Assembly: GCA_964470995.1 (NCBI GenBank)
Contig: CAYYEP010000003.1
Coordinates: 16,682 to 80,681 of the forward strand
From: an uncultured Candidatus Saccharibacteria bacterium
GTDB taxonomy: Bacteria > Patescibacteriota > Minisyncoccia > Minisyncoccales > UBA5738
Direction of reading: 5' to 3'
DNA length: 64,000 bases
Part shown: one piece after another, positions 1 through 64,000 of the stretch
Position numbering within the stretch: the first letter of the stretch is position 1
How the letters are laid out: each line of letters starts with the position of its first letter
Notes under the pieces: model-generated
Told to the model about the DNA's origin: nothing
Seen by the model: only the letters and a program-made list of their open reading frames with translations
Databases searched by the model: none
Translations under genes and position numbers: made by a program

Positions 1-170
1 TTGGGTGGGTTAAAATACACTATTGCAGTAATTGTTTGGCGGTTGTTAATATCGTTTTAAAGCAGTCCAAACTTAAAAATTACCTCAAAAGGCGATTTAT
101 GGGGCACATAGATCGGATTTTAATTCTGCCCATTTTGTTTTGTTAATAATTCTTTGCAGTTAGTAAACCT

Positions 171-2285
171 ATGGAACACAAAATCACCAAAGTACAAAAG
201 CGTGACGGCCGGATCGTTGATTTCGATTTTGCGCGCATTGCCAACGCGATTTTTAAAGCGATCACTGCTACCGGCCAGGGCGACGAAGTAAAGGCTAAAA
301 AGATCGCCGCCGATGCCGAAAAAATTTTCAACCGCCGCTTTAAGAAGAATGAGATCCCCAGTGTGGAACAGATTCAGGACATCATCGAAGAAGTGTTGAT
401 TATGGATGGGCTGGTGGAAACCGCCAAAGCTTATATTCTTTACCGCGAACAGCGCCGCCGCATTCGTGAAACTGCCGTGGCCACCGACGAAGCGGTAGAT
501 AAAGTTGACCAGTATTTGGAAAAACTTGATTGGGAAGTCCAAGAGAACGCCAATATGGCTTTTTCTCTTCAGGGACTTAACCACTACGGCGTGTCCTATA
601 TTGTCAAAAGATATTGGCTGAATAAGATTTATCCCAAAGAAGTTCGCGAAGCTAATGAGTCGGGCGATTTTCATCTTCATAATCTTGATTCGTTGGCTCC
701 CTATTGTTCCGGTTGGGACTTGTACGACTTTTTAAAGAGGGGATTCGGCGGTGTCGCGGGAAAACTTGAATCCAAACCTCCGAAGCATTTTCGTAGCGTA
801 CTTGGCCAGGCGGTAAACTTTATTTACACTTTGTCGGGCGAAGTAGCCGGCGCGGTATCGTTTTCGAATTTTGATACTCTTGTGGCGCCGTTCATCCGAT
901 ACGATAATTTAAGCTATCCCCAGGTCAAACAGGCTATGCAGGAATTCCTGTTTAATATGGCAACGCCAACGCGCGTCGGTTTCCAATGTCCGTTCTCCAA
1001 TGTGACATTGGATCTCACTCCATCGCCGTCGTTTGCCAAGCAGCCGGTCATTATCGGCGGCGAGCCGCAAAACGAAATTTACGGCGATTTCCAGGAGGAA
1101 ATGAATATGTTTAATAAAGCCTTCTACGAAGTGATGCTGGAAGGCGATAAGAATCAGCGTGTGTTTACTTTTCCAATCCCGACGGTGAGTATTACCAAGA
1201 ATTTTGATTGGAACAATCCCAGCCTTGAACCGATGTGGGAAGCGACCGCCAAATACGGCATTAACTACTTTACCAATTATATCAACTCCGATATGAATCC
1301 CGAAGACGTACGGTCGATGTGTTGCCGTCTGCGGCTTGATATGACCGAACTGCATAATCGTGGTGGCGGTTTGTTCGGCGCCGGGGCTCTAACCGGTTCT
1401 ATCGGGGTGGTGACGATCAATATGCCGCGTCTTGGCTATCTGTCTAAAACCAAAAAAGAGTTTTTTGAGCGCTTAAGCCACCTGATGGATCTTGCCAAAG
1501 AAAGTCTTGAGCTGAAGCGCAAGGTCATTGAAAACTATATCGACAAGGGATTATATCCCTATTCGCGCCACTATCTTTCCAACGTCAAAAAAGCGCGCGG
1601 CCAGTATTATGGCAATCATTTTTCCACTATCGGCCTTAGCGGTATGAACGAAATGCTTATGAATTTTCTAGGCGAAAATATTGCCTCCAAAAAGGGGAGG
1701 GTATTCGCTCTCGAGGTAATGAATTTTATGCGCGAACGCATGGTAGAATTCCAGCGTGAAACCGGCAACATTTACAACCTTGAAGCCACCCCCGCGGAAT
1801 CCACTTCTTACCGTCTATGCTTGAAGGATAAGGCTAAATATCCCGACATAATCGCGGCCGGTACCAAGAAAAGCCCGTATTACACCAACTCATCGCAACT
1901 TCCGGTAAATTTCACCGACGACGTGTTCGAGGCTCTCAAATTGCAAGATGAAATCCAGTGCCGTTATAACGGCGGCACGGTTCAGCATTTGTTCCTGGGC
2001 GAGCGGTTGAATGATACTCAAAGCGTCAAGGCTCTGGTGCGCAAAGTATTCGAGAAATTCCGCCTGCCATATATCACGCTTACGCCGACTTTCTCAATCT
2101 GTCCGACGCATGGCTATATTGAGGGCGAGCACTTTACTTGCCCCAAATGCACCATAGAACAGCCCTGTGAAGTTTATACCCGCGTAGTGGGCTATCTGCG
2201 CCCGGTAGGACAGTTTAATCTGGGCAAACAGCAGGAATACAAAGACCGCAAAGAATACAAAGTCAAAAAAGAATCTCTGGCCTAA
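171..2285 (+). CDS. nrdD: anaerobic ribonucleoside-triphosphate reductase (class III RNR)
   Basis: 704 aa. N-terminal ATP-cone (KVQKRDGRIVDFDFARIANAI). C-terminal 4-Cys cluster (CPTHGY...CPKC) and glycyl-radical-type motif (TRVVGYLRP). Confidence 0.9.
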   Translation: MEHKITKVQKRDGRIVDFDFARIANAIFKAITATGQGDEVKAKKIAADAEKIFNRRFKKNEIPSVEQIQDIIEEVLIMDGLVETAKAYILYREQRRRIRETAVATDEAVDKVDQYLEKLDWEVQENANMAFSLQGLNHYGVSYIVKRYWLNKIYPKEVREANESGDFHLHNLDSLAPYCSGWDLYDFLKRGFGGVAGKLESKPPKHFRSVLGQAVNFIYTLSGEVAGAVSFSNFDTLVAPFIRYDNLSYPQVKQAMQEFLFNMATPTRVGFQCPFSNVTLDLTPSPSFAKQPVIIGGEPQNEIYGDFQEEMNMFNKAFYEVMLEGDKNQRVFTFPIPTVSITKNFDWNNPSLEPMWEATAKYGINYFTNYINSDMNPEDVRSMCCRLRLDMTELHNRGGGLFGAGALTGSIGVVTINMPRLGYLSKTKKEFFERLSHLMDLAKESLELKRKVIENYIDKGLYPYSRHYLSNVKKARGQYYGNHFSTIGLSGMNEMLMNFLGENIASKKGRVFALEVMNFMRERMVEFQRETGNIYNLEATPAESTSYRLCLKDKAKYPDIIAAGTKKSPYYTNSSQLPVNFTDDVFEALKLQDEIQCRYNGGTVQHLFLGERLNDTQSVKALVRKVFEKFRLPYITLTPTFSICPTHGYIEGEHFTCPKCTIEQPCEVYTRVVGYLRPVGQFNLGKQQEYKDRKEYKVKKESLA

Positions 2286-2312
2286 TTTTTAGTGAAACGA
2301 TTTTTCAGTGAA

Positions 2313-2336
2313 CCCCGGTATTTGCCGGGGTTTTTC
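2313..2336 (+). terminator. intrinsic terminator after nrdD
   Basis: Hairpin ccccgg-tatttg-ccgggg followed by TTTTT. Confidence 0.6.
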
Positions 2337-2375
2337 GTTGGGTCAAAATAACTGCTCGCTTGGTTATTTGTGTTT

Positions 2376-2430
2376 TGGGGTCGTTCCTCGATTTAATCGT
2401 TGAGGTGTGACCTCGGCAAATTCGTATTTT
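2376..2430. repeat. REP-like hairpin element (family member)
   Basis: gggtcgttcctcg-atttaatcg-ttgaggtgtgacctcggcaaattcgtatttt. Shares GGTCGTTCC...GGTG(C/T)GACC arms and the caaaYtYgtatttt tail with elements at 3801, 5209 and 53558. Confidence 0.7.
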
Positions 2431-2610
2431 ATCCTTATCTTTTCAGTGCTTGGTTGCGGGTGCAAATTTTATCCGGAAATTGATCCCTGACTTGTTTCTC
2501 GGAGCCAGCATTAAACCTAGCGGGATCAGGGTTCTTGAAGGATGATGAGTCTTCCTTGAAAGAAGGGTTTTTTTGTTCAATAATTAAAAATTATCCTACT
2601 AATCCGTAAA

Positions 2611-3741
2611 ATGGCAGACGATGTAAAAAAGGAAATATTCAGTATTGCGTTGCGCGCCGACATCGTCGCGCTTTTGCCGCGCAAGGTGCGCGCCGTTCTA
2701 AACGCTCTTGCCGGTGAACGCAACCTCCTTATCAAGGGCGGGATTGCCCGCTTGAGCCTGATGGCTCTAATCGAAAAGAAAGGTAAACTGGAAAACCCCA
2801 GCCGCCTTGATATCGAAAAGCGGATCGGAGATGTTGACCTGGCCTTCTGGCAATCCGGTTCGGGTCGCGATTTCCGGAGCGAATTGTGCCAAAAATATGC
2901 CGCCATTGCTCAAAAACTTTACGCGGTGGGCGTGGTTTTTGAGCCCAAGAACATCGATATTATCGATCTGGACGGAGGAAAGCCGCCCGTGGAAAAGATC
3001 TTTGATGCCACTGATCTGACTATCAATGAGGTTGCCCTGGGTTGTGAGGGCAATGTCTGGCGGATATATTACACAAGCCACGCTATCAAGCACATCGCCA
3101 CGGGTTGGGGCGTTTTTGTCCGCCCCAAACCGACCAATATCCGGACCGATGCCGGCCGCGTTTTTCCGTCGCCGCTGGGAATGGTGCGTCTGCTCAAATT
3201 CCTTGTTTCGGGCAAGGTTAAAAAGATTTACCTGCCGGTTCATTGGCGCAAGCTTTATTTTGCCGACTATGAGCGCAAGCTCAAAGAAGGGTTGCGCCAG
3301 CCCAATGCTCCGCTGGGTTTGCACTCGCTGGTCCTGATGAAAAATTACTTTGGTAATGACGACCGTCTGCAAAAAAAAGCGATGTTCGCGCTCTATGACC
3401 TTGGGTTCACTACGCTCCTGGATCCGGATCTTTTTATTCGCCAGCAGGAAGATATCTTTTCCCGGGCCAAGATGCGTTTTGAATTAAAAGACTTGGGATT
3501 TGATGATGTTTTTAATCGCTATCTGGAAGAAAAGAACCGCAAGTATCCGCAACGGCCTGCCGGCGCCGAACAATGCATGCATGTTTACGAACAAACCGCC
3601 TGCAATCTTTGCGGCAGGAGGGTTTGTGCTATCGAAGCTTGTAAGAACTGCGGTAAGGGCAAAAGCCGTCCGCCTATGGCCTGCACGGTCTGGATGCGCG
3701 AATGTCGCCTCGAACCTGAAGCTTTTTACGAAATAAAATAA
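2611..3741 (+). CDS. class II nucleotidyltransferase (CCA-adding/poly(A)-polymerase head domain)-like protein with C-terminal Cys-rich zinc ribbon; paralog 1
   Basis: 376 aa. GGIAR...DVDLAF (GG loop plus DxD). DLTINEVAL matches class II NTase motif B (RRDLTINA). SPLGMVRLLKFLV resembles motif D. C-terminus has about 8 Cys (CNLCGRRVCAIEACKNCG...C). Clear paralogy to 3972-5159. Confidence 0.55.
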   Translation: MADDVKKEIFSIALRADIVALLPRKVRAVLNALAGERNLLIKGGIARLSLMALIEKKGKLENPSRLDIEKRIGDVDLAFWQSGSGRDFRSELCQKYAAIAQKLYAVGVVFEPKNIDIIDLDGGKPPVEKIFDATDLTINEVALGCEGNVWRIYYTSHAIKHIATGWGVFVRPKPTNIRTDAGRVFPSPLGMVRLLKFLVSGKVKKIYLPVHWRKLYFADYERKLKEGLRQPNAPLGLHSLVLMKNYFGNDDRLQKKAMFALYDLGFTTLLDPDLFIRQQEDIFSRAKMRFELKDLGFDDVFNRYLEEKNRKYPQRPAGAEQCMHVYEQTACNLCGRRVCAIEACKNCGKGKSRPPMACTVWMRECRLEPEAFYEIK

Positions 3742-3752
3742 ATTTCATTTCT

Positions 3753-3776
3753 AAACCGGGATGTCCGGTTTTTTTA
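3753..3776 (+). terminator. intrinsic terminator
   Basis: aaccggg-atgt-cccggtt followed by a T-run. Confidence 0.55.
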
Positions 3777-3800
3777 TCTTATTTTCACCTGCCGTACGTT

Positions 3801-3862
3801 TGTATTTTAAGGTCGTTCCTATGCGTACTCGCATAGGTGCGACCTTGCCAAACTTGTATTTT
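3801..3862. repeat. REP-like hairpin element
   Basis: tgtattttAAGGTCGttcctatgcgtactcgcataggTGCGACCTTGccaaacttgtatttt. Nested inverted repeats with direct gtatttt flanks. Confidence 0.75.
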
Positions 3863-3971
3863 GGCCCACCTTCATCTCAACGACTATCCTTGACAAAATA
3901 ATCATAATGTGATATAGTAATGACGTTTTCAGTACCTACTAGAAAAAATACGTTAGGAGGGTTGATATCGA

Positions 3972-5159
3972 ATGGAAATCGTTAGGAATGTTAGGGCGGT
4001 AGAGCTGTCGAACGCAACCATTAAGAGCCTGCCGGAGAATGTCAGACTGATTCTGAAAGCCGTTGAGAATAATGGGCAAAAGGTCGCCCTGGTGAAGGGC
4101 GGCAACGCCAGATTCGTACTGATTCACCTGCTGAAGGAGAAGGGTCTCTTCGCCGATGAGCTTAGATACGGTATCGAAAGCTGTGTCAACGATCTGGACA
4201 TCTGCCTGCTTCGAACCGACAGCTGGGAAAAGCAATCCCAGATGCTCAAGGAAGCCGGTGAAGCGATCCAGAAGGCTTTGGCCGCATTCGAAGTGACTTT
4301 GGAACCCAAGGACACAGAGTTTGTCGCCGCCAATAATCTTCCCGACGCGGTCAGAAAGATATTGACCTCGAGGGACCTGACCATCAATGAGGTGGTCCTG
4401 GTCTATGAGAACGGGGGGTGGTTTGTCCACTACACCGCCGAGTGTGCCGAAGATCTGAGCGCCGGTATTGGATTCCTGAATCCCCGCGCCGGGCTGGTCT
4501 GGTATGTGTGCGGCAAGGTTATCCCGTCGCCACTGGGAATCGCCCGGTTGGCCAAGTACCTGGTCAATGGAAGGGTGAATAAGATAGTCTTCCCCGAGTA
4601 CTACAGGCAACTGTATCTCGAGGAGATTGGCCGCAGAGTCGAGGGCAAAGACCTTCCCACGGGAGCGCACAAACTTCCCGAGGGCGGATCGCTGGGGCTT
4701 TATAGCCTGGTGCTGATGAAGCTCTACTGTCAGGGGAACGACAGCCGGCGGCGGGCAATGAGGATACTCAAGGAGCTGGGTCTTACCGACCTGGATGGCC
4801 CCGCCGCCTACATCCGCGAACAGGAGCTTCTGTTCAAGATGTACGGCAAGGACTTCGAGCTTCTCGACCTGACCTGGGACGAGATCATTGCCAAGCAGAA
4901 GCAGAGCAATGAGATGGTCAACAACGGCCGCAAGATCCGCAAGGACGCGCGAGCCGCCTGCGAACATCAAATGGTTCCGCAAACCTGCCCGGGCTGCGGC
5001 AACCGGTGCCAGATCGAGAAATGCACCAAATGTACCCAGGTGAAGTTCAAAGCGCCCCTGCCTTGTGTCGCGGCCCTGTTCGCCGGCAAGACCATGTGGG
5101 ATGCGGGAATGAAGGGCATTTTCTATGCCCCTAATCTGCCCAAGTTGATGGAAGGCTAA
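3972..5159 (+). CDS. class II nucleotidyltransferase-like protein with C-terminal zinc ribbon; paralog 2
   Basis: 395 aa. GGNAR...DLDICLL, SRDLTINEVVL, SPLGIARLAKYLVNG, LGLYSLVLMK. C-terminal CPGCGNRCQIEKCTKCT...C. Collinear with paralog 1. Confidence 0.55.
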   Translation: MEIVRNVRAVELSNATIKSLPENVRLILKAVENNGQKVALVKGGNARFVLIHLLKEKGLFADELRYGIESCVNDLDICLLRTDSWEKQSQMLKEAGEAIQKALAAFEVTLEPKDTEFVAANNLPDAVRKILTSRDLTINEVVLVYENGGWFVHYTAECAEDLSAGIGFLNPRAGLVWYVCGKVIPSPLGIARLAKYLVNGRVNKIVFPEYYRQLYLEEIGRRVEGKDLPTGAHKLPEGGSLGLYSLVLMKLYCQGNDSRRRAMRILKELGLTDLDGPAAYIREQELLFKMYGKDFELLDLTWDEIIAKQKQSNEMVNNGRKIRKDARAACEHQMVPQTCPGCGNRCQIEKCTKCTQVKFKAPLPCVAALFAGKTMWDAGMKGIFYAPNLPKLMEG

Positions 5160-5208
5160 ATCAGTCTATTTCCATCTCTTTTTTGTTTTAGGCCGTTTTT
5201 AGATTTTT

Positions 5209-5263
5209 TTAAAGGTCGTTCCTATGTGTAATCACATAGGTGCGACCTTGACAACTTGCATTT
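5209..5263. repeat. REP-like hairpin element
   Basis: aaAGGTCGttcctatgtgtaatcacataggTGCGACCTTGacaacttgcattt. Near-identical arms to the 3801 copy with a different internal loop. Confidence 0.75.
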
Positions 5264-5514
5264 CTACCTCTAAGGCATTGCTTGACATTTTTCAAGGGTT
5301 TATCAATAATCTATGCCGAGGGTCCAAAATGGCCATATTGATAGGCAGAGCGGTACCAGCTAAGGGACGTCTCGAAAGAGATGTCTTTTATCGGCTTGGT
5401 GAGGAGGGTCCATTCCAACGAATCGGTACTCTGTATTTTTCCATCCGTTATCATTTGAATGGTAGTTGCGGTTCGCCGCCAAAGTTATATTATGAATTAT
5501 TAAACTCTCTCGCT

Positions 5515-6225
5515 ATGAAAATCTGCGCCTTGCAAAAAACGACTTTAATCGACTATCCCGGCCGTGTGGCGGCCACGGTTTTTACCGCGGGTTGTAATTT
5601 TCGTTGCCCCTGGTGCTATTCCAAGGAGTTGGTTCTGCCCGAATTGATCGCGTCCCAGCCGGTTATTTCCGAAGAAGATATCCTCGAATTTTTTGAAGGT
5701 AAAAAGGGTTTGCTTGAAGGCGTAGTCTTGTGCGGCGGCGAGCCTACCTTGCATCCGGACCTGCCACAATTCATCAAAAAGATCAAAGACCTGGGATTTG
5801 AAGTGAAGCTTGACAGCAACGGTTCCAATCCTAAAATGCTCAAGGATCTTATTAATGCCAAGCTCATTGATTACGTTGCTATGGATATTAAGCTTCCCAA
5901 GGAGCGGTATTCGTCATTGTTTGCTGCTCCGATTTCAACCGGGAATATCGAAGAAAGCATAAAGATATTGAAAAATTCCGGCATTGGTTTTGAATTCCGC
6001 ACCACGGTCGCTCCCGGCGTGCATACCACCGATGATCTTGAGAATATGGCTCGTTGGATAGGGGAAGGCGTGCCCGGCCCAAAACCAAAGTACTTCCTGC
6101 AGAATTTCCGTCCTGGCCGCAACATCGATCTGTCATTTGAAACGCGCCGCCCATTTCCGCCTGAATTTTTCAAAGAGGCCGAAATAAAGATTAAACCTTA
6201 TGTTTCCGAAATTGGTATTAGATAG
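5515..6225 (+). CDS. nrdG: anaerobic ribonucleotide reductase activating protein (radical SAM)
   Basis: CNFRCPWC radical-SAM motif 25 aa after the Met at 5515. LCGGEPT glycine-rich SAM motif. The ORF-track start at 5224 reads through the REP hairpin and is unlikely. 5329 is an alternative start. Confidence 0.8.
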   Translation: MKICALQKTTLIDYPGRVAATVFTAGCNFRCPWCYSKELVLPELIASQPVISEEDILEFFEGKKGLLEGVVLCGGEPTLHPDLPQFIKKIKDLGFEVKLDSNGSNPKMLKDLINAKLIDYVAMDIKLPKERYSSLFAAPISTGNIEESIKILKNSGIGFEFRTTVAPGVHTTDDLENMARWIGEGVPGPKPKYFLQNFRPGRNIDLSFETRRPFPPEFFKEAEIKIKPYVSEIGIR

Positions 6226-6236
6226 ATTCGAATTAT

Positions 6237-7754
6237 TTGGGGAGGCGGGTAATGGTTTTGGCAAAAATTTTTTTGAATAACTGCCTGGCATTCCTGGCCG
6301 GGGTGGGGCTGGCTTCGTTGATTAAAATATCCTCGGTTTTGATTTTGGCCGCGGCATTTCTTGCCGCGTTTTTGTTCGCCGCCGGCCTCTTTGTCCGAAA
6401 ACGCCGGGTTTGCGTTGCCGGAATCCTGCTGGCCGGATTTGTTTCGGGTTTTTTGCATTTTGATTTAGCCTGGTTGCGGACGCTCAATAACGATTTGGCT
6501 CGGCTTTCCGGCCAAACAGTTGTTGTTTCGGGCATTGTTGTCAACGATCCGGTATCCAATGGCAATAGCCTGCAGTTGGTCTTTCTTCCCGATGGCGCCA
6601 GCGGTAAGATTCTGGTTTTAACCCGTCCGTATCCGCAATACCAATACGGCGACCGGTTAAAATTTACCGCCAAACTGGAAACGCCGCAAAGCTTCTCGGG
6701 TTTCGATTACCAAAACTATCTTACCAAAGACGGCATTTATTCTATGGTCCGTTATCCGGAGCTTGAATTGATTTCGCCGGATAACGGCAATCCGGTCTAT
6801 GCCGGATTGCTTTGGTTCAAGCATAAGCTTATGAATGGGATAGGACAGGCCTTGCCCGCGCCCCATAATTCGTTGCTTGTTGCCATTCTTTTTGGCGATC
6901 AAAGCGGTCTTTCCGGCTGTGCTGCCAAAGATACGGAAGCCGATCCTGATTGCGCCAAATTAAAAGAAAAGCTCAATATTTCCGGCCTGCGCCACTTGGC
7001 CGCGGTTTCCGGTACCCATATTACCATCATGGCCGGAATTATCGCGCCATTCTTGGTCTGGCTTGGGTTTTGGCGCCAAAAAGCACTTTTGGCCACGCTG
7101 GTTTTTATTTGGTGCTTTATTTTAATGATCGGCCTGCCCGCATCTGCGGTGCGGGCGGGAGTCATGGGTAGTTTAATTATCCTGGCTCAAATTATCGGCC
7201 GTCCCGCGGATTATCTGCGCCTGGTTGCCATCGCCGCCGCGTTTATGGTTGCCCAAAACCCTTTGATTTTGCGTTTTGATATCGGCTTCCAGCTGTCTTT
7301 TTTAGCGGTATTGGGTATGGCTTGTTTTGCCAAACCCATTGGGTTTAAATTGGGAAAATTCGTTAAAAAACCCGAATTCCTGCGTCAGGGTTTGGCGGTA
7401 ACCTTGGCGGCGCAAATCTTTACCTTGCCAGTTCTGGTTTATAATTTTGGCTATGTTTCTCCCTACGCGCCGATCAGCAATATTTTAGTCGAGCCGTTTG
7501 TGCCGTTTATTACGATTTACGGTTTTATTTTGGCGATTGCCGCCGCGTTCAATTTTATCTTGGGATGGCTGTTATTTTTTCCGATGTGGCTGGCGCTTTC
7601 ATATTTGCTTGTTGTTGCCGGCCTTTTTGCGTCTTTGCCTGGAGCCGCGCTGAATTTTAAGGTCGGATTTTTCTGGCTGGCGGTTTCGTATGTTCTTTTG
7701 GCTTTGGTTGCCCGGAAGATTAAAAGAAAAGAGAGGTTGGAATTTTTAAGATAG
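6237..7754 (+). CDS. comEC: ComEC/Rec2-family DNA internalization channel protein (DUF4131 plus competence domain; ends after the competence domain, no room for a C-terminal beta-lactamase domain)
   Basis: Multi-TM protein. N-terminal OB-like periplasmic region (VVVSGIVVNDP...GDRLKFTAKLETP). Competence-domain motif ISGLRHLAAVSGTHITIMAGI. Confidence 0.6.
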   Translation: MGRRVMVLAKIFLNNCLAFLAGVGLASLIKISSVLILAAAFLAAFLFAAGLFVRKRRVCVAGILLAGFVSGFLHFDLAWLRTLNNDLARLSGQTVVVSGIVVNDPVSNGNSLQLVFLPDGASGKILVLTRPYPQYQYGDRLKFTAKLETPQSFSGFDYQNYLTKDGIYSMVRYPELELISPDNGNPVYAGLLWFKHKLMNGIGQALPAPHNSLLVAILFGDQSGLSGCAAKDTEADPDCAKLKEKLNISGLRHLAAVSGTHITIMAGIIAPFLVWLGFWRQKALLATLVFIWCFILMIGLPASAVRAGVMGSLIILAQIIGRPADYLRLVAIAAAFMVAQNPLILRFDIGFQLSFLAVLGMACFAKPIGFKLGKFVKKPEFLRQGLAVTLAAQIFTLPVLVYNFGYVSPYAPISNILVEPFVPFITIYGFILAIAAAFNFILGWLLFFPMWLALSYLLVVAGLFASLPGAALNFKVGFFWLAVSYVLLALVARKIKRKERLEFLR

Positions 7755-7880
7755 AATAACGATTCGCAGGATGATCTTTTTTTGTTATTATCTAAATAGG
7801 ACTTTCTTGTTTGTTTTTTAAAATGGGCCTACGCGAATTTTTGCACCGCGGGTCTAATATAATTTAGGAAGTTCCAAAGA

Positions 7881-9194
7881 ATGGAAGGTCAGGCTTGGAT
7901 AGTCAGTGTTAATATGGGTTACGGGCATCAGCGGACCGCTTATCCGCTCAAGAGCTTCGCGTACAACGATAAAGTTCTTAACGCCAACGATTACGACGGC
8001 ATTCCGGCCCGCGACCGCCAAATCTGGGAAGGAAGCCGCCGTTTTTACGAGGGGATTTCCAAGTTCAAGCGCACTCCGGTTATCGGCGATGCCGCCTTTG
8101 CTTTATACGACAAACTCTTCCAGAAGATATTTGATTTTTATCCGCGCCGGGATTTGTCGCGGGCAACTTTCCTGACTAACCGCAATTACGATCTGATCCA
8201 CAAAGGTTGGGGTAGGGATATCATCACCAAAATGGCTCGCCATCCGTTGCCGCTGGTAACCACCTTTTTCATTCCGGCCTTTATGGCCGAGGAATTCGAT
8301 TATCCCAACGAAATATACCTTATTGTTTGCGATGCCGACGTCAGCCGCCAGTGGGTTGCGCGCGACCCTTTGCGTAGCCGGATTAACTACTGCGCGCCCA
8401 ATTCCCGCGTTTATGAACGATTAAAGCTTTACGGCGTATCTAAAAAACGCCTGTTTTTGACCGGTTATCCATTGCCGGAAGATAATATTTCCACGGGTAA
8501 GGGCAAGGCCTTCTGGGAAATGAACATTGCCAAGCACGATCTTGCCCGGCGCTTGATCAATTTGGATCCGACGGGCGCCTATCTTTCCAAATACCGCGAA
8601 TTTGTTGAAAAAGTTTTAGGCGAATTGCCCCAGTCCGTAAAAAGGCCCCTAACGGTTATGTTTTCCGCGGGTGGCGCCGGCGCGCAGAGCGAGATCGGCA
8701 TAAACCTCGCGCGCCAATTTGCGGGCAAAATTAAAGATGGCCGCATGAGGTTAGTGCTTTCGGTTGGCATAAATCAGGGGCTAAAAGATAAATTTTCCGT
8801 TTTTGTCAATAGCTTGGGGCTTGGAGACTCTCCTTTTATGGAGATTCTTTATGAGAATGACGTGCAGGAATATTTTGGCCGCTTTAACGAAATACTGCGC
8901 CAGACCGATATCTTATGGACCAAACCCAGTGAATTGTCTTTTTATTCGGCACTTGGTTTGCCCGTTATTATCGCGCCGCCGATCGGCTCCCAGGAAAACT
9001 TTAACAAAGGCTGGTTGCTCCGTTCGGGTTTTGGCCTGGAGCAGGGAAGTATCAATTGTATCGACCAATGGTTGTCCGACTGGCTCAACAGCGGTTATTT
9101 GGCCGAAGCGGCTATGGAAGGTTTTGTCGAGGGGGAAAAGTTGGGAACCTACCATATCAGGCGGCTGGTTTCCAACAAGGGCTGCCTGAACTGA
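7881..9194 (+). CDS. glycosyltransferase, MurG/MGDG-synthase-like (GT28-like)
   Basis: The C-terminal DILWTKPSELSFYSALGLPVIIAPPIGSQENFNKGWLL resembles the GT28 C-terminal domain. N-terminal GYGHQR may be the glycine loop. Confidence 0.45.
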   Translation: MEGQAWIVSVNMGYGHQRTAYPLKSFAYNDKVLNANDYDGIPARDRQIWEGSRRFYEGISKFKRTPVIGDAAFALYDKLFQKIFDFYPRRDLSRATFLTNRNYDLIHKGWGRDIITKMARHPLPLVTTFFIPAFMAEEFDYPNEIYLIVCDADVSRQWVARDPLRSRINYCAPNSRVYERLKLYGVSKKRLFLTGYPLPEDNISTGKGKAFWEMNIAKHDLARRLINLDPTGAYLSKYREFVEKVLGELPQSVKRPLTVMFSAGGAGAQSEIGINLARQFAGKIKDGRMRLVLSVGINQGLKDKFSVFVNSLGLGDSPFMEILYENDVQEYFGRFNEILRQTDILWTKPSELSFYSALGLPVIIAPPIGSQENFNKGWLLRSGFGLEQGSINCIDQWLSDWLNSGYLAEAAMEGFVEGEKLGTYHIRRLVSNKGCLN

Positions 9195-9245
9195 TTATCT
9201 GTATTATTTATAAATCGCGATTCAACGTTTTGCGATTCATTATCT

Positions 9246-10193
9246 ATGATGTGGTTAATGGTGGCAATATGCAGTTACATCCTCCTCGCGGTCACCTCGC
9301 TGATCGATAAAATCCTGCTTTCGGGTTCGCTTTCCGATGCCAAGCTCTATGCTTTCTATGTGGGAATTTTGAGTTCCGCTGCCTTTCTGCTTTTATTTTT
9401 CAATATCTGGGCCGGCCCTTCCGCCATGGTCATTGCACTTGGTATTGCTTCCGGAGCGGCACAGATATATGGCTCCTATTTCTATCTTTCGGCTTTGCGC
9501 CGGATGGAGGCGTCCCGCGCGGTGCCGATCATTGGCAGTTTGGTGCCAATTTTTGCCTTTCTTCTGACTGCCCTGGTCTCCGGAGGCCGGGCGATCCTTA
9601 GCCCCCAGGAGCTTGCCGGTTTTACTCTCCTTATTCTTGGCGGCTGGCTTATTATGGCGCGCGGCGTATCTCTTAAAAATGGGGGGTTATATTTTGTATT
9701 GCCAGCCTCTTTTCTTTTTGCCCTGACGGTCATTTTATCCAAACTGGTTTATCTGCGGCTTTCAGAAGTCGAGGGCAATTTATGGGGGTTTTTGCCGCTT
9801 TCATTTGCCAACGGTTTCCTGCTAATGTCGTTCGGTTCGGTTTTGGCGGCCCTTACGTTCCTTTTGTCGGGTAATGTTCGCCGGATCGTATTCGGCCATC
9901 ACAGCGTCAAAAAAGAATCCAAGCCCAAATCTTTGTTTTTCTTTGGCCAGATATTAGGCGCCGCCGCCTTCTTGTTGCAAAGCTTTTCGGTATCTATCGC
10001 GCCCCAGGCTAGCGTGCCGGTCATTAATGCGATGGCCGGGGTTCAGTACGTATTTCTTTTCTTCTTTTCGCTGGTTATATCATTTTTTGCTCCCGGGCTG
10101 ATCCGGGAAAAAAATGATTCGGTTTCTATCGTCCAAAAAGCCGCCGCCGTTATTCTCATTATGGGCGGTTTGGCGGTTTTTGCCCTAAAATAA
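9246..10193 (+). CDS. polytopic membrane protein (about 10 TM; EamA/DMT-like?)
   Basis: Hydrophobic throughout. No diagnostic motif. Confidence 0.3.
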   Translation: MMWLMVAICSYILLAVTSLIDKILLSGSLSDAKLYAFYVGILSSAAFLLLFFNIWAGPSAMVIALGIASGAAQIYGSYFYLSALRRMEASRAVPIIGSLVPIFAFLLTALVSGGRAILSPQELAGFTLLILGGWLIMARGVSLKNGGLYFVLPASFLFALTVILSKLVYLRLSEVEGNLWGFLPLSFANGFLLMSFGSVLAALTFLLSGNVRRIVFGHHSVKKESKPKSLFFFGQILGAAAFLLQSFSVSIAPQASVPVINAMAGVQYVFLFFFSLVISFFAPGLIREKNDSVSIVQKAAAVILIMGGLAVFALK

Positions 10194-10283
10194 GTTGCCC
10201 GGAGTTGGTTGCTGGGTAGTTCCTGCTCGAACCGACAACCCTTGGGGTATATTCTGGCGGGTGAATAAAAATGAGAAATAAAA

Positions 10284-11270
10284 ATGAGAAAGAAAAACCG
10301 CGTTTTATTGGTAATAATATTATTGGTGCTGGCCGCCGCGATTTTTTATCTTTATGTGCCGCCTATGGCTAAAAACATCACTTATGGCGTAGTTTTCTCC
10401 CAGAAGCACAGTTATAATATGGGGCTTGATTGGCGGCAAAACTACTCCGTTTTGCTCGACGATCTTGGCGTCAAGCAAATAAAATTGGCGGTACATTGGG
10501 ATATTATTGAGCCCAACGATGCCGAATACGATTTTTCCGACCTGGACTGGCAGTTGGAACAGGCGCGCCGGCATAATGCAAAAATAATGTTGGCCGTCGG
10601 TATGAAAACGCCCCGCTGGCCGGAATGCCATCTTCCCGAATGGGCGAAGAGCCTTAACAAGGATGTCCAGCAGGAAAAGATACTTCAAATGCTTGAAACC
10701 GTGGTGCGGCGTTACGGCGGTAATTCCGAGATCGTTTCTTGGCACATCGAAAACGAACCCCTTTTTCGCTTTGGCGAATGCCCTTGGGTGGACGAAGAAT
10801 TCCTGAAAAAAGAAGTAGCGCAGGTCCGCTCTCTTGACGCGCAAAAAAGACCGGTGATAATATCTGATAGCGGGGAAGGTTCGATGTGGTTTCGCGCCGC
10901 TCGCATTGCCGATATTGTCGGCGTAACTATGTATCGCCGGGTTTATTTCCATGAATTTAAAGTTTACGTAACCTATCCCATTCCTCCGGCGTTTTATTGG
11001 ATAAAATCCAAATTGGTGGAAATTATTTTTCACAAACCCGTGATCTGTGTTGAGCTTCAGGCTGAACCATGGGCCGCAAACCAAATTTACGACGGTGGCG
11101 ACGGCGATGCCAAGACAATGGACATCGGCCAATTCCGCCGGAATGTGAAATTTGCCCAAAACACGGGTTTTGGCACCATCTACCTTTGGGGTAATGAATG
11201 GTGGTACTGGATGAAGACCAAGCATAATCAGCCGGAATTTTGGGAAGAAGCCAAAAAAATATTTAAGTAA
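10284..11270 (+). CDS. membrane-anchored glycoside hydrolase (GH5-like TIM barrel)
   Basis: N-terminal TM. WHIENEP (the NEP catalytic-acid motif of clan GH-A). LAVHWDIIEPNDAEYDFSDLDWQLEQARRHNAKIMLAVG. Confidence 0.5.
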   Translation: MRKKNRVLLVIILLVLAAAIFYLYVPPMAKNITYGVVFSQKHSYNMGLDWRQNYSVLLDDLGVKQIKLAVHWDIIEPNDAEYDFSDLDWQLEQARRHNAKIMLAVGMKTPRWPECHLPEWAKSLNKDVQQEKILQMLETVVRRYGGNSEIVSWHIENEPLFRFGECPWVDEEFLKKEVAQVRSLDAQKRPVIISDSGEGSMWFRAARIADIVGVTMYRRVYFHEFKVYVTYPIPPAFYWIKSKLVEIIFHKPVICVELQAEPWAANQIYDGGDGDAKTMDIGQFRRNVKFAQNTGFGTIYLWGNEWWYWMKTKHNQPEFWEEAKKIFK

Positions 11271-11375
11271 ATAACAAATTTCCAATGGCAAATTGCAAAA
11301 TAAGATTGGAAAAAGAACGCGTTGGGTCTTAAACTCGTTTGGCATTTGAAATCGGGAATTTGGATTTAAAATATT

Positions 11376-12701
11376 ATGTCAATGTACGATCTTGATTCCA
11401 ACATAAATAATTCTTCGGCAATTCGGCAACCGGCCTCCGGTAAAAATAAGGCTCCGCTTGCCTGGTTCTTTATCGTCTTGGCGCTTTTCTCGGGTTTCGC
11501 TCTCGGGCTGATTTCCTACGGCCGGGTCGGTTTTCTTGCTGAAAGTATCGGCCTGATTCTGCCGCGGTTTGCGCCCGTTCCAATTCAAACCCAGGAGAGT
11601 TCCGCCTCGCCAGCTTCCGCGGAATACGTGCCGCAAACTACCCAGGAAGACGCCGTGATCAGTGCGGTCAAAGCTTACTCTCCGGCCGTTGTTTCAATCA
11701 TCATCACCAAAGACGTGCCGATCTACGAACAATACTATACCCGTCAGACCGACCCATGGGGATTTTGGGATTTTCAGGTGCCCCAGGTGCGCCAAAAGGG
11801 GACCGAATCGCAGGAAGTTGGCGCCGGTTCGGGTTTTATCGTTTCCGAGGATGGTATGATCATCACCAATAAACACGTAGTTGAAGATAAAGATGCCGAA
11901 TATACGGCGATCACCGTTGACGGTCAAAAATATTCCGTTCGAGTGCTTGCCGCAGATCCGGCGCAGGATATCGCGATTTTAAAGATCGATGGCGCCGAAG
12001 GACTTAAATTCTCGTCCGTTAAAATGGGCGATTCCTCCAACCTCCAGATCGGCCAAACCGTGATCGCCATTGGCAACACTCTGGGAGAGTTTAGCAACAC
12101 CGTCTCAGTTGGCGTGATCTCCGGCCTTCAGCGATCGATCACTGCCGCCGGAGGCGGTTCCAGTGAGACGCTGGAAAACCTGATTCAGACAGACGCGGCC
12201 ATTAACGAAGGCAACTCCGGCGGCCCCCTGTTGAATCTTAAGGGCGAGGTCATTGGCATCAATACTGCCGTGGCCAGCGGCGCCGAGAATGTGGGATTCG
12301 TCTTGCCCATAAATTTAGCCAAGCGTGATTTGGAACAGGTTAATACCTTAGGCAAGATCACTTATCCGTATCTGGGTATCTACTATACTATTGTTGACGA
12401 CCGGATCCGGGAGGACAACGGCCTGCCCGTCAATTACGGCGCCTGGGTTACTACAACCAACAAAGAAAATCCCAAAAGCGATATCACTCCGGTGGTAGCC
12501 GGTTCGCCCGCCCGCCTAGCCGGTATTAAGGATCAGGACATCATTCTTGAGATCAATGGCGTTAAAGTCGATAAGAATAATACTTTATCCCAAATTATTG
12601 CAAAATACGCTCCCGGTGATAAAGTGACCTTAAAGATCCAGCGCGCCGACCGGCAGGTTGACCTCGACGTGGCGCTGGGAGATCGCAGTGATTACGAATA
12701 A
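11376..12701 (+). CDS. htrA: HtrA/DegP-family serine protease with PDZ domain
   Basis: N-terminal TM. GSGFIVSEDGMIITNKHVV (His). DIAILKI (Asp). GNSGGPL (Ser). C-terminal PDZ-like region. Confidence 0.85.
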   Translation: MSMYDLDSNINNSSAIRQPASGKNKAPLAWFFIVLALFSGFALGLISYGRVGFLAESIGLILPRFAPVPIQTQESSASPASAEYVPQTTQEDAVISAVKAYSPAVVSIIITKDVPIYEQYYTRQTDPWGFWDFQVPQVRQKGTESQEVGAGSGFIVSEDGMIITNKHVVEDKDAEYTAITVDGQKYSVRVLAADPAQDIAILKIDGAEGLKFSSVKMGDSSNLQIGQTVIAIGNTLGEFSNTVSVGVISGLQRSITAAGGGSSETLENLIQTDAAINEGNSGGPLLNLKGEVIGINTAVASGAENVGFVLPINLAKRDLEQVNTLGKITYPYLGIYYTIVDDRIREDNGLPVNYGAWVTTTNKENPKSDITPVVAGSPARLAGIKDQDIILEINGVKVDKNNTLSQIIAKYAPGDKVTLKIQRADRQVDLDVALGDRSDYE

Positions 12702-12737
12702 ATAGCTTTAAAGCGTAAGGGAGGTGTATAACAAAGA

Positions 12738-12776
12738 TGCGCGGTTGCATTTTGTTTTGCGCTTTGGACTTTTAGC
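12738..12776 (+). CDS. possible 12-aa upstream ORF/leader peptide (MRGCILFCALDF) with strong SD, upstream of clpB
   Basis: GGGAGGTG Shine-Dalgarno sits 10 nt upstream of the ATG. Too short to assess. Speculative. Confidence 0.15.
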
Positions 12777-12791
12777 TTTAAACTTAAGTAT

Positions 12792-15500
12792 ATGAATTCT
12801 TCCGCTAATTTTACCCACAAGGCTCAAGAGGCGATTATGCTTGCCCAGGATTTGGCTCGTGAAAAGGGTCAGCAGCAGATTGATGCGCTTCATTTATTGG
12901 TATCGTTGTTATCGCAGGAAAAAAGCTTGATTCTTAACTTGTTTGAGCGTCTTGGCGTTGATGCCGAAACCCTGAAACGCAAAGCGTCCGCGGGATTGAA
13001 TCGCCTGCCGGTTATTCCTTCACCCCAGGCGTTCGGCCAGTTCTATTTGACACAGGATATGGCCAAGGTTCTTGAAAAGGCTCGCGAGGAGGCCTCTAAA
13101 ATGGGCGACGAGTTTATCTCGGTAGAACACCTGCTTTTGGCGCTTTTGGGCACCAATACCAAGGCGCGAGAGGTGCTTGACCGTGCCACATTCATTCGTA
13201 TGGAGGGAGGGGTCGCCCAGATGGAAGCTGAGACGCTGGATTACGAAACGGTTTTAAAGGAACTTGTTAAAATCCGCGGCGGCCAGAGGATTACTGATCC
13301 CGAACCCGAATCAAAATACCAGGTCATCGAAAAATACACCCGTAACCTGACCACTATGGCCCGCCAGGGGAAGATGGATCCGGTCATTGGCCGGGAGAAC
13401 GAAATTCGGCGCCTGATGCAGGTTTTAAGCCGCCGCACCAAGAACAATCCGGTGCTTATCGGCGAAGCCGGGGTGGGGAAAACCGCTATCGTTGAAGGCT
13501 TGGTCCAGCGCATTGTTTCGGGCAATGCGCCCGAAAGCTTGCGCGACAAGGAGCTTATTTCTCTTGATCTTGGCGCTCTCATTGCGGGCACTAAGTACCG
13601 CGGCGAGTTTGAGGATCGCGTTAAAGCTCTATTGCGCGAAATGGATCGCGCCGCCGGCCGTTATATATTCTTTATCGATGAACTGCACACCTTGGTGGGC
13701 GCGGGCGCGGCCGACGGCACTATTGACGCTTCCAATCTTTTGAAGCCCGCGCTTGCGCGGGGTGAATTGAAGGCCATTGGCGCTACCACGCTCAAGGAAT
13801 ACCAGAAATACATCGAAAAGGATCCGGCTCTGGAGCGCCGGTTCCAGCCGGTCTTTGTGGCCGAACCTTCCGTCGAAGATGCCAAAACAATTTTGCTGGG
13901 ATTAAAAGAAAAATATGAATTGCACCACGGCGTCAAAATCGACGAAAAGGGGTTGGAGGCCTGCGTTGAGCTTGCGTCGCGTTATATTCCCGACCGGTTC
14001 CTGCCCGACAAGGCGGTCGACCTGATGGATGAAGCTATGAGTTCCTTGCGTTTGGACATCGAATCCGAACCGGTCGAGTTTGAAAAAATGCGCAAGGATA
14101 TCCAGCGTCTGGAAGTGGAGCAGGAGGCAATCAAGAACGACAAAGATGAAGCTACCGAGATCAGATTGAAAGCTATTGCCCGCGAGTTGGCCGATATGAA
14201 GGAAAAAGCCGGTGCGGTTGAAGCTAAATGGCGCTCGGAAAAGGAAACTATCGAAAAAATCAAGAACGTAAAAAAACAGCTTGAAGGGTTTCGTTTCGAG
14301 ATTGAGAAAGAAGAATCCCATGCTAATCTCCAGCGCGTCGCCGAATTGAAATACGGTAAAATCCCGCAACTAATGAAAGAAATGAAAGCCGCCGAAAAAA
14401 AGCTGGCGCGGTTTCAGAAAGATCGCCCGATCTTAAAAGAACGGGTGACCGCCGAAGACGTGGCCAAAGTGGTTTCCCGCTGGACCGGTATTCCGGTGAT
14501 GCGCCTGATGGAAGAAGAGGCTCGCAAGCTCCAAAACCTGGAAGACATTTTGAAACGACGCATAATTGGCCAGGAAGCGGCGATTGTTGCCATTTCCAAT
14601 GCCATTCGCCGGGCGCGCGCGGGGATCGCCGAAGAAAACCGGCCTTTGGGCTCATTTATGTTCCTGGGGCCAACTGGCGTGGGCAAGACCGAAACCGCTA
14701 AGGCCCTCGCGGAGTTTATGTTTAACGACGAAAATGCCCTGATTCGGCTGGATATGTCCGAATATATGGAGAAGCATACCGTTTCACGCATTTTAGGTTC
14801 GCCTCCGGGCTACGTTGGCTACGAAGAAGGCGGCCAGCTGACCGAAAAGATACGCCGCCGCCCGTACTCGGTTATTCTTTTAGACGAGATCGAAAAAGCT
14901 CATCCGGAAGTGTTTAATATTCTTTTGCAGATCCTCGAGGATGGTCGTCTGACCGATGCCAAGGGCCGTGTCGCGTCGTTCAAGAACTCGATCCTTATTA
15001 TGACCTCAAATATTGGCTCCGAGATCATTGCCAAAGAAGCGGCACTGGGGTTCTCGGTCCATGCCGCCGACGAAGGCAGTACGGAAAAGATCCACGATAA
15101 AGTAATGGCGGTTTTAAAAGAATCATTCCGTCCGGAATTCCTGAATCGTATCGATGAGATTGTCATTTTTAACTATCTGGGCAAAGATCAGATCAAAAAG
15201 ATCGTTGACCTTGAATTGCGCAAAATCGATAAGCGGCTCCGCGCTAAAAGTATTGGCATTACCGTGACCGACGTCGCCAAAGAGATTCTGGCCCATCGCG
15301 GTTTTGATGCCAATTTGGGTGCTCGGCCCTTGCGCCGCGTAATTCAAAAGTTAGTTCTTGACGCCCTGGCATTAAAAATCGTTTCCGGGGAAGTGAAAGA
15401 GGGCGACAATGCGCTTGTTGATGCTCAAGACGATCAAGTTGTGATAAAGTTGCCGGTTAAAAACGCAAAACCCCGGAAAACCGCCAAAACCGCGGCATAA
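12792..15500 (+). CDS. clpB: ATP-dependent chaperone ClpB
   Basis: 902 aa. N-terminal Clp repeats. Two AAA+ modules (GEAGVGKT and GPTGVGKT Walker A). Long middle coiled coil. Sensor motifs. Confidence 0.92.
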
Positions 15501-15503
15501 ATT

Positions 15504-16211
15504 ATGAACATCAAACAAACGCTTAAGCTTCTGTTGCTCGTTATTATTGTGCTTGCCGGCGGTTTGTTGGGCGGTCTGGCAACCTTCTATTATCTTGCCG
15601 CTGATCCTGCGGCTTTTGGCGGCGGCACCCAGGGACCGGTGCTTGTGGCGCAAAAACAGGAAACTATTGTGCGCGAAAACGAAGCCATTGTTGGTACTAT
15701 CGCCAAAATTTCGGGTATCGCAATGAATATTAAAGTAACCGGGACCAAAGGTAATGAGGTTGCCGGTTCCGGCGTCATCATCACTTCCGACGGTATGGCG
15801 GCGGTTCCATACGGTCTTTATCCTCCGGGTTCCCAGGCGGTAGTTTCGATAGGTGGTGAAAAAGTTACTTATACGGTCGCAACGCGCGATAAGGCCGCCG
15901 ACGTGGTAATCTTGAAGCTTGGCGGTTCCAATTGGCCTACTGCGGGATTTGCTTCGATTGAAGACATTAAATTGGGCCAGCGCGTATTTATGGTGGGAAC
16001 CATTTCGGAAAGCGGTTATTTCGCCAACGAAGGGATTATAAGGGTCATTGGCCAGGATTTGATTGGCACGACAATTGTGGAAACCGCGGCGGCCGCGGGC
16101 AGCCCCGTACTTGATATCGAGGGTAATATCATCGGCATCGCCTCCGTCGACAGCGGCGGTTTCGTCAGTATCATTCCAATCGCCAAGATCAAAGAGGTCG
16201 CCAACCTCTAA
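15504..16211 (+). CDS. trypsin-fold (S1C/HtrA-like) protein, probably catalytically degenerate
   Basis: N-terminal TM. GSGVIITSDGMAAV aligns to the HtrA His region but lacks His. AAAGSPVLDIEGNIIGI replaces GNSGGPL. Confidence 0.4.
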   Translation: MNIKQTLKLLLLVIIVLAGGLLGGLATFYYLAADPAAFGGGTQGPVLVAQKQETIVRENEAIVGTIAKISGIAMNIKVTGTKGNEVAGSGVIITSDGMAAVPYGLYPPGSQAVVSIGGEKVTYTVATRDKAADVVILKLGGSNWPTAGFASIEDIKLGQRVFMVGTISESGYFANEGIIRVIGQDLIGTTIVETAAAAGSPVLDIEGNIIGIASVDSGGFVSIIPIAKIKEVANL

Positions 16212-16213
16212 TG

Positions 16214-16270
16214 TCTGTATTTCAAGGTCGGTCCTTGGTACTCGTATTTTTGCCAAGGTGCGGCCTTGGT
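16214..16270. repeat. REP-like hairpin element
   Basis: ctgtatttcAAGGTCGgtccttggtactcgtatttttgccaaGGTGCGGCCTTGG. Confidence 0.65.
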
Positions 16271-16292
16271 TTTAACTGTTTTTTTTAATCCA

Positions 16293-16345
16293 AAAAGGTC
16301 GGTCCTTGGCTTTGTAGGGACCGGCCTTTTTAAACTGCGTTTTTA
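16293..16345. repeat. REP-like hairpin element
   Basis: aaAAGGTCGGTCCttggctttgtaGGGACCGGCCTTtttaaactgcgttttt. Shares the aactgYgtttt tail with the 18411 and 53558 copies. Confidence 0.6.
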
Positions 16346-16389
16346 CTTTTTATGTCCCAGTTGTTATAATGTTGAAATAACTTGTCCGT

Positions 16390-17118
16390 ATGGAGCGAAA
16401 ATACCTTATTGCGGCCGCGCTTTTATCGATAGGGTTGATGGGGGGAATTTTTGTGCTTGTCCGCCAAAATGGCGGCATTAAAATAGCTGCCGCCCGGATC
16501 GCCGATAGTTTGGGTGGGCAGGGGAGCGGTTGGGTGCAGATCCAGCCCCGAACCAAAGATGGCGAATCAAACCAGGAAATTTTCCAAGATAATTCGGCCA
16601 TATCGGCTCCGTCCGGTGCCGCCGACAAAGCTAAACCAGCTCCGGTCGTTTGGTGCGACCCTTTGTCGGCCTCTGCTGCGGAGCCGCTCCATGAGGTAAT
16701 CTTTAACGAGATTGCGTGGATGGGCACGGCGGCAAACTATAGCGACGAATGGATCGAATTAAAAAATATTACTGCCGGGCATATCGATCTTTCGGGATGG
16801 CAGATGCAGAATAAAAACAAAAAAATCAAAGTTTTTTTTGCCGCCGCCGATGTCTTGCCCGCCGATGGACTCTATCTTCTTGAGCGTACCGATGACGGCA
16901 CGGTTCCGTCCGTTGCCGCCAACAAAATATATACCGGCGGCATGGCAAATACCGGTGATGCGCTTTATCTTTTTGACAAAGATTGCCGGTTGCAGGACGC
17001 GGTTGCCGCTTCGCCTAAATGGCCGGCGGGAGATAATGCCGCCAAACTTACTATGGCGCGCCTTCCCGGCTTTAATTGGGCCAACAGCGTCTTAACCGGT
17101 GGCACCCCCGGCAAATAG
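16390..17118 (+). CDS. lamin-tail-domain (LTD) secreted/membrane-anchored protein
   Basis: N-terminal TM. VIFNEIAWMGTAANYSDEWIELKNITAGHIDLSGWQM matches the LTD fold signature. Confidence 0.5.
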   Translation: MERKYLIAAALLSIGLMGGIFVLVRQNGGIKIAAARIADSLGGQGSGWVQIQPRTKDGESNQEIFQDNSAISAPSGAADKAKPAPVVWCDPLSASAAEPLHEVIFNEIAWMGTAANYSDEWIELKNITAGHIDLSGWQMQNKNKKIKVFFAAADVLPADGLYLLERTDDGTVPSVAANKIYTGGMANTGDALYLFDKDCRLQDAVAASPKWPAGDNAAKLTMARLPGFNWANSVLTGGTPGK

Positions 17119-17144
17119 TCTTCTGAATTTGTATCCCTGAAGTG

Positions 17145-17205
17145 TGTATTTTTAAGGTTGCACCCGGCGAAGTACGCCGAGGTGCCACTCTTATCGACTG
17201 TATTT
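17145..17205. repeat. REP-like hairpin element (divergent)
   Basis: gtatttttAAGGTTGCACCcggcgaagtacgccgaGGTGCCACtcttatcgactgtattt. Confidence 0.55.
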
Positions 17206-17363
17206 ACCCCGTTTTTTGAAATTGTGTTAAAATTATGTCCTATATTGTACTAATCTCAATGTGAATAGGACAATTATCTGCTATACTGATATAATTAATT
17301 ATTCTTAGAGGGATACATAATGAATTTTCGGGGCGGAGTGCGTCCCGAAAATCAAATTCGAAT

Positions 17364-18194
17364 ATGGATAAAAATAACCTTATACAACTGACAAAAGACG
17401 TCTATCGGCTGTCTTTGTTATTTCCCAATAAGGAACCCTTGCGCTACCGCATAAGGGAAGCGGCCGACGATATTATCGCCGGGTTCATAATGAAGCGCAA
17501 TGATTATCTTCAGGATATTAAATTACAGCTGGAGGCCCTTGATAGTTTCTTTGATATTGCTTCTTGTCAGGATTGGACTTCTCCTTCGCGCGTGATCGCG
17601 ATTCGAGATCGGTACCGCGCCGTGGCTCGCGAATTGGCGCTGGCAAAGCCTTCGCCTGAACCCATCATTTTGCCCGGGTCGGCCTCTAAAGACGTGATTC
17701 AACCTGCCCCGGCCAGCGTTACCGAACCCGAATTCGCGCCTATAACGCCGCTCGAATCACTGGACAAGGACGAAATAATCCTCCCGCCGTCAATCGAAGA
17801 GACCGGGCCCGCCGCGGTTTATCCGATGTTGCGCCCGGAAAGCCGGGTGATTTCGGTCGAAGAACCGGCCGTCCTTCCGGCCATTCCCAAAGACTCTGCC
17901 GCCATCTCCCCGGAACCGGAAAATACCGAAGCAGACATTGATTTGGGCGAAGAAGAAAACGAAGAGGAAAGCGGTACCGGTTTGACTAGCGGCCAGATAC
18001 TGCGCCAAAACCGTATTTTAACCTTTTTAAAGGAAAATGGCGGTGCCCAAGTTTGGGAAATTCAAAAGATTTTTCCTGATGTGAGTAAGCGCACCATTCG
18101 TCGCGATTTTCGTTCAATGCTCCGGCAGGGGCTTATCGAACGCTATGGCGAGCGCAATACCACATCCTACAAGCTCAAAATTAATCTCTCCTAA
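17364..18194 (+). CDS. DNA-binding protein: N-terminal four-helix-bundle (23S rRNA IVS-protein-like?) domain, P/E-rich linker, C-terminal DeoR-type HTH
   Basis: C-terminal QILRQNRILTFLKENGGAQVWEIQKIFPDVSKRTIRRDFRSMLRQGLIER matches a DeoR-type HTH. N-terminal LLFPNKEPLRYRIREAADDIIAGF resembles the four-helix-bundle family. An acidic low-complexity region sits in the middle. Confidence 0.4.
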   Translation: MDKNNLIQLTKDVYRLSLLFPNKEPLRYRIREAADDIIAGFIMKRNDYLQDIKLQLEALDSFFDIASCQDWTSPSRVIAIRDRYRAVARELALAKPSPEPIILPGSASKDVIQPAPASVTEPEFAPITPLESLDKDEIILPPSIEETGPAAVYPMLRPESRVISVEEPAVLPAIPKDSAAISPEPENTEADIDLGEEENEEESGTGLTSGQILRQNRILTFLKENGGAQVWEIQKIFPDVSKRTIRRDFRSMLRQGLIERYGERNTTSYKLKINLS

Positions 18195-18197
18195 GTT

Positions 18198-18266
18198 CTG
18201 TATTCTGTATTTTAAAGGTAGCTCCTCGGCGGGCGTCGAGGAGCTAACTTGATAAGCTGTATTTAG
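18198..18266. repeat. REP-like hairpin element (divergent)
   Basis: ctgtattctgtattttAAAGGTAGCTCCTCGgcgggcgtCGAGGAGCTAacttgataagctgtattt. Confidence 0.5.
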
Positions 18267-18321
18267 ATTTGAGTCCATATTCCAGCGCACATTTTTTAGT
18301 TTTTTGTCAATATTGTTTTGC

Positions 18322-18350
18322 TTGTATTTTCGCTTAAAATGTGCTATAAT
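18322..18350 (+). promoter_or_regulatory. candidate sigma-70-type promoter with extended -10
   Basis: TTGTAT, then 17 nt, then tgcTATAAT (TGn extended -10). Lies upstream of the ECF sigma gene and is separated from it by two REP-like hairpins. Confidence 0.35.
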
Positions 18351-18410
18351 TAAAGTTAGGAGATAGTATCGCCCCACCCATATATTGAGTGGTATTCGGT
18401 GTTGTTTGCT

Positions 18411-18475
18411 GCGTTTTCAAGGTCGTTTCTCGGCACATCGTGTTTTTACCTGGGTGCGGCCTAAATAAACTGCGT
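18411..18475. repeat. REP-like hairpin element
   Basis: gcgttttcAAGGTCGtttctcggcacatcgtgtttttacctgGGTGCGGCCtaaataaactgcgtttc. Confidence 0.55.
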
Positions 18476-18477
18476 TT

Positions 18478-18540
18478 CAAGGTCATTTTTTTGGCAACTT
18501 GATAAAGGGTTGCAAAGCCTGACCTTGGGAAAACTTGAAT
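18478..18540. repeat. REP-like hairpin element (divergent)
   Basis: tcAAGGTCAtttttttggcaacttgataaagggttgcaaagccTGACCTTGGgaaaacttgaat. Confidence 0.45.
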
Positions 18541-18570
18541 TTCCCGATAGAAATAGGCGACTCGAAATCA

Positions 18571-19074
18571 ATGAATAAAGCACAAACGGAATTTGCTAAA
18601 ATATACGACGCCAACATAGACAAGATCTATCGTTTTGTTTTTCTGCGGGTTAATTCCAAAGAATCGGCCCAGGATATTGTCTCCGAAACTTTTACGAAAT
18701 GTTGGAACACTTACAAAGATGCTCCGGATAATATAAAAAATCCTCGGGCGTTTTTGTACCGAGCCGCTAAGAATCTGGTCATCGACCATTACCGCAAGCA
18801 GGGTAGGACACCCGCTGTCGCCGCCAATTTCGCCGATATTGAAATTGCCGATCCCAAAGCCGATTTCGAGCAAAAAGCGATCTTGGCCTCCGATATGGAA
18901 ACGGTGCGCAAAACTATGTTGGCGATGAATGAAGATTACCAGAACGCCATAATCTGGCGTTATCTGGAAGATATGCCTATCAAGGAAGTCTCCCAGCTAT
19001 TGGAACGTTCCGAAGAGGCCACCCGCGTATTGCTCCATCGGGCTATGAAGGATCTTCGCACCCGCCTCTCCTAA
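18571..19074 (+). CDS. RNA polymerase ECF-type sigma factor (sigma-70 regions 2 and 4)
   Basis: Region 2 (IYRFVFLRVNSKESAQDIVSETF). Region 4 HTH (IKEVSQLLERSEEATRVLLHRAMKDLR). The ORF-track start at 18535 is less likely than the Met at 18571. Confidence 0.8.
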   Translation: MNKAQTEFAKIYDANIDKIYRFVFLRVNSKESAQDIVSETFTKCWNTYKDAPDNIKNPRAFLYRAAKNLVIDHYRKQGRTPAVAANFADIEIADPKADFEQKAILASDMETVRKTMLAMNEDYQNAIIWRYLEDMPIKEVSQLLERSEEATRVLLHRAMKDLRTRLS

Positions 19075-19240
19075 CCGCATTAAATTTTGCATTTGTATCA
19101 GTAACGCGGCTCCTGCGTAGCAACATAAGTGCCGCCTTTACGGCTGCAATTCTATGTATGCATAAAATACATACTGTAACAAAATTGACATCCAGGCGTC
19201 ATAACTATATTCGGACCAAATATCGAATACCGCGAATACT

Positions 19241-20002
19241 ATGGAAAGCGATAACGAATTGATCAGCCAAATAAGAAAACTAAGGGAAATTAAGCCTGAT
19301 TCGGCCTGGTCCGCTTCGGTTCGCACCCAAATAGTAGGACAGGATATGGTGGGACAAAAAAAGTCTATTCTCTCCGTATTCGGTGCCGCGCTTTCCCAAT
19401 ATCGGATATCTTTTGCCTCGCTGGCGGTTTTTCTGATGGCGGGGGGCACGGTTGCGATAGCGCAAAACTCCCTTCCGGGTGACTCTCTCTATGCTGTAAA
19501 GCGTGCCACGGAAAGGGGATTGGCGCTCATCGAGGGTAAGGGTAACGTAGCTTCCGCCAATCTGGATCTGGCGGCCAAGCGTCTGGCCGAAATTGACCTG
19601 ATATCGCAAAAAAACTTGGGCCAAAAAATACCGGCCGCGCTGGAAGAATACAAGAATGCAAAATCGGCGGCCAAAAAGGAAGTTGCCGCCCAGATCGCCC
19701 AAAACCCCGAAAATGCCGCCCAAATAGTTAAAAACGCGGTGGTGGCAATGAAAGATATCAACGATAAGGAAAGGCAGATCTACGGAGCGTTGGGAGTGGA
19801 GCAGAATGCTACTTCCACCGGTGACGTTTCCGATTCTGCGTCCGACAAAGCGATAATTGGTTCGCTTATCGACAGCCTGCGAAATAATACCGGCTTATCC
19901 GAAGATCAGCTTAAGGATTTGGAAAAAGTAATGGCCCAGTACAATAATGAAAATTACCGCCAAGCTCTTGATATTTATCTGAACAGTTCCATCAACAAAT
20001 AA
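19241..20002 (+). CDS. putative anti-sigma factor / membrane protein (single TM, extracytoplasmic coiled-coil domain)
   Basis: Immediately downstream of the ECF sigma gene. TM at ISFASLAVFLMAGGTVAIA. Ala/Lys-rich helical C-terminus. Confidence 0.4.
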   Translation: MESDNELISQIRKLREIKPDSAWSASVRTQIVGQDMVGQKKSILSVFGAALSQYRISFASLAVFLMAGGTVAIAQNSLPGDSLYAVKRATERGLALIEGKGNVASANLDLAAKRLAEIDLISQKNLGQKIPAALEEYKNAKSAAKKEVAAQIAQNPENAAQIVKNAVVAMKDINDKERQIYGALGVEQNATSTGDVSDSASDKAIIGSLIDSLRNNTGLSEDQLKDLEKVMAQYNNENYRQALDIYLNSSINK

Positions 20003-20026
20003 AATTTGAATTGCATATTTCTAAAA

Positions 20027-20083
20027 TGGCTCCTCGGTAGCCTGTCCCAAGCTTATTGAAGGATGCTCATCGAGGTGTCAGTA
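20027..20083. repeat. degenerate REP-like hairpin
   Basis: ggctCCTCGgtagcctgtcccaagcttattgaaggatgctcatCGAGGTGTCAGtat. The CCTCG/CGAGG arms and the GGTGTCAG right arm resemble the family. Confidence 0.3.
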
Positions 20084-20381
20084 TGGAAAAATTAATTGCA
20101 TTCCGATTAAAGTATCTTAAAGCTTTCCGGGATTAACGAACCCGGTCAACATCAAGACTTGCTGATAAAGGAGTTTCCCGAACGGTTGGGAATATCCTTC
20201 GTCAGCAAGTCTGGCGTGAACCGAAAGGTTCATAAGTAGTCGTGGTTCTTGCGGCATCAAAGCTTTGGCCGGAAGAATGGGATTGGAAACGGTCCCGTAA
20301 ATGGTCGGCGCGACAATTAACAAAAGGACTATAATTTTAGTCCAGGTAAAAATAGGTCTTATTAGACCAAATAATTAAACA

Positions 20382-22406
20382 ATGTCTAGCAAGAAATTGA
20401 TCGCGGGCATGATTGCCTTTGCGATGGCTGTAGCCGTTGCGCCCAGCGCCAACGCCGCTACTGCCGAAGAACTGGCCGCTCAAATTGCTGCCCTTCAGAG
20501 CCAATTGGCTTCCCTGCAGGGTCAGCTTGGAACGACCACGGGAACGACTACCACAACCACGACCACTACCACGACTGGCACGACTTCGGTCGCCGCTTGC
20601 GCGGGTGTGACCTTTACGAGAAATTTGACTCTCGGTTCCACTGGCACCGATGTCAAATGTTTGCAAGCCCTGTTGAACGGCGATGTCGCGACCGCGGTTG
20701 CGGCCACGGGCGTCGGTTCAGCCGGAAATGAGACCGAGTACTTTGGTGGATTGACCAAGACTGCGGTTATCAAGTTCCAGAACAAGTACGCCGCCGAGGT
20801 TTTGACCCCGGTTGGATTGACTGCCGGCACCGGCTTTGTTGGTGCTTCGACCCGCGCTAAATTGAACGCGATGTTGGCGGGTACAACTACCACCACGACT
20901 GGTGATACTACCACCACGACTGGTGATACTACCACCACCACGACTGGTGATGGTGATGAAGGTGAGTTTACCGTAACCTTGAACTCGACCCCGGCCAACG
21001 GCCAGGATGCCGAGGAAGGCGAAAAAGGTGTTGCCGTAATGGGTCTCAAGATCAAAGCCACTGGCTCTGATATCGAAATCCAGCGCGTAACCTTGGCTTT
21101 CGATGCCAAGCCTTACACCTATTTCGACACGGTGTATTTGTATGATGGATCGACTGTGGTTGCCGAGGCTGACTTGGATTCCGATTCGGTTTCCAAGGTT
21201 GATTCTGACGACTATCGCATCACGATCTCCGGTTTCGAGAATAAATTCACTGTGGCCGAGGGCGCGACCAAGACCATGACGGTCAAGGTTGATGTCAAGG
21301 ATGGCCTCAAGGAATCTTATCTTGACGATACCGTTGCGATCCTTCTGCCGACCGACTCTGCCATTCGCGGTATCGATGAGGCTGGTTTGAATCAGTACGC
21401 CGGTGGTGCCGAGATCACTCGCCGCATCGACATGGCCACTGCCGCGGCCGATGATGCGAACCTGACCGTTAGCGCCAACGATGATACTCCGCTCGACCGC
21501 AACGTGATCGCCGATAACGGCGAGATCGAAGATGCCACTTTGTTGGTCTTCGATGTTGAGGCCGAGGACGACGATATCACGATCACCGACATCAACGATG
21601 TTGTGATCACCAGCGACGCCGCTTCTTCGACGATCGACACGGTTTATTTGTACAACGACAGCAACGAATTGATCGCCGAGTCAAATGTTGACGACGATGG
21701 CGAAGCTAACTTCGAAGATCTCGACGAGACCATTGAGGACGGCGACACCGCTACCTTCACGATCAAATTCGACAAGGATGTTGAGAACGATGATGATTTC
21801 GAGACTGGTATGACCGTGTACGCCACGGTTGACGCCGCCGGTATCGTTGCCGAGAACTCCGACGAGGATGAACTTGATGCCGATCAGTTGAATGGTGATG
21901 CTGCGGGCAACCTGGCTTACCTCTACAACGTTGGTCCTCAATTCACCATTTCGTCCATCACGACTTCCGAGATCCAAGCCACCGATAATACTGCCGCTGG
22001 CATTTCCGCGACCTTCAAGGTTGTGGTTGAAGCGATTGGCGGTGATATCTACCTGGCCAAGAAATCCGATTCCGAGAATTCGTTTGATGTCGAATACTCC
22101 ATTGACGACGCTGCCGGTGTGAATGCGGGTAGCATTACATACACCAAGCCGTCCGGAGCCACCGAAGTTTCCGGCACTGGCGATGTTGCGACCTTCTACG
22201 AGATCGAAGAGGGTGAGAGCCTGACCTTTACGGTCAATGCCACTCAAACCGTTACAACCGATGGTTATTACGATTTGAGAATGGCGGGCATCTCCTGGAC
22301 TGATGCTCTCGACACTGATACTGCCGATATGGTTTCTTCCACCTATATGGATGGCCAGGACGAGTGGATCAGCGACGCCGAGTATCTTCAGGCTGCCGGA
22401 TCCTAG
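20382..22406 (+). CDS. secreted protein: signal peptide, Thr-rich linkers, peptidoglycan-binding-like domain, long Asp/Glu-rich C-terminal region
   Basis: Signal peptide MSSKKLIAGMIAFAMAVAVAPSANA. Poly-T tracts. PG_binding_1-like helix bundle (DVKCLQALLNG...GGLTKTAVIKFQNKYAAEVLTPVGLTAGTGFVGASTRAKLNAML), shared with the C-terminus of 28380-30167. Very acidic repetitive C-terminal half. Confidence 0.6.
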   Translation: MSSKKLIAGMIAFAMAVAVAPSANAATAEELAAQIAALQSQLASLQGQLGTTTGTTTTTTTTTTTGTTSVAACAGVTFTRNLTLGSTGTDVKCLQALLNGDVATAVAATGVGSAGNETEYFGGLTKTAVIKFQNKYAAEVLTPVGLTAGTGFVGASTRAKLNAMLAGTTTTTTGDTTTTTGDTTTTTTGDGDEGEFTVTLNSTPANGQDAEEGEKGVAVMGLKIKATGSDIEIQRVTLAFDAKPYTYFDTVYLYDGSTVVAEADLDSDSVSKVDSDDYRITISGFENKFTVAEGATKTMTVKVDVKDGLKESYLDDTVAILLPTDSAIRGIDEAGLNQYAGGAEITRRIDMATAAADDANLTVSANDDTPLDRNVIADNGEIEDATLLVFDVEAEDDDITITDINDVVITSDAASSTIDTVYLYNDSNELIAESNVDDDGEANFEDLDETIEDGDTATFTIKFDKDVENDDDFETGMTVYATVDAAGIVAENSDEDELDADQLNGDAAGNLAYLYNVGPQFTISSITTSEIQATDNTAAGISATFKVVVEAIGGDIYLAKKSDSENSFDVEYSIDDAAGVNAGSITYTKPSGATEVSGTGDVATFYEIEEGESLTFTVNATQTVTTDGYYDLRMAGISWTDALDTDTADMVSSTYMDGQDEWISDAEYLQAAGS

Positions 22407-22537
22407 TTCTCTCTAAATCGCCTTTCTTGTGGACTGGCGTTACTGGTGGGTTTAACCCTCCGGTATGGCAAAAACCCGCTTAACCGCGGGTTTTTGTTTT
22501 CTTTGTGCGACTGATCCTTCCAACATCGCAAAAAAAG

Positions 22538-22587
22538 TTTGTGCAAGGTCGCACCTTGCACAAATTGTGCAAGGTGCGACCTTGCAA
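22538..22587. repeat. REP doublet (perfect 50-nt palindrome) at the 5' flank of the RAYT gene
   Basis: TTTGTGCAAGGTCGCACCTTGCACAAATTGTGCAAGGTGCGACCTTGCAA. The two arms are exact reverse complements. Confidence 0.85.
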
Positions 22588-22628
22588 TACTTGCCAAAAC
22601 TATTGTCTTTGCTTATTATTGCGATAAT

Positions 22629-23423
22629 ATGCCAAACCTTACTCGTAATTTTGCTATCGGCGATATTTATCATATCTTTAATCGTGGAGTAGAGAAGCGC
22701 GCCGTTTTTATGGATAACTCCGATTACTACCGCTTCGTTTTTTCGCTGTATGAATGTAACGACGAAACTGCGGTTCGGGTTGGCCAGCGTATAATTGAGC
22801 GCCGCCAAAGAAATACCAACAAAGCAAGTTCTGCAAGGTCGCACCTTGCAAGCTTGCAAGGTGCGACCTTGCAGAATTCAGAAGCGCACAAGAGAGAGCT
22901 GTTGGTTGAAGTCGTGGCTTTTACCCTGATGCCTAACCACTATCATCTAATTCTGCGCCAATTGGTTGACGGCGGCATTTCGCTATTTATGAAAAAATTA
23001 GGCAATGCCTATACCGGATATTTTAATGAGCGGCATGAACGTAAAGGGATGGGAGCTCTTTTTCAGGGACGTTTTAAGGCGATACGTATTGCCGATGACC
23101 GGCAATTTTTGCACCTGGCCGAGTATTTGTTTTCAAACCCTGTCGAAATCCTGGAACCGGACTGGAAGCTGGGCGGCGTCCGGGACCCCGCCGCCGCAAT
23201 TGATTTTTTAAATAATTATAAATGGTCAAGCTATTTGGATAGTATCGGTATGAAAAATTTTCCTTCCGTTACCGATCGGGATTTTTTGTGGAAAGTATTC
23301 GCTGGTTCCACGGACGAGCGGAAGGGGAGGTGTCGCGTCAAAGAATTCACCGAAGCCTGGATCAAGAATAAATCAACACTGTTTTCCGGCATTGCTATTG
23401 CTCAAAAAATATCTTTTGATTAG
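22629..23423 (+). CDS. REP-associated tyrosine transposase (RAYT; IS200/IS605-like Y1 HuH transposase, Transposase_17 family)
   Basis: YHIFNRGVEKRAVF N-terminal strand. HuH motif in LMPNHYHLIL. YTGYFNERHERKG and FQGRFKAIRIADD. Catalytic Tyr motif AEYLFSNPVE about 63 aa after HuH. The ORF-track start at 22539 lies inside the REP palindrome, so the Met at 22629 is preferred. Confidence 0.8.
   Translation: MPNLTRNFAIGDIYHIFNRGVEKRAVFMDNSDYYRFVFSLYECNDETAVRVGQRIIERRQRNTNKASSARSHLASLQGATLQNSEAHKRELLVEVVAFTLMPNHYHLILRQLVDGGISLFMKKLGNAYTGYFNERHERKGMGALFQGRFKAIRIADDRQFLHLAEYLFSNPVEILEPDWKLGGVRDPAAAIDFLNNYKWSSYLDSIGMKNFPSVTDRDFLWKVFAGSTDERKGRCRVKEFTEAWIKNKSTLFSGIAIAQKISFD
22831..22874. repeat. REP doublet inserted in-frame inside the RAYT coding sequence
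   Basis: CTGCAAGGTCGCACCTTGCAAGCTTGCAAGGTGCGACCTTGCAG is translated as SSARSHLASLQGATLQNS without breaking the ORF. Confidence 0.8.
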
Positions 23424-23427
23424 TTGA

Positions 23428-23450
23428 ATTGTGCAGGGGTAGGCTTGCAG
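23428..23450. repeat. degenerate REP half-copy at the 3' flank of the RAYT gene
   Basis: ATTGTGCAGGGGTAGGCTTGCAG compared with ATTGTGCAAGGTGCGACCTTGCA. Confidence 0.45.
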
Positions 23451-23529
23451 ATTAACAGAACATTAAAAACAAATCTTGACTCAAAATCGGCATCATGATA
23501 ATTTACCGTATTTTAACAGATACGATCGT

Positions 23530-23721
23530 ATGCCAAAAAAATTTTTGCTGATCGAAATACTGGCCATTGTACTGGTCCTGGCAGTAAATTGGCTTATAAG
23601 CCGTCCCGCTGGCCCGGCTATAACGCAGGCAATGCCCGCGGCAAAAACCAACGCTGGAATGCAAGGGAACGCCAATAACACCGTAACCCTTGAACGGCCG
23701 CCATTTTTAAACGAACAATAA
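23530..23721 (+). CDS. small membrane-anchored hypothetical protein
   Basis: MPKKFLLIEILAIVLVLAVNWLI single TM. Weak call. Confidence 0.25.
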   Translation: MPKKFLLIEILAIVLVLAVNWLISRPAGPAITQAMPAAKTNAGMQGNANNTVTLERPPFLNEQ

Positions 23722-23770
23722 CAAACAAAAAAATTAATAAACCCGGGGAGGAGGGTTTAAATTCTAGATT

Positions 23771-24574
23771 ATGAACAAGAAGATTAAATTGGTTTGCTTT
23801 TTAACCTCGTTGGTTCTTTCTTTTAACGCTCTTCCCCTGGTGGTTCGCGCCGATGAGAATGCAACTTCTACTAATCCGTTTGTAGATATGGGTATGGCCG
23901 CCTACGTAAAGCTTGATTCCATCGATCAAACAATCTTCGATAATGCCACTGACCATTTTTTTGAATCTGCCGAACAATCTGGCACAACCTACATTATCGG
24001 CACCAAAACTTACTATGCCAACGATAATTACCTGGCCAGTAAAACAATCCTGCATTTTTATCTGGCAACCAGCGGTTGGCTGGTAGCTTATCTTGCCGCC
24101 GACCAACCAGCCTCGGCAATGGTTAACTGGAACGATAGCGCTTCGTTGGAAGATAATCTACTTAAACTGGCCATTGATGAAGCGGTGGAGAGTATTGGCG
24201 CGTCCTACGTCGATTCTGAGATTAAATACTACAATTTCCAGTATCCTGACGCCACCAAAATGACCTTAGTGCGCGAAAATATCGCTCCTGGAGAGGAATT
24301 AACCGATGAATTTACAATTTCCGTCCCGGGTACCATTCAAGAAGCTTCTTATGCTATGGTTGCATTCGAGGGAGCTATCAATTCTTGGAGTCAGGCGGCC
24401 GTATTGACGCTGGACGATACCCCTGTTAGGCATATAAATATTGATAATTTTCTTTATGGGGCCTACGATTCATCAATATTTACTGCCGGCAAGGCCCATA
24501 AGATAACTTTAAAAAGCCGCGACGCCGAATGTTCGATTGCCGCAGCCACTCTTGTCTTGTATAGCCTCGACTAA
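23771..24574 (+). CDS. secreted hypothetical protein
   Basis: Signal peptide MNKKIKLVCFLTSLVLSFNALPLVVRA. No recognisable catalytic motif. Confidence 0.45.
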   Translation: MNKKIKLVCFLTSLVLSFNALPLVVRADENATSTNPFVDMGMAAYVKLDSIDQTIFDNATDHFFESAEQSGTTYIIGTKTYYANDNYLASKTILHFYLATSGWLVAYLAADQPASAMVNWNDSASLEDNLLKLAIDEAVESIGASYVDSEIKYYNFQYPDATKMTLVRENIAPGEELTDEFTISVPGTIQEASYAMVAFEGAINSWSQAAVLTLDDTPVRHINIDNFLYGAYDSSIFTAGKAHKITLKSRDAECSIAAATLVLYSLD

Positions 24575-24615
24575 GTTCGTCTTTGAACGGTTTTAAATTA
24601 ACTAATCGATCAAAT

Positions 24616-27600
24616 ATGAACTCAAGTCATAAAACTTGGCTATTCTTCCTGCTCGCGATTCTGGCGGTTTTGCCGGTCCTATCTTTAGGCGAAAGCGAAA
24701 TCGAAATCGACGGCGCTGATGATTTTTGGTCTGCCGGAGTTGAAACTATCCACAGTTCGGCAAACAACCCCTCCGGCGAAACCGGAGATGAGCCTCTCAT
24801 CTGCCACGCCGATGATGTTTGGACTGGAGTTATCGCCGCTCCCGATAATATGCTCCTCGACACCACCTTCGGCGGCGATTTTGACCTACCCGCCGACCTA
24901 CCCCTCATCTGCCACGCTGACGCGATATTGAATTTCGCTTCACTCCAACCTAACTTTAACGAAGAACCCGAAAACCCAATTGAAAAACCCGAGGAACCCA
25001 AAAACATATTTGTCTATGTAGCTTTGGGCGATTCTTATCAATCAGGCGAAGGCGCCGGAAATTCCATTCTAAATACTCAAGAATATTTAACAAGCGCGTA
25101 CGAATCGGGAACTTATACCGACACCTTGATATCAGGGGATAATAGTTGCCACCGGTCTTTGTTTAATTACGCAAAACTGAATCGCGACAAACTGAAACCC
25201 GGCGCCGAGGTAATATTGATCGACAAAACCTGCAGTGGCGCCAAAATAGAAATGGGAGATATGCCATCTATTATTGGCAATATGATCCCTGGACAGATTG
25301 CGCCCGATTCTCAAATATCTCAAGTATTAGGCGAATTAGTTGCGCAGGGTCTTTCTGTGGATGATGTTGACCTTGTTACGGTTGGAATGGGCGGTAACGA
25401 TGCTAAATTTGCGCAAATTGTACAAGCATGCGTAATACCAGGTTTAATTAAAGAAGCTCTTAATCGATATCCTGGCGCTCCAAATGGCATAGAAGAGGAT
25501 GTGGCGCTGTATTTGGGGGATGCCGGAAGCTGCGAACAAGTTGAAGAAAAAATGGGTATAGCCTCAGACCAATTTATAGATTCATTGGTTGAAAAAGAAA
25601 TTTGGGCTCAAAATATCATTTTGTCAACTTTTGCCAACGCTCAAATTATGCAGATCAACTATCCGGATATTCTGCCATTAAAAAATAAAGCGCCGGAATG
25701 GTGCGGAGGCATAAGAAAGAGTGATCTTGATTATGCAAACAAAAAAGTACTGACTATTAATCAAAAAATTTCCGAAGCGCTAAACGCGGTAGCAACGGTT
25801 AACCCGCGGCTTAGGCTTGTGAATATTGAAAGAGCGCTTGGTGATAATGCATTATGTCCGGCCGCGGAAAGTTCCACGTTGGCAAACGGTATAAAGCAAA
25901 AACTCTTTGACAAAGAAGTTGACCGTTTGCTCAATGTCAACGGAAACGGCAATGCCAAAACTAGGGAACTGGCCGACAAAATATTTGTTCGATACAACGA
26001 AATTAAATCGTGCATAAGAAAAAATTTCTTACCATTTCAATCCTGTAATGTTGGCGAATTTAAGAGTCAACTTGTATCGGCGGTTGAAGAATTTAGCAAC
26101 TATTTGCTCGAGCCAGATCAATTTAAGGTTATTATGGCTAGCTTAACAGAATCATCGGACAATGAATCGATAGAAAGCAAATATGATAGATCTCATGGCT
26201 TGTTCCATCCCAATGCAAGGGGATACGAGATAATGGCATGTAACGTTTTGGCCGCATATAATAGGGAATCAGCTAATTTATGTTTAAGCCAGCCGTCAAA
26301 GGCATTTACTTGTACGGCTAATGGGCAGGAAGTTAGTAATAAACCGATACATACCGAAGCAGGGAGTGATATATGGCTGTATCTTGACGGTTTTAAGCCA
26401 AACTCATTAGTTGAAATGACTATGCGTTCAAATACTATTAATTTGGGGACAGCGGTCGCTGATGCTAGTGGCGTGGTCGATGTAATTATTGAGATGCCGG
26501 AAGCGAGCCCGGGCGTACATAGGATTCAATTAAAAGGGGACACTGCGAGCGGAATCGGTATTATTCAGGAGATAAAAGTTAACTATCCCGGTAATCCCGG
26601 CGGCAATGATGAAAGCTACGGAATGTATTTAACCGGATTTGCGCCAAACGATGGTATGCATGAAATCGAGCAAGTAGACATCATTTATGGCGGTACGACA
26701 TTCGGTCCATTTATACCCGATGAAGACGGGGGGATTCTAATAGAAGTTCCATTGTTTAATCAAGTCGGTCAGACTTCGTTACAGGTTAAAAGTCAAACAA
26801 CAAATACGGTTATTGAAAAGATAATCCAGGTCGCGGATATTGAAGCACCCCAAATCGATATTGAGATACCGCTTCCTGCCGAAGAAAAAAAATATTTGAA
26901 TACAGATGGGTTGTTGCCAATAAAATACTTAATTACTGACAACAGTGGCGAAAATATTACCGGGCGAATATTTTTGGATGGCGAAGAGTATAATAACGAC
27001 TATATTAATTTGGGTCGGTTTATTGAATCCGGTTTGCACTCGCTAGTTATTGGAGCCGAAGATTCAAGCGGTAATCAGGCCATCAAAAAAATTATTTTTG
27101 ATGTTGAGCCAAAATCGCTGATGGCATTCTCCGTTAAAAATATGCAGTTAAGGGTTAAAAAATCACTCATAAAAAATAACGCCAAATCAGAAAATGAATC
27201 CGTAGATTTCATTCTGTCCGGTGAGTTTGAATTACCGGAAAAGGTCAAAAAAGAAAACTTAGATTTTGGTGCGTTTTTATCATTTTCGATGGCAGGCAGT
27301 ACTAGTACAGCAAAATTGGAATTCAACAAAAAAAACAATATTTGGATATACAAACAGGATAAAGAACAAAACCAAATATTAAAGATAAACAACGCTATTC
27401 TCTATTGGGATTCGGGGAAAAATTTTTGCACTAAAGATGAAAAATGCTTGAGCCAACTTAAAAACAAGAACTGGTTTTATATTCGAGGAGAATTAATGGC
27501 CGAATCGAAATATATTCCAAACGAAAATATTATAATATCCTTGAATTTGCCGTTAACGCCAAGCGGAGAAACTGGCAGTTTATATGGTGAAGACAAAAAA

Positions 27601-27702
27601 CAATTGAGTAAAAACGGCAATTTATTGAGATTTGATACCAGAGAACAAAACGATAAATGGATGAGCGAATGGTGGAGGGGATGGGAACGCTTTGTGTGGT
27701 AA
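24616..27702 (+). CDS. large secreted protein with SGNH/GDSL-hydrolase-like domain and C-terminal beta-rich (Ig-like) repeats
   Basis: Signal peptide. Duplicated PLICHAD segments. GDSx block (FVYVALGDSYQSGEGAG). GxND block (VGMGGNDAKF). 1029 aa counted from the Met at 24616. Confidence 0.5.
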   Translation: MNSSHKTWLFFLLAILAVLPVLSLGESEIEIDGADDFWSAGVETIHSSANNPSGETGDEPLICHADDVWTGVIAAPDNMLLDTTFGGDFDLPADLPLICHADAILNFASLQPNFNEEPENPIEKPEEPKNIFVYVALGDSYQSGEGAGNSILNTQEYLTSAYESGTYTDTLISGDNSCHRSLFNYAKLNRDKLKPGAEVILIDKTCSGAKIEMGDMPSIIGNMIPGQIAPDSQISQVLGELVAQGLSVDDVDLVTVGMGGNDAKFAQIVQACVIPGLIKEALNRYPGAPNGIEEDVALYLGDAGSCEQVEEKMGIASDQFIDSLVEKEIWAQNIILSTFANAQIMQINYPDILPLKNKAPEWCGGIRKSDLDYANKKVLTINQKISEALNAVATVNPRLRLVNIERALGDNALCPAAESSTLANGIKQKLFDKEVDRLLNVNGNGNAKTRELADKIFVRYNEIKSCIRKNFLPFQSCNVGEFKSQLVSAVEEFSNYLLEPDQFKVIMASLTESSDNESIESKYDRSHGLFHPNARGYEIMACNVLAAYNRESANLCLSQPSKAFTCTANGQEVSNKPIHTEAGSDIWLYLDGFKPNSLVEMTMRSNTINLGTAVADASGVVDVIIEMPEASPGVHRIQLKGDTASGIGIIQEIKVNYPGNPGGNDESYGMYLTGFAPNDGMHEIEQVDIIYGGTTFGPFIPDEDGGILIEVPLFNQVGQTSLQVKSQTTNTVIEKIIQVADIEAPQIDIEIPLPAEEKKYLNTDGLLPIKYLITDNSGENITGRIFLDGEEYNNDYINLGRFIESGLHSLVIGAEDSSGNQAIKKIIFDVEPKSLMAFSVKNMQLRVKKSLIKNNAKSENESVDFILSGEFELPEKVKKENLDFGAFLSFSMAGSTSTAKLEFNKKNNIWIYKQDKEQNQILKINNAILYWDSGKNFCTKDEKCLSQLKNKNWFYIRGELMAESKYIPNENIIISLNLPLTPSGETGSLYGEDKKQLSKNGNLLRFDTREQNDKWMSEWWRGWERFVW

Positions 27703-27714
27703 AATAAAACAAAA

Positions 27715-28218
27715 ATGGGGAAAAAAATAATAGTAATACTTATTCTAATAGGGGTAACTTTCATGTTTGCAATTATAGATATTCTATCAAGCGAAGGTAT
27801 CGTTCCATTCCAAAAGGATAAAATTAATGTCAATAAAGACCTTGGGTTGGAAATAATACCGTGCAATAATGCAACAATAATAGAATTAGGGAATCCCTAT
27901 GTTGGTAAAGAGGTGTCAGAATTTACCACTAACGGTGGCACATTCTATGTTAAATCGCAAAAATTCGATCACGCAGGAATAATGACACCCGAACAATATA
28001 ATGAAACTATTTATATTGGTGAAATTAATAAATTACCAATTTGGGATCATCAAAAAGGAATTGTAGTTAACGCGGCTCAAAAAATTAATTTTAAAGAGGG
28101 AAATTATGGAGAAATAAGAACTTCATCGGGAAGATATTGGTTATGGTCGGGAGGAGGGGATGTTATTTTGGTGAGCTGTGATCCCAATGGCGTGAGCGAT
28201 CCCAAACCGGTCAAATAG
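27715..28218 (+). CDS. small membrane-anchored/secreted hypothetical protein
   Basis: N-terminal TM (IIVILILIGVTFMFAIIDIL). Confidence 0.4.
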   Translation: MGKKIIVILILIGVTFMFAIIDILSSEGIVPFQKDKINVNKDLGLEIIPCNNATIIELGNPYVGKEVSEFTTNGGTFYVKSQKFDHAGIMTPEQYNETIYIGEINKLPIWDHQKGIVVNAAQKINFKEGNYGEIRTSSGRYWLWSGGGDVILVSCDPNGVSDPKPVK

Positions 28219-28379
28219 TTAATCGTGTCCAAAAACCGAAAAATCTGGTTTTTTTGCCGCGAGCAATAAAGGCGCGGCGGTCAAGCCTTCGCATTTTACT
28301 TTCATATTCCAACGGGCAGGGAGGTCCGGTTTTGTATTTTGGCGGGATTTATACTATATATAAAGTATTGGCTTTAACT

Positions 28380-30167
28380 ATGGAACATAGGTTATTTTGC
28401 GGTTTAAGATTTAAAAAAATAGCCCTGATGGCGGGGATTTTTGCTTTAACGCTGGCATTGGCGCCGCTTTTCGCGCGTGCCGATAACTATGGCGCCCAAA
28501 AGACCTTTAATATCGATAAATCCTACGATGCCGCCAGCCGCGCCAAGCTGGCCGCCACTTTGGTTTATTCGGGCAACAAGCTTTATTTTTACGTGGACGA
28601 CTCGTGGTGGAATGGCCTCGGCTCCGGCGAAAAATCGAAATACAACAAATCGTTCGAATCTCTGGATATGGAATTTGCCAAAACCATCTATCCCAGATTA
28701 ACCTCGGTTTATGGCAGTGATGTCAATCCCGACGTAAATCGTGATGGTAAAGTTACAGTGCTGGTGCATCCGATGGTTAAGGATGCCGGCGGGTACATCA
28801 ATACCGGCGATGGCTACAAAAAAGATTTGGTAACCACTTCCAATGAGCGCGAAATGGTCTATATGAACACGCGCTTCATCAATGCATCGCTGGCCAAGGC
28901 CTATCTGGCGCACGAATTCACCCACTTGATCACCTTCAACCAAAAAGACCGTCTGCGCGACGTGACCGAAGATATATGGCTTAACGAAGCGCGCGCCGAA
29001 TATTCGTCTACGCTCTTAGGCTATGATGCCGTTTATTCGGGTAGCAATTTCGAGCAGCGGGTTAAATCATTTTCTGCCGATTCTTCCAAAAGCCTGGTGG
29101 AATGGCTCAATAAGTCATCCAATTATGGCGCGGCGCATCTGTTTGTTCAATATATCGTTGATCAGTACGGAACCGGTATTCTGACCGATTCAATGCAAAC
29201 CGATAAAATCGGCATCGCCGCCATCAATTACGCTTTGGGTAAAAACGGCAAGAATATCGATTTCAAACAGATTTTCCGCAACTGGGTTGTGGCGCTCACC
29301 GCCAACGATTGCGGCCTTGGGCCGCAATATTGCTACAAATACCCGGCTTTGGCCAATTTTAAGGTTGCGCCTAAGATAAATTACCTGCCTACTTCGGAAC
29401 AAGCATCGCTTTCGGTTATGTATAATACTTCCTATTTTGCCGGCAACTGGCAAAAGATCGTGGGCGGGGGAGGCGATTTGACGCTGGATATCACCGCTAA
29501 CTCTTCGTCGAAATTCATTATTCCGTACCTTTTATGCTACGCCGTGGGTGGGGAATGTATCGTTGAGGATTTAAAATTGGATAGCAACGGTAAGGCGACC
29601 TTGAAACTGCCTCAATTTGGCACGCAATACGCCTCGCTGACCCTAATGCCCTTCGCAACGGGGAAAGCCGCGGGTTTCAACAATATGACCGCCAGCTCGG
29701 TTTCCTACAGCTTTAAGATCGCGGTAGCGGCTCCGGCGGCTGGTACTGCCTCCGGCGATGACCCGGAACTTATTCAAAGGCTTGCCGAGCAGATAGAATA
29801 TCTTAAAAGCGAAATCATTCGCTTGCAGACCCTGCTGGCATCCAGATTGAACCAATCCCAGGCGGTCGCGGGCACCGCCAAAGCTGTCGGCGCCTATTCT
29901 TGCTCGGCAATCACTGCCGATTTGTATTACGGCGTCGAAAATTACAACCAAGTTAGATGTCTGCAGGAATTTCTGGCCGCCCAAGAGGGGCAAATCTATC
30001 CGCAGGGAACAGTGACCGGCAGTTTTTCTTCCTACACCCGCACCGCAGTCGCCCGCTTCCAGGAAAAATATGCCTCGCAGATCCTTACGCCGCTCGGCCT
30101 GGCTAATGGTACCGGCTACGTCGGCGCCTCGACCCGCAGGGTCATTAATCAGTTGATTCAGGCTTGA
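28380..30167 (+). CDS. secreted putative zinc metallopeptidase (HEXXH) with C-terminal peptidoglycan-binding-like domain
   Basis: Signal peptide (MEHRLFCGLRFKKIALMAGIFALTLALAPLFA). LAHEFTHLITF HEXXH motif with a downstream NEARAEY. C-terminal domain CLQEFLAAQ...ARFQEKYASQILTPLGLANGTGYVGASTRRVINQLI is homologous to the PG-binding domain of 20382-22406. Confidence 0.45.
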   Translation: MEHRLFCGLRFKKIALMAGIFALTLALAPLFARADNYGAQKTFNIDKSYDAASRAKLAATLVYSGNKLYFYVDDSWWNGLGSGEKSKYNKSFESLDMEFAKTIYPRLTSVYGSDVNPDVNRDGKVTVLVHPMVKDAGGYINTGDGYKKDLVTTSNEREMVYMNTRFINASLAKAYLAHEFTHLITFNQKDRLRDVTEDIWLNEARAEYSSTLLGYDAVYSGSNFEQRVKSFSADSSKSLVEWLNKSSNYGAAHLFVQYIVDQYGTGILTDSMQTDKIGIAAINYALGKNGKNIDFKQIFRNWVVALTANDCGLGPQYCYKYPALANFKVAPKINYLPTSEQASLSVMYNTSYFAGNWQKIVGGGGDLTLDITANSSSKFIIPYLLCYAVGGECIVEDLKLDSNGKATLKLPQFGTQYASLTLMPFATGKAAGFNNMTASSVSYSFKIAVAAPAAGTASGDDPELIQRLAEQIEYLKSEIIRLQTLLASRLNQSQAVAGTAKAVGAYSCSAITADLYYGVENYNQVRCLQEFLAAQEGQIYPQGTVTGSFSSYTRTAVARFQEKYASQILTPLGLANGTGYVGASTRRVINQLIQA

Positions 30168-30215
30168 AATCTGGTGAAAATATTGTAATCTGACTGATTA
30201 ACCAAACATTACATT

Positions 30216-31229
30216 ATGGCAAATAAAAAAGTGCTTGTAACGGGAGGGGCTGGTTATGTTGGAAATGTAGTTGTTAGAGATTTATTATCGCATGGTTACG
30301 ATGTACGAGTTCTCGATAACCTGATTTTCACAGACGCTTCGCTGCGAGATTTGCGCAATCAGATCGATTTACGCTGGGACGACGTGCGCAAGGTTGGACC
30401 GGAGATTATGGATGGCATTTGGGGCGTTATACATCTGGCCGGAATTTCAACTGAACCAACATCCCAATATAACCCGCGGTTTACCGACCTCTTAAATCAC
30501 ATTGCCACTGAAAAGATTGCTGTATTGGCCAAAACCGCAGGCGTTAAACATTTTGTTTTCGCCTCCTCTTGCTCGGTTTATTTTACCTATGACACGACGC
30601 TGGAGCCTAATAATTATACCGAAGCAAATGCAGTCAATCCGATTTCTCCATATTCTTTGTCTAAAAGAGCTGCCGAGCAGGCAATTCTGGAACTGGCTGA
30701 TGAAAATTTTCAACCGGTAATCTTCCGTAAGGGCACAATCTATGGATTGTCGCCGCGTATGCGTTACGACTTGGTAGTAAACTCGTTCACCAAGGATGCG
30801 TTTTCCAAGCGCCGTCTTACGGTTAATTCCGGGGGGCGGCTATGGCGGCCCTTAGCGGATATCCGTGATGTTTCGGCGGCTTATGTTAAGGCATTGGAAC
30901 TGCCGTTGGAATCTATAGGTGGGAAAATCTTCAATATTTGCAATGAAAATTGGAATATCGGAGAATTGGCCAAAAGAATGCAAGCAGTTATTAAAGAAAA
31001 GAAAAATATAGATATCGATATCGATACACAGGAAATTGGTATTACGCGGAACTATAAGGCCGACAATACGTTATTTGTAAAAAAATTCAATTACAAACCG
31101 GTGCGCACTATGGAAGACGCAGTTATGGAAATATGGGATAATTTGGAAAAAAATCCGCAAGACGCGGTAAATCCGCTATTTTACAACGACAAATGGCAAA
31201 TTCATCTGTTGGAGAGGAAGCAGATGTAA
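30216..31229 (+). CDS. NAD-dependent sugar epimerase/dehydratase (extended SDR)
   Basis: VLVTGGAGYVGNVV Rossmann motif. YSLSK catalytic YxxxK. Confidence 0.7.
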   Translation: MANKKVLVTGGAGYVGNVVVRDLLSHGYDVRVLDNLIFTDASLRDLRNQIDLRWDDVRKVGPEIMDGIWGVIHLAGISTEPTSQYNPRFTDLLNHIATEKIAVLAKTAGVKHFVFASSCSVYFTYDTTLEPNNYTEANAVNPISPYSLSKRAAEQAILELADENFQPVIFRKGTIYGLSPRMRYDLVVNSFTKDAFSKRRLTVNSGGRLWRPLADIRDVSAAYVKALELPLESIGGKIFNICNENWNIGELAKRMQAVIKEKKNIDIDIDTQEIGITRNYKADNTLFVKKFNYKPVRTMEDAVMEIWDNLEKNPQDAVNPLFYNDKWQIHLLERKQM

Positions 31230-31237
31230 TAGAAACG

Positions 31238-32593
31238 ATGATAAACAAAAAAATACTTATTGTTGGCGCTGATGGGCAACTTGGTTCAGATCTGGTTAAA
31301 TCATTAATTTGCAGCGAACTCCTGAAACCCTCATTAGAGGAGTTTGATGTCGCGAATTTTAGACAAGTAGCAGATTATATTAAAAACAATAAGCCAGATA
31401 TTGTGATTAATACCGCAGCATTTCACCAAGTTGATGACTGCGAAAAAAACCCTGCCAGAAGTTTTTTGCTTAATACTGATGCGGTTAAAAATTTAGTAAT
31501 TGTATGCAAGGAAACCGGAGTTACTTTGGTGCACATTAGTACCGATTATGTTTTTGGTTTGGATGAAAAAAGAAATAAACCCTACTCCGAGGATGATATT
31601 CCCGAACCGGTGAATGTTTACGGTGTTTCCAAGTTAGCCGGTGAGAATTTTATTCGTTACGGTATGGAGAAATATTTCATTATCCGTCCAGCTGGGCTTT
31701 TTGGGGTCGCGGGAGCCAAAGGCAAGGGGGGGAATTTTGTTGAAACGATGCTAAGGTTAGGCCGTGAGAAAGGCCTGGTCAAAGTTAAGAATGATGAATT
31801 TACTACGCCTACTTCAACCCGGGAGTTGGCCGAAAATATCGCTGCCTTAATAAAAACCGATAAATATGGCTTGTTCCATATGACTTCGCAGGGCCAATGT
31901 TCATGGTTTGATTTTGCAAAAAAGATATTCGAGCTGACAAACGAAAAAGTTGAATGTTTACCGATAAGCTCCTTGGAATTGCCCACATTAGCTCGTCGGC
32001 CAAAATATTCCGTGCTAGAAAACAAGCGCCTAAAGGAAATAGGCTTGGATTTAATGAGCGATTGGGAGACGGCTCTAAAGAAATATCTAGAAGATAAAGG
32101 TTATATAAGTAAAACTAACAATAATAATATGGCAGAAACAAAAAAAACAAAGATTGACGGTTTGGATGTTGCGAGTTTAAATGTTAATTTTGATGATCGC
32201 GGTTATCTTTTTGAAATTGTACATAATTATGATATACCCAAGTTTGGCCAAGTTTACATCGTTGGTGATCCTGTGCGCGGATTGATTCGCGCGTTTCACA
32301 AGCACGATGTATTATGGGATTACTTTTGTATTGTAAAGGGTTCAGCCAAATTCGTATTTTCCGATGACCGCAAGGACAGCAAGACTTACAAACAAATCGA
32401 AACGCTCGTGATTTCCGAAAAAACACCTAAAATGATTATAGTGCCGCCGGGGGTTTATCATGGTTGGATGTCGTTAGAGGATGATACTATTATGGTTTCG
32501 ACCGGGTCGGAAGTATACAACAAAGAAAAACCAGACGAGTACCGGATTTCGCCCGATACATTCGGTGATGTTTGGACTATCAAGGGAAAGTAG
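31238..32593 (+). CDS. fusion protein: dTDP-4-dehydrorhamnose reductase-like (RmlD) N-terminus plus dTDP-sugar 3,5-epimerase-like cupin (RmlC) C-terminus
   Basis: N-terminus KILIVGADGQLGSDLV...NTAAFHQVDDCEKNP...YGVSK (RmlD-like). C-terminus FGQVYIVGDPVRGLIRAFHKHDVLWDYFCIVKGSAKFVF (RmlC-like cupin). Confidence 0.55.
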   Translation: MINKKILIVGADGQLGSDLVKSLICSELLKPSLEEFDVANFRQVADYIKNNKPDIVINTAAFHQVDDCEKNPARSFLLNTDAVKNLVIVCKETGVTLVHISTDYVFGLDEKRNKPYSEDDIPEPVNVYGVSKLAGENFIRYGMEKYFIIRPAGLFGVAGAKGKGGNFVETMLRLGREKGLVKVKNDEFTTPTSTRELAENIAALIKTDKYGLFHMTSQGQCSWFDFAKKIFELTNEKVECLPISSLELPTLARRPKYSVLENKRLKEIGLDLMSDWETALKKYLEDKGYISKTNNNNMAETKKTKIDGLDVASLNVNFDDRGYLFEIVHNYDIPKFGQVYIVGDPVRGLIRAFHKHDVLWDYFCIVKGSAKFVFSDDRKDSKTYKQIETLVISEKTPKMIIVPPGVYHGWMSLEDDTIMVSTGSEVYNKEKPDEYRISPDTFGDVWTIKGK

Positions 32594-32914
32594 TAAAATT
32601 TGTCAAAATCTAAACGGCGAAATTGCTTAGCGTCATCCTTCCGTTTAAACGAATAATCGACCCCAGAAATTAACGCGGCCAAGCTCAAGTCGGGTTGCTT
32701 TCACGGCGGTTATTGCCGCAACAGAATGATAGAATGGTTTTTTGCGTTTGGCGACGCGACGGAAATAGTTTTGAAAGACATAAAAACCAAATAAGGGTGG
32801 GTGATTCTCGTTTCGCCGGAAAAACCCGCAAAGAATAACGATTTATCCCGGCATCGCGGGCACCGTTATTAATGAGTAAGCCCCAAACGAGTACTTGTTT
32901 TCGGGAGTAAATGT

Positions 32915-34246
32915 ATGAAAGCTATTATCAAAAAAGAGCATCTGGCGCCAAAATTTTGGACGGGTATGTTCTTTGGCAGCCCGACAAGGAAAAGGCTTTC
33001 GGGGAATTTTTTTTCACTCTCAATCCTGCAGGCGGCTAATTATATATTGCCGCTGTTAACGTTGCCTTATTTGGTTAGGGTTTTAGGGCCGTCAAATTAC
33101 GGTCTTGTTGCTTTTATTCAGGCATTTATCAATTATTTCCTGATATTCACGGATTATGGGTTCAATCTTTCGGCAACTAGGGCGATTTCAGTGGAAAGAA
33201 ACAATAAAATCAGGGTATCGGAAATTTTTTCATCGGTCATTGTGATTAAATCTTTGTTTTGCCTCATCAGTTTCGCCGTTCTCATTTTATTGTTGTTTTT
33301 AGTGCCAAGGTTCCATGACGACTGGATTGTCTATATCTATGCGTTCGGAACGGTTGTGGGCAGCGTGATGTTTCCGGTTTGGTTTTTCCAGGGGATGGAA
33401 AAAATGAAATATATCACATTGATCAATGTTGTCTCAAAACTGATTTTTACGGTTTGCGTATTTGTTGTTGTCACAAATGCCAATGATTATCCTCTCGTTC
33501 CGCTAATAAACTCGCTAGGCTATCTGGTTGCCGGTATCATTAGCGTAGTGTTAGTATTCCGGAATTTTGGTGTGAAATTCAAGCTGCCAAGCATTAATGC
33601 TCTCAGATATCAAATAAAAGACAGCTGGTATTTTTTCGCGTCTAATGTTTCGATTAGCCTTGTTTCCGGAAGCAATGCTTTTCTTCTGGGTTTGTTCTCT
33701 CCCGATGTGTTTGTCGGTTATTACAGTGCCGCGGAAAAAGTGGTCAAGGGATTGCTGTGTTTTGTCTCTCCGATAAGCGGCACATTGTTCCCTTTTATCA
33801 GTCAATTGGTAAAAAAGTCAAAGAAAGAATCAATAGATCTGTTAAAAAAAATCCTGCGGTTCAATATGGTGCTGGGCGGAGCAATTTCTTTGGCGCTGTT
33901 TGTCTTTTGCCCTCTTATCGTTAATATTGTTTTCGGATCGGAATTTTCCGGGTCGATTATAGTTCTTAAAATATTGTCGGCGATTATTTTTTTGCTGGTT
34001 ACCAACGATATCGCCGGAATGCAGACAATGATACCCTTCGGTTACGAAAAATCCTTTTCAAATATCATCTTAATGGGTAGTATTATAAATATTCTATTGG
34101 TCGTGGCGTTGTCTCCGATTTTTAACCACGTCGGAGCGGCTATAGGCTGGTTGGTAAGTGAAATAGCAATTACCGCTTCCATGTTTGTTTTTTTGAAGAA
34201 AAAGGGTATAGATTACTTGTCTTTTAATTTTACTAAAAAACTATGA
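32915..34246 (+). CDS. polysaccharide flippase (Wzx/MOP superfamily)
   Basis: About 12-14 TM protein with flippase-like spacing. Stop overlaps the next start (ATGA). Confidence 0.55.
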   Translation: MKAIIKKEHLAPKFWTGMFFGSPTRKRLSGNFFSLSILQAANYILPLLTLPYLVRVLGPSNYGLVAFIQAFINYFLIFTDYGFNLSATRAISVERNNKIRVSEIFSSVIVIKSLFCLISFAVLILLLFLVPRFHDDWIVYIYAFGTVVGSVMFPVWFFQGMEKMKYITLINVVSKLIFTVCVFVVVTNANDYPLVPLINSLGYLVAGIISVVLVFRNFGVKFKLPSINALRYQIKDSWYFFASNVSISLVSGSNAFLLGLFSPDVFVGYYSAAEKVVKGLLCFVSPISGTLFPFISQLVKKSKKESIDLLKKILRFNMVLGGAISLALFVFCPLIVNIVFGSEFSGSIIVLKILSAIIFLLVTNDIAGMQTMIPFGYEKSFSNIILMGSIINILLVVALSPIFNHVGAAIGWLVSEIAITASMFVFLKKKGIDYLSFNFTKKL

Positions 34247-35349
34247 GGATCGTTTTTGATCTTGACGGTGTAATTTGTCCGTTAAAGGAGCCGGACCAAA
34301 AGTATGCGGACTTGGCACCGAACCCAGGTGTCGTAAAGATAATAAGGGACCTAAAAGTTGGCGGCCATTACATTATTATCAACACGGCGCGGCATATGAG
34401 GACTTGCGGCGGCGACGTGGAGAAAGTTATTGCAAAGATAGGGGGCGCAACAACAGAATGGCTTAAACGGCACGATGTGCCGTTTGATGAATTGCTTTTT
34501 GGCAAACCTTATGCGGACATATACATTGACGATATGAACGTTGTTTATTCTACGCCGGAAAGATTAAAAAACGATATAAGATCGCTGATGCCTAATTTTG
34601 TGATCCCAATGGCGGGGAAGGGAGAAAGATTTGCGAAGGCTGGATACAAAACCCCGAAATATATGGTTAAAGCCGGGCCGGAAAGCTTGTTTGAATGGGC
34701 GTTAAAAGGCATACCCTTGGACCTTGCGAATAAATTGGTGTTTATATGTCTGCAAGAGCACGAGGCGAAATACGGCGTGTCCAAATTTATAAAAAAAGCG
34801 ATAAGCACCCATTATCATTTCTTAAATGATAAATACGAGATTATTTTCATTAAAAAATTGACTCGGGGACAGGCGGAAACCGTCTTGGCGGCAAAAAAAC
34901 ATATCAACAATTCCACCCCGTTGGTGATTTATAATATAGATAGCTATTTTCGTTCATCGAGATTGAGGCAGCGGTTGATAAGCGCGAGAAATCAGAAAAT
35001 TGACGGGATATGGGGGGGATTTAACGGCAGCGATCCAAAATTGAGTTTTGCGAAAATAAACAAAAAGGGGTTTGTAACCCGTACAGCCGAAAAAAAGCCG
35101 ATCTCCAATATCGCTTCAACCGGACTGTACATTTTTACTGAAGGAAAAGATTTTGTTGGTGCGGCCGAATACGCGATAAAAAATAACATAAAAACTAACG
35201 GCGAATTCTATATTGCGCCTCTTTATAATATCCTTATAAAGCAAAAGAAAAAATATATTATTGATACCGCCGAAGAGTTCTGGTCTTTAGGGACTCCGGA
35301 AGATATGGATTGCTTCGCTAAAAATTATTTGAAAGAGGGCGAAAAATAA
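34243..35349 (+). CDS. bifunctional HAD-like phosphatase / sugar-phosphate nucleotidyltransferase
   Basis: N-terminal HAD motif I (RIVFDLDGVICP). C-terminal FVIPMAGKGERFAKAGYKTPKYMV nucleotidyltransferase glycine loop. Confidence 0.45.
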   Translation: MRIVFDLDGVICPLKEPDQKYADLAPNPGVVKIIRDLKVGGHYIIINTARHMRTCGGDVEKVIAKIGGATTEWLKRHDVPFDELLFGKPYADIYIDDMNVVYSTPERLKNDIRSLMPNFVIPMAGKGERFAKAGYKTPKYMVKAGPESLFEWALKGIPLDLANKLVFICLQEHEAKYGVSKFIKKAISTHYHFLNDKYEIIFIKKLTRGQAETVLAAKKHINNSTPLVIYNIDSYFRSSRLRQRLISARNQKIDGIWGGFNGSDPKLSFAKINKKGFVTRTAEKKPISNIASTGLYIFTEGKDFVGAAEYAIKNNIKTNGEFYIAPLYNILIKQKKKYIIDTAEEFWSLGTPEDMDCFAKNYLKEGEK

Positions 35350-35399
35350 CCGGCCGGCGCCGGTTGCAAATATCGAGCTAACTGGCCGCCGATATCCTT

Positions 35400-37058
35400 A
35401 TGCAAAAAGATACAACAATAATGATTCTGACGGGCAGCAAAATTTCCAGTGAATTGGCTTCCGTCTTTGGCGAATTGCCGTCCGCCCTGGTGCCGGTCAA
35501 TAACCGGCCGGCTATTTTTTGGACTCTTGAAAGATTTATCAACGACGGTTTTGATAAATTCGTTATCTGTGTCGGTTATAAAAAGGAAAAAATAGAATAC
35601 TTTGTTAAGAGTAATTTTGGGAAAAGGGCAACCATCGAATTCGTTGATGTTGACCAAACAAAAAAACCGGGTAATTCATTTATTAAAGGCCTTGAATCTG
35701 TGGATTCGGGGAGGCTATTGGTCACGCTGGGTGATACGCTTATTTACGATAAATTAAATTTAAAATATTGCAATGATTCTATCCTTGTCTCCGGGGATTT
35801 TAAGCGGGAAGAATCTTATCGGTGGGCGCTAGCCCACGAAGAAGGAGGGTTTCTGAAAAATATTTTCGATAAAGTAAAAGTTATTGATCCGAAAATAAAC
35901 GGTAAAAATTTAAGTTTGATTATTGGCGTGTATTTTTTTACCGATACCTTGTTGCTCAAGAAAATTGCCCGGAAAATTTCCGAAAAGAATAATATTGAAA
36001 TCAGCGAGATATTGGATAAATATAATGACAGAAAACCGATAAAATTGATTGATTACAAGCACTGGTTTGATTTCGGCCATTTGGATAAATATTATCCGTC
36101 TGCGAAGAAATTCATCCAGTATCAATCGCGGTATTTCAATTTTTTGGAATACGACGATGTTTTAAACATAATCACTAAAAAAAGTAAGGACAAAACAAAA
36201 TTCAACAACGAAATAAAATGGTATCTTTCTCTTCCGCAAGATCTGCAGGTTTTGGCGCCGCGGGTAATCGATTTCGCGGTGGGCGATAAACCTTTCCTGA
36301 CCCTGGAGTATTACGGCTATCCCACTTTGTCGGAGCTTTATGTTTTTGGAGATTTGCATGATTTTGTTTGGCAAAACATTATCGAACGGGTCATGATTAT
36401 CATGAAACTCTTTCATCGGAAGAAAGGATATGTTTCCCAAGATGAATATTTCGATATTTATTGGGGAAAATTGGAAAGCAGAATCATCGGCTTGGTCGAA
36501 ATGAATCCCAAATTCAAGGAAATTTTCCGATACGAAACGGTAATTATCAATAAAAAAGAATACATAAACTTCGACGGCCTCAAGGAAAAAATAATTTCCA
36601 GGATAAAGGGCCTGTATTCAAAAGATGACAATTGCCTTATCCATGGGGACTTTTGCTTTTCCAATATCCTTTACGATACCAAAAATGGGATTGTAAGAAT
36701 TATCGATCCCCGGGGCGTATGGGGAAATAGCTGCTTTGGCGATATAAAATATGACGTGGCGAAACTAAGGCATTCCATCACTGGCCAATATGATTTCATC
36801 ACCAATAATTTGTTTAATGCCCGATTGGAAGGAAATAGTATAGATTACCAAATTTTTGACCAGGAAAAACACCTTTTTTTGTCCAAATATTTCGATTCAA
36901 AAATCGGCAAGTATTGGGACCCGGAACAGATCAAATTCATAGAGGGTCTGCTTTTTCTCTCTATGCTTCCCATACATAATGATTATTTCGAACGCCAGTT
37001 GGTGATGTATTCGATCGGGATGCAGAGGTTGAACGAGGCAATAAATAAGAGCAGGTGA
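35400..37058 (+). CDS. bifunctional nucleotidyltransferase / APH-fold small-molecule kinase (LicC-LicA-like or MurU-AmgK-like)
   Basis: N-terminal NTP-transferase fold (LPSALVPVNNRPAIFWTLERF...FVICVGY). C-terminal APH/choline-kinase Brenner motif (LIHGDFCFSNILYD...IIDPRG). Confidence 0.5.
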   Translation: MQKDTTIMILTGSKISSELASVFGELPSALVPVNNRPAIFWTLERFINDGFDKFVICVGYKKEKIEYFVKSNFGKRATIEFVDVDQTKKPGNSFIKGLESVDSGRLLVTLGDTLIYDKLNLKYCNDSILVSGDFKREESYRWALAHEEGGFLKNIFDKVKVIDPKINGKNLSLIIGVYFFTDTLLLKKIARKISEKNNIEISEILDKYNDRKPIKLIDYKHWFDFGHLDKYYPSAKKFIQYQSRYFNFLEYDDVLNIITKKSKDKTKFNNEIKWYLSLPQDLQVLAPRVIDFAVGDKPFLTLEYYGYPTLSELYVFGDLHDFVWQNIIERVMIIMKLFHRKKGYVSQDEYFDIYWGKLESRIIGLVEMNPKFKEIFRYETVIINKKEYINFDGLKEKIISRIKGLYSKDDNCLIHGDFCFSNILYDTKNGIVRIIDPRGVWGNSCFGDIKYDVAKLRHSITGQYDFITNNLFNARLEGNSIDYQIFDQEKHLFLSKYFDSKIGKYWDPEQIKFIEGLLFLSMLPIHNDYFERQLVMYSIGMQRLNEAINKSR

Positions 37059-38143
37059 ATATGAGAAACATAGTTCTGACAATTGCCATTCCCAATTATA
37101 ATGGAGCGGAAAACATTATAAGGGCCATTACGTCATGCCAGCACGTTGGTTTAGGGACTGATGAATTCGAGATTCTGGTGGTGGACAATGCGTCCGAAGA
37201 TAAATCGGTAGATATAGTGGAATCTTTAGAAAAGAAATTTAACAATATAAAATTGGTCGTTAATAAGGCGAATATCGGAAGGATAGGCAACTGGAACCGG
37301 TGTTTGGATTTGGCGCGGGGGGAATATATAATGTTCTTGTTTCCCACGGAAGAGATTTTCAAGACGAACAATATTGCCGCGTCTATTGATAAAATGCGGG
37401 AAACGGGGATCATTCTTGCTAAATCGGATGTTGTTTGCCGTGGTGGGTTGGGCTATGCCTGTATTAAGGGAAAAAGGGCAGGCTTCAAGAGGAAAAATTT
37501 TAAACACACATTGAGGAATGCGATGATTTTATCAGGATCTTTGCCGTTCGGGCCATTGCAATCTTTTATTATTAAGCTTGGTTTTATTAAAGAAAATAAT
37601 ATTAGATTCGACAAAAAGTATAATATTGTCGGCGATCAGGACTTCATAATTGGCATAGGCGATAAAAACGCCGCAAACGCGGGAGGAGCCGACTATTTGT
37701 TGACCGAAAACACAAACATTATTTTTGACGATAATTTCGGAAATAGAACGCACAACCGGCTGTCGATATATTCAAGATTAAATGAAAGCCTGGATTTGAT
37801 CGTCGAAAGGGGATACTATCGCTTTATTGGTTTTGGTTTCGACGATATTGTGTGTTTTGTCTTGGCGCAGTTGCGTTTGGTGGACAAAATTTTCGGAAAC
37901 AGGAGAGAGCGTTGCGGAACGGAAATATATGAAAAAGATAAGACAAATTTTTATAAAAAATATCATCACGGCGGAAACAGGGTATTATTGGTGTTCCTTC
38001 TGACAAGCTGGGTTAAAATTCTGATGAAAATCGTTAATGTTGCGAAAAACTTAACGAAATTTGACATCGTATGCATAATGGGGGAATTAGCGGCTGATTT
38101 AAGCGCGCGCCGCAAAACAAAAAAAGATCGTTCTGTCGGATAA
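37055..38143 (+). CDS. glycosyltransferase family 2
   Basis: IPNYNGAENIIRAITSC...VVDNASEDKS. Start overlaps the upstream stop. Confidence 0.6.
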   Translation: MNMRNIVLTIAIPNYNGAENIIRAITSCQHVGLGTDEFEILVVDNASEDKSVDIVESLEKKFNNIKLVVNKANIGRIGNWNRCLDLARGEYIMFLFPTEEIFKTNNIAASIDKMRETGIILAKSDVVCRGGLGYACIKGKRAGFKRKNFKHTLRNAMILSGSLPFGPLQSFIIKLGFIKENNIRFDKKYNIVGDQDFIIGIGDKNAANAGGADYLLTENTNIIFDDNFGNRTHNRLSIYSRLNESLDLIVERGYYRFIGFGFDDIVCFVLAQLRLVDKIFGNRRERCGTEIYEKDKTNFYKKYHHGGNRVLLVFLLTSWVKILMKIVNVAKNLTKFDIVCIMGELAADLSARRKTKKDRSVG

Positions 38144-38259
38144 CGTGTTTGTTCAAGCCGGCCAGCGTGTTTATCCGAATCGGCGCGAAAGACGGGAGTG
38201 GCGCTGGTATTTGACGGTCAGCAGCTATTTGTCGGATAACGAGAGAATTAATTTCTAAA

Positions 38260-39528
38260 ATGTCATTTAAAACAATAAATAATTGCTTAATGTATCTGTT
38301 TGTTATCTCTCTTCCTTTTACCGCCTTTTCGGTATTTTCTTTTTGTGGGAAGAGTATTATTTTATCTTGGTTTCTGATTTTTCTGCTCGGTATCGTAAAT
38401 TTTAAAAAAATCATAAGTTCGTTTTATATGCCCCGCGTCGTTTATGTATGGGTTTTGGCGTTGATTTTTTCGATTGCTGCGGTTTTTTTGTTCAATGGGG
38501 CGGTTTTTGGGAAAAATTTTACTCAAATTTTAAACATTATAATAATGCTCCTCCACTTACCGGTTCTTTGGGTGGTTTTTAAGGAGAAAAAATTTGATGA
38601 TGCCAAAAAATTAATAAGCTTATTGGTCGCCGTATCGTTTATTCTGTCATTGTTTACTTTTTATCAATACATCAGCTACTATTTGACTTTTTTGCCGCCG
38701 CTGGATCTCTTTCGTAACGCCAATATATACAATATTTATCGAGGCACTGGAATTGAAGGTTGGTCCGGCACCCATCGGGTTACGGGTACCGCGCCCGAAC
38801 CGGGTTATTGGGCGGCATTCCTCCTGATACCGATGTCCTTTTTGCTGCCGTATTTTTTTCATCCGACTAAATTTTTTCTCAAAAAGATAACATTTTTGGC
38901 GCTTCTAGCCTCCTTCTTTCTGACATTCGGGCGTACCGGATGGGCCGGATTGGCAGTTATAGTTTTGCTTTGCCCTCTGATTCATCGCATACCCGTCAAA
39001 ATAAAATATGCGTATGTAGCGGCTTTGATGTCGGCGTTTATGGTCGCGCTGGTGATTGTAGAAAACGGTTTTTTGTCGCTGGCGTTTACCGATTTGTCAT
39101 ATTTCGAAAGGCTTTCATCGTTAAAATTGGCCTTCGATATTTTTTCCGGTAACCCGTTTTTTGGCATAGGATTCGGAGCTTTTGATCAGGCTGTTCGGGG
39201 CTATGATAATCTCGCGTTTAATCATTTGGTGGTCCACAATTTTTATATTAGATTGCTTGTTGAAACCGGTATTGTCGGTATCGTTGCGTTTCTTGCCTTC
39301 ATATCTTTCATTTGTTTGAAAATTTTCAATTCCCTGAAACTATCAGTCTTGCTCGGGAATCGAGATGAAATCTATTTTGCCGAATCGCTTGGACTTGCGT
39401 TCGCGTCGATAGTGGTCTTTTGGTTTTTTGTTCCCGGCTATAATTTTTCTTATATTTGGTTTATTATTTCATTGATTGCGGCGCTGCCGATTATTTTTAA
39501 AAAGCAAATTAATTTAACCGGACAATGA
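38260..39528 (+). CDS. O-antigen polymerase/ligase-like (Wzy-type) membrane protein
   Basis: About 10-12 TM with a large loop. O-antigen ligase-like pattern. Confidence 0.45.
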   Translation: MSFKTINNCLMYLFVISLPFTAFSVFSFCGKSIILSWFLIFLLGIVNFKKIISSFYMPRVVYVWVLALIFSIAAVFLFNGAVFGKNFTQILNIIIMLLHLPVLWVVFKEKKFDDAKKLISLLVAVSFILSLFTFYQYISYYLTFLPPLDLFRNANIYNIYRGTGIEGWSGTHRVTGTAPEPGYWAAFLLIPMSFLLPYFFHPTKFFLKKITFLALLASFFLTFGRTGWAGLAVIVLLCPLIHRIPVKIKYAYVAALMSAFMVALVIVENGFLSLAFTDLSYFERLSSLKLAFDIFSGNPFFGIGFGAFDQAVRGYDNLAFNHLVVHNFYIRLLVETGIVGIVAFLAFISFICLKIFNSLKLSVLLGNRDEIYFAESLGLAFASIVVFWFFVPGYNFSYIWFIISLIAALPIIFKKQINLTGQ

Positions 39529-40676
39529 AATACATTTTGAGTTTTTACAACCAGGTCGCCGCTGGACCTCGGAACTTGACGGAAACATTTATTTCGGTTT
39601 TGACCGAAAACAAAACAACGGATAACTTTCTTGTTATTCTGCCCGGATTGGATTTTTATAAAAAACTATCTTTGGGGCTGCCTCCAAGAATAAAAGTGAT
39701 ATTTCTGCCTTATTTCCCCGGGTTTAGCAAGCTGATAGCATTATTTATCTATAATTTTTTCATATTTCCGTTGATCGTTTTTATAAAACGGCCCAATGCG
39801 GTGCTTTGCTTCGGCTCTTTAGCGCCCGTTCCTTTTGGCTCGATTCGGAAAATTGTCCTTGCGCATCATCCTTATTTGGTGGATGACGCTCTTCTTGAGA
39901 AGCTGCCACCAATCCAGAAGATTATTGAGAAAATAAAAAGAAATATTTTTCAAATAACTGCCCGGAAAAGCGATCTTATTGTTGTGGAAGGCGCAAATAT
40001 TCGAGAACAAATATGCAAGAAATATCAAATTCCGGAGGATAGGGTTGTTGTTGTCAAAAATCCAATCAACCAGGGACTGTATTCCGCCTATTTGGAAAAT
40101 AAAAACACCAAAGATAACGGGATCAATAAAAAAGATTTCTTTTTTTATCCCAGTAGATATGCATTACACAAAAACCATAGGTTCATTTTTGATTTGGGCA
40201 AAAAATACCATAACGAATTAACGAAAAGTGGGGTTAAATTTTATGTTACAGTAGATGAGGATCTTAATTCTAATGCCAAGGAATATATAAATGCAATAAA
40301 AAATGCCAAATTGGATGAAATTATTATTAATTTGGGCGAATTACCAAACGCAAAACTTTGCGATTATTACCGCGAAAGCTTGGGGTTGTTTTTCCCGTCA
40401 AATTCTGAAACATTTGGTATACCCCTGATAGAAGCAATGGCATTCAAGCTGCCGATAATTGCTCCGGATTTGGCATATGCCCGCGATGTTTGTGGAGAAG
40501 CTGCTTTGTATTATTCCGCAAACAATATCGACGATGCTTTCTCAAAACTAATTATATTAGTCAGCGATCGTGAAGAATGGGGGAGGTGTTCAAGAAAAAG
40601 CGCAGATCAATTTCAAAAATATCCGTCTCCGAAAGAGTGGGTTAAACAATACATCACATTATTAAAAAATGGTTAA
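39525..40676 (+). CDS. glycosyltransferase family 1 (GT4-like)
   Basis: ETFGIPLIEAMAFKLPIIAPD EX7E-type motif. Confidence 0.6.
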   Translation: MKYILSFYNQVAAGPRNLTETFISVLTENKTTDNFLVILPGLDFYKKLSLGLPPRIKVIFLPYFPGFSKLIALFIYNFFIFPLIVFIKRPNAVLCFGSLAPVPFGSIRKIVLAHHPYLVDDALLEKLPPIQKIIEKIKRNIFQITARKSDLIVVEGANIREQICKKYQIPEDRVVVVKNPINQGLYSAYLENKNTKDNGINKKDFFFYPSRYALHKNHRFIFDLGKKYHNELTKSGVKFYVTVDEDLNSNAKEYINAIKNAKLDEIIINLGELPNAKLCDYYRESLGLFFPSNSETFGIPLIEAMAFKLPIIAPDLAYARDVCGEAALYYSANNIDDAFSKLIILVSDREEWGRCSRKSADQFQKYPSPKEWVKQYITLLKNG

Positions 40677-41586
40677 GCTATCTATTGTCATAGTAAATTA
40701 TAATGGCGGCAATATTATCAGAGAGTGTTTATCTTCGGTTTTTAGCAAGGTTAAAAATATCGATTTTGAAGTTATTGTTTCCGATAACGGATCGACAGAT
40801 GGGAGTGTCGAAACGATAAAAAATGAATTCCCGGGGATAATTATTGTTAAAAATGGTAATAATATCGGTTTTGCCGCCGCGAACAATGAGGCGGTAAAAA
40901 GCGCTCATGGGGAATATGTTTTATTACTGAATCCCGACACGCTCGTTTTGGATAAAAATATTTCCAAATTGGTTGAATTTATGGATAAAAATTCTCAAGC
41001 CGGCGCTTGTGGTCCGCAGATCTTGAATTCTGATATGACTATGCAACGCCAGTGCAAGCGGGGCTGGCCTACATTTCGTAATTCTTTTTTTTATTATTCC
41101 GGCTTATGGAAATTTTTTCCCAATTCGCGGAAATGGAAAAAGATAACCGGCGGCTATTTTTGCCTGGAGAAACCTGACGACCAAATATGTGAAGTCGACC
41201 AGCTAAGCGGCGCGGCGCTGCTGGTGAGGCGCGATATTTGGAAAAAATTAGCCGGAATGGATGAAAAATACATCATGTATTGGGATGATACCGATCTGTG
41301 CTTTCGGATAAAATCTCTTGGATATAAGATTTTTTACGTGCCGCAGTCCAAGATTATGCATTACGGCGGAGTCGGTGGCGCGCAGTTGCATGCTTTGCGG
41401 AATATGTGGTATTTCCATAATGGAGCTTGTATTTTTTATCACCGCTATCTTGCCAAAAAAACATTTTTTGTTTTTAATTGGATGTATTACGGCGGAGTCT
41501 GGGCGGCGTTTTGGGTAAAATTTTTGTCCAATGTATTTCGCAAGGAAAAAATTATCGGATCCAAAAAACCGCATAAAATTTGCTGA
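40669..41586 (+). CDS. glycosyltransferase family 2
   Basis: LSIVIVNYNGGNII...SDNGSTDGS...DTDLCFR. Confidence 0.65.
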   Translation: MVKLSIVIVNYNGGNIIRECLSSVFSKVKNIDFEVIVSDNGSTDGSVETIKNEFPGIIIVKNGNNIGFAAANNEAVKSAHGEYVLLLNPDTLVLDKNISKLVEFMDKNSQAGACGPQILNSDMTMQRQCKRGWPTFRNSFFYYSGLWKFFPNSRKWKKITGGYFCLEKPDDQICEVDQLSGAALLVRRDIWKKLAGMDEKYIMYWDDTDLCFRIKSLGYKIFYVPQSKIMHYGGVGGAQLHALRNMWYFHNGACIFYHRYLAKKTFFVFNWMYYGGVWAAFWVKFLSNVFRKEKIIGSKKPHKIC

Positions 41587-43025
41587 TAATGGTTTTTAAT
41601 TCGGTATTTTTCATATTTTTATTTTTACCGCTTTTTTTGCTTGCATATTTTACCGCCAAAAAGGAATGGAGGAATTTTTTGATTGTTATGGCAAGCATGG
41701 TTTTCTATTTTTGGGATGGGAATAGGTCCGTTATGGTATTGGCTCTGTGTATTATTGCGAACTATATATTTGGCTTGTCTATAGAAAAATACCGTTCCCA
41801 AAAAACAGCCCCCGGAGAAATTATTTCAAGAAATATTTTAATTGCGGCGATCATTTTCAATGTCGCGTTGCTGGCGTTTTTTAAATATTCTAATTTCATA
41901 CTGGCGAGCTTATCTAACCTGTCATTTTTTCATTTTGGTGGGGCGGGCCATACCCCTCTGGGAATATCTTTTTTTATTTTCTCGCTCATATCGTATGTGG
42001 TTGACGTATACAGAAGAAAAGTTGCCGCACAGAAAAATGTCATTGATTTTTCGATGTATGCGGCGCTTTTCCCGAAATTGATCATGGGTCCGATCGTGAG
42101 GTATGCGGATATTGCCGGAACGGTAAAGGATCGGGCAATAACGTGCCGGAATTTTGCCCGCGGGATCGAAAGATTCATAATCGGCCTTTCCAAGAAGGTG
42201 CTTATTGCCGATAACGTAGGAATTATTGCCGACAATTTTTTTAATATGCGGCCGGATGAACTGTCGTTTGGGGTCGCCTGGCTGGGGATGATTTGCTATA
42301 TGATTCAAATTTATTTTGATTTTTCCGGATATTCCGATATGGCAATTGGTCTTGGCAAGATGATGGGGTTTAATTTTTTAGAAAATTTTAATTATCCTTA
42401 TATCTCGCGATCAATAAGGGAGTTTTGGCGCCGATGGCATATCTCGTTGTCGTCTTGGTTTAGGGATTATCTATATATCCCGCTCGGCGGAAATCGGAAG
42501 GGGAGAATTAGAACTTATTTGAATCTCATGGCTGTTTTTCTGCTTTGCGGCTTATGGCACGGGGCAAGCTGGCTGTTTGTCATCTGGGGCGGTTGGCATG
42601 GGATTTTTCTCGTTTTGGAGCGGTCGCCCTTCGGTAAATTTATGGATCGAAGAAACGCGGCATTTCAGCGTTTTTATATGCTCGTTGTTGTGATGATTGG
42701 CTGGGTATTTTTTCGGGCGGATTCTTTTTTCCAGGCGCTGAATATTTTTAAGAACATGTTCGGATTGAGCGGGCTTAGTATTGCGATCACGCCGGGGCTT
42801 ATGAACGCTAAAGGACTGGCTTCTTTACTTTTAGGCATTATTTTCTGCATCCCGATCGGCCAAGTATTAAAGGCGGCCGCCCAAAAAGTCAAAATAGCTG
42901 ACCGGGCGGTTCTTGGCGGCGTTGCGCAAGAGTTTAAAATGTGTCTGCTTCTATTGTTATTTGTTGTATGTTTGATTTTTTTATCCGGGGCCACTTATAG
43001 TCCGTTTATTTACTTCAATTTTTAG
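41580..43025 (+). CDS. MBOAT-family membrane O-acyltransferase (AlgI/DltB/PatA-like)
   Basis: WRRWHISLSSWFRDYLYIPLGG carries the conserved MBOAT His. Multi-TM. Confidence 0.7.
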   Translation: MLIMVFNSVFFIFLFLPLFLLAYFTAKKEWRNFLIVMASMVFYFWDGNRSVMVLALCIIANYIFGLSIEKYRSQKTAPGEIISRNILIAAIIFNVALLAFFKYSNFILASLSNLSFFHFGGAGHTPLGISFFIFSLISYVVDVYRRKVAAQKNVIDFSMYAALFPKLIMGPIVRYADIAGTVKDRAITCRNFARGIERFIIGLSKKVLIADNVGIIADNFFNMRPDELSFGVAWLGMICYMIQIYFDFSGYSDMAIGLGKMMGFNFLENFNYPYISRSIREFWRRWHISLSSWFRDYLYIPLGGNRKGRIRTYLNLMAVFLLCGLWHGASWLFVIWGGWHGIFLVLERSPFGKFMDRRNAAFQRFYMLVVVMIGWVFFRADSFFQALNIFKNMFGLSGLSIAITPGLMNAKGLASLLLGIIFCIPIGQVLKAAAQKVKIADRAVLGGVAQEFKMCLLLLLFVVCLIFLSGATYSPFIYFNF

Positions 43026-43033
43026 GAATTCAA

Positions 43034-44134
43034 ATGTCGAGTATAATCACTAAGATTAAAAATAATAACGCGCGCTTTATTTTTATTTTCGTCGCCATAT
43101 TATTTTTGCCTTTACTTCAAATGATTTTTGGCTGGCTTGAGGAATTAAACTTGAGCGAAGGCAGAAGGCTGGCGGAAATGCCCAGTTTTGCCAGCTTAAA
43201 TGATGTAAGGCATTGGGATGATTATTTAAGGGCGTACGAATTGTTTTTTAATGACCATTATGGTTTTAGGTCGTATATGGTCAAACTCAATTCCGAAATT
43301 AATTTGAAGGTTTTTAACGTAAGCCCAAGGAATGATGTGATTATTGGAAAAGAAGGCTGGCTTTTTTATGATTCGCCTACGGATGGAGCAAGCTTAAAAG
43401 ATTTCTACGGGAAAGCCAATTTTGACCACAATCAATTGGCGTTAATAAGAAATAACCTATTAATATTAGAGAATGAATTTGCGAAAAGAAATATAAATTT
43501 TATTATTGTGATGGCGCCAAATAAGCATACTATTTATTCTGAATTTTTGCCGGATTATATCAGCGGAAATAGAGGATTAACGACAGCCGCGGATCAAATT
43601 GGCAAAATAGCGGATGAAACCGCCATAAATTACATAGACTTGCGGTCGTCGTTATTGCGAGCTAAAAATAACTATTCGTATCCGTTATATTATTTGACCG
43701 ACACTCATTGGAATAATTTAGGAGCCTGGGTCGCCTTCAATGAAATAAGGCCTCATCTTGTTTCCGGCAAAGGTAACGATTATGCGTGCGAATGTATGGA
43801 TACGGTTATTGGCGTGGCCGAGAATAAAGGATTTGGCGATTTGGCAATATATATCAATAATCAGGGAAAAATGAAAGATTATGAGATGAGCTACGCGATT
43901 CCCGGTAGCGGCTGCTCAAATGGCATAGAAGCCAATAAAAATTATCGCAAGCTCGCAATTATTGGCGATTCCTTCGCGGAAAAATTAGTTTATTATTTAT
44001 CGCAATCATTCGGGGAAGTTATCTCTGTGAAGGATGCTAAAATTGATTTTGAAGTTATCGATAAAGAAAAACCAGATATCGTGATCTATGAATTCGTCGA
44101 AAGGTATTATCACAATTTATTGATAAACCCGTAA
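43034..44134 (+). CDS. AlgX/AlgJ/PatB-like SGNH (DHHW) partner of MBOAT
   Basis: N-terminal TM. YLTDTHWNNLGAWVAF (the DxHW motif of DHHW-family acetyltransferases). Follows the MBOAT gene. Confidence 0.55.
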   Translation: MSSIITKIKNNNARFIFIFVAILFLPLLQMIFGWLEELNLSEGRRLAEMPSFASLNDVRHWDDYLRAYELFFNDHYGFRSYMVKLNSEINLKVFNVSPRNDVIIGKEGWLFYDSPTDGASLKDFYGKANFDHNQLALIRNNLLILENEFAKRNINFIIVMAPNKHTIYSEFLPDYISGNRGLTTAADQIGKIADETAINYIDLRSSLLRAKNNYSYPLYYLTDTHWNNLGAWVAFNEIRPHLVSGKGNDYACECMDTVIGVAENKGFGDLAIYINNQGKMKDYEMSYAIPGSGCSNGIEANKNYRKLAIIGDSFAEKLVYYLSQSFGEVISVKDAKIDFEVIDKEKPDIVIYEFVERYYHNLLINP

Positions 44135-44276
44135 AACCCCCAAGCAGGCGGTTATATTTGTAAACTGGCGCCTTGATTCCGGCGATAATCCGAGCTTTGC
44201 GAGACCCAGCTTCATGGGGCAGGTCGTTGAAGGTGGGGGAATCTATGCTATTATCGGTTTAACTCGAACATCAAAA

Positions 44277-45623
44277 ATGAGCCAAAGCGGAATTGTCAAA
44301 CTGATTTTAGCGGTTGTTGATATAGCCTTAATGTATCTGGCGCTGTTTTTGGTATTGGCTTTCCGCTATCATGATTTTTCGGTTTTCCCCGGGCCGCAAA
44401 GCGGAGAATTTTTTTTCCATTTCGCGTTTATTCATTTATTCTGGCTGGTGTTGCTTTACGCGTTCGATCTTTATGATGTTTTTCTAGTTAAAAAATTCCT
44501 GTTTTTTTTAAAAAACCTGTTTCTATTTTCGATCTTTGCGTTCGCGGCCGGAGCGGTGTATTTTTATCTTAATCTTCATTCGTTAATCTCGCCCAAAACG
44601 ATCCTGCTCTTCGATGTGCTGCTGTTTTCGTTTTTCGCGATGTTGCGCGGGTTTATTGCCGCCAAAGTTGCCGGATCAGAGCATTTTGGCAAGAATGTAG
44701 CGGTAGTTGGGTGGTGTTCCCAAATGGAAGAGATTGCGTGCGGCCATTTTGAAAGGTTTAATTATCGGATAGCGGCGGTTTTCCGTCCCAGCGCGCTGGA
44801 AGGATTCAATAATTTAGATATTTTTACCCGGCAAGATGATTTTATCGCCGCCCTGAAAGAAAAACGGGTAAGCTTGGTTGTCTTTGCCATTCCCGCGGGT
44901 ACGCGCCGGGCGCTAGCAGACTTGGTATCAAGGATCGATATCGGCATTAAGGTTACAACCATCGAAAGCGTTTATGAGGAAATGGCTGGCAAAATATCTC
45001 TGGAATTGATCGATAACATCTGGATGTCGGATATCGTTCGGCGTACATCGCGCCAAGGCTATGTTAACAGCAAAAGAATCTTTGACGCGGTATTTGCGGC
45101 TCTCGGTTTGGCGGCAACGGCAGTTATCTTTCCGATTGTGGCTCTGGCGGTAAAATTGGATTCAAAAGGGCCAATATTCTACATCCAAAAAAGGAAAGGG
45201 AAGATGGGTAAGGTTTTCAATCTCTACAAGTTTCGCACGATGACTGCCACCGATGACCAATATTCGGTTTTTCGCGCCGAAGCCGTTAACCAAGTGACGC
45301 GCGTGGGCCGGATCATCAAAAAAATTCACGTTGACGAATTCCCGCAATTTTTTAATATCTTAAGGGGAGATATCAGCTTTGTCGGGCCGCGGCCGGAATG
45401 GGAAAAGCTTGCCGCGGATTACGAAAAGGAAATTCCTTTTTACAAATACCGCTATCTGGTGCGCCCGGGTTTTACCGGCTGGGCACAGATTAATTACAAA
45501 GCATCGGCTACCGCCAAAGAAGCCCGGGAAAAGTTCGAATATGACCTTTATTACATCAAAAACCGTTCGTTCTTGCTGGATATGTCCATCATTACCAAAA
45601 CCATCCAGCTTTTCTTTCGCTAA
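44277..45623 (+). CDS. polyprenyl-phosphate sugar phosphotransferase (WbaP/CpsE-type priming sugar transferase)
   Basis: C-terminal KFRTM...DEFPQFFNILRGDISFVGPRPE hallmark. N-terminal TM bundle. Confidence 0.8.
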   Translation: MSQSGIVKLILAVVDIALMYLALFLVLAFRYHDFSVFPGPQSGEFFFHFAFIHLFWLVLLYAFDLYDVFLVKKFLFFLKNLFLFSIFAFAAGAVYFYLNLHSLISPKTILLFDVLLFSFFAMLRGFIAAKVAGSEHFGKNVAVVGWCSQMEEIACGHFERFNYRIAAVFRPSALEGFNNLDIFTRQDDFIAALKEKRVSLVVFAIPAGTRRALADLVSRIDIGIKVTTIESVYEEMAGKISLELIDNIWMSDIVRRTSRQGYVNSKRIFDAVFAALGLAATAVIFPIVALAVKLDSKGPIFYIQKRKGKMGKVFNLYKFRTMTATDDQYSVFRAEAVNQVTRVGRIIKKIHVDEFPQFFNILRGDISFVGPRPEWEKLAADYEKEIPFYKYRYLVRPGFTGWAQINYKASATAKEAREKFEYDLYYIKNRSFLLDMSIITKTIQLFFR

Positions 45624-45664
45624 ATTAAGAATATTTTTAACCGACAATAAGCTAAAATAAAACT

Positions 45665-46417
45665 ATGGAAAACAAAAAAAATTCGCTAAATAAAGATTAC
45701 GATGAGATTGACTTGCGCGACGTGGCTGATGTGTTAGTCAAACGAAAAAAGATTATTATATTTTGCACCCTCGCGGCATTGGGTGTCGCGCTGGCCGCAA
45801 GCTTAATGATGCCCAAAATATATCGTGTTCAAACGGCCCTGGAAATAGGGACGGTCGATGGGGGTGTTTTGGTGGAAAGTATTGTTCAGATAAAAGACCG
45901 GGTTGATCGGGGATACTACTCGGAATTTCTTAAAAAAGAAGATACCGCGATATATCCGATAAAAACCGCCAATACCGCTGGCAGCGATATTATTACGCTC
46001 GCCGTTGAATCGCCCGACCGGGAGAGCGCGTTAAGTTTTCTTGAAAATATCGGCCAAATGATTATTGCGGAGCATAATAAATTAACTACGGCGCGCCGTC
46101 AATTTATTGACAGCCAAATTGCCGCCGCCGAATTCAACAGCAAAGACATTTCCGCAAGTATTAAAGCTCCCAGCCAGGAATGTTCCGCGGAAAAATATCT
46201 GGCGATTAATAATTTGGAGTCACATATTCTTAATCTTAAATTTGTTAGAACCCAAATCACCGATACCGCGATAGCGGGCGCGTCGGCGGCGCCGGAGACT
46301 CCGGTAAAACCCAATATTAAATTAAATGCGGTTATGGCCGCAATCTTGGGGCTGTTCTTCGGGGTTTTTGCTGTTTTATTTGGCAATTGGTGGCGGGAAA
46401 GCGGGATGACAAAATAG
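45665..46417 (+). CDS. Wzz-like polysaccharide chain-length determinant (PCP family)
   Basis: N-terminal TM (IIIFCTLAALGVALAASLMM). C-terminal TM (AVMAAILGLFFGVFAVLFG). Periplasmic coiled-coil-like middle. Confidence 0.45.
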   Translation: MENKKNSLNKDYDEIDLRDVADVLVKRKKIIIFCTLAALGVALAASLMMPKIYRVQTALEIGTVDGGVLVESIVQIKDRVDRGYYSEFLKKEDTAIYPIKTANTAGSDIITLAVESPDRESALSFLENIGQMIIAEHNKLTTARRQFIDSQIAAAEFNSKDISASIKAPSQECSAEKYLAINNLESHILNLKFVRTQITDTAIAGASAAPETPVKPNIKLNAVMAAILGLFFGVFAVLFGNWWRESGMTK

Positions 46418-46448
46418 GAAAGCATAAAATAGGTTGGGCAAGATGCAG

Positions 46449-46498
46449 TTTGTGCAAGGTCGCACCTTGCAAGCTTGCAAGGTGCGACCTTGCACAAA
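46449..46498. repeat. REP doublet (palindrome) inside the polysaccharide operon
   Basis: TTTGTGCAAGGTCGCACCTTGCAAGCTTGCAAGGTGCGACCTTGCACAAA. Lies between the Wzz-like gene and the ligase-like gene. Confidence 0.85.
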
Positions 46499-46515
46499 AG
46501 CTAAATAGCATAGTT

Positions 46516-48489
46516 ATGGAGAATAAGGGGATAATAAATTTTATAAAACTCGGGATATTTGCCGCGCTATTGACGCCGTTGATCAAGCACGCGGAGTTTT
46601 ATTTTCCTTATGTGGGTCCCAAAAGCATTTATTTTATGGCCTTGGCCGAATTGGTGTTCTTCGCCTGGGTCATTTTGGCCTGGCGCTGGAAGCAATACCG
46701 GCCCGATCTAAAAAACCCGCTTGTTATCGCCATTCTTGCCTCTTTGGCGGTATCGTTTGCCAGCGCGGCCGCCGGCGCCAATTTTTTGGTAAGTTTTTGG
46801 TCGAAGTTCGAGCGCATGGGCGGTATATTGATGTTTTTTCACCTCGTTGCGTTTACGCTCGCAGCCGCTTCAGTGATGGAAAGGACCGATTGGCGCCGCT
46901 TTTTTTACGCCACCGTCGCCATCGCTTCATATGTTGCTCTGGCGGCATTCTTCGATAAAAGCAACGGCGCTAATGAAGGGGGATTGATCGGCAATAATTC
47001 TTTCTGGGGTACTTATATTTTGTTTAATATTTTCTTCGCGCTTTACCTTTTTGTTTCCGCCCCTCGCCATGATTATAAAACAAAAGGCTTTGCCGCCGCC
47101 GCTTTTATGGCAATGGCGGCAAGCCTGATGCTGGTGGGAACTCGGTATTTGGCGTATATGGCCGGATCGGGAGAAGCACCGGCCGCAAGCCTTTTGGCCG
47201 ATATTTTTGGCACCGGCGCCCGGGCCGCCAAATTATCGCTGGTAGGGGGTATGCTATTGTTCTCCCTGCTTTGGTTTTCTTTCTCGAAGAGCCGCGCGGT
47301 TAAGCTTGCCAGCCGTCTTTTATTGGTCGCCGCTACTTCCTGCGGTGTGGTGCTGGTTGCGATGGCGCTTCAGCCCGGTAGTCAAGTTTATCGGTTTGCG
47401 GTCGAAAAGTTCAACCAATCTACGGTTCAGGGCCGCCTCGTCGTTTGGGAAATCGGTTGGAAGGGCTTTGTGGAACGCCCCCTGCTTGGTTGGGGCCCGG
47501 AAAACTTCAATCTGGTGTTCGCGCGCTATTTTAATCCCTGTATCGGATCGCCGGAATGCACCGGCGAAATTTGGTTTGATCGCGCGCACAATGTTGTCGT
47601 CGATACTCTGGTTGAGACCGGTGCCATCGGTTTAGCTGCTTATTTGGCGATCTTTGCGGCCGCGCTCTGGCTTTTATGGCAGCCGGTTTTCAAAAATGGG
47701 CAGGGTCTGGCCGAAGCTTCGGTAATTACGGCGTTGTTTGCGGCTTACTTTGTTCAAAACCTGACAGTTTTTGATATGGTGGTCAGTTATTTAATGTTTT
47801 TTATCTGTTTGGCGTTCATTATTTCGCGCGGCGCCGAAAAGCCGGCCGCTAAATACGCAGCTCCCTTGCCGGTAGTGTCCAAAATGGCGATTGCCGCCGC
47901 CGGTATGTTATGTTTTTATTTTTTTGTGGTTGGGCCGTTCCGAACCGATTATGGCGCGGTGGCCGCGGCTAAAGCCGTTTATGGTAGCGATCAGCGCATC
48001 GAGCTTAGCCGGAAAGCGTTAGCCGCGTCTCCTGTAGGCCGCGACCAGATAAGGAATTTCTTTGCCAAACAGTGGATTGTGGCAATGCAAAATGAAAAAG
48101 TTTTAAAAATCTTAACCGTCGGCGCCGCCGCGAAAAATTTTACTTACCTTGCTCAAGAACTGGAAAAAAGCCGCGCCGAATCGCCACTGAATCTGCAGGT
48201 ACGCCTGCGTCTGGCCGAGCTTTATAACTCATGGGGCTTGATCGACCAAAAAAAACTTATTCTCGCCGAAGAGGTTTTAAGCGAAGCCCATGATTTATCA
48301 CCCCAAAACCAGCAATATTATCTTGAGCTGGCGCAAACACGAATAGAACAGGCTCGCCTGGAAGACGCCCATTCCCTGATAAAACAGGCAAAAGATATTT
48401 ACTCCGCAAACCCGAACGTAAATGCTTCCTTGGAAAAAATCGAAAAGATTATAGACACTGCGTCTGCCGCCAAAACTCCAAAACAATGA
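46516..48489 (+). CDS. O-antigen ligase-like polytopic membrane protein with C-terminal TPR-like domain
   Basis: Multi-TM N-terminal about 440 aa. Soluble helical-repeat C-terminus. The ORF-track start at 46387 reads through the REP, so the Met at 46516 is preferred. Confidence 0.45.
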   Translation: MENKGIINFIKLGIFAALLTPLIKHAEFYFPYVGPKSIYFMALAELVFFAWVILAWRWKQYRPDLKNPLVIAILASLAVSFASAAAGANFLVSFWSKFERMGGILMFFHLVAFTLAAASVMERTDWRRFFYATVAIASYVALAAFFDKSNGANEGGLIGNNSFWGTYILFNIFFALYLFVSAPRHDYKTKGFAAAAFMAMAASLMLVGTRYLAYMAGSGEAPAASLLADIFGTGARAAKLSLVGGMLLFSLLWFSFSKSRAVKLASRLLLVAATSCGVVLVAMALQPGSQVYRFAVEKFNQSTVQGRLVVWEIGWKGFVERPLLGWGPENFNLVFARYFNPCIGSPECTGEIWFDRAHNVVVDTLVETGAIGLAAYLAIFAAALWLLWQPVFKNGQGLAEASVITALFAAYFVQNLTVFDMVVSYLMFFICLAFIISRGAEKPAAKYAAPLPVVSKMAIAAAGMLCFYFFVVGPFRTDYGAVAAAKAVYGSDQRIELSRKALAASPVGRDQIRNFFAKQWIVAMQNEKVLKILTVGAAAKNFTYLAQELEKSRAESPLNLQVRLRLAELYNSWGLIDQKKLILAEEVLSEAHDLSPQNQQYYLELAQTRIEQARLEDAHSLIKQAKDIYSANPNVNASLEKIEKIIDTASAAKTPKQ

Positions 48490-48610
48490 TCGCATTTGAG
48501 TTTTCCAAGGCTTTGTCCTGAAATCTTGCAGAGTGAGGCCATGCGCGGCTTCGCGCAAACGCATTTCATTTCCGCGTTAAAAATGTAGAATTAAGAATTA
48601 CGATCATATT

Positions 48611-49498
48611 ATGGAATCAACTTCTATAAAAACAAACGAAATATTGGCTAATCATTGCACTTACCGCATTGGCGGCCCGGCAAAGTGTTATTTTAGCGCG
48701 GCTGGCGAAGACGAGGTTGCCGCCAGTTTGGAAGTTGCCCGCGAAAACAACCTGCCCTTTTTTATTCTTGGGGGAGGTAGCAATGTTTTGTTTTCCGATG
48801 AAGGATTCCCGGGAATGGTGGTAAAAATGGATAATAATTCCATCGATGCCCGCGACAATGGGGAAAAAACTACTGTTATTGTCGGCGCCGGCACTCCGTT
48901 GGCCGCGCTGGTAAAATTCACCCGTGATAATTCTCTTACCGGAATGGAATGGGCCGCCGGGATTCCGGGGACCGTGGGCGGTGCCATCCGCGGCAACGCC
49001 GGCGCTTTTCATCATGAAGTGGGGGAAAGTGTTTTAAAGGTGCGCGTTCTGCAGGTTGTTGCCGCCGGAATCGAAACCAGACTGTTTCAAAAAAACGATT
49101 GTGCGTTCGCATATCGCAACAGCGCGTTCAAGTGCAACAAAAATCTGGTGATTGTTTCGGCCGCACTGTCGTTTGACAAGGGGGATCCGCGAAAGATCGA
49201 ATCCGAAATTCAAGAGTATCTTGCCAAAAAAAATACCACCCAGCCGCTGGACCATCCATCGGCCGGTTCAGTGTTCGCCAACCCCGAAGGTTTTTTCGCG
49301 GGTAAGATTATTGAGGAATGCGGCTTCAAAGGTAGGGTTGTCGGCGGCGCCAAGGTTTCAGAAAAACACGCCAATTTTATCGTCAATCTGGGCGGTGCGA
49401 CTGCCGCCGATGTTAAAAAGATTATTTCTTTGATTAAAAAATCCGCCCAGGAAAAATTCGGCGTTAACCTGGAAGAAGAAATCGAGATCGTGCGATAA
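48611..49498 (+). CDS. murB: UDP-N-acetylenolpyruvoylglucosamine reductase
   Basis: FAD-binding domain (CTYRIGGPAKCYF...FFILGGGSNVLFSDEGFPGMVV). C-terminal MurB domain. Confidence 0.8.
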   Translation: MESTSIKTNEILANHCTYRIGGPAKCYFSAAGEDEVAASLEVARENNLPFFILGGGSNVLFSDEGFPGMVVKMDNNSIDARDNGEKTTVIVGAGTPLAALVKFTRDNSLTGMEWAAGIPGTVGGAIRGNAGAFHHEVGESVLKVRVLQVVAAGIETRLFQKNDCAFAYRNSAFKCNKNLVIVSAALSFDKGDPRKIESEIQEYLAKKNTTQPLDHPSAGSVFANPEGFFAGKIIEECGFKGRVVGGAKVSEKHANFIVNLGGATAADVKKIISLIKKSAQEKFGVNLEEEIEIVR

Positions 49499-49520
49499 GT
49501 GCAATAAATCGGAAAAAAAG

Positions 49521-49542
49521 GAACCGCTGTTGCGGTTTTTTG
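49521..49542 (+). terminator. intrinsic terminator after murB
   Basis: aaccgc-tgtt-gcggtt followed by TTTTT. Confidence 0.6.
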
Positions 49543-49560
49543 GTTATTAAAGCCGAAATT

Positions 49561-49607
49561 TTACTTAAGTATATACTTAGTATATACTAAGTATATACTT
49601 AACTTAA
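49561..49607. repeat. three tandem copies of the 12-nt palindrome AAGTATATACTT
   Basis: ttacttAAGTATATACTTagtatatactAAGTATATACTTaacttaa. Candidate operator array. Confidence 0.7.
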
Positions 49608-49778
49608 AAAAATATTTCCCAGTTATTTTTTTTTAGTTTTCCACACTTGACAAACTTGTATGAAGTGAAAAAATAATATTAGGATACTGTAAAATTTTTT
49701 TAAAAAATTTTTCAAGTATCCAACGGTCGAAAATTTTTTTAAAAAAATAACGGACCGCAAAATGGTCCGGCAAAAAAA

Positions 49779-49847
49779 ATGGCAACAAAAAAACCTGTGA
49801 AGAAGGCTGCCAAGAAGAAGCCTGCCGCCAAGAAAAAGAGGAAGTAG
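49779..49847 (+). CDS. tiny lysine/alanine-rich ORF (22 aa, MATKKPVKKAAKKKPAAKKKRK)
   Basis: Immediately follows a cggacc/ggtccg hairpin. Composition resembles a histone H1/Hc1-like tail. Speculative. Confidence 0.25.
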   Translation: MATKKPVKKAAKKKPAAKKKRK

Positions 49848-49911
49848 TTTTCGCAAAACATTTTTTGTGAAACCGCAGTTAAAGCCAGCTTTAATAAACG
49901 ATCATAAAATT

Positions 49912-50004
49912 ATGGTGGTAGTACCGAAAAAAAAGAAGGCTCGTCCTTCAAAAGAAAATAAATTGAAAGCCCGCAAGAGCAAGAAAAGAGTTTCCAACCG
50001 GTAA
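49912..50004 (+). CDS. tiny lysine-rich ORF (30 aa, MVVVPKKKKARPSKENKLKARKSKKRVSNR)
   Basis: A second basic micro-ORF 65 nt downstream of the first. Followed by a 13-bp-stem hairpin at 50052-50093. Confidence 0.25.
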   Translation: MVVVPKKKKARPSKENKLKARKSKKRVSNR

Positions 50005-50051
50005 TTTCTCGCACTGGCAAACTTTTTTCCCGGATAGGGAAGTAAAAATTA

Positions 50052-50093
50052 AAGCAGCTTTAACAACAAAAGGAATATTCTAAACAAATATCC
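50052..50093 (+). other. 13-bp perfect stem hairpin (terminator or regulatory hairpin)
   Basis: AACAACAAAAGGA-(16 nt loop)-TCCTTTTGTTGTT. Confidence 0.35.
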
Positions 50094-50461
50094 TTTTGTT
50101 GTTGCGTTTATATTGCAATCTCAACCGTGCCGCCGGTTTTTTTATTTACCTGCCAGAATACCTCGGAGCTTTGCCGCGGGGATGAATGGCGGCCGCAGCG
50201 TCGCGGAGGCTAAAAACTTACTCTTCCTAACGCGCAGCGTAAGCGGAGCGGAAGGAATACCTCTGAGCTTTGCCGCGGGGTAGTTTATTTGTATTGGCGG
50301 TAGCTCCCATAGGCGTCGCCAATTGGAGCTTGTGTATTTCGGATTTTTTAAACTTTGATATAATAACTGTACTTCGAGGTATTTTAATTGACCGGCCGCG
50401 CCGATTTATCCGATACAATACATATATGTTTCGGAAAGATTTTCGCGGCGGTTCGTCAAAG

Positions 50462-50809
50462 ATGAATATTATAATCCGGACAAAAAATATCGAAATGACC
50501 CCGACGTTGCGCGAATTCATCGAGACGAAGATAGGTTCCATAGAAAAATACTGCCGTGATTGCCAGGTTGACGACCAGCCGGGGCTGACGGCGGCCGCCG
50601 AAGCCATTGTGGAGGCGGGCAAGGACACTTTGCATCACAAAAAAGGCGACGTCTATACGGCACAGTGTCAGTTTACTTTTAACGGCAATAAAGTTTTGGC
50701 CCGCACCGAAGCCGATGACCTGGAAAAAGCAGTCACCGCGGTTCGCGATGATCTGCAGGACCAATTGACCCGCCTAAAAGGCAAACGCCTTGATAAAAAT
50801 AGAAAATAA
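50462..50809 (+). CDS. hpf: ribosome hibernation promoting factor (HPF/RaiA/YfiA family)
   Basis: MNIIIRTKNIEMTPTLREFIETKIGSIEKY is a typical HPF N-terminus. About 115 aa. The upstream part of the track ORF (50270-) is unlikely to be coding. Confidence 0.7.
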   Translation: MNIIIRTKNIEMTPTLREFIETKIGSIEKYCRDCQVDDQPGLTAAAEAIVEAGKDTLHHKKGDVYTAQCQFTFNGNKVLARTEADDLEKAVTAVRDDLQDQLTRLKGKRLDKNRK

Positions 50810-51105
50810 TGAAAATGTTCCATCGAGGTGGTTGGTAGTGAAAAGGTATTTTGTAATAAATGCCATCGGGAAGTATTTAATCCTGGTTGGTATGAGAAAT
50901 GCCCCCATTGCGAAGGAAAGGTGAAAGCAATTTAAAAAGGGGTGCGCCAGAAGCGCAACCCCTTTCTTTTTTTTGTAATTCCACTACAATATAAAATTCG
51001 GCGATTTATGAACCGCGATTTGTGATTTAAAAATTATAACGCGGTATTTTATATTTATTCATAAAACATAATTCATAAATCATAAATCAAGCATTTAGAT
51101 TAGAT

Positions 51106-53538
51106 ATGTCTTTTTTAACCAAAATTTTCGGCGACGAAAATAAAAATTACTTTAAGAAACTCCAGCCCGACGTGGACGCGATCAATGCCCTGGAACCGGA
51201 GTTCAAGGCGCTTGACGACGTCGGTTTGCTTGCCAAAACCGCCGAGTTCAAGGAGCGGCGGGCGAAAGGGGAGGCGCTCGACAGCCTGATGCGCGAAGCT
51301 TTTGCCTTAGTGCGCGAAGCGGCTCGGCGTAATTTGGGCCAGCGGCATTTTGACGTCCAGTTGATGGGTGGCATTGTCCTGCACCAGGGCAAAATCGCGG
51401 AGATGCGCACCGGCGAAGGCAAGACTTTGACCGCGACCTTGTCCGTATATTTAAACGCCTTATCAGGATTAGGCGTGCATTTGGTGACGGTCAACGATTA
51501 TCTGGCCCGCCGCGACGCGGTTTGGATGGGCCAGGTTTACCACGCACTGGGTCTTTCGACCGGTTGTATTAACCACGACCAGTCATTTGTCTATGATCCG
51601 GAATATAAAAAAGCCCAGGAAAGCGAAGATACCATGCGCGATAACTTAGGTTCGTTCCATGTGTCGCAGGATTTTTTGCGTCCCTGCAGCCGCCGCCAGG
51701 CTTACGCGGCCGATATTACTTATGGCACCAACAATGAGTTTGGTTTCGACTATTTGCGCGACAATATGGTTTATCGCATCGAGGATCGCGTTCAGCGCGA
51801 ACCAAATTACGCAATTGTCGACGAGGTTGATTCCATTTTGATCGATGAAGCCCGCACTCCTCTCATAATTTCGGCACCCGACGAGGAAAGCTCCAAATGG
51901 TACCAGGATTTCGCGCGTATCATTCCGCAGTTGAAGGAAAAGGAAGATTACGAAGTTGACGAAAAAGACCGCGCCTCCACGCTAAGCGAGAATGGCATCG
52001 TCAAAGTGGAAAAGATAATGGGGGTGGATAACATATATGAAGAGAAGGGCGTTAAATACCTGCACCATCTGGAACAGGCCCTGCGCGCCCAGGCGCTTTA
52101 CCGTGCGGACCGCGATTATGTGGTCAAAGACGGCCAGGTCATCATTATTGACGAATTCACGGGTCGTTTAATGCCCGGGCGGCGGTGGTCGGGCGGCCTG
52201 CATCAGGCCATTGAAGCTAAAGAGGGCGTCCAGGTAAAACCCGAATCGCTGACGCTGGCGTCCATTACTTTCCAAAACCTTTTTAGAATGTACAAAAAAC
52301 TGGCGGGAATGACCGGTACGGCCATTACGTCGGCCGAAGAATTTGATAAAGTTTACAGCCTCGACTCGATTCCTATCCCGACCAACAAATCCATTAGCCG
52401 CGTCGATCTGCCCGACCGGGTTTACAAAACCGAAACCGCCAAATATAACGCCGTGGTGGCCGAGATCAAAGATCGTTCTAGTAAGGGCCAGCCGGTGCTG
52501 GTCGGCACCCGCTCGGTGGAAAAAAATGAATATTTAACCAAACTTCTTGAGCGGGAGGGCATTAAACACGAGGTTTTGAACGCCAAGAACCACGAACGCG
52601 AAGGCGAGATCATTGCCCAAGCGGGAAGCCTTGGCGCGGTGACGATCGCTACCAATATGGCCGGCCGCGGCGTCGATATTCTTTTGGGCGGCAATCCTCC
52701 CGAACCGCAGAGCGTCCAAAAGGTGCGCGATGCCGGCGGTTTGTTTATTATTGGCACCGAGCGCCACGAAGCCCGCCGCATCGACAACCAGCTGCGGGGC
52801 CGCGGCGGCCGCCAGGGCGATCCGGGTACAACCCAGTTCTTCATCTCTCTCGAGGACGACCTCCTGCGCATTTTTGGCGGCGAACAGATGAAAAAACTTA
52901 TGGATATGCTCAAGGTTCCCGAGGACCAGCCGATCGAATCGGGAATGCTTTCCAAGCGCATCGAAGAAGCCCAAACCAAGATCGAGGGTATGCATTTTGA
53001 CACCCGCAAGCACCTGCTGGACTATGATAGCGTGATGAATAAACAGCGCGAGGTAATCTATAAAAAACGCGTCGATATTCTGAATATGGCCGATGAACAG
53101 GTTCGCGGGTATATTACAGAATTAGCCGCCAAGGGCGAGGCGGCCGAAAAATATTTGGAACGGGAAAAGGAAAACGGTGTCGAAGCCATGGTTCGCGCGG
53201 CGCGCTTCATCGCTCTCAAAACAATCGATTTTTTCTGGCAGGAGCATTTGGAATTGATGGACAATGTGCGCGATTCGGTGCGTCTGCGCGCCTACGGTCA
53301 GCAGGATCCTTTGGTTGAATATAAAAATGAAGCCAATAAGCAGTTTCGCATCCTTTTGGATACCGTGGAAGCCAACATTCTGCAGAATATTTTAAACGTT
53401 ACGATTAATAAGAATGTAACTGCTTCTGCTCCCGTGGCCGCCAGTTCCGGACCCACTGCCGATTACGGTAAGGTTGACCGCAATGCCCCTTGTCCGTGCG
53501 GCAGCGGCAAAAAATATAAGAAATGCTGCGGCAAATAA
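51106..53538 (+). CDS. secA: preprotein translocase ATPase SecA
   Basis: 810 aa. Walker A (MRTGEGKTL). [17 protein letters not shown] motif. C-terminal zinc motif [14 protein letters not shown]. Confidence 0.93.
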
Positions 53539-53557
53539 AAAATATTCACCCCGTAAC

Positions 53558-53617
53558 CGTATTTTGAGATCGTACCTCGGCGTAATCGCCGAGGTGCGAT
53601 CTCGGCAAACTCGCATT
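53558..53617. repeat. REP-like hairpin element
   Basis: cgtattttgaGATCGTACCTCGGCGtaatCGCCGAGGTGCGATCtcggcaaactcgcattt, followed by aactgtttttttt. Confidence 0.7.
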
Positions 53618-53644
53618 TAACTGTTTTTTTTGCCCCGACACGCC

Positions 53645-54088
53645 ATGCAATCCGAAAGATTTAAATTGATTCCCGCGGTTTATCTTTTCCTCATAAAAGA
53701 CGGGAAAATTTTGCTTTCGCGCCGGTTTCAGACCGGGTATCGGGACGGCAGCTACAGTCTGCCCGCCGGCCATTTGAACGGCAACGAATCGATGCGGGCC
53801 GCGCTTATTCGCGAGGCCAAGGAAGAGGCGGGGATCGATATCGATCCTCGCGAGCTTGAATTCGCGTTATTGATGCACCGTTCGGCCGAAACCAACGATC
53901 ACGAACGGATGGATATTTTTTTCACCGCCGCGAAGTGGCAAGGCAACATAAGTAATACCGAACCCGACAAATGCGACGATCTGTCATGGTTCGACCTGGA
54001 CCGTTTGCCCGAAAATACGGTTGACTACGTTAAAGTGGCTATCGGCTGCCATTTGAAAGGTGATAAGTATTGCGAATTCGGCTGGTAA
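53645..54088 (+). CDS. NUDIX hydrolase
   Basis: Nudix box GHLNGNESMRAALIREAKEEAGI. Confidence 0.7.
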   Translation: MQSERFKLIPAVYLFLIKDGKILLSRRFQTGYRDGSYSLPAGHLNGNESMRAALIREAKEEAGIDIDPRELEFALLMHRSAETNDHERMDIFFTAAKWQGNISNTEPDKCDDLSWFDLDRLPENTVDYVKVAIGCHLKGDKYCEFGW

Positions 54089-54434
54089 AATCAATATAGC
54101 TTAAAAAATGATCCAATGAACGCCGATTTTCATAAATATCTGATCGGCCCGTGGCACGAACTTTCGCTGGCCTAACCACTTGGCAATACTGGCCGCGAAG
54201 TCAGCTGGACACGCCAAAATCAAGGCAAAGACAAAAAATTCTGGGGTATGTTGCGCGCGGCCAAGAATTATTTTTTAAAACGCTATTCGACGGGTGCCGG
54301 TCAAAATGGAAGGAAAAAAATAAGCTGTGCGTATGAAATTTTTTGCGGCTCGGTTCTGGAGGTAGGGCCTATGGCGGCGATCTGGAATCGCCGGATAAAT
54401 GTTTTAATTATTTTGCGATACTGGCAGTTTCAAA

Positions 54435-54800
54435 ATGAAAAATAATTCCAAGTCATTGGGCACCGCCAAGCAATTTCTGGGCAAGAAAGTTGAAGTTGTC
54501 GTTGACCGCAAATTTGGGAGCAAGCATCCCAAGTTTGGTTTTGTTTACGAAGTAAATTACGGTTATGTTTCGGGCGTAAAAATGCCCGATGGAGAAGACC
54601 TTGATTGCTATTGTTTGGGATGGGATACACCTCAAGAAAAAATCAGGGGCAGGGCAGTGGCGGTGGTTCATCGTCTTGATGACGATGATGATAAACTAGT
54701 TGTGGCGGCCCCCGGATTATCTTTGGAGCCAGCCGATATTGGAAGGGCGGTCGCCTTTCAAGAAAAATATTTCCGCCACGACTTGTTATTAGCCGATTGA
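54435..54800 (+). CDS. short inorganic-pyrophosphatase-like protein (family I PPase core, about 121 aa)
   Basis: EVNYGYVSG...DGEDLDCYCLG...RAVAVVHRLDDDDDKLVVAAPG aligns to the PPase NYGxI...DGDPLDVLV...DE.G.D.K core. Shorter than canonical PPases. Confidence 0.45.
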   Translation: MKNNSKSLGTAKQFLGKKVEVVVDRKFGSKHPKFGFVYEVNYGYVSGVKMPDGEDLDCYCLGWDTPQEKIRGRAVAVVHRLDDDDDKLVVAAPGLSLEPADIGRAVAFQEKYFRHDLLLAD

Positions 54801-54897
54801 ATTCCTTTGCGATCGGAAGTTGGACTTTTACCGTTTTTTATGGTATTTTGGGTTCGAATAAATTGGACTGGCCGGTTTTGCCGGTTTTGAATATATT

Positions 54898-56334
54898 ATG
54901 AAAAAGAACAATCTGTGGTCGCTAATATTTATTTTTGTTTTGGCGGCGGTTTCGGCGGTATTTTGTTTTCCGCAATATGTGAATCCGTATATCGATAAGG
55001 TTAATTCCCGGTTGAAATGGGCTGTCCCGCATGTTTCCGAAAAACCATTCACGCTTGGTTTGGACGTTAAAGGCGGAGTGCATCTGGAATATCAAGCCGA
55101 TCTTTCTTCGGTAGCCGAAGACCAGCGCGCCAGCATGATGGAGGGCGTTAAGGATCTCATCGACCGGCGCATCAACAGCTACGGAGTGGCCGAACCCCAG
55201 ATTCAGATTTCCGGAGAGGACCGCTTGATCGTGGAGCTTCCCGGCATCGACAGCATCCAGGACGCCATTGACTGGATCGGCGCGACTCCCTGGTTGAGTT
55301 TCTCCGAGCTTCGCGCCCAGGAAGAAACCGATGCGATTCTTGCCAAGATCAAGGAGTTCGAAGGTAAATCCACCGAAGAGATTATACAGATACCGGATTA
55401 CCAGCTGGCTCTGCAAAACCCTTATTATAAAGAAACCGAATTAAGCGGCAAATATTTGGAAAGAGCCACTTTAAGCTTTGATCAGAACACCGGCGCGCCG
55501 TTGGTTTTGCTCAAATTCAATGATGAGGGCGCCAAAGTTTTTGAAACCGTAACCGAGCGCAATATAGGAAAGAGTATGGCTATTTATCTGGACGGTCTTT
55601 CGATCATTGATACCAACGGCGATAACGCGATTGACGGTGGCGATCTCTACGCTCCCCGGGTTAACGAAAAAATCACGGGCGGTTCGGCGCAAATCACCGG
55701 TATTTCCAGTATCGCGGAAGCCAAGACGCTGGTCAAACGCCTCAATGAAGGCGCTCTGCCCGTACCATTGGGGAATCCGATAACCCAGCAAAAAATCGGT
55801 CCGACTTTGGGCGCGGTGTCGCTGGAACAAGCCGTGAAAGCCGGTATTTACGGCTTTCTGATCGTAATCGTCTTTATGGTGCTTTATTACCGCATTCCCG
55901 GTCTGCTGGCCTCGCTGGCTTTGGCGCTTTACGGGGTGGTCCTGCTGGCGATATTCAAGTTCATGGGCGTGACGATGAGTCTGGCTGGTATCGGCGGCTT
56001 CATCCTGTCGGTAGGTATGGCCGTTGACGCCAACGTGCTGATATTCTCCCGAATGAAAGAGGAATTAGGCAACGGCAAAAGCTTGGTTGCCAGCATCGAG
56101 GAAGGCTTTAAACGCGCTTGGCCGGCCATCCGCGACGGAAATTTTACCACGATCGTGGTCGCGCTGATTCTTTTTTTCCTGGGAACCAGTTTCGTTAAAG
56201 GCTTTGCCGCAACCCTGATTTGGGGTATCTTCCTTTCGATGTATTCGGCGATCGTCGTGACCCGGACATTCCTGCGACTTGTTGCCGGAACCAAACTGGG
56301 TAAGACAGCCGGGTTATGGAAGCCTCTCGCCTGA
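54898..56334 (+). CDS. secD: protein-export membrane protein SecD
   Basis: N-terminal TM. GLDVKGGVHLEYQ periplasmic P1 domain. C-terminal six TM. Confidence 0.8.
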   Translation: MKKNNLWSLIFIFVLAAVSAVFCFPQYVNPYIDKVNSRLKWAVPHVSEKPFTLGLDVKGGVHLEYQADLSSVAEDQRASMMEGVKDLIDRRINSYGVAEPQIQISGEDRLIVELPGIDSIQDAIDWIGATPWLSFSELRAQEETDAILAKIKEFEGKSTEEIIQIPDYQLALQNPYYKETELSGKYLERATLSFDQNTGAPLVLLKFNDEGAKVFETVTERNIGKSMAIYLDGLSIIDTNGDNAIDGGDLYAPRVNEKITGGSAQITGISSIAEAKTLVKRLNEGALPVPLGNPITQQKIGPTLGAVSLEQAVKAGIYGFLIVIVFMVLYYRIPGLLASLALALYGVVLLAIFKFMGVTMSLAGIGGFILSVGMAVDANVLIFSRMKEELGNGKSLVASIEEGFKRAWPAIRDGNFTTIVVALILFFLGTSFVKGFAATLIWGIFLSMYSAIVVTRTFLRLVAGTKLGKTAGLWKPLA

Positions 56335-56444
56335 TCCAGAAGCTAATAGGAACTTGTTGAAATCGGTCGAAACTTATCGCATAATGCACAATAAATTTCT
56401 ATTAATTTCACGAAGCTAGTTTCAATAAATTTCAGAATTAAACC

Positions 56445-57350
56445 ATGATTCCATTCATCAAATACAAGAAGTTCTTCATCGTTTTGACCATGGTGGCAAT
56501 GGCTGTCAGTGTCGCCGCAATCGCTGTTTACAAGCTTAAGCCCGGCATTGAATTTACCGGCGGCAGCGTGATCAACCTTGAGTATAGCAATACCCGTCCG
56601 GATAACGCGGCGGTTTTGGCTAAGATTTCCGAATTAAACCTTGGCGATGTTCCTACGATTTACGCCGAAGGCGAAAAGGGGCTGATAATTCGCACGATTA
56701 CTTTGGAAGAATCCCGGCACGCCGCGATTCTTGAAAAACTGAAGGAAACCGGCGATTTCCAGGAAAAAAGCTTTGAATCCATCGGCCCGGTGGTGGGACA
56801 GGAGTTAACCTCAAAAATGTCGGTTTTAATCACGATATCCCTGCTGGCGATGCTGGTCTATATTGCCGTTGCCTTCAGGAATGTTCCCGGACCGGTTTCG
56901 GCATGGCAGTACGGCGCAGCCTCGTTTTTGATCCTGGCGCACGACGTTTTGGTGCCGCTGGGGATATTCGCGGTTCTGGGCGCCCAATACGGAGTGCAGA
57001 TCACCATCCCGGTTATCACGGCCCTGCTGACCGTGGTCGGCTATGCCATCAACAATGTAATTGTGGTTTACGATCGCATCCGTGAAAATCTGTTGCGCGA
57101 TCATCGGGCACCGTTTAATCAGATTGCCGACCGCGCCGTCAACCAGACCTTAAGCCGCCAGATAAACACTTCGGTAGCAACGCTCATTCCGGTTTTTGCC
57201 ATTTATTTTTGGGCGGGAGCCAGCCTTAAATATTTTGCGCTGGCGCTTATTTTAGGCATCATTACCGGCACTTATTCATCGGTATTTTTGGCCAGTCAGA
57301 TTTTGGCGGTATGGATGGATTTTGACAGGAAAAAAAGCGCGCGGCACTAG
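56445..57350 (+). CDS. secF: protein-export membrane protein SecF
   Basis: N-terminal TM. IEFTGGSVINLEY motif. C-terminal TM bundle. Confidence 0.8.
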   Translation: MIPFIKYKKFFIVLTMVAMAVSVAAIAVYKLKPGIEFTGGSVINLEYSNTRPDNAAVLAKISELNLGDVPTIYAEGEKGLIIRTITLEESRHAAILEKLKETGDFQEKSFESIGPVVGQELTSKMSVLITISLLAMLVYIAVAFRNVPGPVSAWQYGAASFLILAHDVLVPLGIFAVLGAQYGVQITIPVITALLTVVGYAINNVIVVYDRIRENLLRDHRAPFNQIADRAVNQTLSRQINTSVATLIPVFAIYFWAGASLKYFALALILGIITGTYSSVFLASQILAVWMDFDRKKSARH

Positions 57351-57430
57351 CGCGGTTTCGCGCCAAATATGCGGAATCATCCCGGTAGCGCACCAGAGAC
57401 AATAAACCGCCAACCCGTTTTTAGCTTCAA

Positions 57431-57451
57431 AACAGGCCTTTAAGGCCTGTT
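57431..57451 (+). terminator. intrinsic terminator after secF
   Basis: aacaggcct-tta-aggcctgtt (9-bp stem) followed by a T-run. Confidence 0.55.
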
Positions 57452-57479
57452 TGACAAATATTTGAAAATACTATATAAT
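57451..57479 (+). promoter_or_regulatory. consensus sigma-70 promoter (TTGACA-17-TATAAT)
   Basis: ttgaca at 57451-57456. 17-nt spacer aatatttgaaaatacta. tataat at 57474-57479. Exact match to the consensus. Confidence 0.6.
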
Positions 57480-57521
57480 AATTAAAGACCAAAAAAAGGG
57501 TTTATTGAACAAATCTTAATA

Positions 57522-57680
57522 CCCCGCGCGTTTTCCGCCGCGACTGCGGCGGGGCGCCTCCCGTAATCGGGAGGAAGCGGGGGGGATGAAGATTTTTCCC
57601 CGCAGTATGCGGGGGACGCCTGGAGCAAGGCGGAAGGCGGTTCAACCAAGATCACGTAGCGTTTGTCCCGGGGAGATTCA
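57522..57680 (+). ncRNA. candidate structured RNA / structured 5' leader (unidentified)
   Basis: A GC-rich island in an AT-rich spacer, about 45 nt downstream of the consensus promoter. Three consecutive perfect hairpins: ccgccgc-gact-gcggcgg, cctccc-gtaatc-gggagg, ccccgca-gta-tgcgggg. Confidence 0.35.
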
Positions 57681-57731
57681 TTGTAGTTTTCAATAATTTC
57701 ATAATGAAAATAAATTAAAAGTCGTAAAAGC

Positions 57732-58718
57732 ATGATAAACGTTAATTATCAGGAAATTGTCCAGGAGCTCTTAACCCAGCTTCCCGCCAAACAGCGCGAG
57801 GTTATCGAACGCCGTTTTGGTTTAAAAGGAGGGGAGCGCGAAACCTTGGAATCGATTGGCAAGAGCCATAGTATCTGCCGCGAGCGCGTCCGGCAAATTG
57901 AAAAGGTTAGCCTGGCTAAAATGAAGAAGAAAGCTTCGGGTTACAAGGAAGCCGCCAGGTTGTTCGCCAAGTATTTGAAGAATATCGGCGGCGTACGCGA
58001 GGAAAATGCCTTTTTAGAAGAATTGGGCGGCGGCGATTACAAAGCGCATGCGTATTTCTTGCTGGCTCTTTCGGGTGATTTTGTCCGTGCCAGCGAAACT
58101 GAAGACTTCAATAGCCTTTGGGCGCTAAACAAAGAATCTCTTGAGACCGCCAAGAGCTTCATTAAAATTTGCCAGGACTTGCTCGAAGGCAAAAAGCAGC
58201 TTTTAGCGGTGCGCGAACTGGCTTTGGCTGGCGGATTAAAAAAGAACATCGCCGAATCCTACTTGGGAATTTCCCGCCGTGTGCAAAAAAACAAAGAGGG
58301 TTTATATGGATTGCGCGAATGGCCCGAAGTTAGTCCTAAGGGAATCAAGGACAAGATCTATTTATTGTTCAAAAAAAACCGCAAGCCACTTCATTTTACG
58401 GATGTGGCGGGTAAGATTGAGGGAAGCCTGGTGCAAACCGTGCACAACGAACTTATTCGCGATAAGCGTTTTGTATTGATCGGTCGCGGCATTTATGCTT
58501 TGCGCGAGTGGGGATATGTTGAAGGCGACGTTAAGGATGTGATTCTCAATATTTTCGCGACCGAAAACAAGCCCTTGACCAAAGATGAGATTCTTAGCCG
58601 CGTAATGAAGCAGCGCCTGATCAAGGAAAACACCGTGCTCATGAATTTGAGCAACAAAAAATATTTCACGCGCGACAATGAAGGCAAATATTGGCGCGGG
58701 AACGTGCAGGAAGCATAA
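57732..58718 (+). CDS. DNA-binding protein with N-terminal sigma-70 region-4-type HTH
   Basis: LPAKQREVIERRFGLKGGERETLESIGKSHSICRERVRQIEKVSLAKMKK matches sigma region 4. Remainder uncharacterised. Confidence 0.45.
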   Translation: MINVNYQEIVQELLTQLPAKQREVIERRFGLKGGERETLESIGKSHSICRERVRQIEKVSLAKMKKKASGYKEAARLFAKYLKNIGGVREENAFLEELGGGDYKAHAYFLLALSGDFVRASETEDFNSLWALNKESLETAKSFIKICQDLLEGKKQLLAVRELALAGGLKKNIAESYLGISRRVQKNKEGLYGLREWPEVSPKGIKDKIYLLFKKNRKPLHFTDVAGKIEGSLVQTVHNELIRDKRFVLIGRGIYALREWGYVEGDVKDVILNIFATENKPLTKDEILSRVMKQRLIKENTVLMNLSNKKYFTRDNEGKYWRGNVQEA

Positions 58719-58794
58719 TCTTTTAATTCTGGGTGGCTCAAGCTATAATCAAAGCGTATCTGCGACGCTTATTTTGCGTTTATATTAATCAATC

Positions 58795-60111
58795 GTGTTT
58801 CAAGAAATAGGAGAGGGTATCGCATTTTTATGGAAGCTTTTCTGTTACTGGTGGTGGATACCGGGGTTTTTCTATTTTCAAAAAAAATTTGAACATTATT
58901 GGACTTGGTGGCGCCGGGAAATGTGGTATGGCACGCTTTATAAACCTACTTTGCTTGAAATTCGCATACCCAAGGAAATTTTTAAACCGATCCGTGCCAT
59001 GGAAATGGTTTTTACGGCTTTGCACGGCGCAATCTATAACGATCCCGATTGGTGGGAAAAATACATTACCGGCGAGCCGCAAACAAGCTATTCGTTCGAA
59101 ATGGCGTCTATCGACGGCCAGATCCATTTTTATATCCGTGTTCATGGCGATTACCGCGATCAAGTGGAGGCGGCGATCTATTCGCAATTTCCCGGCGCCG
59201 AAATCGAAGCGGTACCCGATTATACCAAGCAAATTCCAATGGATATCCCAAATCAAGGATGGGATCTTCATGGCTGGGACTGGAAGATGGTAAGGCCGGC
59301 GAATTATCCAATCCCGACCTACAAATCGTTTGAGGAAGAAAACAAGAATGCCGAAGAAGAAGAAAAAATCGATTTTATGACGTCCCTGATGGAGGGTATG
59401 GCGAAATTGAAACCCGGCGAACAAATGTGGATCCAAATTCGCGCCAAACCGATTTATTATGCCTTGCCTAACGGCGAAAAATTTGTTAAAGACGGCGAGC
59501 ACTTGCGCGACGTGCTGGCCAAGCGCATTGACGAAAAGGAAATTAAACTGCCGCCGCTCTGGAAAGAGTTGCTTGACTTTGTCGTGCACGGCGCAACCGC
59601 TCCGGAAGAAAAACCCCAGGAACTTTTCCCGGCTGAAATGCGCCTGACCACCGGCGAAAGAAAAGCCATTGACGAAGTGGAGCGAAAATCCTCCAAGCCG
59701 ATTTTTTCCTGCACGATTCGCAATATCTATTTAGGCAAACGGGATGTTTGGTTCAAGCCCAACCACCGCCTTTTTTATAATTATTTCAACCATTTTACTG
59801 ATCCCGATATCAATTCGCTTTGGATTTGGACTAAAACCTTGACGCGCGTTAAAAAATCCCCGTTCTGGTTTATAAACTACATCGCGCCGCGCCGCGCCTA
59901 TGTAAAGTGCCGCCATCTTTTGCGCAGTTACCGGGACCGGGTAGAGTATTACAGCCCATGGGAAAAAGGAGATGAAGGCGCCAAGATCAGGCTTAACGTT
60001 GAGGAGATGGCCACGCTTTATCACTTCCCGTCGTACGGCGTTTCTCCCACGCCCGGTATCCATCGTACCGAAGCCCGGGAAACCGCCGCGCCTCATAATC
60101 TGCCAATCTAA
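58795..60111 (+). CDS. hypothetical protein (Trp/Tyr-rich N-terminal membrane segment)
   Basis: No recognisable motif. Immediately upstream of the VirD4/TraG-like ATPase. Confidence 0.4.
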   Translation: MFQEIGEGIAFLWKLFCYWWWIPGFFYFQKKFEHYWTWWRREMWYGTLYKPTLLEIRIPKEIFKPIRAMEMVFTALHGAIYNDPDWWEKYITGEPQTSYSFEMASIDGQIHFYIRVHGDYRDQVEAAIYSQFPGAEIEAVPDYTKQIPMDIPNQGWDLHGWDWKMVRPANYPIPTYKSFEEENKNAEEEEKIDFMTSLMEGMAKLKPGEQMWIQIRAKPIYYALPNGEKFVKDGEHLRDVLAKRIDEKEIKLPPLWKELLDFVVHGATAPEEKPQELFPAEMRLTTGERKAIDEVERKSSKPIFSCTIRNIYLGKRDVWFKPNHRLFYNYFNHFTDPDINSLWIWTKTLTRVKKSPFWFINYIAPRRAYVKCRHLLRSYRDRVEYYSPWEKGDEGAKIRLNVEEMATLYHFPSYGVSPTPGIHRTEARETAAPHNLPI

Positions 60112-60141
60112 AAACGGCCTTCCGAAAGGGCCGTTTTTTTG
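60112..60141 (+). terminator. intrinsic terminator
   Basis: aaacggcc-ttccgaaag-ggccgttt followed by TTTTT. Confidence 0.55.
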
Positions 60142-60323
60142 GTTACGAGAAATTTCAGATTCCAAACAAATTCCAATGATCAAAATCGTAATGGCCAAAA
60201 GAATTGTTTTAAATGCCGGGATTTTGATATGGTTTGTGATTTGGCGCTGGTAATTGGGAATTCAAACCGGTTGGTCAAAGCCTTCGAAAAAGGGTAAAAT
60301 GAAAAAATACGAAAAAAAATCCA

Positions 60324-62204
60324 ATGGAAAGGGAAAAAAACAATCTGATTTATATTGGCGAAGTAACCTGGCGCGGCAAGAATACCAAATTCGGCATCAA
60401 GCCTGATGACCGCCGCCGCCACATGTATCTGGTTGGGAAGACCGGGATGGGCAAATCAAATCTGCTGGAAAATATGGCTATCCAGGACATTCAGGCTGGC
60501 CGGGGAGTGGCCTTTATCGATCCGCACGGCGAAGCTGCGGAAAAGATTTTGGATTACGTTCCTTCTTGGCGCGTCAACGACGTTATCTACTTTAATCCGG
60601 GTGACGTAGGCTATCCCACAGCTTTTAATGTAATGGAGATCTCCAATCCTGAACAGCGCAACCTGATTACCGCGGGCTTGATGGCGGTTTTTAAAAAGAT
60701 ATGGCCCGACGTGTGGTCGGCCCGCATGGAATACATTTTAAATAACACCATTTTAGCACTCCTGGAATATCCCAACGCCACGCTTTTGGCGATCAATCGC
60801 ATGTTCTCCGACCCGGGTTTCCGCGCCAAGGTGGTGGAAAGGGTAACCGATCCTATCATTAAGTCTTTCTGGCTGACCGAGTACGCCAACTATGATCCCA
60901 AATACGAGCGCGAATCCACTGCCGCTATCCAGAACAAGATCGGCCAGTTTATCGCCAATCCTCTGATGCGCAATATCCTGGGCCAGGTAAAATCCAGCGT
61001 CGATATGCGCAAGATTATGGACGAAAAAAAGATATTGATCGTCAATATTTCCAAAGGTATGGTGGGCGAGGACAGTTCCCGGCTTTTTGGCGCGATGCTG
61101 ATTACCAAACTGCAGCTTGCCGCTATGTCGCGCCAGGATATATCCGAACAGGAGCGCGAAGATTTCTACCTTTATGTTGATGAGTTTCAAAATTTTGCTA
61201 CCGAGTCTTTTGCCAACATTTTGTCCGAGGCGCGCAAATACCGCTTAAACCTCGTATTGGCCAACCAGTACCTGGGACAACTTGAGGAGATGGGTGCCGC
61301 CGGTAAAAGCACCAAAGTCAAAGATGCGGTTTTCGGCAATGTGGGCACTATGATCGTTTTTCGCGTCGGCGCTGAAGATGCAGAGTTCTTGGAACCGGAA
61401 TTCGCTCCCGATATTTTAATCGAAGACTTTGTGAATCTGGGTAAATACCACGTTTATTTGAAGCTGATGATTGATGGCATCACCAGCGCGCCTTTTTCGG
61501 CAAAGACGCTGCCGCCCATTGAAAAACTGGCGGTTTCTGAACGGGAAAAAATCATCAATGTTTCCCGCGAGCGTTACAGCGTGCCGCGCGCGATAATTGA
61601 AGAAAAGATCGCCAAATGGACCGGCGAAATGAGCGAATCGACCGCTAAGAACCCGCCCGCCAATAACGGACAGAACGCATCCAAAATGCACGAGATAACC
61701 TGCTCGATGTGCGGCAAAAAGACCAAAGTGATCTTCGAACCCGAACCGGGCCGCAAGGTTTATTGCAAGCCGTGCTTAAAGAAGCTTCAGGAAGCCAATA
61801 GTTCGCGCTCGGAAAACAGAGCGCCGGATAGCGGCGCGGCTTCCGGCGTTTCGGGGCCGGCGACATCCGGCTTACCGGCAAGCAACGGCGCGGGGAATAA
61901 CTCATCCACCCGTCCGCCCGCGGCTTCCCGCTACAATTTACGGCCGGAATCAGCGGCGCCGTCGGCGGTAAATCCGATGCCGCGACCTTCGGTGCCGTCC
62001 GTCAAGACTCCTTCTGCAGCACCTTCGCGGCCGCAATTTTCTCTCAATGACTTGGCGCGCGCCCAGCCGCAAAAATTTGACGTGCCGCGGCGGTCCGAAC
62101 CTCTTCGGGCCAAAAAGGAAGTCCATATGGATGAGCTTAAAAAAGCGTTGAGCGACGCCCTGGGGATCTCCGGACAAGCCGGCGGCAAAAAAAACGACAA
62201 ATAA
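60324..62204 (+). CDS. VirD4/TraG/TraD-like (type IV coupling protein family) P-loop ATPase with C-terminal zinc ribbon and low-complexity tail
   Basis: Walker A (LVGKTGMGKSNLLENM). Walker B region (FYLYVDEFQNF) followed by RKYRLNLVLANQYLGQL, typical of TrwB/TraD-type ATPases. CSMCGKK...CKPC zinc ribbon. Pro/Ser/Ala-rich tail. Confidence 0.5.
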   Translation: MEREKNNLIYIGEVTWRGKNTKFGIKPDDRRRHMYLVGKTGMGKSNLLENMAIQDIQAGRGVAFIDPHGEAAEKILDYVPSWRVNDVIYFNPGDVGYPTAFNVMEISNPEQRNLITAGLMAVFKKIWPDVWSARMEYILNNTILALLEYPNATLLAINRMFSDPGFRAKVVERVTDPIIKSFWLTEYANYDPKYERESTAAIQNKIGQFIANPLMRNILGQVKSSVDMRKIMDEKKILIVNISKGMVGEDSSRLFGAMLITKLQLAAMSRQDISEQEREDFYLYVDEFQNFATESFANILSEARKYRLNLVLANQYLGQLEEMGAAGKSTKVKDAVFGNVGTMIVFRVGAEDAEFLEPEFAPDILIEDFVNLGKYHVYLKLMIDGITSAPFSAKTLPPIEKLAVSEREKIINVSRERYSVPRAIIEEKIAKWTGEMSESTAKNPPANNGQNASKMHEITCSMCGKKTKVIFEPEPGRKVYCKPCLKKLQEANSSRSENRAPDSGAASGVSGPATSGLPASNGAGNNSSTRPPAASRYNLRPESAAPSAVNPMPRPSVPSVKTPSAAPSRPQFSLNDLARAQPQKFDVPRRSEPLRAKKEVHMDELKKALSDALGISGQAGGKKNDK

Positions 62205-62213
62205 TTTCTTCAT

Positions 62214-63440
62214 ATGAAACTTCTAAAAGACGGTATTTTTACCAATAAACGGGTGTTGGTGCGCTGCGATTTCAATGTGGCGATCGACGATAACGGCAAG
62301 ATTGTCGATGACTTCCGCATTATCAAAGCCTTGCCCACGATCAAGTACCTGATTAAAAGCGGGGCGATTGTCGTTTTGATAAGCCACCTGGAGAAGAAAG
62401 GTAAAATTTTAAGCCTCGAAGAGGTTGCTTACCACCTGGGAAGACTATTGTCGGAAAACATTACTTTTTTGGATGACTGTGTTGGCGATCACGTCAAGGA
62501 TACCATTCGCAAAGGAAAGCCCGGCGATATTTTTTTACTTGAGAATTTGCGCTTCCATAAAGAAGAGAAAATGAATGAGGATGATTTTGCGCAAAAGCTC
62601 GCTAAACTTGGGGATTTTTACGTTAACGAAGCGTTTTCGTGCTCGCACCGGGCGCATGCCTCAATCGCCTCGCTTCCCAAATATCTGCCGTCCTATGCCG
62701 GCCTTCTGCTCGAAGAAGAGACGGCCAATCTTAGCCGTATAATCAAGAATCCGGCTCATCCATTCGTGGTAATTATTGGCGGCTCGAAAGTGGAAACGAA
62801 AAGCAAGATGATAGTTAATATTTCCAAGATCGCCGACCACGTCCTCATTGGTTCAAAGATTGGTGAAGATATTTTGATACAAAAACAGCAGTTAATGGGC
62901 CGCCGGGAAGTTAAGCGCGACCCGGCCGTTGACGCGATCGATCTGACCAGTCCCCGGATTCATATGCCTATTGATGGCGTTCTGGCCCTGCGCGACCTTT
63001 CCGAAGGCTATTCGCGCCGCGCCGCAATCGGCAAGATGCGCGGCGAAGAGGATATCTATGATATCGGGCCGGAAACCGTTAAATTCTTTGCCGACATTAT
63101 CAAGGATGCCCGAACGATTTTTTTCAACGGTCCGGTCGGATTATTCGAGCGGCAGGAATTTTCTATCGGCACCAAATCCTTGCTGGAAGCGATCTCGCGC
63201 GCCCATAACGCTTACCGCGTTGCAGGCGGCGGGGAAACTATTGAGGCCATTCACAAGTTTAGTGCCGAAAAGATATTTAATTTCATTTCCACCGGCGGCG
63301 GAGCGATGCTGGATTATCTTTCGGGCAACGTTTTGCCCGGTATTTCCGCTTTGGAGCGCAGCGTTCGCGCCGCCGCTCCGGTTAAGGCGGCCGCCGTGCC
63401 TTCCCCGATTCCATTGCCGGATCATAATCTTAAAAAATGA
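62214..63440 (+). CDS. pgk: phosphoglycerate kinase
   Basis: VRCDFNVAIDDNGKIVDDFRIIKALPTIKYLIKSGAIVVLISHL N-terminal signature. C-terminal nucleotide-binding domain. Confidence 0.85.
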   Translation: MKLLKDGIFTNKRVLVRCDFNVAIDDNGKIVDDFRIIKALPTIKYLIKSGAIVVLISHLEKKGKILSLEEVAYHLGRLLSENITFLDDCVGDHVKDTIRKGKPGDIFLLENLRFHKEEKMNEDDFAQKLAKLGDFYVNEAFSCSHRAHASIASLPKYLPSYAGLLLEEETANLSRIIKNPAHPFVVIIGGSKVETKSKMIVNISKIADHVLIGSKIGEDILIQKQQLMGRREVKRDPAVDAIDLTSPRIHMPIDGVLALRDLSEGYSRRAAIGKMRGEEDIYDIGPETVKFFADIIKDARTIFFNGPVGLFERQEFSIGTKSLLEAISRAHNAYRVAGGGETIEAIHKFSAEKIFNFISTGGGAMLDYLSGNVLPGISALERSVRAAAPVKAAAVPSPIPLPDHNLKK

Positions 63441-63494
63441 AACGCTTCCAATAGCTTAAAATTAGTTCGGGTGAATAACCTCATCTACCAAGAA

Positions 63495-64000
63495 AAATGA
63501 CCGAAGGAAAAATAAAAAACATGGATGTAGTGGCGGAGCGCGTCCGCCGGGCGGTTAAAAATGGAGAAAAGATTATTATCTACGGCGACTCTGATCTTGA
63601 CGGCGTGTCGGCTTCAATTATGGCCGGTGAAATCGTCAAAAATCTGGGCGGACGCGTCGAGGTTTATTACTTTCCGAACCGCGAAACGGAAGGTTACGGC
63701 ATCAACCGGATTGCGTTAGGAAGACTAAAAATCCACGCTCCGGCGCTTTTGATTGCCGTTGATCTTGGCATCGGCAATTTCAGCGAGGTCAAGCTGGCTC
63801 GCGAGCTTGGTTTTTCCACGGTTATTATCGATCACCACGAAATATTGGACGGCGTACCCGAAGCCGATATTATCGTTGACCCAAAACAGCCTGGCGATAA
63901 TTATCCTTTCAAATTATTTTGCGCCGCCGGTTTGGTTTTTAAACTGGCCGAAGAAGTGTTTGGAAATGATTTTCATGGCAGTCTCCGCCAAAGTTTCGCG
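63495..64000 (+). CDS. recJ: single-stranded-DNA-specific exonuclease RecJ-like (DHH family), 5' partial (runs off window end)
   Basis: DHH motifs (IIIYGDSDLDGVSAS, VIIDHHE). The ORF continues to the window edge. Confidence 0.6.

Follow-up and report, generated by a model that had tools for sequence, protein, structure and literature searches.

A GC-rich three-hairpin island behind a perfect consensus promoter in a Candidatus Saccharibacteria genome is probably a recently inserted structured repeat

What does a perfect sigma-70-type promoter transcribe when a GC-rich island with three adjacent hairpins lies between it and the next protein-coding gene? Such an arrangement is found in the window (the whole stretch of 64,000 nt analysed here) from an uncultured Candidatus Saccharibacteria bacterium, and the initial annotation read it as an abundant small RNA or a structured regulatory leader of the gene downstream. 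The long open reading frames of the window all lie on the + strand. The 5′ neighbours of the island are secA, a NUDIX gene, secD and secF, and on its 3′ side follow a Sigma70_r4/HARE-HTH gene (hereafter the HTH gene), a gene for an unknown 438-aa protein, a VirD4/TraG-like ATPase gene and pgk (Pfam). The downstream product had been taken for a sigma-region-4 protein, and this is upheld by a Sigma70_r4 Pfam match at E 5e-12 and by an N-terminal domain that is nearest to RpoS/RpoD region 4 in NCBIfam and PDB matches. The protein has more than 7000 homologues, those with a named source being from CPR/Patescibacteria, and the gene order from secF to the HTH gene is kept in relatives. Literature searches for structured RNAs of CPR bacteria and for sigma/HARE-HTH proteins gave nothing specific. 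The features on which the argument depends are as follows.

56445..57350, + strand: secF coding sequence (Pfam SecD_SecF_C, E 1.8e-53)
57430..57452, + strand: hairpin AAACAGGCCTT-T-AAGGCCTGTTT, an 11-bp perfect inverted repeat that abuts the -35 element and is terminator-like for secDF
57451..57479, + strand: sigma-70-type promoter, TTGACA (57451-56), 17-nt spacer, TATAAT (57474-79), 12/12 matches
57480..57500, + strand: 5′ end of the ancestral leader (AATTAAAGACCAAAAAAAGGG), aligning with the related loci L118, L113, L115 and L081
57501..57673, + strand: GC-rich structured element R, 173 nt, GC 0.61, absent from the collinear L118 leader and delimited also by Logan contig ends
57511..57595, + strand: Y-shaped three-way junction in R, on which MFE and centroid structures agree
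57535-41 / 57546-52, + strand: hairpin 1, perfect stem CCGCCGC/GCGGCGG, 7 bp
57557-63 / 57568-74, + strand: hairpin 2, perfect stem CCTCCCG/CGGGAGG, 7 bp
57596..57616, + strand: hairpin 3, UUCCCCGCA GUA UGCGGGGGA, perfect stem CCCCGCA/TGCGGGG (57598-604 / 57608-14), adjoining the junction
57617..57673, + strand: 3′ domain of R with GGCGGAAGGCGG, more weakly folded (fold of 57486-57800)
57674..57731, + strand: 3′ part of the ancestral AT-rich leader, to the start codon, aligning with L118 and L113 and largely unpaired in the fold
57732..58718, + strand: Sigma70_r4 + HARE-HTH protein gene, 328 aa (Pfam, NCBIfam and PDB matches)

The promoter is present at 57451-57479 as annotated, with all 12 consensus positions matched. 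The exact string TTGACA-N17-TATAAT occurs once in the 64-kb window where 0.08 occurrences would be expected by chance, and the position of the -10 element predicts a transcription start at ~57486. The exactness of the consensus had been taken to indicate an abundant small RNA, a conclusion that is not borne out by the orthologous loci with which the window was compared (80 from species-representative genomes, 31 from metagenomes and several from Logan/ENA assemblies). In 23 related CPR loci a 12/12 promoter occupies the orthologous position, with one further exact match outside these sites in ~0.7 Mb of fetched DNA, and in the clade of at least 62% protein identity the order secF, hairpin, TTGACA-N17-TATAAT, HTH gene is kept. 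Most clade loci have just 29-51 nt separating the -10 element from the ATG and no GC island, such that the same promoter serves the HTH gene behind leaders of 30-50 nt. Near-clade leaders range from ~30 to 300 nt and are mutually unrelated past the first ~20 nt. Because the perfect consensus precedes the orthologues in 23 loci, the promoter is the HTH gene's own, and it is a conserved trait of this protein-coding gene that gives no sign of an RNA gene.

The annotation had also placed the promoter over the terminator of secF. The overlap stands, since the 3′ arm of the hairpin at 57430-57452, 80 nt past the secF stop (57350), overlaps the -35 element by 2 nt; as a terminator, however, the hairpin is only weak by E. 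coli rules, and it has a short T-run and is unlisted by the terminator scan. L113, L115, L081 and L118 carry a hairpin of different sequence at the corresponding place, and the hairpin upstream of the -35 element is thus conserved by covariation.

Among the distant orthologues (L004-L080, 40-55% identity) TTGACA is retained nearly everywhere, and many have 6-10 nt from an extended -10 element (TGnTAnAAT-like) to the ATG, a distance because of which their mRNAs are probably leaderless. Sigma region 4 is the domain that reads -35 elements, and a sigma-region-4 protein encoded behind a conserved perfect -35 element raises the idea that the HTH gene may be autoregulated.

The island that follows the promoter is an unusual piece of sequence for this window. 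All three adjacent perfect hairpins of the initial annotation were confirmed, each of 7 bp and all within 57535-57614, and because the whole window holds only ~15 distinct hairpins of that quality, the occurrence of three within 80 nt is far from chance. The GC island does lie in an AT-rich spacer, but its length is ~150-170 nt and not the ~130 nt first given. It is the most GC-rich intergenic region of the window, with a local GC of 0.65 per 100 nt and 0.77 per 60 nt between flanks of 0.20-0.40. Folding is stronger than that of shuffled sequences (z-score -4.3 over 221 nt and -5.3 over the 111-nt core), and the minus strand folds about as strongly against its shuffles; therefore, the fold alone identifies neither a strand nor an RNA function.

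The predicted fold gives the junction at 57511-57595 an outer stem formed by AAAUCUU/AAGAUUU plus CCCC.CGC/GCG.GGGG, from which hairpin 1 (57533-57554, loop GACU) and hairpin 2 (57557-57574, loop UAAU) extend as arms. GUUCAA (57640-45) can pair with UUGAAC (57505-10) and would thereby close the whole of R, and the C57510U change in L116/L117, a single observation, leaves a pair of this closing helix as G-U. The interior of R (57531-57643) is documented by the window alone. The junction strands are predicted to be only 2-3 nt long and the stems near perfect, a geometry in which a ligand pocket would have little space, and the near-perfect stems of the model look like those of young palindromic repeats.

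Does the island belong to a known family of RNAs? The Rfam scan proposed by the initial annotation matched none: Rfam 15 at gathering threshold gave 0 matches among 4227 models over the whole window and 0 matches on 18 related loci, and at E <= 10 the region 57300-57800 gave chance-level matches to unrelated families, with no SRP, 6S, RNase P, riboswitch or ribozyme among them. SRP RNA was rejected because there is no covariance-model match and neither a GNRA tetraloop/helix-8 architecture nor long 5′-3′ pairing. The motif that had been likened to SRP RNA, GGGAGGAAGCGG, turns out to form the 3′ arm of a hairpin whose 7-bp stem is perfect and whose loop is UAAU, and bacterial SRP RNA and R are alike only in a short GGAAGC-like motif. 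An integron attC site and a hammerhead ribozyme were likewise rejected, the former because the R′ and R″ motifs misfit and the latter because the junction strands are too short.

The terminator scan found no terminator-like site on the + strand between 57479 and 57732, and no second promoter-like site adjoins the ATG. Hairpin 3 was rejected as an intrinsic terminator, since its U-run precedes the stem and no U-tract comes after it. Because no terminator-like site separates the promoter from the ATG, R would be co-transcribed with the HTH gene. An independent sRNA gene was rejected on two grounds, namely that orthology assigns the promoter to the HTH gene and that nothing terminator-like is found before 57732.

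The rationale for treating the island as an insertion is based on comparison with the nearest relative, L118 (Logan run SRR27751817), whose HTH protein is 93% identical. Its leader measures 80 nt with a GC of 0.28, compared with 252 nt in the window. L118 reads ...TATAATAATTCAAGACTAAAAAAACGG|ATTCATTGCAG...ATG and the window reads ...AAAAAAAGGG|[173 nt]|AGATTCATTGTAG...ATG, and with both leader ends given the two become AATTCAAGACTAAAAAAACGG|ATTCATTGCAG...AAAAGTCGTAAAAAGC-ATG and AATTAAAGACCAAAAAAAGGG|[173 nt]|AGATTCATTGTAG...AAAAGTCGTAAAAGC-ATG, respectively. L118 thus carries the hairpin, the promoter and both ends of the leader, and 173 nt are missing between collinear flanks, with boundaries of R that are accurate to ~3 nt owing to a GGG microhomology. 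R is also absent from L113/L114 (91% protein identity), L115 (88%) and L081 (87%). Because of the empty site in L118 and the absence in these further relatives, the GC island is taken to be established as a derived, recent insertion of 173 nt at 57501-57673, ~15 nt past the predicted transcription start.

The initial annotation had tied its reading of a discrete RNA to conservation of the hairpins in relatives. The hairpins are absent at 93, 91, 88 and 87% protein identity, and the small-RNA reading is refuted by this measure of its own. Judged from these comparisons, the structure is a strain-level insertion and not a conserved RNA, with the strength of the promoter explained by the protein-coding gene. 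A conserved cis-regulatory leader or riboswitch was rejected as well, since orthologue leaders of 6-300 nt are unrelated, a covariance model of R finds nothing else and L118 is empty. Expansion of the window's leader from the hairpin of L113 was also rejected, the anchors being suggestive only and not significant.

A second GC-rich insertion relative to L118 and L113, ~60 nt long, lies at 57337-57396, ~100 nt upstream of R. It begins right after AAAAAAAG, as does R, and it swaps the ancestral SecF C-terminus ...KKKRK* for ...KKSARH*. Its sequence similarity to R is not above that of shuffles.

A further question is whether R occurs in more than one place in the genome, and here the ends of metagenomic contigs are informative. 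Logan contigs are assembled at k=31 such that the 31-mers are all distinct per accession, and the contigs are linked in an assembly graph (PMC12424806). By our reading of de Bruijn-graph assembly, contig ends are graph branch points that share a 30-mer. Either secF or the HTH gene is found on seven Logan contigs, none of which is reported with both, and the three with readable ends all stop within the GC island. L116 and L117, which represent the same strain in two runs, end at 57530, allowing for a 1-nt deletion in those strains, and L112, from a third run, starts at 57644. These two positions are exactly 30 nt inside each edge of R. Where a unique flank leads into a sequence that is found in several contexts, a contig has to stop 30 nt within that sequence. 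On this reading the shared unit would be 57501-57673, and its edges coincide with the boundaries of the L118 empty site, which were derived independently. The canonical 15- to 31-mers of the region each occur only once in the window, and the branching partner therefore lies elsewhere. A positive control is provided by the other end of L116 (a 7957-nt contig), which falls in a perfect palindrome at ~49565-49602 where canonical 31-mers repeat.

Other causes of the breaks fit less well. A mix of filled and empty alleles was rejected because it would end contigs at 57500 and not at 57530, the strain variants GG/GGG (57498-500) and C/T (57510) because they predict ends at ~57528 or 57540, and local self-similarity because no canonical 15- to 31-mer is repeated in the window. 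Polymorphisms at 57531 and 57643 could in principle break the contigs, but would need two exact 30-nt coincidences. The breaks in the assembly graph thus suggest that R is probably a sequence in more than one context, i.e. a dispersed mobile repeat. Direct searches for a second copy returned none in the 64-kb window (blastn-short) and none in 80, then 117, related loci (blastn, nhmmer), where only promoter matches were obtained. The covariance model of R run over 685 kb of related DNA finds only R itself, a plasmid collection searched in distant mode gave chance-level matches only (E ~0.8), and viral contigs gave 0 matches in three exact-pattern scans. An antisense 83-aa ORF, used as a proxy for copies of R, has no protein-database homologue and no family match.

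We therefore favor, as the probable explanation, that R is a recently inserted, dispersed, structured mobile repeat that is passively co-transcribed in the 5′ UTR of the HTH gene. R sits between the conserved consensus promoter and the ancestral AT-rich leader of the sigma-region-4/HARE-HTH gene, and it would be read passively as part of a 252-nt 5′ UTR with no independent RNA gene involved. In the predicted fold, 57499-57503 pairs with the 5 nt that begin the predicted transcript, giving a 5′-terminal hairpin, and the start-codon region is unpaired together with the last ~55 nt before the ATG, which are AT-rich. Because the start-codon region is unpaired, translation initiation is probably unblocked, and the 5′-terminal stem-loop and the very stable Y-fold would be expected to alter the stability or processing of the mRNA and not to block its translation. 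For RNases that depend on the 5′ end, a 5′-terminal hairpin tends to stabilise an mRNA, and we infer from the modelled fold that the one predicted here would tend to stabilise that of the HTH gene.

To which kind of element might R belong? It is most likely, by analogy, a MITE/BOX/Correia-like sequence, that is, one copy of a small non-autonomous dispersed repeat. BOX/RUP (pneumococcal), Correia (Neisseria) and ERIC (enterobacterial) elements resemble R in being 100-200 nt long, non-coding and strongly folded, in lying between promoter and gene where they are co-transcribed, and in being present or absent among close strains. The presence/absence polymorphism with a clean empty site that is expected of MITE-type elements is seen between L118 and the window. 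However, Correia and RUP elements have terminal inverted repeats and R is without them, its termini TTTATTGAAC... and ...GTTTGTCCCGGGG being non-complementary; R is also without the modular boxA/B/C organisation, and it is carried by a CPR bacterium whose genome is very small. Of the sole inverted repeat that flanks it, TTATTGAA/TTCAATAA, one arm falls outside R, and the target duplication is ambiguous, amounting to no more than GGG or else to a direct repeat that is imperfect (8/10). Because terminal inverted repeats are absent and the target duplication is so limited, R falls outside the strict MITE definition.

The window also contains a RAYT-like Y1/HUH transposase gene at 22539-23423, with a probable start at ~22630, that matches Pfam Y1_Tnp (E 6.7e-6) and the NCBIfam REP-associated tyrosine transposase at E 4e-10, under that family's cut-off. 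Three REPIN-like inverted doublets of the form GCAAGGTCGCACCTTGC-N6-9-GCAAGGTGCGACCTTGC (6 matches versus 0.16 expected) are located at 22543-22585, 22833-22872 and 46454-46493, one just 5′ of the RAYT-like gene, one in-frame inside it and one between two cell-envelope genes. Mobile palindromes are thus present in this genome, a point in favor of the mobile-repeat reading of R.

REP/REPIN (RAYT) elements are like R in that they are clusters of GC-rich palindromes in transcribed intergenic regions, and a RAYT-like gene is present in the window. R differs from them, however, since it is no inverted doublet of one unit and its hairpins are unrelated to the GCAAGGTCGCACCTTGC doublets; the doublet motif of the RAYT gene, GCAAGGT(CGC/GCG)ACCTTGC, by which membership of the REP/REPIN group would be recognised, has no match in 57300-57800. 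Miniature elements of the IS200/IS605 type (PATEs) share with R the lack of terminal inverted repeats and of a clear target duplication, internal hairpins and a Y1 transposase in the genome, whereas the hairpins of R are central and not subterminal, and no cognate IS, target motif or cleavage site was identified. This resemblance may serve as a lead only.

A different account is that R is a single-copy, lineage-specific cis-regulatory leader that, whatever the origin of the insert, has been co-opted to tune expression of the sigma-region-4 protein by stabilising the mRNA, sensing temperature or a ligand, or serving as a platform for protein binding. The initial annotation's claim of a structured leader for the HTH gene stands as to position, since R is downstream of the promoter on the same strand with no terminator between, and falls as to conservation. 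R lies in the 5′ UTR in sense orientation, and the + strand folds ~7-10 kcal/mol better than the minus strand by way of G-U pairs. Its start is predicted to pair with the first 5 transcript nucleotides as a 5′-terminal hairpin, the variant C57510U retains the predicted pair as G-U, and related loci have structured but unrelated modules at the same place. Known leaders offer parallels, in that those of sigma factors (rpoS) also place a long folded 5′ UTR before a sigma-related regulator, and 5′ stabiliser stem-loops of the ompA type also have a hairpin at the very 5′ end; these leaders, however, show conservation and work through the ribosome-binding site or the access of RNases, whereas R lacks conservation and keeps the start region free. 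A leader that is absent from the closest relatives would be dispensable for the regulation of the gene. Moreover, the ribosome-binding/start-codon region is not sequestered, near-perfect stems with junction strands of 2-3 nt offer little room to a ligand, and the assembly breaks suggest that R has more than one context in the genome, all of which makes a regulatory leader of this kind unlikely. The very strong promoter and the compact, stable structure would also suit an independent or processed sRNA of ~190 nt, freed by termination or by an RNase, with the HTH gene reached by read-through. Such an RNA is nevertheless highly improbable, since in every relative this promoter is that of the HTH gene, a terminator-like site, an Rfam family and conservation are all lacking, and the repeat unit leaves out the promoter and hence cannot represent a duplicated sRNA gene.

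Could R instead be a divergent housekeeping RNA (SRP, 6S or a miniature RNase P), as would be typical of reduced CPR RNAs? This idea draws on short likenesses, in that GGGAGGAAGCGG may resemble SRP or RNase P motifs and GGAGCAAGGC is presumably shared with the RNase P RNA of E. coli. The hairpins, with their perfect stems of 7 bp and their UAAU and GACU loops, are not helix-8-like, none of the 4227 Rfam models gives more than a chance-level match even at E <= 10, and relatives with 93% and 91% identity would not lack an essential RNA at the orthologous site, where moreover an exact empty site is seen; the housekeeping reading is effectively refuted, and we give it next to no weight. There is more to be said for single-copy filler, or a horizontally acquired fragment, that entered by illegitimate recombination and has neither function nor mobility. 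No second copy of R was found directly, and the unrelated GC-rich insertion of 60 nt lies 100 nt upstream, also after AAAAAAAG. The breaks, however, are deterministic, with several runs placing them exactly k-1 inside each of the two edges, a random gene fragment would not be expected to contain perfect hairpins at such extreme density, and the antisense 83-aa ORF is without homologue or family match. In a variant of this reading, the region is a 35-aa upstream ORF (57587-57694) whose ATG is 12 nt past GGGAGG, but this Shine-Dalgarno-like sequence is buried in hairpin 2. Filler DNA, with or without the ORF, is quite improbable.

If the inference of several copies is true, a small dispersed structured repeat exists in a CPR genome beside a RAYT/REPIN-like system. 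The usual description of CPR genomes is that they are streamlined and contain little mobile DNA. R most likely joins an already known kind of element, the small structured, probably mobile repeats found in 5′ UTRs. For the locus itself, a false lead is removed, since the region is neither a new abundant sRNA nor a divergent SRP RNA, and the perfect consensus promoter is here the mark of a sigma-region-4/HARE-HTH gene that is conserved in CPR bacteria and that they probably express at a very high level. The window and L118 form a natural with/without pair for the effect of a folded 5′ UTR insert on expression.

One aspect could hide something more unusual, and that is the recurrence of different modules at one position. 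Among close relatives, this spot of the leader is occupied by no fewer than five structured modules that are unrelated to one another: R and those of L115/L081, L081/L086, L085/L087 and L105/L107. The loci L115:303-413 and L081:2702-2810, from the 88%- and 87%-identical orthologues, share a structured module of ~110 nt whose copies are 84% identical, with at least one compensatory stem change and no Rfam match. An imperfect palindrome of ~165 nt with terminal arms of 22-24 bp is found in the 5′ UTR of the HTH gene at L081:2816-2979 and L086:2749-2912; the copies are 74% identical over 103 nt, the lineages are non-sister and the palindrome is absent from L115. It looks MITE- or ERIC-like. R might accordingly be read as one member of an undescribed family of structured CPR mobile elements that home to the first 12-16 transcribed nucleotides, past an A-tract, at a hot spot of RNA-module turnover, although we rate this as decidedly unlikely. 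Under such a hot-spot reading, the gene targeted would be one of very high expression, the modules could move by means of the RAYT-like Y1 transposase or via an RNA intermediate, and selection could favor them for changing the dosage of the sigma-region-4 regulator.

Two further repeat-bearing stretches were observed in the window. The stretch 49560-49605 contains ACTTAAGTATATACTTAGTATATACTAAGTATATACTTAAC, 38 nt that are AT-rich and form a perfect palindrome or tandem repeat, after which come two tiny lysine-rich ORFs (49780-49847 and 49913-50004; e.g. MATKKPVKKAAKKKPAAKKKRK). A 24-nt direct repeat, AATACCTC(G/T)GAGCTTTGCCGCGGGG, occurs twice (~50157-50182 and 50256-50281), ~100 nt apart, just 5′ of an S30AE/hibernation-factor gene whose listed start it overlaps.
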